28,808 nucleotides of DNA, from positions 1-28,808 of IMG/VR virus record IMGVR_UViG_3300032291_000398. One strand, written 5' to 3'. This DNA is from a virus (Duplodnaviria; Caudoviricetes). Below, piece by piece: positions 1 through 28,808 of the stretch. The notes under the pieces are model-generated. The model was not told the origin of the DNA and searched no databases. It was given only the letters and a program-made list of their open reading frames with translations. Position numbers and translations under genes: made by a program. Every line of letters starts with the position of its first letter. Position 1 is the first letter of the stretch.

Positions 1-52
1 TGGCTAAGTGAAAACATCACTTTGGCCTGTACTGCTTTACCTTGGAGAAAAT

Positions 53-265
53 ATGAATAGAGATAAGGTTTTAGAGCTTGCACGAGCCGCAAATATTGCG
101 ACGTACATAAATATTGAATCGCATTTAGTCGGAAATATTTTAGAGAAGTTTGCAGAACTAGTTGCAGCAGCAGAACGTGAAGCGTGTGCAAAGGTGTGTG
201 ATGGTTGGCCTGATTACAATGTTCAGGGGTTGGCTGAAGCTATCCGAGCAAGAGGTCAAAAGTAA
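53..265 (+). CDS. Small hypothetical phage protein (AAAEREACAKVCD-type)
   Basis: ATG at 53 follows GGAG at 44-47, so it is preferred over the ORF-track start at 8. The FAELVAAAEREACAKVCD...AEAIRARG pattern is common in small phage proteins. Its TAA abuts the next ATG. Confidence 0.75.
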   Translation: MNRDKVLELARAANIATYINIESHLVGNILEKFAELVAAAEREACAKVCDGWPDYNVQGLAEAIRARGQK

Positions 266-1813
266 ATGCAGATCATAGACAACAAAGCCTTACTACTAAA
301 AGTACGTGAGCCACAACGAATTACAGAAGTTATACCTAAGAGTAAGGTGTTAGATGACGGAAGCGTACTCGTCAAATGGGGACTTGAAGAAGCTCAAGTG
401 CTAAAGAACTTACGTATAAAAAATGTACCGTCTCCTATCAATGCACAGTACAAATGGCCGGGGCTATATAGACCGTTTGACCATCAAAAAACAACTGCAT
501 CATTCTTGACGCTACACCGCAGAGCATTTTGTTTTAACGAACAAGGTACAGGCAAGACGGGTAGTGTTATCTGGGCGGCTGATTACTTGATGAGCTTGGG
601 GCAGATCAGACGGGTACTAGTCTTGTGTCCTTTATCTATTATGCAGTCAGCATGGCAGAATGATTTGTTTAGATTCGCAGTACATCGTACCGTAGCTATT
701 GCACATAGTTCTTCAAGAGAGAAGCGTATCAAAGCTATCCAGAGTGACGCTGAGTTCGTAATAATTAACTACGACGGGTTAGATATTGTTAAGGAAACTA
801 TTAACGAAGAAGACTTTGATCTGATAGTTATTGATGAAGCTAACGCATATAAAACTGTTTCTACGAAGCGTTGGAAAGTACTAAACAGTATTATTAAACC
901 TAGCACATGGGTATGGATGTTGACGGGTACTCCGGCTTCTCAATCACCGACAGATGCGTATGGTCTAGCACGTATTGTTAACCCTGCAGGTGTACCTAAA
1001 TTCTTTGGGTCGTTCAGAGATATGGTGATGCAGAAAGTAACTACGTTTAAATATGTACCCAAGCCGCAGTCTGAGACCATAGTGCATAACGTATTACAAC
1101 CTGCGATTAGATTCACTAAAGAGGAATGCTTAGACCTACCAGAGATTACTTATGTCACACGTCAGATACCGCTCACTCCACAGCAACAGAAATATTATGA
1201 GCATCTACGTAAACACATGGTGGCAGTAGCAGCAGGCGAAGAGATCACGACAGTTAACGCAGCAGCAAACTTGAATAAATTACTCCAGCTTTCATGTGGC
1301 GCGGTATACACGGATAGTGGAGAGACAGTTGCCTTTGATGCATCTAACCGCATGGAAGCACTGAAAGAAGTTATAGATGAGGCAAGCCATAAAGTTATTG
1401 TGTTCGTACCATATCGCCATAGCATTCAGATAATTAGCGAAGAGTTAAAGAAGTGTGGTTATGCAACAGCAGTCATTAGTGGCGAAGTATCAGCAGGTAA
1501 ACGCACGGAGATATTTGATAAGTTTCAGACGGAAGATAACCCTAGAGTATTAATAATCCAACCACAAGCAGCATCGCATGGAGTAACACTGACGGCAGCA
1601 AATGTAGTTGTGTATTGGTCGCCCGTTATGTCTGTAGAAACGTATCTACAATGTAATGCAAGACCGCATAGAGCAGGACAACGTAACCCAGTAACAATCA
1701 TCCACTTGCAAGGCTCTCCTGTAGAGAAACGTATGTATGCAATGTTAGAAGCTAAAGTGGATATTCATTCCCGTGTTCTAGAACTATATAAAAATTTGTT
1801 AGAAAGTGATTGA
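266..1813 (+). CDS. SNF2-family (SF2) DNA helicase/ATPase
   Basis: Walker A EQGTGKT, motif Ia LCPLS, motif II IDEA, motif III LTGTP, HELICc region SHGVTLTAA, and motif VI QCNARPHRAGQ. Confidence 0.93.
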   Translation: MQIIDNKALLLKVREPQRITEVIPKSKVLDDGSVLVKWGLEEAQVLKNLRIKNVPSPINAQYKWPGLYRPFDHQKTTASFLTLHRRAFCFNEQGTGKTGSVIWAADYLMSLGQIRRVLVLCPLSIMQSAWQNDLFRFAVHRTVAIAHSSSREKRIKAIQSDAEFVIINYDGLDIVKETINEEDFDLIVIDEANAYKTVSTKRWKVLNSIIKPSTWVWMLTGTPASQSPTDAYGLARIVNPAGVPKFFGSFRDMVMQKVTTFKYVPKPQSETIVHNVLQPAIRFTKEECLDLPEITYVTRQIPLTPQQQKYYEHLRKHMVAVAAGEEITTVNAAANLNKLLQLSCGAVYTDSGETVAFDASNRMEALKEVIDEASHKVIVFVPYRHSIQIISEELKKCGYATAVISGEVSAGKRTEIFDKFQTEDNPRVLIIQPQAASHGVTLTAANVVVYWSPVMSVETYLQCNARPHRAGQRNPVTIIHLQGSPVEKRMYAMLEAKVDIHSRVLELYKNLLESD

Positions 1814-1838
1814 CAGTGTAAAATATAGAAACTAGAAT
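1810..1838 (+). promoter_or_regulatory. Sigma70-type promoter
   Basis: TTGACA (1810-1815), 17-nt spacer, TAGAAT (1833-1838). It lies just upstream of the RBS and ATG at 1867, and the -35 box overlaps the helicase TGA. Confidence 0.85.
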
Positions 1839-1866
1839 TAGTTCTGTACTACCCTTGGAGAAAGAT

Positions 1867-2274
1867 ATGAAATACGTAAAGAACAAAGAAATACCAACAG
1901 ATAAGTTGGTAAAGACGTATATAAAAATACGTGATACACGCAGACAACTCACTGCTGATTTTGAAACTAAAGATCGTGAGTTAGAAGAACTCTTAGAAAC
2001 AATCGAGACCGAATTACTAGAAGCATGCAAGTCTGTAGGAGCTGATAGTATACGCACCCCGTTTGGAACAATTAGCCGTACTGTGAAGAAGCGGTACTGG
2101 ACTAGTGATTGGCATTCATTCTATGAGTTTGTAAAAGAACATGGAGCGTTAGAGTTATTTGAGAAGCGTGTTGCGCAGACCAATATGTCTACGTTCCTTG
2201 AAGAAAACCCTGACTTGCATCCCCCGGGGTTAAATGTTGACAGCCGTTATTCGGTTGTTGTCCGTCGTAAATAA
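1867..2274 (+). CDS. Conserved phage hypothetical protein of replication modules (N-terminal coiled coil)
   Basis: GGAG at 1857-1860 precedes ATG at 1867. Pattern LVKTYIKIRD...SIRTPFGT...DWHSFYEFV...PPGLNV. Function unknown. Confidence 0.8.
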   Translation: MKYVKNKEIPTDKLVKTYIKIRDTRRQLTADFETKDRELEELLETIETELLEACKSVGADSIRTPFGTISRTVKKRYWTSDWHSFYEFVKEHGALELFEKRVAQTNMSTFLEENPDLHPPGLNVDSRYSVVVRRK

Positions 2275-2284
2275 GGAGAAATAT

Positions 2285-3205
2285 ATGAGCGAACTTGCTC
2301 TCTTTAGTAAAGGTTTACCTGCGCACCTTAAAGCACTGGAACTCGATGACACAACCAAAGCTCTAATGGGTGGCGGTGGTGGCGATTCTAAACGTATCTC
2401 TATCGAAGGTGGCGTTTGGCGCATGATGGTCAATGGTAAAGAAGTTGCCCAGAATGAAGACCGTTCAATGAATGTAGTTATCGTTGCCGCTGCACCTAAA
2501 GTATCCCGTATGTTTTATGCAGGTACTTACAAGAAGGGTGTTGTATCTTCTCCTGATTGTTGGTCTGCTGATGGGGAACAACCTGATGCGAAAGCTAATA
2601 GCCCACAGTCTAAGAAGTGTGGAGACTGCCCACAAAACGTCAAAGGCTCAGGTCAAGGCGATACACGTGCATGCCGCTTCCAACAACGTTTGGCTGTAGT
2701 ATTAGAGAACGATGTTGCCGGTGATGTTTATCAATTGACATTGCCATCTACTTCAATCTTTGGTGCAGGCGAGAATGGCAAATGGCCTCTTCAAACTTAC
2801 GCTAAGATGGTTGCAAGCAAAGGCGTTCCTATTACGTCCGTTGTGACTGAAATGCGTTTTGATACAAGCAGCTCAACTCCTAAGTTAACTTTTAAGCCTG
2901 CGCGTTACTTAGAGACCGATGAGTTTAATTCAGCTCTTGAGCAAGGTAAATCACCTGCGGCTATCAAAGCAATCACTATGACTGTTGCGCAAGCTGATGG
3001 AGTTAAAGGTGCTGAAGGTAGAGACACTGAATCTGATGAGTTTGAGGAAGCTCCCGCATCAGCGAAGGCTAACAGTACTGCGGCGAAGAGCAAAGCTGCG
3101 GAAGCGGATTCAGACGAACCGGTTAAAAGAGTTAGCAAAAAAGAAGATGCGCCCGCTCCTAAGAAGGATGTAAGTAAAATCCTCGACGAGTGGGATGATG
3201 AGTAA
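2285..3205 (+). CDS. Putative ssDNA-binding/annealing protein
   Basis: AAGGAG RBS at 2273-2278 before ATG 2285. Beta-rich core with PDCWS...CGDCPQN...C residues and a low-complexity acidic tail ending LDEWDDE, as in phage SSBs. It sits between helicase and primase. Function is inferred. Confidence 0.65.
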   Translation: MSELALFSKGLPAHLKALELDDTTKALMGGGGGDSKRISIEGGVWRMMVNGKEVAQNEDRSMNVVIVAAAPKVSRMFYAGTYKKGVVSSPDCWSADGEQPDAKANSPQSKKCGDCPQNVKGSGQGDTRACRFQQRLAVVLENDVAGDVYQLTLPSTSIFGAGENGKWPLQTYAKMVASKGVPITSVVTEMRFDTSSSTPKLTFKPARYLETDEFNSALEQGKSPAAIKAITMTVAQADGVKGAEGRDTESDEFEEAPASAKANSTAAKSKAAEADSDEPVKRVSKKEDAPAPKKDVSKILDEWDDE

Positions 3206-3437
3206 GGGGTACTCTTCCCATTTTGCTAGAACTGTGAATTCGGCGGACACTGATAAACTCGGTGTCCAGCTCGGTAACCTTTGTATTGAGAACGATATAC
3301 CGGCAATGGAAGTAGCTGAACACTTTGGGGTAACCCGAGCTACGATCTACAACTGGTTCAAAGGTACAACCAATGTGCCGCCATCGCATTGTGAAGCTGT
3401 ACTAGAGGCGATACAAAAGTTACTGGGCAAGTTCTAG
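3195..3437 (+). CDS. XRE/Cro-like helix-turn-helix DNA-binding protein
   Basis: HTH signature AMEVAEHFGVTRATIYNWFKG. The start overlaps the end of the upstream gene. Confidence 0.85.
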   Translation: MMSKGYSSHFARTVNSADTDKLGVQLGNLCIENDIPAMEVAEHFGVTRATIYNWFKGTTNVPPSHCEAVLEAIQKLLGKF

Positions 3438-3447
3438 CGTAACGGTT

Positions 3448-3539
3448 AAGGAGGCTAGGGAGCGCACCCGAAGAGGGTAGTTGCCGTCACTATCCCTGCC
3501 TACCTTTCTTAAAAGACGGATATAAAAACGAAGGCGGTT
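3448..3539 (+). promoter_or_regulatory. Structured 5' leader of the primase gene (candidate cis-regulatory RNA)
   Basis: AAGG-AGGC-T-AGGGA (3448-3461) pairs with TCCCT-GCCT-A-CCTT (3493-3506). It encloses ACCC-gaaga-GGGT and AGT-tgccgtc-ACT hairpins. The loop CCGTC is complementary to GACGG at 3515-3519. Confidence 0.55.
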
Positions 3540-6377
3540 ATGCTAACGAGGACAGACTTTCTTTCTTTAATTCTTCCCCCTACAGGTACATACTGTGTGG
3601 TTGGCTTGAAGAAAGATCAAAAACCAAAACAAATATTTGTTACCTCAGTCGAAGATATTGATAGTTATGCAGATGCGTTTGTCCATAAAGGATTCGATGC
3701 GTACTTTGCTCTAGCTTCTTTTGGAGATGACTCGGGACGTACAAATGCTAATGCGACACATTTAAATTCATTCTTCCTTGATTTGGATTGTGGCATCGGT
3801 AAGCCCTATGCTGATCAGGCTGAAGGTGTTACTGCGTTAAAAGAATTCATTAAGAAGACAGGCTTGCCTAAACCTACGGCTGTGGTTAATTCCGGTCGTG
3901 GTGTGCACTCATACTGGGTAGTTGAGCAGCCTGTTGAGAAGGACGAGTGGCGTGGTTTAGCTGAAGGATTAAAGGCACTATGTGTATCTCATGGGCTACA
4001 TGCTGACCCTGCTGTTACTGCTGACGTAGCGCGTATCCTGCGCATACCGGAGACTTTAAACTTTAAGAATCCTGATGATCCGCAGCCAGTTAAGCTGATT
4101 ATGGTTGGCTCACGGGTGGGTATTGAATCACTCAAAAACAAGTTTATAGCCGACGATTTCGTTATCCCGGGGACAAAACCTGTTCAGCGCACATTCGATC
4201 CAACCACACTGGCACTGCTAGGAAACTATCAGTCTCGGTTCAAAACTATCCTGATCAAGTCGGTTGAGGATGAAGGTTGCGCACAGCTTAAATACATCTA
4301 CGAGAACCAACCCATAGTCGAAGAGCCACTGTGGAGAGCCGGTCTGTCTATTGCACACCATTGCGTAGATGCTGATAAGGCTATTCATGTGATCTCTAAG
4401 AAGCACCCTGACTACGATGCACGTACCACTGAGAAGAAAGCTAATCAGACGAAAGGACCATATACCTGTGAGACATTTAAAAAGTTATCGCCAGAAGGTT
4501 GTGTGGGGTGTACGCAGCGGGTTAGCTCACCCATTCAGCTTGGTAGGGAAATCATCGAGCCGGATGATGAGCCGAAGGTTGTTGAAAGCCTCGAGCCGGT
4601 TACACAGGAAGTACGTACCTATGAGATTCCCAAATATCCGTTCCCATTCTTTAGGGGTAATGTCGGCGGGGTATATCGCAAGGGTGATCCGGATATCGCG
4701 GATGACAAAGATGAACTTATTTTCCCCTACGATTTTTATGTCACCAAAAGGCTCTACGATCCAGAAGATGGGGAGTGCATCATGCTCAGACTGCACTTGC
4801 CAAAAGATGGAGTAAGGGAGTTTATCGTACCTCTTAAAGATGTTATTTCAAAAGATAGGTTCATTAGTAGGCTTGCTGAGTACGGTATTGCTGCGTTGGG
4901 TAGAAAACAGGAGAAGATGATGATGTATACAACTAGATGGGTAGAAGAGCTACAAGCTATGGGTAAGGCAGAGATTGCACGTAAACAATTCGGATGGTTG
5001 TCGGATGACAGTGGTTTTATTATTGGTGACAGAGAGATTAGACCAGAGACTATTGAGTACAGTCCGCCATCAGCAACAACATTACCAGTAGTACCTGCAT
5101 TTGGTGCGCGTGGTGATTTCCAAGTATGGAAGGACACAATCAATCATTACCGTCATCCGGGGATGGAGCTACGTGCATTCGCACTGTTCATGGGCTTTGG
5201 TGGTCCACTTATGAAGTATGTTGCAGATGGTGCGCTTAGTGGGTTCTTACTTAACCTGATCAGTAGTGAGGGCGGTACGGGTAAATCTACGCTACTACAT
5301 GCTATCAATAGTATCTACGGCAACCCAGACGCATTGATGATGAGCTACAAGGATACGCACAACTTCCGCTTAAATAGATTCGGTGTGTATCAGAACCTCA
5401 CTGCAACCATCGACGAGTTAACTAATATGAAGCCGGAGGCTATGTCTGATCTGGTCTACGATATTACGTCAGGTAAAGGTAAGGGTCGCTTGTCTTCTAA
5501 AGCAAACGTAGAGCGTGTGAACAATACTTCATGGAAACTCCCAGTTGTATCTACGTCTAACAAGCTGATCAAAGATGCACTGCTTTCCATCAAGTCTTTC
5601 CCTGAGCCGGAACTACTGCGTATACTGGAGGGCTACTTGTCTATAGATAACTCTATGGATGCTATTCAATCTAAGCGCCACTTTGGTAGACTGCAGCACA
5701 ACTACGGACACGCCATAACACCGTTCATCCAACACGTGATGACTAACTTACCTCAGACCATTGAGTTTATTAACAAGATCAATGAGAAGGTAGACATTGC
5801 AGCAGGCATTACAAACAACGAACGCTTCTGGTCAGCAGGTCTGGCTATGGATTTAGCAGGTGGCATCATTGCAGGTCGATTAGGTTTGCACGATATTCCT
5901 ACTAAGCCTGTGTTTGATATGGCTGTAGAGATGGTTAAGAGCGCACGTAAGAACAACAAGGAGTCTATGTTTGATAGCCAAGATTTCTTAGGTGCTTTCT
6001 TACAGCGCCACTTCCATGAGATTCTGGTTATTAATGGTAAGGCGGATACACGCACAGGTATTGAACTCGGTCCGATTCGTGAGCCACGTGGGCAGTTGTC
6101 AGTGCGCTATGAGCCAGATACTAAGATGATGTATGTAGCCAACCGTGCATATCGTGAGGAGTGCAGCAAGTACCAGATGGGTTTCGATGCGTCTCTTGAG
6201 CCGTATGTAAAAAGCAAAGCGTTCTTGGGAGTTAAGAAGAAGCGTATGTTTGCAGGTACTGTAGCAAGCACTTCTCAGAACGTACAGGCATTGGTGTTCG
6301 ATGCTAGCCGACTAGGATTCTTTGATGAGGAGATACTGCTAAATGCTCCGCCTGCTGAACCTAGCGATTTTGATTGA
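3540..6377 (+). CDS. Primase-helicase fusion: AEP/RepB-type primase, Cys-containing middle domain, DUF927-type P-loop helicase
   Basis: AEP motifs FFLDLD, NSGRGVHSYW and RILRIPET. DUF927-like region with QFGW. Walker A EGGTGKST and Walker B TIDE, followed by GKGKGRL. Confidence 0.88.
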   Translation: MLTRTDFLSLILPPTGTYCVVGLKKDQKPKQIFVTSVEDIDSYADAFVHKGFDAYFALASFGDDSGRTNANATHLNSFFLDLDCGIGKPYADQAEGVTALKEFIKKTGLPKPTAVVNSGRGVHSYWVVEQPVEKDEWRGLAEGLKALCVSHGLHADPAVTADVARILRIPETLNFKNPDDPQPVKLIMVGSRVGIESLKNKFIADDFVIPGTKPVQRTFDPTTLALLGNYQSRFKTILIKSVEDEGCAQLKYIYENQPIVEEPLWRAGLSIAHHCVDADKAIHVISKKHPDYDARTTEKKANQTKGPYTCETFKKLSPEGCVGCTQRVSSPIQLGREIIEPDDEPKVVESLEPVTQEVRTYEIPKYPFPFFRGNVGGVYRKGDPDIADDKDELIFPYDFYVTKRLYDPEDGECIMLRLHLPKDGVREFIVPLKDVISKDRFISRLAEYGIAALGRKQEKMMMYTTRWVEELQAMGKAEIARKQFGWLSDDSGFIIGDREIRPETIEYSPPSATTLPVVPAFGARGDFQVWKDTINHYRHPGMELRAFALFMGFGGPLMKYVADGALSGFLLNLISSEGGTGKSTLLHAINSIYGNPDALMMSYKDTHNFRLNRFGVYQNLTATIDELTNMKPEAMSDLVYDITSGKGKGRLSSKANVERVNNTSWKLPVVSTSNKLIKDALLSIKSFPEPELLRILEGYLSIDNSMDAIQSKRHFGRLQHNYGHAITPFIQHVMTNLPQTIEFINKINEKVDIAAGITNNERFWSAGLAMDLAGGIIAGRLGLHDIPTKPVFDMAVEMVKSARKNNKESMFDSQDFLGAFLQRHFHEILVINGKADTRTGIELGPIREPRGQLSVRYEPDTKMMYVANRAYREECSKYQMGFDASLEPYVKSKAFLGVKKKRMFAGTVASTSQNVQALVFDASRLGFFDEEILLNAPPAEPSDFD

Positions 6378-6543
6378 TTGGGCAAACTTTAAGCCAGAGG
6401 CCTCATTCTTCATACCATGCCTAAATAGAAAGGAAGTGGCGGACTATGTGAAGGGTGAGGCAACTAGGCTGCGGATGCAGGTTGTCTGTAAACAAGTTAT
6501 CGAAAAAGGAAGATATGGCTTGCGCGTTTGGAGATTGGCATGA
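6343..6543 (+). CDS. Small basic hypothetical phage protein (SFFIPC...GLRVWR)
   Basis: GAGGAG at 6327-6332 upstream of ATG 6343. It overlaps the primase end and is the last gene of the + arm. Confidence 0.65.
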   Translation: MLRLLNLAILIDWANFKPEASFFIPCLNRKEVADYVKGEATRLRMQVVCKQVIEKGRYGLRVWRLA

Positions 6544-6549
6544 TATGCT
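6520..6549 (+). promoter_or_regulatory. Candidate extended -10 promoter with no downstream ORF
   Basis: TTGCGC (6520-6525), 18-nt spacer ending in TGA, then TATGCT (6544-6549), giving TGnTATGCT. Confidence 0.5.
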
Positions 6550-6555
6550 TCGCGT

Positions 6556-6616
6556 ACTCTACGTTTCTCCAAGGAAAAAAGAGCTTCGTCCCCGCCTCAG
6601 TTGCGGGGATTTTTTT
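6556..6616 (+). ncRNA. Candidate anti-Shine-Dalgarno small RNA (~60 nt)
   Basis: Bounded by a promoter-like site and an intrinsic terminator. Contains TTTCTCCAAGG (6564-6574), the exact reverse complement of CCTTGGAGAAA at 40-50 and 1853-1863. The 5' end is inferred. Confidence 0.55.
6589..6616 (+). terminator. Rho-independent terminator at the convergence of the two arms
   Basis: TCCCCGC-ctcagtt-GCGGGGA 7-bp stem followed by T7. Confidence 0.9.
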
Positions 6617-9600
6617 ATAGCCCAGACATTTCCCTTAGCTTCGGTATGTTGTACGCCAGCAACAGTGCTTTCTCTTGTTCCTGAATCTCTTTTATCTTCT
6701 CTTGTTTTTCACTACCCGATAGCTCTGGGTCAGCCGAGATTATGTTGCGGTACTTGCGTAGATTACTTAACTGCTGCTCTACCTTAGTAGCCACACCCCT
6801 CATAGCGTACAGTTTGAGGTTATCTTCGTTTAAGTACTCATGCAGTTCTTCCACACGGCCTTCACGCTTAAACAAGTTAACTGTATCCACTACCTTATCA
6901 ACAGACTCACGGAATCTATAGAACTCTGACTTGTAGCCACGCCCTGATGGGTCATACATAAACGTACTTATCTGCGGTATTTTATTAATCGGCTTAGAAG
7001 CTCTATTAGGATCGGCAACCGCATCAGTTACGTCTAAAGCAATTGCGCCAATCATACCTGTATACCCACGAATAAGATGGTCTACTTTCATTGGGGAGAC
7101 ACCTACCATACCAAACAACTTGGCAATCTCTGATGTGCCTGAAGTAAACTGCAATGATGGGTCTACGTTCCTCATGGCTTGTCCAACAATAGGATTACCT
7201 GTAAAGAACGAATAGTTCACCATAACTTCAAGCGCAGGTTTAACAGCTTGAGGCATTGCATTCGGTGTGCTGTATGCAGTAATAAAGGCATCACGGAAAC
7301 CACGGAAGAAGTCAGATGCATCTTGTGGGCGCTCAGTACCTTGGCTAACTACGTAATTAATTATACGTTCTGGAATAACCTTGAACATAAACCCAAGCTC
7401 AGGAGCAACAGGCACTTTCAAACCTGTGCCGGGGATGATGTAGTTCTTATCACGCTCGTATTCTTCCAGACCTTTGTAGTCATCGTCATCACCAACCAAC
7501 AATGTATACAACATATTGAGTGCGGCTAATTTGAGACCAGTTCCAAAGAAGAGCATTTGCGCTTGGCGCTTCTCAGCTAATGACACGCCTTTACCTTGCA
7601 TGGTGCGTGTTAAAACATCCATACCTTGGATATACGCATTCATAAAAGGAATCATGTGGCGCATGGTGCGCACGGTAGGATTAGCACCGGCACGTTTAAA
7701 GTTGATGTACTCTTTAGCGCGATATAAAGCTAGGCGTTGGTCACCATCAGGCATTGCGGCTGATTTAGTTTCTGCGATGGTTTGCTCATAGATAGCGGCA
7801 CGAACAGCCAAGTCCGCAGCGGTAGAGAACTGCTCTAACCTATCCCATACCTTTTTAATTTTGCCACGTTCAGCGATACCATATCTTTCACGGGCGCGTC
7901 TAGATACTTGGTCAGGCATACCATCGTACACACCTGTAATACCCAGCGACTGCAAATCAGTTAGTTCGCCACGTAATGCTCTACCAAAGTTTTTAAATAC
8001 TTTAGGCGGTATAGAGAAAGGGTTATTCACACCTGACAACAACATGCCACGATATGTACCGTCCTGCACTAACTGAGACAAAGCAAACGCAGGCATGTGG
8101 GTAATAGCACCACGCAACATATCACCCATGTATTTAAACGAGCTTACAATCGGACCGAGTACCTCTACGTTATTAGAGAAAGCTGACATGTCCAACGGAC
8201 TACCTAGCAAGTAAGCAGTGCGCTCACCGTCTTTATAAGCAAAGATTACTCGGTTCTTGTTGTTCTTTAACTCACGTTTTAATTCATCGTCTGTCTTAAT
8301 CTCTTTAGCATCAGGCAATTGAGTAGCCAGTGCACTAGCTGCACGAGTTTTTAAACCTGTCTTAATAGCCCAGTTAGTCAGACCAATCATGTTATCAAAC
8401 ACGTTAGCGATTTCTTTAGAGCTACCTTCACGGTCTAGCTTAGGCAACTGGGACAGATTAATCAAACCAGTCTTATACATTGCCGGTGCATCATCAAAGG
8501 TATTAACTTCTTCTTCGATACGAGTCCAAGGCACGTAACCTGCATTCTCTTTCCAGTTCTTAGCAGTCTCAGCGTTGATGCGCCCTGTTTGCTGTAGGAA
8601 ATCTACTAAACCATTCTTATAGGCAGTAAACTCTTTAAGTATAGATTTAATTTCTGGGTAGGCTTCCATAGCTTCTAGACCAGCAGCAATCTCTTCAGCC
8701 GATGCACGGATGGTAATTTTTTTCTTCTCTAATGCAGTTGCTGCCTTAATATTCTTTTTAGCTAGAGCCGCGTCTACTTCTTTCTGTACCTCAGCATTGT
8801 GGGCATTAATTTCATTGGCACGATTAGCGATGAGCGCATTGTGCGCAACCTGCACGGCTAACGATACAGAACCTAGCTTATCCCCTAGCTTATGCAACTT
8901 ATCAAAGACACCCTTCATAGTTGGAGCGCCTTCTTTTTTACTAGTCTGCGCTAGTCCGTATTTATTAATCTCGATATTGCCAAGTTCCATGTAGCTTTCA
9001 GCAAGACCAGTAGCATCTTGAGCTTGGTCTACCAACAAGTCAGCACGAACATCGCCCATAGCATTAATTAGGGCGTTATCAAACTCAGCTTGTACCTTTT
9101 CATTTACTGTAGCGTCACTATCCACAAACGCACGACGGAAGCGCGTATAGAGTCCGGGGCCTTCTTTGCGAGTAAAGAAATGGTGTACACCTGCCAAACC
9201 TTTACCAATAACTTCGGCACCATCTTCACGTGGGTTAGAGATACCCTTCATACGTTCATTTAATGCGGCAGCTTTCTTACCCTCAGGCGTTAGGTTCTCT
9301 TCGGTATTTTTTAACTGATAAGAAATCCTACTGTCATTACGGTCGTAGCTACCTGTATTAAATATAGATTTAATCTGCCCCGGATCGTACACAGCTAAAT
9401 TCTTACGTCCGCCTTCTCGCATATAGAAGCCATCAAACCCAGCGGCTTTAATTGCGCTTTGAGTGCGGAAAGATTCAATTTGTTTCCAATTACCTTGTTT
9501 AATAAACGCTATATCGGAAGCATCTAAAGTACCTGTTGCCTGTAGCGTTTTTACATGCTCAGGGTTATCAAAATCAAACGGGTTCTGTGCACTGACGTAG

Positions 9601-12600
9601 ACTGGAATTATATTTGCACGAGACGGCAACGACTCTTTAACCAATGCCCTAAATTCATCTTCAGCACTAGTGCCCTCTCGTTTTGCAATTTTGTTTGCTT
9701 TAGTTTGGAGCGTTATTTTTTCTTCTGGACTAAGGGTATTTATAGCTTCTTTAACCATGTAGTCTTCGGATGAAGACGTATAGCTATCAGCGAACCTAGG
9801 ATCATCAGTTACAAATATAGCACCAGCTTGCTTAGGCTTGAACGAATGAATATCCTGAGCAGTGCCGTGGTACATAATTTTAGGTGTACCATTAGCGTTA
9901 CGTATTACAGAGTTACCAAACCATTTTTTAAAGTTAGCTGATACAGTATCCAGTACCTCCTTCAGCATAGGTTTAGCTTCACCCGTATCCTGCTGCACAT
10001 CTGATATAGGCTGTGCGCCTTCATGTACAGCCTCTAAGTACTCTTTAAATGTTTCATTTGGTAGGTAGCGATTGTTCTTTAAGTTACCAAAGAATGTACG
10101 CAACGCACGGGCTAGACGAGCAAAGAATTGCTCAACCACACCAATTGGTTTTTCGCTTGTTGTAGCCCAGCGGGATACTTGATCTGCATACCATTCATCA
10201 AAACTACGCCAGTAATCTTTAAGATCAGCTGCCATTCTCCCTTCAACAACCCCCGTTCTTTTCGCTGTAGTTTTTGCGCGTAATGCATCTACAAGCTGCC
10301 GTCCTGTCTCACCATGACGGTCTACTAACCACGCATTAAACTCGGTTGTAATTGTTGCCTTTACTGCAGGGCTAGCATTTTGGTATACCTCACGTTCGTG
10401 GATATGACCTATCTCATGCGCCAACGTCTCCAACATAGCAGTTTTGCTAGTGGATTTAGTAAACGATATATAGTATTCGCCTGTTGGTAAACGACGCATC
10501 GAACCAAGCTCATTAGGGTCAAGACCTACAGAACCAATAGCTCTATAAGGACCAGTAAACTTATCTTTGTCCGCACGAGCATCTTCTACGGTAGTTATAT
10601 ATACGTTAGCTTTAATACCCAATAACTTCAACCAACCTTTTGCAATACCTACAAGCTCTTTAGGGGTGCTACCTGATGCAGATACTTGCCCTTGTGTAAA
10701 TGTAGGGAATGGTTTGGACTTATGTTTAGTAGCGTCCTTTGCTTCTAGTTGATCAACTATTTTAGTAAGTTTAGTTTTTTCTTGTGGGGTAATTACATTA
10801 CCTGTGTAGGAACTAACTTGTACGTAACTATGCCAAGCGCCTTTAGCAACTATATGCACAGGTTTTCCAGAGATCACAGAAAACGCACGAATTAATGCAA
10901 GGTCGCCTTCTTGCCAAGCTACAGTACCGCCAAATTCTTTAGCGACTAATTCAGCCTTTGCACGTTGCTCAGGCGTATACTTTTCTTTCTTTGGTGCCTT
11001 GGGGGCTTTAGGAGTTACAGGAGTTACAGGAGCTACAGGAGCTACAGGAGCTATAGAGGTTTTACCCAAGAAGTTAGCAATGTCTGCAGTATCTACATGA
11101 TCATTAATATCCGCTGCGCTATTTACATAAGTAGTAGCTTCACTGCGTTTATAACCATTAGCCATTAACTCGGCGATGGCATCCTTAGCAGTTATCTTTC
11201 CTTCAGGCGGTGGTATTTCTTCAGCTAGTGCAGTTGGCTGTGCGCCTTCTCCAACATCAATTTGTTCAGTAGGTGCTGGAGCAACATCCAATCGTCCGCC
11301 GACAGTTTCTTCAATTCCCGTGGCGGGTGCTTCTTGTCGTTCACCAACCATTGGAGTGCTTTGCTCAGTTGCTCCGGCGTTAGGCTCAATACTTCCGGTG
11401 ACATTTGTAGCCTCCTTCTTAGCACGTGGTTTTCTAGGTTTTCTAAGGTCTAACTCCCCTTGCTCCATAAAGGTAGGAGACTCTAAAAATTTCTGTATAC
11501 CCTCAACCATTTTGGTACTACGGTTAGGGTTATTTGCAAAGTCAGTTAATACTTCTCTTACTTCCGCACGTTGTACAGGATCAGCCAAATCTTTATCTAA
11601 AAGGGCTTCACGTAATTTTTTATTAGTACGTCCAATACCCATTGCTTGGAAATCTGCTTCCGTAACAGGACGAGTTTCTTCTTCAATAGCGACAGCAGGT
11701 GCTTCTAACTGAGGCTGAGGGATATTAGAGGGTTGTAATTGGAAGAACCCACTAGGTTGTGTTTGGTCTGGTAGTAGTAACTCTTGCTGCCCGCCTGCTT
11801 GAGGCTCACCTGTAAATATTTCTGGAGTAGGTTGTGCAGCAAGTGCGTTTGCTTGGTCACGTGCATCCATTTGTAAGAACTGCATCTCGGCAGGAGTAAC
11901 CATCTCACCTGTTGATATACGATTCTGAATGTCGTTTACACGCTCTTGCCTAAACATCTCTACTTGGTCAGGACTCAATGCGCCAGTAGTTTCTTCTTCC
12001 TCACCTAATGCAACACCTTCGCCAGTCTTTTGACGTGGCATCTCTGGCATACCAAAGTCCAGACCCATTTGACCAGCAGCATCTTCTGTACGCTCCGCGC
12101 CTTCCGTCTGCTTAGATATACTTTTAATTTGCTTTTCTAAGTCAGCACGTGCGTCATTGAGCCTATCTGCTTGCTCGAGAATAGCTTGTTTTTGTTCTGG
12201 TGTAGTAGCAGGGGCTTCGTATTGGGATTTAAGTCTATCTACCTCACGCATCAACACGTCGTGCTGCTCACGCATCTGGGTAATAGCTAATAGATTAGCT
12301 CGACGTTGTCCTTCTGTCTCTTCTGCAGCACGATACGGCTCAGGGGGGAGTTTCCCAAACCCAGACATGCCATCATCAAACAACTCACCTTGCGTAGCGG
12401 TAGTGGGAAGTCCGGCAGGGGTAGTGGTAGGTGGGGCAGTAGTAGTTGTGGTACGTGCGCGACGACCTAGAGTAGCGTCTAATAAAAAGCTAGTTAATGC
12501 ACCAGCACCTGCACCGTACGCACCTTCTTCAGCTGCATCGGCAAGAATAGGTTGGTCAGGTTTATATATACCTTTAGCTATAAGGTTTTGAGATACTTTT

Positions 12601-13226
12601 TGTGCGGCTTCAGTAGCACCTTCCACACCGCCACGTAGGAACGCTGTGTAAACTATATTTTTAGCGAACTTAATTTGTGGGGCGACAGTATCTAGTAAGC
12701 CGGGGCCAATACCCAAAGCCGTAGCCAACGCACGATCATCACCTTTTACACCTGCCTCTTCAGCGCGTTCACGTGCTTCACCAGCACCTGCTGCCGTACC
12801 AATACCTGCACTAGCTACTCGACCTGCTACGCCTAAAGGACCAAGTGCAAAGAAAGGTATTGTTGAACCAACAGCTTCACCTAGTTTACGAGATACAGTA
12901 TCTTCGTACCCCAACTCAGGGGCAAACGCTTTTCTTACACCTTCTGCTTTTTTACCTACATACCCACGTACACTTTGCTCCATCTCTTCAGGTAAGAGGG
13001 CAGACGCACCTGTAACAGCAGCTTCGCCTAAGCCAACGGCACCGGGGATTAAACCTTTAAAAAATTCTTTAGTCTGCCCACCAATAGTTGGACCTTCAAC
13101 TAACCTTTTAAATTGCTTAGGAGATAGCCCCTCGATTGCTAAGTACCCATCAATATCTTGAGCAGGCGCATTCTGGCTCACCATGCTCCGTACATTAGCA
13201 ATTATCTGTTCATAGCGAGTTGCCAT
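6615..13226 (-). CDS. Large polyvalent internal virion/ejection protein (2203 aa) with zincin-like metallopeptidase, ADP-ribosyltransferase (ART-PolyVal-like) and C-terminal LPD38-like domains
   Basis: Gly/Ala-rich N-terminus. LAHEIGH (HEIGH at 10404-10418) with downstream DEWYAD. FKKWFGNS...PKIMYHGT...IFVT...IIPVYV...NPFD...GFDG...QIKS (about 9320-9935). C-terminal IPFMNAYIQG...VPVAPELG...NYSFFTGNPIV. Last and largest gene of the virion arm. Confidence 0.82.
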   Translation of the reverse strand: MATRYEQIIANVRSMVSQNAPAQDIDGYLAIEGLSPKQFKRLVEGPTIGGQTKEFFKGLIPGAVGLGEAAVTGASALLPEEMEQSVRGYVGKKAEGVRKAFAPELGYEDTVSRKLGEAVGSTIPFFALGPLGVAGRVASAGIGTAAGAGEARERAEEAGVKGDDRALATALGIGPGLLDTVAPQIKFAKNIVYTAFLRGGVEGATEAAQKVSQNLIAKGIYKPDQPILADAAEEGAYGAGAGALTSFLLDATLGRRARTTTTTAPPTTTPAGLPTTATQGELFDDGMSGFGKLPPEPYRAAEETEGQRRANLLAITQMREQHDVLMREVDRLKSQYEAPATTPEQKQAILEQADRLNDARADLEKQIKSISKQTEGAERTEDAAGQMGLDFGMPEMPRQKTGEGVALGEEEETTGALSPDQVEMFRQERVNDIQNRISTGEMVTPAEMQFLQMDARDQANALAAQPTPEIFTGEPQAGGQQELLLPDQTQPSGFFQLQPSNIPQPQLEAPAVAIEEETRPVTEADFQAMGIGRTNKKLREALLDKDLADPVQRAEVREVLTDFANNPNRSTKMVEGIQKFLESPTFMEQGELDLRKPRKPRAKKEATNVTGSIEPNAGATEQSTPMVGERQEAPATGIEETVGGRLDVAPAPTEQIDVGEGAQPTALAEEIPPPEGKITAKDAIAELMANGYKRSEATTYVNSAADINDHVDTADIANFLGKTSIAPVAPVAPVTPVTPKAPKAPKKEKYTPEQRAKAELVAKEFGGTVAWQEGDLALIRAFSVISGKPVHIVAKGAWHSYVQVSSYTGNVITPQEKTKLTKIVDQLEAKDATKHKSKPFPTFTQGQVSASGSTPKELVGIAKGWLKLLGIKANVYITTVEDARADKDKFTGPYRAIGSVGLDPNELGSMRRLPTGEYYISFTKSTSKTAMLETLAHEIGHIHEREVYQNASPAVKATITTEFNAWLVDRHGETGRQLVDALRAKTTAKRTGVVEGRMAADLKDYWRSFDEWYADQVSRWATTSEKPIGVVEQFFARLARALRTFFGNLKNNRYLPNETFKEYLEAVHEGAQPISDVQQDTGEAKPMLKEVLDTVSANFKKWFGNSVIRNANGTPKIMYHGTAQDIHSFKPKQAGAIFVTDDPRFADSYTSSSEDYMVKEAINTLSPEEKITLQTKANKIAKREGTSAEDEFRALVKESLPSRANIIPVYVSAQNPFDFDNPEHVKTLQATGTLDASDIAFIKQGNWKQIESFRTQSAIKAAGFDGFYMREGGRKNLAVYDPGQIKSIFNTGSYDRNDSRISYQLKNTEENLTPEGKKAAALNERMKGISNPREDGAEVIGKGLAGVHHFFTRKEGPGLYTRFRRAFVDSDATVNEKVQAEFDNALINAMGDVRADLLVDQAQDATGLAESYMELGNIEINKYGLAQTSKKEGAPTMKGVFDKLHKLGDKLGSVSLAVQVAHNALIANRANEINAHNAEVQKEVDAALAKKNIKAATALEKKKITIRASAEEIAAGLEAMEAYPEIKSILKEFTAYKNGLVDFLQQTGRINAETAKNWKENAGYVPWTRIEEEVNTFDDAPAMYKTGLINLSQLPKLDREGSSKEIANVFDNMIGLTNWAIKTGLKTRAASALATQLPDAKEIKTDDELKRELKNNKNRVIFAYKDGERTAYLLGSPLDMSAFSNNVEVLGPIVSSFKYMGDMLRGAITHMPAFALSQLVQDGTYRGMLLSGVNNPFSIPPKVFKNFGRALRGELTDLQSLGITGVYDGMPDQVSRRARERYGIAERGKIKKVWDRLEQFSTAADLAVRAAIYEQTIAETKSAAMPDGDQRLALYRAKEYINFKRAGANPTVRTMRHMIPFMNAYIQGMDVLTRTMQGKGVSLAEKRQAQMLFFGTGLKLAALNMLYTLLVGDDDDYKGLEEYERDKNYIIPGTGLKVPVAPELGFMFKVIPERIINYVVSQGTERPQDASDFFRGFRDAFITAYSTPNAMPQAVKPALEVMVNYSFFTGNPIVGQAMRNVDPSLQFTSGTSEIAKLFGMVGVSPMKVDHLIRGYTGMIGAIALDVTDAVADPNRASKPINKIPQISTFMYDPSGRGYKSEFYRFRESVDKVVDTVNLFKREGRVEELHEYLNEDNLKLYAMRGVATKVEQQLSNLRKYRNIISADPELSGSEKQEKIKEIQEQEKALLLAYNIPKLREMSGL
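11011..11055. repeat. 5 x 9-bp tandem repeat (GGAGYTAYA) encoding an APV/TPV linker
   Basis: ggagttaca ggagttaca ggagctaca ggagctaca ggagctata, translating on the - strand to IAPVAPVAPVTPVTP. Confidence 0.9.
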
Positions 13227-13229
13227 GAA

Positions 13230-14867
13230 TTACCCCCCTGTAAGATCAATACCGTAAGTCTTTTTATAAAAATCCTTAGTAGGCGCAGGGGCAATAGTTT
13301 GGGTACCCCCACCCGGGATGGTAACACCCATCTCAGCAGCCAATCTCTTAGAGAATGCAATAGCATGTGCCTGCAATAGGTCTGGCTTATCTAGATACGC
13401 TGGCTTGTCCGCATTTTTGGCGATATAGTCGCCAGCAGCATCAATCAAAACTTTCTGTCTTTGTACATCTAAGCCTTGTGCTTTTAATGCGGCTGTATAG
13501 TCACGTTGAGTAGCTGCCTGTAATTGAGCGACGTATCTAGAGGTATCAGCTTGCATTTTTGTACCGAATAAGTTTGCTTGAACTTTAGCTTCTTCGGCTC
13601 TAGCGGCATTCTTTGCATCAACGAATTTAGATTCCGCGGCTTCAGCCAATGCTCTTTGGCTGTCACGTTTAGCGATAGCTGCATCAGTACCGGTTTTCTT
13701 AGCTTGGTTATCCGCTATTTCATAAGTTCTAAGACGCTCGTCTAATTTCTCTTCAGCCGCACGTACATCTTTCATAGCGTCTTTGAATGAAGCTAGTCCT
13801 TCTTTAGCGCCTGCACCCAATGCTTCAAATTCACGACCACGTTTAGCGCCCATCAAGCCAACACCTAAGTTCATCAAGAACTCACCTTTAGCTTGTTCCT
13901 TACGTGTACCAAAGTCTTTACGTTTAGCTTCGTCTTTTTCCCCGAATTTTTTGTACATGTCAGGATCATAACCAGCCTTTATGTACGCCTCTCTTTGTTC
14001 TTTAGTAATCTCATCTAATTCTTGAACAGGTTTTGGATTATATTTTTCAACCTCAATCTTACCACTTGGCTCTGTAAGCGCAGGTAGACGTGGACCACCA
14101 ACATTAGCGGATTTATTAGCTGCAGGTTTATCAACTTTAGGAGCAGGGGCAGGAGCAGGAGGTGTATAGAACGGATTAGTTGTGGAACTATTTTGTCTAG
14201 CTAATCTTGCGGTTTCTGCATCGGTTTGATTTGGTGCAGGAACAACTGCAGGTTGATTTAACTGCTTTACAATATTTGCGTATTCTGTTTTGGTTGCGTC
14301 ATTTGGTCGCCCATACAACATTTCTGACTTAAGTTGCTCTGCCCGTTGCTGTAGCTGTTGTTTGTTTTGCGCAGCGGTTATTTGTTCTGGGGTTGCGCGT
14401 TCTGCAAAAAGGCCATACTCATCCATCACTTGTTGGCGCATTAAGTCAGCCGTACCACCTACACCAAAACGAGCAACGCCATCATCAGTATCACCACCAT
14501 CAGCAAACGCAACGATCCCACCACCTGCGTAGTCTTGCTCGTGAACAGGTAAAGATGTAATACCGCCAGTAGCCGCCATTTGAACAGGGGCTTGTGGTGC
14601 AGCTTGTGGAGGCATACCCATCTGTTGTGGCTGCGGTTGCTGAGGTTGTTGCATGCCCATCTGTGGTTGCTGTTGTTGCGGGGCAAGCACGTCTTGCGCT
14701 ACGGTAGTAGTAGGTGGTTTACTATCTTCTTTAGATACACGGTCACGCATCATGCCAGCTAGCATAGCTTTTTGTGGGTCAATCATACCCATCTGCGCCA
14801 TACGACCAAGCTGTTCCTTGGAATATTTAAACGCTAGATTTTTAATTTCATCTATTTGACCGAACAT
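13230..14867 (-). CDS. Putative internal virion/ejection protein (545 aa, Q/P-rich then coiled coil)
   Basis: Lies between the pilot-like gene and the giant protein. Has a YAGGGIVAFADGG motif and a long Ala/Lys/Glu helical region. Function inferred from synteny. Confidence 0.65.
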   Translation of the reverse strand: MFGQIDEIKNLAFKYSKEQLGRMAQMGMIDPQKAMLAGMMRDRVSKEDSKPPTTTVAQDVLAPQQQQPQMGMQQPQQPQPQQMGMPPQAAPQAPVQMAATGGITSLPVHEQDYAGGGIVAFADGGDTDDGVARFGVGGTADLMRQQVMDEYGLFAERATPEQITAAQNKQQLQQRAEQLKSEMLYGRPNDATKTEYANIVKQLNQPAVVPAPNQTDAETARLARQNSSTTNPFYTPPAPAPAPKVDKPAANKSANVGGPRLPALTEPSGKIEVEKYNPKPVQELDEITKEQREAYIKAGYDPDMYKKFGEKDEAKRKDFGTRKEQAKGEFLMNLGVGLMGAKRGREFEALGAGAKEGLASFKDAMKDVRAAEEKLDERLRTYEIADNQAKKTGTDAAIAKRDSQRALAEAAESKFVDAKNAARAEEAKVQANLFGTKMQADTSRYVAQLQAATQRDYTAALKAQGLDVQRQKVLIDAAGDYIAKNADKPAYLDKPDLLQAHAIAFSKRLAAEMGVTIPGGGTQTIAPAPTKDFYKKTYGIDLTGG

Positions 14868-14869
14868 GA

Positions 14870-15844
14870 TTAACCCTTCATTAACTGATCTATTGCTAAT
14901 CTATCTAACCCGTGTGAAACGCTACCACCTTCAGCAAATAGTCCTGCTTGTTTAGCACCTGCATAGGTTAAGGCAGCACCACCTAGTTGAGCACCTAGTG
15001 AAGATGGGGCAGTATATTGTTGCTGCGTTGTTTGTCCTAATGGCACACCACGTAGTATGTCCGACATGAACGATACGTTTTGTCTGTCGTAACCTTTTTG
15101 ATTTAAGAAGTCCTGATACTGCTGCTGTAGTTTTTGTTGCTGTAGGGCTTGCTGCTGTGCGCCAGCATTCATCTGTGCATTCAGGATATCTTTTTGCTGA
15201 CCGAACTGAGTCTGACCTAACTGACCCAAAATCTGAGCGCCTTGCATAGCAGCTTGATTGCCTTGTAGTCCTAATGTAGCCCCAAACTGTTGAGCCTGTT
15301 GAGCTTGTTGGAAAGCATTCTGCATACCTGTGCCATATATGTTGGCGAGGTTCTGACCTAAGTTACGCTGACGCTCTGCATCTAAAATAGCTTGACGACC
15401 ACCACCAAACGCACCTGCTTGTACAGCTTGCGCATTATTCTTTTGCGCCATAATATCAGACTGACGTTGGGCTTCCATCATCTGTGGGTTTAACGCATTC
15501 TGAATATATGGTGACATAAACGCTTGTTGAGCGTACGGGTTTGTAGCTGCCATGTTGTATTGTCTACCAGCGTTCATCGCACCTAGACCGCCCATACCCG
15601 CTAACTGCGTACCAACACCAAGCTGCTGTGAAGGAGCTAAGTTGGCAACACCCTGCATTGCTTGCTGCTGCATCGGGGTAAACCCAGCAATACGCTCACC
15701 GCCATACGCTTGATAAGGCGCACTAGTAAGTGCCTCGGCTTTACCCAGCATGCGTTCAACATACGGTTTAGCGTACTCAGGAATTGATGTCTGAGTAACT
15801 GTTTGGCTTGATGGTGCTGGTGCTGGGGCTGATGATCCGCACAT
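14870..15844 (-). CDS. Putative DNA transfer/pilot ejection protein (324 aa, Q/G/A-rich)
   Basis: MCG start, AGAFGGGRQ motif and a hydrophobic Gly/Ala C-terminal segment. Position is analogous to T7 gp14 or P22 gp7. Confidence 0.65.
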   Translation of the reverse strand: MCGSSAPAPAPSSQTVTQTSIPEYAKPYVERMLGKAEALTSAPYQAYGGERIAGFTPMQQQAMQGVANLAPSQQLGVGTQLAGMGGLGAMNAGRQYNMAATNPYAQQAFMSPYIQNALNPQMMEAQRQSDIMAQKNNAQAVQAGAFGGGRQAILDAERQRNLGQNLANIYGTGMQNAFQQAQQAQQFGATLGLQGNQAAMQGAQILGQLGQTQFGQQKDILNAQMNAGAQQQALQQQKLQQQYQDFLNQKGYDRQNVSFMSDILRGVPLGQTTQQQYTAPSSLGAQLGGAALTYAGAKQAGLFAEGGSVSHGLDRLAIDQLMKG

Positions 15845-15852
15845 AATTTACC

Positions 15853-16314
15853 TCAGAATGTATATATCATTTGCGTTGCTGCTTCTCTGAACCCCATTCG
15901 GCCCCAAAGCTTTGCTACACGCAGGTCTGTCATTGCGGAGACTATTACTCGTTTCACTCCGCGCTCTTTCAATTCTTCTAGAATAACTTTTACTAACTTC
16001 TTACCAACGCCATTACGGTGATCTTTCAATACAAATATCGTATCTTCTTGTGCTATTAAGTCGCCGTTGTGCATATCGCCGGTAATATATACGTTACTAT
16101 ATCCAACGGGTACACCTTCTAATCTAATCAAAAAGGTTAATAAATCTCCTCTTTCTGACGACGCTATATACTGATCCAACCTAGGGTTATACGGTGGATA
16201 ATGAATTCCATCTTTTGCTAATCGTTCGCACATTTCAGAGTAGTGCTGGCGGTATAAAGGTTCAAGTTCATTATACGTCTCCTTGAACCTACCTAGATGG
16301 AATGTATAACTCAT
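15853..16314 (-). CDS. GNAT-family acetyltransferase
   Basis: Acyl-CoA binding motif A IFVLKDHRNGVGKKL and C-terminal LWGRMGF. The start overlaps the upstream stop (ATGA). Confidence 0.85.
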   Translation of the reverse strand: MSYTFHLGRFKETYNELEPLYRQHYSEMCERLAKDGIHYPPYNPRLDQYIASSERGDLLTFLIRLEGVPVGYSNVYITGDMHNGDLIAQEDTIFVLKDHRNGVGKKLVKVILEELKERGVKRVIVSAMTDLRVAKLWGRMGFREAATQMIYTF

Positions 16315-17189
16315 GCTGGCAATAGTTTGTCTGCTCTAGTATTAACGGCTACTTTGTTTTTACCTACAGTTTTACCACGGGCTTTCTGCACACGATCCAT
16401 CATTGCGTAGAGCTTTCTTGCTCCCGCCTCCGTGCTTCCGTTACCGATTTCCGATACGATTCTAGCGGGTACCACAAACTCTCCATCAGCAAGCCTAGCA
16501 GGCTGACGATCACCAATAGAAGCAGGAATAGAATCAGATACGCCATCGCCGGGTCCTTTTAATAAACGCCCACCATCAGAATAACCGCCTAAGCTATACC
16601 CACCATCAGCCATACCACCTGCAGCGTAACCACCATAACCACCCTGCTGTGCGAGCTGTCGGTTCATACTAGCGTAAAAATCCTCTAATCCTAATTGTTG
16701 TTCTGGGGTACGTAATGGTTGTAACTTTATGTTTGGCACCATACTCATATCAGGGTTATCTGCAGTCTGTCCTTTTGGTATGTAAGGGTCTAATGCTGCT
16801 GGAGCCACATAAGGTTTTGCAGGTTCGCTTGGCGCAGTTTTGGCTGGCGCTGATGCCATAGGAGGTGGATTTCCTAGATACAGTTGACCGCTAGCAATTG
16901 GTACCCCCGGATTATAGCTAGAACCAGTGGCCCAAGGTGTTAAAGACCCACCAACATTATAACGAGCTACACCGCCACTAGCCATGCGGGCTTCACCACT
17001 ATATGGTTGGGTAGGCGTATCAAGACCAGCGTTGATTACATCGTTTTGTACAGGACGTTGCACCATTGGGTTAGAGTACATAGCGGTTTGTAATTGAGAC
17101 TGCGGGTACATAGTGTTACCACTTACCGAGTTCATAGCCGACATCTGCTCAACTTCACCGCCGATACCGTAACTATTAATTGACATCAA
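16311..17189 (-). CDS. Virion-associated hypothetical protein; possibly the C-terminal half of a gene starting at 18251
   Basis: Multiple [YM]xxGG motifs and GPGDGVSDSIPA...LADGEFVVPA. In frame with the upstream ORF across one TAG. Confidence 0.7.
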   Translation of the reverse strand: MMSINSYGIGGEVEQMSAMNSVSGNTMYPQSQLQTAMYSNPMVQRPVQNDVINAGLDTPTQPYSGEARMASGGVARYNVGGSLTPWATGSSYNPGVPIASGQLYLGNPPPMASAPAKTAPSEPAKPYVAPAALDPYIPKGQTADNPDMSMVPNIKLQPLRTPEQQLGLEDFYASMNRQLAQQGGYGGYAAGGMADGGYSLGGYSDGGRLLKGPGDGVSDSIPASIGDRQPARLADGEFVVPARIVSEIGNGSTEAGARKLYAMMDRVQKARGKTVGKNKVAVNTRADKLLPA

Positions 17190-17237
17190 GCCGCCTTCTT
17201 TAGCTATTCTTTCAATTGGGCGAGCGGTAAAACGAGG

Positions 17238-18251
17238 CTATACAAAGTATCTACGTTCCGCAGTTGACGCACTAGGAGTGTACGCATTTGGGTCTTGTTC
17301 TATAGAATAATCGTATGGACGTAGGTATGATGCGCTAGGTGCAGGTGCGCCCGTACCTTTATTTTGCATATCGCTCATTACACCCATGCCAGTAGCTAAT
17401 AAGCCATAGCCTGTGCCAGTTGGGGTTTTATCCCATACACCCTTTAAGCCTTCCCAACTATCAGTAGCTTTACCAAAACCAGCTTTAATATTATCAAAAG
17501 TAACAGGAGCGGTGTTTGTTGCCGCTGTCGTTGCCGCTTGTTGAACTGTATTTTTTGCTAGTTCTGTTGGGAGACCACTACCACCTTGTAAAAGGCTTTG
17601 AGCTACTGGTTTGCTTAATGCAACTTGGGTAGCTTGTGGGATATGTACAGTTGAAGGCACTCCCCCTGTATAAGAAGAAAGATTTGAAACCGTTATCGGT
17701 TGACTTAAACTAGCAGTTTGCGCCCCACCTAAAGCGCCAGAACCTGTCACAGTCGATGCACCCCCACCAAATACACCAGACGCATTAGGTATTACAGGAG
17801 CAGGACCTACGGCAGCTAAATTAGTAGCATTAGTAACATTAGCAGCATTAGCGGCATTAGTAGCATTAACGGCATTAGCGGCAGGAGCCGCAGCGCCAGC
17901 AGCAGATAGTCCAGAAGCTAGACCAGCACCGCCGTATGCGCCCAAGCCAGCCATCAGACCTTCTTTTAAACTACCTTTTGCTATGCCGAAGCCCGCGCCA
18001 GTTATGGCGGCAGCACCTAATGGTTGCATACCGGGAACTAACATTAAACCCGCACCAATAATAGTAGGTAGTAGTCGGCTTAGAAAGCCAGCTTCAGGAA
18101 GTCCGGTTTGAGGATTAATTGTCAAAGAACCACCATGCGCCATAGCGAGCGACTGCAACCCAGATACTTCTCTAGGAGTCATGTGGATTAGGACTTTGTC
18201 CTCGCCTCGTCCGGCGCTTTGTAAATGGTTGGCTAGGCTGTGCAGGCTCAT
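17238..18251 (-). CDS. Gly/Ala-rich internal virion-type protein; possibly the N-terminal half of a 646-codon gene
   Basis: AAAGGTG RBS-like site before the ATG. N-terminal GRGEDKVLIHMTPREV...TINPQTGLPEA, then hydrophobic Gly/Ala segments. Confidence 0.75.
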   Translation of the reverse strand: MSLHSLANHLQSAGRGEDKVLIHMTPREVSGLQSLAMAHGGSLTINPQTGLPEAGFLSRLLPTIIGAGLMLVPGMQPLGAAAITGAGFGIAKGSLKEGLMAGLGAYGGAGLASGLSAAGAAAPAANAVNATNAANAANVTNATNLAAVGPAPVIPNASGVFGGGASTVTGSGALGGAQTASLSQPITVSNLSSYTGGVPSTVHIPQATQVALSKPVAQSLLQGGSGLPTELAKNTVQQAATTAATNTAPVTFDNIKAGFGKATDSWEGLKGVWDKTPTGTGYGLLATGMGVMSDMQNKGTGAPAPSASYLRPYDYSIEQDPNAYTPSASTAERRYFV

Positions 18252-18287
18252 ATCGCACCTTTAAAGAATTTTGTCAATGATAGCATT

Positions 18288-18623
18288 TTATCCAACTTTC
18301 CAGTTAGTTCCATCTGAGTAAACAGGCACTTTTCCTGACCCACCCCCAGCAACCGTACTGCCAAAAGTTGAAACAGACGAGTCGGTTACAAAAGCTCTAG
18401 CCCCTACCCCAGAAGTTACGGCACTAGGTAAATCCGCTACGGCAGCAACACTACCTAAAGAAAGCTGCCCAATTAAGTTATCTATCTGGTTAAAGTATTG
18501 GCGTAAGATGTTGTGAGTAGTGTCTGTATACCCACGGTCGTACTCAACCGGCGCTGAAGGAAAGGCGGGGTTCTTTGTCTTTGTTAATTCCGTAGAATTT
18601 GTAACAATAAGGCTTGTGGTCAT
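18288..18623 (-). CDS. Small tail-associated hypothetical protein
   Basis: ATGA overlap with the nozzle gene. PSAPVEYD...LRQYFNQID followed by a fibre-like C-terminus ending PVYSDGTNWKVG. Confidence 0.7.
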   Translation of the reverse strand: MTTSLIVTNSTELTKTKNPAFPSAPVEYDRGYTDTTHNILRQYFNQIDNLIGQLSLGSVAAVADLPSAVTSGVGARAFVTDSSVSTFGSTVAGGGSGKVPVYSDGTNWKVG

Positions 18624-21196
18624 CGTCTGCCATCCGGTTTAACGTCCATACGAGGCGTACCTAACTGCCATTGTGTGCCCGGAGTGTCTGACTCAATCCT
18701 AAGCGCCATCTGTCTACCACGCACCCGTGTATAAATAATCTCAGTAAATTCTTGAACATTATATGTACGCACGTTGCCTTTGTAAGTTTGCGGTGGTGTT
18801 GCAGATACAGTCGGCGAATTAGTTACGCCATATCCTGAACCGGGGTTTTGTTTAGGGCGTAACGTAAACTTAACTTGAGGCTGGTCAGTGGTGTTGTTTG
18901 TATCAGACCCGTTAAAAGTAATGTCAGGCAGCATACGCCATACAAACCCATAGTTATGTCCATCACCAATATCAAAGTCAGCGGTTTCAATATGCGCGGG
19001 TATAGCACTTGGTGGGTTAGTTAAACCATCGTCAACCGCAGCTTCGTGGTACACAATTTGATTTGTTGATGTTGCAGCCATTGGGAACTGACGTAGTGGA
19101 CTATCCAACCAAGCAGTACGATTCATCTTGCCGTAATACCATACACGATCAAGGTAGTTAAATATAACGTAGCGGTCAATAATTATATTAGGGTCATCAA
19201 CGGTGTTAGTGCCGTTTGGTCCAGTAGCCGAGCAATAGAACCACCATATCTCACTAAACGCTTCGTTTGTACCTGCAAAAATTTGCTCAAGCTGACCACG
19301 ATTTATGTCGTCAAATACATATGAACGTATTGCGCAAGGTAAGGTTTCTACACGGCCAGAGTAAGCATAGAATTTATCTGTACCCATCCAGTAAGTAACA
19401 CCAGCCGCAGTAGCTGCAGCATTAGGCGAAGCGATAGAAACATTATCCGCAAGTAATGTAAAACCCCATACAAAAGGTGGCCCTAAGTACTGCATGGCAT
19501 AAATAGCAGAGTTAGTCCAAACAACAATTTCCTGACGAGTCTGTAATGCACTAACAATCTGTGATCCGTGAGATAAACGGTAGAAGCCCGCTTGGTTTTC
19601 TGGGCGTATAGTCCAGTCGGTGTAGCTTTCTTGTGCCGTCCAACGAACTAACATCGGGTCAAGTACTGCACTGTTGTAGTCGTTACAACCAAATGCAATA
19701 ACAATACGTGACGAGTCAGAAACTAAAATTTGATTAATTACAACAGGCGCATCTGAAGTACCTGCAAATGCAACCCCCGAGGCTGTAGCGGTTGCCGCTA
19801 TGCTTAACACATAAGTACCTGTTGCTCCAGTACCTGTACCAAATGCAGCAATCGTTGCGCCTACTGGAATACCTGCACCTGCTACCTCCATACCTATATG
19901 TATAGCACCTTCGTACACATCTGTAACTGTTATGGTTGTGTTTGTATTAGTAGTTGTAACTAGCCCATCAAATATCCCCACTGCACGTGATGGGTTAGCG
20001 GTACTAAAATCTGGGAATAATCCGGGACCCGGACCCCAATGGTATAACGTACCGCCTCGTGGATTAAATAGTATATCTTGACCAAAATTACTTTGGCTCC
20101 ATAAACGTAGGGATGTGTTAGCTGTTGTAGAAGAAGACTCTCCCCAACCAGTGTAACTTGAAGCATCTTCTACGTTGGCATTATTGCTATGTGATGCGGC
20201 TACAGTACCATCTCTACCACGTAAACATCCAGTAAACGTAGTAGCTGTTGTGCCTGTATACGTTATAAGTTCTTGGTCGATTAATAGGGTGCCCGGAGTT
20301 CCTATCGATCCTGCGGGGAATCCAGTAGTAGACAGCACTGTTATTGTGGATGTAGACGCATTAATACCACCAAGAATATTAATTTTAGTTGTCTCAACGT
20401 TTGTAACTACGCCACCCCAAAGACCTGCACCCCAACCTGTTTGTGTAGAGCCTACGTCACTCGCAATATTTAATTGGTACGCTGCTTGTACAGTGCCACC
20501 GCCCGCAACCCTAATAGTAGTAGAGTCAACGTTTTGTGTTGGGCTAATTGTCCAAGAAGAACCACTACCACCTGTAATTGTTGTTCCTGCTGCTACCCCT
20601 GCACCTGATATGGTTTGCCCTATTGCAATAGTTCCAAAGTCAACAGCAGATACCGTCATCGTGGTACTGGCAATAGAAGCAGTAAAAGTAACAACAGTGG
20701 TTGCGGCTGTCTCTACTACGATTGAATAACTGTTTGAATCTATATAAGTTATTTCGTGTTCGCGGTTAAAGTCACCAGTAGGTATCCCTGCAAACCCAGT
20801 AGCGCCAGAAAAAGTAACAGTATCCCCAGTAATAGCCCCATGATTAGCATCGGCAACAATAACAACTCTTGACCCGTTAGTAGCCGTAAATGGGTTGGTT
20901 AGCGTAGCAAACTGTCGTATTGGTGTTACATCGTTGTATTCTTCACCCAGTTCAATATAGAACTTAGAAGACGTACCAATACCTAGCATGTCATAGCCAG
21001 CTAGCGTTATCCAATTCCATAAAGAACGTGCAGTACCTATATACGTGGTATTAGTAAGCAGTCGCCAACCACCTATCTTTTCAGGATAGCCAGAACGGAA
21101 TCGCACCTTGTCACAGTCGAACCAACCACCCTCGTTAGAGAGCGAAGTGCCTTCTCGGTTAACCCCGGGGCGAAACTGAAGTTTTTGTAGAGGCAT
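18620..21196 (-). CDS. Tail nozzle/stabilisation protein (P22 gp10 / T7 gp12-like) with several inserted beta domains
   Basis: N-terminal LQFRPGVNRE...DKVRFRSGYPEKIGGW, propeller-like W/Y-rich repeats (LVRWT, EIWWFY, WYYG) and C-terminal RVRGRQMALRIES...PDGRR. Directly upstream of the ejection genes. Confidence 0.75.
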   Translation of the reverse strand: MPLQKLQFRPGVNREGTSLSNEGGWFDCDKVRFRSGYPEKIGGWRLLTNTTYIGTARSLWNWITLAGYDMLGIGTSSKFYIELGEEYNDVTPIRQFATLTNPFTATNGSRVVIVADANHGAITGDTVTFSGATGFAGIPTGDFNREHEITYIDSNSYSIVVETAATTVVTFTASIASTTMTVSAVDFGTIAIGQTISGAGVAAGTTITGGSGSSWTISPTQNVDSTTIRVAGGGTVQAAYQLNIASDVGSTQTGWGAGLWGGVVTNVETTKINILGGINASTSTITVLSTTGFPAGSIGTPGTLLIDQELITYTGTTATTFTGCLRGRDGTVAASHSNNANVEDASSYTGWGESSSTTANTSLRLWSQSNFGQDILFNPRGGTLYHWGPGPGLFPDFSTANPSRAVGIFDGLVTTTNTNTTITVTDVYEGAIHIGMEVAGAGIPVGATIAAFGTGTGATGTYVLSIAATATASGVAFAGTSDAPVVINQILVSDSSRIVIAFGCNDYNSAVLDPMLVRWTAQESYTDWTIRPENQAGFYRLSHGSQIVSALQTRQEIVVWTNSAIYAMQYLGPPFVWGFTLLADNVSIASPNAAATAAGVTYWMGTDKFYAYSGRVETLPCAIRSYVFDDINRGQLEQIFAGTNEAFSEIWWFYCSATGPNGTNTVDDPNIIIDRYVIFNYLDRVWYYGKMNRTAWLDSPLRQFPMAATSTNQIVYHEAAVDDGLTNPPSAIPAHIETADFDIGDGHNYGFVWRMLPDITFNGSDTNNTTDQPQVKFTLRPKQNPGSGYGVTNSPTVSATPPQTYKGNVRTYNVQEFTEIIYTRVRGRQMALRIESDTPGTQWQLGTPRMDVKPDGRR

Positions 21197-21204
21197 CTTT
21201 TCTA

Positions 21205-22029
21205 CTATTCATAAAGAATATTAATTGAACCTGCATCTAATGTGTCTGTGCCGTTTACTGTAGTAATGCGGACACGATCAAGAGTTGCTGATAGTGCTTT
21301 TGTCCCTGCTGTTATAATTAACGCTGATGCTGTAGTTAATGATATGTTACCGGATACTGACCAAAGATTTGTAGTGGAATCTAATAAAGTAAAAACAACA
21401 CTACCACTTCTAACCGTACCAAGTGCTGCAGTGCTTGCTGTATCTAAAGGAACTCCATTAACAGCAGAATATGCAGCGTATGTTGAAGCGTATTCAGTTG
21501 AGCCAGAATATTCTGTAGTTTCAATACCGCCTGAATCACCTAATCGAACCACTACTATCGAACCGCCACTTGTACTAAAACCTTGCAACATCAGAGTAAT
21601 ACGTTTAGTGGTAGGAGGTATATTTAAAAAATCTACGCCAACAATTGTAATTGCCCCACTTACTGCGCCTGTTGCTGGGAGGCTTACTGTATAAGTACCC
21701 GCACCGCCCGGAGTACCTGTTAGTTGCGCAAGAATAGTTGTACCTGTAGCTACATTTGTACCGGCAATAACTTGCCCAATTTGAATAGTACCGGCTGAAG
21801 GAGCGCCTGCAGTTAATACCGTACCACCGCTATCAATAGAACCACTAAACGTCGTCGTTGCTGCGGATATTACAGTGCCTGATCTAATGAGACCGCCGCC
21901 GTTAGCGTTTATAAGACCTGTGACTGTGAGGTTTCCCGTTACTGAAGAGTTACCCGTTACTGTTTCGTTGCCGTTAACGGTCTCGGCTGGTGTAATAATG
22001 CCTGTGGTTCCGCTTAAAGATATAGTCAT
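21205..22029 (-). CDS. Tail fibre-like protein
   Basis: Thr/Gly/Ser-rich. VNGNETVTGNSSVTGNLTVTG repeats. C-terminal domain DFLNIP...LDRVRITTVNGTDTLDAGSINILYE. AAGGA RBS. Confidence 0.75.
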   Translation of the reverse strand: MTISLSGTTGIITPAETVNGNETVTGNSSVTGNLTVTGLINANGGGLIRSGTVISAATTTFSGSIDSGGTVLTAGAPSAGTIQIGQVIAGTNVATGTTILAQLTGTPGGAGTYTVSLPATGAVSGAITIVGVDFLNIPPTTKRITLMLQGFSTSGGSIVVVRLGDSGGIETTEYSGSTEYASTYAAYSAVNGVPLDTASTAALGTVRSGSVVFTLLDSTTNLWSVSGNISLTTASALIITAGTKALSATLDRVRITTVNGTDTLDAGSINILYE

Positions 22030-22038
22030 AGTTGTTCC

Positions 22039-22812
22039 TTAGTATTTAATGCAGACCATTAAAGAAGCGTTAACTGGGCGTATTTCGTTTGCTACAGGTA
22101 CTTGTACTCCGGAGTCAAGATTTATATCAAGACCAGAATTACCGCCAGACCCAACACCAATGTTACCTCCTGATGAGCCTGTAACACTAAGTGCGCCAGT
22201 AGTAGTGAATGTAGTACCAGCAGCGGTATTTACTTTTCCTATATTTGTAACGCCACCTGTTATTCTTCTACTAGCATCGTTTTGTGGAGAACCGATAGCA
22301 CGACCTGCATCTGGTACTGAAGCTGTAAGTGTGGTTGATGTTACTGATTGTACTGCTCCTGATACTGTGTACGTGCCTATACCACCAGTAGTACCACCAG
22401 TTTGCGCAATAATAGTAGTACCTGCGGCTGTAGTACCGCCTGTTATCACCTGCCCTATGCGCAGTGTGCCGGTAGGTTGGGTGGTTACGGTTAAAATATT
22501 ACCCGCTGCAGGTGTTGGGGTACCAACATTATTAATAGTACCTGTAAACGTAGCAACAGTAGGGGTAGCACTTGGCCAAGCACGTAAGAATTGACCTCGG
22601 AAGTCTGGCAAATTAAATGTAGTAGAGCCATTACCTGTGCCGTATGTAGTACCAATAGCTGCAAATAATTCAGGATAGTTTGCTCTAAGTATTGCTGCGC
22701 CGTTACACTGAAACCAACCTTGAGGCGCTGTTGTGTTAGCAAAATACATAACCATACCGGCAGGTAGTGTGCCAATGATTGATCCAGTTGATCCGTTAAT
22801 TGTTAATGACAT
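22039..22812 (-). CDS. Phage tail collar domain protein
   Basis: PAGMVMYFA...APQGWFQCNG...YPELFAAIGTTYG...TFNLPDFRGQFLR and C-terminal EIRPVNASLMVCIKY. Confidence 0.92.
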   Translation of the reverse strand: MSLTINGSTGSIIGTLPAGMVMYFANTTAPQGWFQCNGAAILRANYPELFAAIGTTYGTGNGSTTFNLPDFRGQFLRAWPSATPTVATFTGTINNVGTPTPAAGNILTVTTQPTGTLRIGQVITGGTTAAGTTIIAQTGGTTGGIGTYTVSGAVQSVTSTTLTASVPDAGRAIGSPQNDASRRITGGVTNIGKVNTAAGTTFTTTGALSVTGSSGGNIGVGSGGNSGLDINLDSGVQVPVANEIRPVNASLMVCIKY

Positions 22813-22821
22813 GTTTTATCC

Positions 22822-23286
22822 TTAATGACCAATAGCTATTATGTACCCTGCTGGGCTACCAGCAAATTGAGCAACTGATACTGATGTCGTTGAAATAGCT
22901 GATATATACTGGTTATCAGTGGAGCCACCGTTGCTTGTTGACCCAAAAGCTGCAGCAAATACAGCATTAGGAAACGGAATTGCCCATGAACGTGTACCCC
23001 CACCCGATGGCAACCACTGAATAATCAACCCACCGGGGAACTTTTGATAACCAGTAGCAGTGAGGCTATTTTGAAAACCCGCTGTAGTGGCTACAGGTGA
23101 ACCATTAGCTGTAATAGCCCCAACTACCGTCAACGCAGCAGCAAGCGTAGCATTCTGTGAAGCATCCAAAGTTAATGCTGTAGTACCACCAGCAAGTTGA
23201 CCCGTCCTAAATTCTAAAATGCCAGTTTGGTCAGGGGTAGTTGTATACCCGTTAACTGTGCTACCTGCTTTAATAATATTTGCCAT
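22822..23286 (-). CDS. Short tail fibre protein with gp53-like C-terminal domain
   Basis: GYQKFPGGLIIQW...IPFPNA...YIIAIGH signature. Confidence 0.8.
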   Translation of the reverse strand: MANIIKAGSTVNGYTTTPDQTGILEFRTGQLAGGTTALTLDASQNATLAAALTVVGAITANGSPVATTAGFQNSLTATGYQKFPGGLIIQWLPSGGGTRSWAIPFPNAVFAAAFGSTSNGGSTDNQYISAISTTSVSVAQFAGSPAGYIIAIGH

Positions 23287-23289
23287 GTC

Positions 23290-24525
23290 TTACCCCAAGA
23301 TTACCCAGTTAGATGTGGTCGGTACAGTTACTACAACCTCCGATGTAACTGTTGAACCCGAAACCCCTGTTGAATTTTGATTAAGAGTGTATGTACCTGC
23401 GCCACCTGTACCAGTACCAAACCCAGTCACTATAGTGCCAACAGAAACATTATTCCCCGCAAGTGGTGCGCCTATATATAGAGCGCCTGTAATTGGATTT
23501 GCCCCTGAAATGGTTAGAGTAAAAACTCCACCTACGTTAGTAATTGACCCTATAGCGCTAAACGAAGTAATAGTAACCGGACCTGTAGTCATAGCGTTTT
23601 TATTTGCGCTTATTGAATAGCTTGCAGTTATGTTCTGGTCGTTCTCGTAGAATACTTGGTTAGCACCGCCACCTGTTGCGCCACCACCGATAGTGCTCCA
23701 TGTAGAAGCGTTAATGTCGTAGCCTTCATAGCGAGACAGAGTGGTGTTGTAGCGGATACCTGTACCAGTACGTTGCGCTGTTGTACCTGCTGGAGTAGCC
23801 AAACTACCTGTACCACCAAACGCGCCGTTACCACCAAATGTAGCATCACTACCTACCGCTAACGTACCTTGCGCAATTAAATCTCCAGCTACATTATTTA
23901 AAGACTCAAATAAACTTGTGCCTGTAGAGAAGAACGTCATTGTTGCACTTGGCGGTATTCTTAATGCTGCGTACATACTTACCTGTGGAGTTACTGCTTG
24001 GCTAACACTAACTCTATATTGGCCATCCCCGCCGGGGGTTCCATTTAACTGTGAAACAATTCTTGTATTAGCTGCTACAGAAGAACCTGCTACGCTAGCA
24101 ATGTTTAACCCTGCTGATAACAGTACGCCAGCGCTTACCGAAATAACGGTCATTGTAGTATCAGCTATGGTGGCACTAAATGTTTGCGCAGGGGCTGTGG
24201 TGTTTGGGGTAGTTGCTACAGCTATATAAGCGCTGTAGTTTGAAGAGTTAACCATCGTATATGATTTTGTATACGGCGGCACAAACACACGGAAGTCTGT
24301 AGAAAGCGTACTAAGTAATCTAAAGTTTGCGTTTCTAAATTCGGCACTTTCACCATCCGCAACTACAAGAGACGCTGGGGAAGAGGTAACTGTTTTAGAG
24401 GTATACCCCACAATCGCCTGTTCAATTAGCGTACCTAAATTAAGGTTGGTTGTATTGCCCCATGTACCAGCTTGTTCGCCAGTCCCAATCAGGGTAATAC
24501 GTAGGTTGTTTGAAGGTGTTGGCAT
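23290..24525 (-). CDS. Tail fibre protein (probable proximal/adaptor segment)
   Basis: N-terminal GEQAGTWGNTTNLN, PAGTTAQR...IRYNTT...EGY motif, and C-terminal FYEND...NAMTTGP...VTVP...WVIL. Confidence 0.75.
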   Translation of the reverse strand: MPTPSNNLRITLIGTGEQAGTWGNTTNLNLGTLIEQAIVGYTSKTVTSSPASLVVADGESAEFRNANFRLLSTLSTDFRVFVPPYTKSYTMVNSSNYSAYIAVATTPNTTAPAQTFSATIADTTMTVISVSAGVLLSAGLNIASVAGSSVAANTRIVSQLNGTPGGDGQYRVSVSQAVTPQVSMYAALRIPPSATMTFFSTGTSLFESLNNVAGDLIAQGTLAVGSDATFGGNGAFGGTGSLATPAGTTAQRTGTGIRYNTTLSRYEGYDINASTWSTIGGGATGGGANQVFYENDQNITASYSISANKNAMTTGPVTITSFSAIGSITNVGGVFTLTISGANPITGALYIGAPLAGNNVSVGTIVTGFGTGTGGAGTYTLNQNSTGVSGSTVTSEVVVTVPTTSNWVILG

Positions 24526-24527
24526 GG

Positions 24528-24974
24528 TTAATCCTTAGCACTTGGGAACGGTCTTGTCCCAGCTTTATCAATAATTAGCGCCATTTTACGGGGCTTTTCA
24601 TCTTTTGTATTCGATATACTAACATGTGTCCAGCTATCAAATTCGCGTATAACTTGGTCGTAGGGTAACCCTGCTTTAATTATCGCTTTGACAACTTGAT
24701 CAGGTGTCATACCCTTTACTTTAAGGTCTGCTGCAACCCCACGGCAATGCTGGCTGGTTGATTTTCCACCCACTTTTTGGTTTACTTCGGGACTGCGATA
24801 CCCAGAACTAATGCGTAATGGCATACCTACAGCGGTACGCACATCCTCTAGGAATAACGCCAAACGTCTGAGGTTCATTAATACATCATTATTGGGGGTA
24901 TTGTCAATGCCATGCCGCTCCGCTGTCTCACTCGCGGTCATTTCCTCTAGGGTAAAGTTAGGGGATAAGTTCAT
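24528..24974 (-). CDS. Endolysin, peptidase M15A family
   Basis: LSPNFTLEE, SSGYRS, SQHCRGVAAD (H-x6-D) and WTHVS zinc-ligand motifs. Confidence 0.92.
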   Translation of the reverse strand: MNLSPNFTLEEMTASETAERHGIDNTPNNDVLMNLRRLALFLEDVRTAVGMPLRISSGYRSPEVNQKVGGKSTSQHCRGVAADLKVKGMTPDQVVKAIIKAGLPYDQVIREFDSWTHVSISNTKDEKPRKMALIIDKAGTRPFPSAKD

Positions 24975-25471
24975 TTTTTAAGCGCCATTAGTTCTGACTT
25001 ATCTTTGCTGCCTTGGGATGAGCCAAAGTAATAAGAGAGAATCTGTGTCACCGCCGCAGACAACACACCCAGTATGTAGATCAGAATGTCTTTAGCTTCA
25101 GGACGCACATCTACAAAAATCAAAATAGCAAACAGAATAAATGATGCAAGCACTACAAATATAGCCAGTGCTGGGGTTATGATCTTATTAATTAGCGGTA
25201 CGTTCTCGTTAGAGGCAATATCAACCTCGCGCTTACGCGCACTATCTCTGTCTTTTACTTCTTGTTCGAACATAAACTCTTCATGCTTCATCGCTGCTTC
25301 TTTAAGAGACAAGAGTTTTTCTTCAGATAGTTTACCGTCAGGACCCGGAGTTAAAGTTATGCCGAGCTTTTCTTCGACAACATCAACACCTTTGTCTAAT
25401 ACAGCGTCAACGACTTTCTGCATGCCTGCGCCAGCGAGCTGGGTTAGGATTGGTACGAGTAGTGGCAACAT
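24971..25471 (-). CDS. Putative holin
   Basis: RDSARKRE, two clear TM segments and a YYFGSS motif. ATGA overlap with the endolysin. Confidence 0.75.
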   Translation of the reverse strand: MLPLLVPILTQLAGAGMQKVVDAVLDKGVDVVEEKLGITLTPGPDGKLSEEKLLSLKEAAMKHEEFMFEQEVKDRDSARKREVDIASNENVPLINKIITPALAIFVVLASFILFAILIFVDVRPEAKDILIYILGVLSAAVTQILSYYFGSSQGSKDKSELMALKK

Positions 25472-25737
25472 TATTTTTTATCCCTTTCCTCTAATAACTT
25501 TACTCTTACATGTATATCAAAAATCTCTCTATAAATTTCTTCTCGCATTTTTGCTCTACGTTCTGCCGATATAGGGCTGTCAGTTGGAACACCTTCGTTT
25601 GTAATCAATGCGGGCATTTTGCCTTCTATCTTTACTAAACGCTCATTAAAAGAACCGACTGAGTTTAACAACCATATAATTGCTGACACCAACATTGGCA
25701 AAAGAATCTTGGCTACGTCTTCCATTTTAAAGTTCAT
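25471..25737 (-). CDS. Small membrane-anchored protein in the lysis cassette
   Basis: N-terminal TM segment ILLPMLVSAIIWLL followed by a charged helical region. Overlaps both neighbours. Confidence 0.7.
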   Translation of the reverse strand: MNFKMEDVAKILLPMLVSAIIWLLNSVGSFNERLVKIEGKMPALITNEGVPTDSPISAERRAKMREEIYREIFDIHVRVKLLEERDKK

Positions 25738-26354
25738 TGCGCCCCCTGATCAAACATCCATTTAATAAACCATGCGAATCCTGCGATGATTAGCGTAATA
25801 ACAAACCCACCTATGCAATTGTAAATAATATTCAGCGTCTTGGCTCTTGCTCTTCTTTTACGCATCTTCTCTGCTGCTATTGCTAATCTTGCTTCTGTTG
25901 CTGCGCGTCTTGCGTCTTCTGCTTTAGCTTCTCGTTCTTTGCGTAGTCGGCTTAACCTTGTCCAGAACTCATCCCACATACCAGACTCATCAAAGTGATA
26001 GATCATGATGTGCTTGATCTGGTCGTAGTATTCTTTAATCTGCCTATCGGCAGCCATCATATCCATCACGTACTCGGCATCGCTAATTGGGTCTACTACC
26101 GGCTCACCATTTGCTATTGCTTCGTCTTGCGCTTTCTTTGCATCTTCTAACTGCGATCTATTTTCTTCGTACTTACTTGCCGCCCTGAAAAACTTCTTCA
26201 CAGGTGAAAGTGAATCGCCTAATTTTTTACCCGAGTCAACGCACTCATTAATTGCATCTACAGCTTCTCGCGCCTCATCGGCTGCTGATTTAACTGCGTT
26301 AACTACAAGCTTTACGCCTTGTATAGCTAACCCTATTGTCATCGGGTCGATCAT
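25734..26354 (-). CDS. Coiled-coil protein with C-terminal TM helix
   Basis: MIDPMTIG start, charged helical body and TM segment IGGFVITLIIAGFAWFI. Confidence 0.75.
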   Translation of the reverse strand: MIDPMTIGLAIQGVKLVVNAVKSAADEAREAVDAINECVDSGKKLGDSLSPVKKFFRAASKYEENRSQLEDAKKAQDEAIANGEPVVDPISDAEYVMDMMAADRQIKEYYDQIKHIMIYHFDESGMWDEFWTRLSRLRKEREAKAEDARRAATEARLAIAAEKMRKRRARAKTLNIIYNCIGGFVITLIIAGFAWFIKWMFDQGAQ

Positions 26355-26365
26355 TATTCATCTTT

Positions 26366-26653
26366 CTAGGGCTTAGGGTATTTATCTTTTACTGCTTGTA
26401 TTGCAGCTTTCCACGATTCAATCCCCCCGTGATACAACAAATCAAACTGATCTGCATAAGAAGGGTACTCTGCGGCTCTTAGTCTTTGATACTCTGTAGC
26501 TGCTAGTTCGGCAACTACTGTGTTGTATTGTGGAAAGGCAGCAGCCAATTCTTCTGCTGTTGGGATAGTTTCAAAATACACCTCATCCGGAGCCATAAAC
26601 TGAGGTTCCAAACAAGCCCTAAAACTAAAACCATTATTAAAATAAGCTCTCAT
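26366..26653 (-). CDS. Tail fibre assembly/chaperone-like protein
   Basis: YQRLRAAEYPS..DQFDLLYH...AVKDKYPKP pattern. ATG at 26653 overlaps the TGA of the upstream fibre gene. Confidence 0.7.
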   Translation of the reverse strand: MRAYFNNGFSFRACLEPQFMAPDEVYFETIPTAEELAAAFPQYNTVVAELAATEYQRLRAAEYPSYADQFDLLYHGGIESWKAAIQAVKDKYPKP

Positions 26654-27444
26654 GCCCATGCTCCTACGATAGTGTTTGCACCGCTTGTGCCTACCGGATA
26701 TATGTTTATATATGATCCTATCTGAACTGTATAAGCGCCGCCGGGGGCGGCAGATAAAATGTATTGAGGTGTGAAAGTACCTCCAGCATTAACAGACACA
26801 GTCCCCCAAAACCTGACTGTAGTAAACACATTTGCACTAGCTAAGGATGTTGTATACGCAGTGTTTGCTAACGACAAGGTAAATCCTGCAAATACGTTTG
26901 TATTAAGTGGAGCTGATGACGACACACTCGCAAATCCTAAACCGCCAAATGAAGCATTATTTACTGTAGCGGTACCGCCAAAACCATAACTAACAGTATG
27001 CGCCGTAGCGCCAGCGGTCTTAAGAAGCGTATAAAAGCCTTCAAACGCATACACCGTACTTCCACTTAATGTAACGCTAGCGCCAAAAACTGACTGTGCT
27101 GTATTGACATTAGCCCCTACATTAGCTGTGTTTAATCTGTAGTACTGCGCTGCTGGCATCAACCCACGCTGAGTTCCTTGTGGAGTAAAGTAAGGTAATT
27201 TACCGTCATATTCAAAACCCCCTGCAATAGGAGTAGTTACTAGCGTTCCAGCAGTAAAATCTAAAGGAACAAGCGTAGATGTGCCAGCAATCATGGCGAT
27301 AGTGGCGCTTGTAATATTAGGGCCTATAAGCGTTTTATTTGTTAAAGTTTGGGTATCAGTAGTACCAACAACTGTTCCTACCGGATTACCTACACCACCA
27401 GCAGGGAAAATTACGCCAGTTGAACCATCAATAATTGTTGTCAT
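26650..27444 (-). CDS. Tail fibre-like protein (paralogue of 27455-28354)
   Basis: MTTIIDGSTG start, TDTQTLTNKTL motif and PLDFTAGTLVTTPIAGGFEYDG. Confidence 0.72.
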   Translation of the reverse strand: MTTIIDGSTGVIFPAGGVGNPVGTVVGTTDTQTLTNKTLIGPNITSATIAMIAGTSTLVPLDFTAGTLVTTPIAGGFEYDGKLPYFTPQGTQRGLMPAAQYYRLNTANVGANVNTAQSVFGASVTLSGSTVYAFEGFYTLLKTAGATAHTVSYGFGGTATVNNASFGGLGFASVSSSAPLNTNVFAGFTLSLANTAYTTSLASANVFTTVRFWGTVSVNAGGTFTPQYILSAAPGGAYTVQIGSYINIYPVGTSGANTIVGAWA

Positions 27445-27454
27445 AATTTACCCC

Positions 27455-28354
27455 TTAAACAAAAGTGCCTACATTAGCGGCGGGCAAACGAGTCAATTTA
27501 TAGTAACTACCCGTTAACGGAGTAACAGTACCTGCACTTGATGTAATCCGTAAATCCAACGTGCCACCTGTAGTTGCATTAGTTTGAAACATTGCACGTA
27601 TCGCATATTGGTGATTAGCCGAGGTAGTTAAAGAGCCAGTAGCAGGCAGTGCTCCAGCAGTTGCGGTTGATTTAATTAAAGCGGCTGTTTGTGGGGTGCC
27701 TACCGCGCCTACCCCAGTTGCTTGAGAGCCAACATAATGGGCGTTGTTATTGATAGGTGCATTAGAAAATGTCATTGTGAATGTAGCAGTACCTGCAGTA
27801 GTTTTTGTAAAATACAAATACGCTTCTAGTTCAAAAAAAGTGCTTGGGTCTAACGATACCCCAGATGTGGGGCCAAAGAAGTTAGCAATAGTACTAATTG
27901 CGCTGCCGTCGGAGGTTAGCCGGAAGTAATGTGGAGCTTGTATAAACCCACGCCCACATGTAACGTCAGCGGTAGCATAAAAAGCATTGCCATCAAACTC
28001 CATAGCGCCCGCAACAGGTGTGGTTAATAACGCGCCGAGGGTAAAATCTAATGGTGGGAGTGTTGTTGTACCCGCAGCCATAGTTATAGTGCCAGAAGAT
28101 ACATTTATACCACCACCGGATACAGTTAATCCATTTGAAGTTATATCTAAACCACCTGATACAGTCGATGCCCCTGATATATTTGCTCCACCTGACACAG
28201 TCAGTCCACTTACTACATTTAACCCACTTATAGTTATTGGTGCTAATCCGACAGGGAAACTAACAATTTGCGAAGTGCTAATGTTGATAGCGCTAACACC
28301 GCCTGTCTGTATGGTACCGGAGCCGTCTGGATTTGCTAGGAGACTGATTGTCAT
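27455..28354 (-). CDS. Tail fibre-like protein
   Basis: SGLxV/SGGxxI short repeats and PLDFTLGALLTTPVAGAMEFDG. GAGG RBS. Confidence 0.72.
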   Translation of the reverse strand: MTISLLANPDGSGTIQTGGVSAINISTSQIVSFPVGLAPITISGLNVVSGLTVSGGANISGASTVSGGLDITSNGLTVSGGGINVSSGTITMAAGTTTLPPLDFTLGALLTTPVAGAMEFDGNAFYATADVTCGRGFIQAPHYFRLTSDGSAISTIANFFGPTSGVSLDPSTFFELEAYLYFTKTTAGTATFTMTFSNAPINNNAHYVGSQATGVGAVGTPQTAALIKSTATAGALPATGSLTTSANHQYAIRAMFQTNATTGGTLDLRITSSAGTVTPLTGSYYKLTRLPAANVGTFV

Positions 28355-28363
28355 TTGTTACCT

Positions 28364-28630
28364 CTACTTAATAATATTTACTATTCTGCTGTTGTCTTCC
28401 AAAGCAGTAAACTCATGGCTTTGGTTTGCTGGAAAATCTATTACTGATCCTGCGCCGTACTCTGCTGACCATTCATTACCATGCGCTTTTACTCTACCTC
28501 TAGCAACTATGGTTATATGAGCGTTACCTTCTTGATGCGTGTGCATAGGTAATACATCACCTTCTTTTTCAAAGGTATATACAGTGCCAGATAACTTACC
28601 TACGGTTAATGGTGTATCAAGCAATGACAT
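28364..28630 (-). CDS. Cupin (RmlC-like) domain protein
   Basis: GDVLPMHTH...HITIVARG and FPANQSHEF cupin motifs. The start at 28630 is chosen over 28648 but is uncertain. Confidence 0.85.
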   Translation of the reverse strand: MSLLDTPLTVGKLSGTVYTFEKEGDVLPMHTHQEGNAHITIVARGRVKAHGNEWSAEYGAGSVIDFPANQSHEFTALEDNSRIVNIIK

Positions 28631-28808
28631 TAGGCGCGCCACCTTCAACTACTGGAATAGGCTTTACAGGGACAGCAATAATAGTTTGTGTTTCGGTATC
28701 ATAGTAAAACCGATCTGCCATCACATCGTCAGCGCACTCAACCCAAAACAAAATAGGATTAACTTCAAACGTAGTATCAGCTACTTCAGCAACTCGTACG
28801 CCCAACAA
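28617..28808 (-). CDS. Partial small hypothetical protein (5' end outside the window), tail-fibre associated
   Basis: Open frame to the window edge. RVAEV...FEV...LFWVECAD pattern. Confidence 0.6.
   Translation of the reverse strand: MLGVRVAEVADTTFEVNPILFWVECADDVMADRFYYDTETQTIIAVPVKPIPVVEGGAPNVIA

Follow-up and report, generated by a model that had tools for sequence, protein, structure and literature searches.

The window, by which we mean the whole stretch of 28,808 nucleotides that was analysed, is an entire 28.8-kb virus record with two converging arms. The + arm carries, in order, a 70-aa ORF, an SNF2 helicase, a 135-aa gene (gpA), a 306-aa gene (gpB), an HTH gene, a DUF927 primase-like gene and a gene for a 66-aa protein, and the − arm carries virion and lysis genes, ending in a large virion protein of 2203 aa with an LPD38 and an ADP-ribosyltransferase (ART-PolyVal) domain. 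Between the arms lies a predicted small-RNA unit, which closes the operon that gpA opens (Table 1). The phage family is large and uncultured, with about 1,700 stretches estimated in IMG/VR, and relatives near completion measure 59–68 kb. The nearest cultured phages are only remotely related (primase identity ≤28% in near-full-length matches), and the 66-aa gene has no match in any cultured phage. Among the cultured relatives, Pseudomonas phage Rollin shows no gap at the convergence, and Rhizobium phage RHph_TM3_14A has a terminator there with no evident promoter or seed. Two MAG contigs were considered as host pointers; they come from unrelated phyla and were not accepted as hosts.

Table 1. 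Position and strand of the features discussed, in window coordinates
Feature	Position	Strand	Remark
Second predicted target, helicase leader	40..50	+	net about −8.8 kcal/mol
gpA promoter, near-consensus sigma70 TTGACA-17-TAGAAT	1810..1838	+	
Main predicted target, extended SD CCTTGGAGAAA of gpA (ATG 1867)	1853..1863	+	
gpA, 135-aa gene, DUF7307 / Gam-Gp157-like lead	1867..2274	+	PF22709 match below cutoff
Weak 7-nt match at SD of the 306-aa gpB gene	2275..2281	+	net about −4 kcal/mol
66-aa gene, conserved, ends GLRVWR, last of early arm, hosts the −35	6343..6543	+	
Small-RNA promoter, predicted sigma70-type: −35 TTGCGC, extended −10 TGnTATGCT	6520..6549	+	
Predicted small RNA, ~62 nt, 5′ end inferred from −10 position	6555..6616	+	
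Anti-RBS seed UUUCUCCAAGG in weak hairpin	6564..6574	+	
Intrinsic terminator, GC hairpin and U-run, end overlapping late gene's stop codon	6588..6616	+	
Convergent late gene, 2203 aa, LPD38 and ART-PolyVal	6615..13226	−	profile matches

The 66-aa ORF is a real gene; its protein has no Pfam or PHROG match, and a DUF7303 lead is weak. A role of this protein as an RNA chaperone was considered and set aside, as the structural model was good but gave no significant fold match. The product of gpB (2285–3205) has four invariant cysteines and an acidic tail, and is possibly a zinc-binding ssDNA-binding protein; in the fold comparison no match reached E≤0.001, and the gp32/RPA rows were weak and non-significant. 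The 70-aa ORF (53–265) sits between the helicase leader and the helicase, abutting the helicase start. It is missing at that place in the 97%-identical relative L001, and in L001 and other close relatives a leader of the 40–50 type directly precedes the helicase. Just 5′ of the helicase RBS, a hairpin with an AAAA-containing loop was seen in the window (2–27) and in L001, L036, L038, L040, L050 and L056; its stem sequence changes with the pairing kept, and it is a possible processing, stabilising or protein-binding element. A promoter similar to the gpA promoter was found in 27 of 37 representatives. The −35 of the gpA and ATPase promoters often lies within a palindrome, TTGACA-N-TGTCAA or a near form (window 1810–1822; gpA and ATPase promoters of G003, G005, G007, G009, G018, G022 and G024), a candidate operator to which the HTH protein encoded in the operon may bind.

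A conserved promoter-to-terminator unit

The original prediction read the gap between the arms as a small-RNA gene, and its letters were confirmed. TTGCGC (6520–6525) is followed, after an 18-nt spacer, by a −10 (TATGCT, 6544–6549) that is extended by TG at 6541–6542; the gap (6544–6614) measures 71 nt; and the terminator consists of a stem at 6588–6610 and a T-run. The −35 overlaps the Leu-Arg codons of the 66-aa gene (motif GLRVW), and the −10 is located at its stop codon. The unit had also been described as free of ORFs, which holds in part: a 26-codon frame does cross it at 6540–6620, but the frame is not conserved. L001 has a frameshift in it, L038 reaches a stop 2 codons in, and others have a GTG or a divergent sequence; the frame was rejected.

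Of 370 related loci with an upstream 66-aa gene, 343 have a unit of promoter, body and terminator where the early and late arms converge. The loci come from a discovery set of 193 sequences (153 with the 66-aa gene, of which 143 yielded units, 12 by a relaxed rule) and a later set of 217 loci with the gene (200 units, 3 truncated loci and 14 failed). The 225 distinct units have a median length of 71 nt and a C+U content of 64%. A −35 of the form TT[GA]CG occurs in 198 of them and a −10 of the form TANNNT in 188, the latter count being somewhat inflated because the best of three spacings was chosen. An anti-SD core is present in 218 of the 225, and the late-gene stop falls −8 to +10 nt from the end of the T-run in 187 of 207 units. 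No A-run that would serve the − strand precedes the terminator hairpin: the preceding 8 nt contain no more than 3 A in 208 of the 225 units. Contigs of two sequencing runs comprise close DNA variants, with no seed change among those listed. In L098, L099 and L100, the automatic promoter call is probably wrong, and a better −10 lies downstream.

The codons that host the −35 are biased. Among 37 representatives, the Leu of GLRVW is encoded by TTR in 32 of the 33 in which it is Leu-coded, compared with a background of 40%, and the Arg by CGN in all 37, compared with 74%. This synonymous-codon bias points to a constraint at the DNA level, as a promoter would impose. The unit is a candidate sRNA gene, conserved and so far uncatalogued.

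A weak hairpin had been proposed to expose the seed in its loop. The seed is indeed partly exposed, but the minimum-energy fold has a loop of 3 nt and the mean unpaired probability of the seed in this genome is 0.36, with an opening cost of 4.2 kcal/mol. Across 37 representatives, seeds are more often unpaired than the rest of the RNA (0.68 vs 0.51). Consensus folding of 18 close units gave no pairs and no common stem. At least two anti-SD cores are present in 163 of the 225 units, and the multiple seeds apparently address different tags. Two or more seeds in separate hairpins were seen in the units of L004, L005, L026, L090, L095 and L104, and in L054 and L057 the unit has a bulge that splits the contiguous tag.

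Covariation of seed and RBS, and the early-arm tags

The complementarity on which the original prediction was built was found again: the 11-mer occurs in exactly three copies, at 40–50 (+), 1853–1863 (+) and 6564–6574 (−). With one mismatch allowed there are 4 matches, compared with 0.48 expected, and none of 100 shuffles reached 4. Net pairing at the gpA site is predicted at about −12.9 kcal/mol after opening costs. The GGAGAAA match at 2275–2281 is present as claimed, but weak. A site within the helicase CDS (1711–1737) reaches −13.7 kcal/mol, on par with the best RBS, and pairing energy alone thus does not pick out RBSs.

Seed and RBS-flanking bases covary in relatives, a check that had been named in the original prediction, and they do so in the discovery set, in a held-out set and in deep independent pairs. 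The discovery test used one random representative per clade (gpA identity <70%, n=23) in 10 draws, with permutation p values. At the gpA start of these 23 clades, the longest complement was 7.9 nt for the cognate unit and 5.6 nt for foreign units (p≤0.0005), and the duplex energy was 17.1 and 11.8 kcal/mol, respectively (p≤0.0005). Smaller effects were obtained for gpB (energy p 0.0005) and the helicase (p about 0.001), and at the <70% cut-off the HTH gene, the primase, the 66-aa gene and three late genes were not significant. The held-out set comprised 158 new loci with gpA, of which 81, forming 25 clades, were <70% identical to every discovery gpA. Here the gpA start again matched its cognate unit better (8.5 vs 6.6 nt, p≤0.0005; energy 18.1 vs 15.2), gpB was not significant and the helicase was borderline, and a slight signal came unexpectedly from the primase, a control (5.3 vs 4.65 nt, p 0.003 by length). 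Of the targets, gpA alone covaries strongly in both sets.

Independent pairs were drawn as branch-disjoint pairs on a primase tree of 53 representatives, and only the deepest (0.68) of the three identity cut-offs tried gives a clear result. At this depth (≤68% alike), 13 pairs favour the cognate unit and 1 is against (median p 0.0009); at 75% the count is 13 to 4 (median p 0.03); and at 90%, where seeds have rarely changed, it is 12 to 8 and not significant (median p 0.25). Matched single-base changes are visible in unit and tag, as in TTTGCTCC/GGAGCAAA, CTGCTCC/GGAGCAG, TTCGCTCC/GGAGCGAA and GTTAGTTCCTTT/AAAGGAACTAAC. When 70 of 75 representatives were anchored on the GGA core, columns +4 to +7 past the core were Watson-Crick in 62–72% of cognate and 37–42% of foreign pairs; each of these spacer columns uses all four pair types, and across the family hardly any excess is seen in columns 5′ of the core. 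In these anchored pairs, G:U showed no excess over A:C mismatches (38/64 in cognate and 3703/5740 in foreign pairs), and the 8-mer analysis of early starts gave a trend only, so that RNA–RNA pairing is not proven by sequence alone. The gpA-leader match of L098, L099 and L100 (CTCATTTTGGT / ACCAAAATGAG) lies 5′ of the SD core. As a single anecdote, the helicase leader tag of L038 and L048 reads CCTTGGGGAA, which would pair by G:U with an unchanged seed.

The matches extend beyond gpA to other genes of the early arm. In 20 contigs of 45–68 kb, a complement of at least 8 nt to the own unit was found at 96 of 698 early-arm and 14 of 890 late-arm starts, and one of at least 9 nt at 68 early-arm and 7 late-arm starts. 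Per genome, the own unit matches 4.8 early starts compared with 1.6 for foreign units (p=5e-4), and 0.7 late starts compared with 0.9. These counts use gene starts from a simple caller, include two repeated genes of G005 twice, draw 5 of the 20 genomes from the window's clade, and miss bulged seeds because only exact matches are taken. The own unit equals or beats all foreign units in 8 of the 20 genomes, 5 of which belong to the window's clade, and the regulon is strong in only about half of the genomes. When the commonest 8-mer at early starts was picked blind to the RNA, the own unit contained its complement in 6.9 of 20 genomes, compared with 0.46 expected.

The tags are conserved and asymmetric, stand in one orientation at early-gene RBSs and have clade-specific sequences. 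At gene starts they are restricted to the early arm: among 132 copies of hand-picked tags in 16 genomes, 67 are at early starts in sense orientation (0.4% of positions) and 2 at late starts; the unit holds 13 in inverted form, 47 fall within genes and 3 lie elsewhere, and there is just 1 inverted intergenic copy outside the unit. In the window's clade, the first genes behind two consensus early sigma70 promoters (ATPase and gpA) are usually both tagged, and tagged starts also occur 10–23 kb upstream, behind other promoters. The original prediction had named the targets as replication genes; they are early genes, and for the most part not the core replication enzymes. In G007, the tag marks an AAA ATPase, a DUF3150 gene, the helicase, gpA and unknown genes, and is not at the starts of DNA polymerase A, the PD-(D/E)XK nuclease (exonuclease) or the primase. 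On the late arm, a gene of ~318 aa located two genes before the capsid gene in G003, G005 and G007 matches its own unit over 7–10 nt (GGAGAAG.. / GGAGAAAGC), as does the capsid gene in G001, G007 and G022.

Known systems and competing explanations

No Rfam family reaches its gathering score for the unit in the window and 7 related loci. The C4 family is absent from the unit's 10 matches up to E 10, and has no gathering-level match in the 7 related loci. The closest parallel in action is the c4 RNA of P1/P7, which pairs around a phage-mRNA RBS through a loop-exposed sequence and blocks translation, giving phage-specific heteroimmunity (PMC12197685). The likeness lies in a phage RNA pairing at a phage RBS; c4 targets the ant antirepressor mRNA of a temperate phage, whereas here one seed would address many early genes. 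The RNA predicted here is also shorter, no integrase was recognised among the G007 genes scanned (most of its genes), and no antirepressor is among the matched genes annotated in G007. In Vibrio cholerae, OppZ and CarZ are RNase E products from operon 3′ ends that pair with their own transcript to inhibit translation (PMC7398697). The RNA studied here is likewise predicted to come from an operon 3′ end and to pair with its own transcript; unlike OppZ and CarZ, which act on their own operon, it has a dedicated, conserved promoter, and some of its predicted targets belong to other operons. In T4, RegB inactivates early phage mRNAs as a group through a GGA-centred 11-nt site (PMC1702504). The predicted outcome, group inactivation of early mRNAs, resembles the one given there, but RegB is a protein nuclease of fixed specificity, whereas here an RNA seed that differs between clades would specify the targets. 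The unit works like c4, OppZ/CarZ and, in outcome, RegB, and is a member of none of them.

Start-associated sequences (SAS) provide a further comparison. These are over-conserved asymmetric RBS tags in one orientation at non-structural genes of Cluster K mycobacteriophages and Cluster EF Microbacterium phages (PMC3203893, PMC7302621). K1 phages carry a single inverted SAS away from gene starts, and the 2011 paper left open whether the ligand is RNA or protein (PMC3203893). The tag described here is likewise asymmetric, in one orientation and at early-gene RBSs, with an inverted copy. It differs in sequence and phage group (the 13-bp Cluster K consensus is not matched), and its inverted copy is in a promoter-terminator unit and covaries with the tag. 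The inverted SAS of phage Anaya (L269:44871-44883, about 59,870–59,882 of the record) lies in a 385-nt non-coding gap (44683–45067) behind a terminator-like hairpin. A TAGACT hexamer stands ~100 nt upstream of it, and our scan showed no terminator on its downstream side. It is a candidate anti-SAS RNA on these grounds, and is to be taken as a lead rather than a test. No inverted SAS was found in the 46 of 61 kb of Pixie and 48 of 53 kb of TM4 that were examined. A literature search, which covered few subscription journals, returned no account of this element, nor of any phage sRNA directed at the early regulon of its own phage. Four unit motifs are absent from 6 supplement files of the Fremin 2023 survey of structured RNAs in IMG/VR, and the unit may be among the candidates in its remaining 3 files.

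Comparative support for pairing with the phage's own early RBSs is strong, and the covariation of seed and RBS makes a trans-acting anti-SD RNA the best reading, as the original prediction had it, its restriction to replication genes being too narrow. Among the alternatives, the unit could be the 3′ UTR of the gpA operon, pairing with, or cut out to act on, its own first RBS, the other matches being secondary. A separate promoter precedes gpA in 27 of 37 representatives, gpA is the sole strongly covarying target in both sets, and OppZ and CarZ supply a precedent (PMC7398697). We nonetheless consider cis feedback alone unlikely, since the dedicated promoter, conserved against codon freedom, argues for primary transcription, and tagged starts lie 10–23 kb upstream behind other promoters. 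An RNA that pairs with the tag could also protect or store the mRNAs, e.g. by shielding GGAG from an endonuclease. The duplex would reach from the SD across the spacer as far as the start codon, which speaks against protection, as a duplex over SD and spacer blocks 30S binding. The covariation itself is silent on the sign of regulation. T4 RegB does cleave early phage mRNA GGA-specifically (PMC1702504). We give protection a very small chance.

Other readings would do without pairing to the phage's own leaders. A protein could read the tag on the mRNA, with the copy in the gap acting as a decoy on a read-through 3′ end of the late (−) transcript. This would suit the absent G:U excess and a hairpin whose lack of an A-run (≤3 A in 208 of 225 units) may let late RNA run through the unit; however, the promoter and the terminator are both oriented towards +, tag sequences vary freely from clade to clade with the unit changing to match, and the bulge-split tag of L054 and L057 suits a duplex better than a protein site, which together make a decoy very unlikely, if marginally less so than protection. 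That the 11-mer is a double-stranded DNA operator is hardly credible: an identical repeated motif and an HTH gene in the operon are what such a reading would lead one to expect, but the motif is asymmetric, is located at internal operon starts and is distributed by strand (67 copies in sense at early starts, 2 late, 13 inverted in the unit and 1 other inverted intergenic), and a better candidate for an operator is the separate palindrome that overlaps the gpA −35. Equally far-fetched is a generic anti-SD RNA directed against mRNAs of the host, comparable to the toxic sRNAs of Betaproteobacteria, with incidental phage matches. The unit does share size and a C/U-rich hairpin with terminator with RF02278 and anti-hemB RF02837, which are chromosomal host RNAs whereas the unit is phage-borne, and 218 of 225 units have an anti-SD core. 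These resemblances (20.9 bits, E 0.074 and 18.9 bits, E 0.053) are far under the gathering scores of 50 and 49.5, and the seed follows the early starts of its own phage, sites that an RNA directed at the host ought to avoid. Extra targets among host mRNAs may exist besides the phage leaders.

A predicted early-gene switch and its meaning

The unit probably makes a trans-acting sRNA that represses the phage's own early regulon. As the seed is complementary to, and covaries with, the RBSs of the phage's own early genes, this gene set is likely switched off by base-pairing. Host RNA polymerase would transcribe the unit, possibly supplemented by RNA processed from the 3′ end of the gpA operon, and the RNA would build up with time and genome copy number. 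On gpA, the helicase leader and a number of early genes further upstream, it would then form a duplex that covers the SD together with the spacer leading to the start codon, and would block 30S entry at these tagged genes; late mRNAs, which lack the tag, would escape silencing. That the sign of regulation is repression we infer from the position of the sites. Since the unit closes the operon that gpA opens, the arrangement would form a delayed negative feedback together with a group shut-off of early genes. The late stop overlaps the U-run, and the hairpin has no upstream A-run, so that late read-through could give a perfect antisense copy of the RNA; such a cis-antisense copy could be a built-in off switch. 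Exclusion of kin phages by RNA is possible because the barcodes differ between clades.

A wider proposal, which we hold as tentative and rather doubtful, is that a clade-private RBS barcode read by one sRNA would serve the timing of early shut-off, copy counting, the silencing of kin and heteroimmunity by barcode change, that the same logic explains SAS, and that this is a general, unrecognised phage strategy. The phage sRNAs in the available part of one review act on a single phage gene or on host genes. If true, one RNA that reaches a whole set of its phage's early genes by way of a covarying RBS tag would be an RNA counterpart of T4 RegB. The small-RNA model also provides a concrete hypothesis for the SAS question of 2011, testable in cultured phages, and the clade units with their tags would be natural orthogonal sRNA/RBS pairs. 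For this abundant phage family, the unit would, if the reading is true, be a new timing or immunity device.
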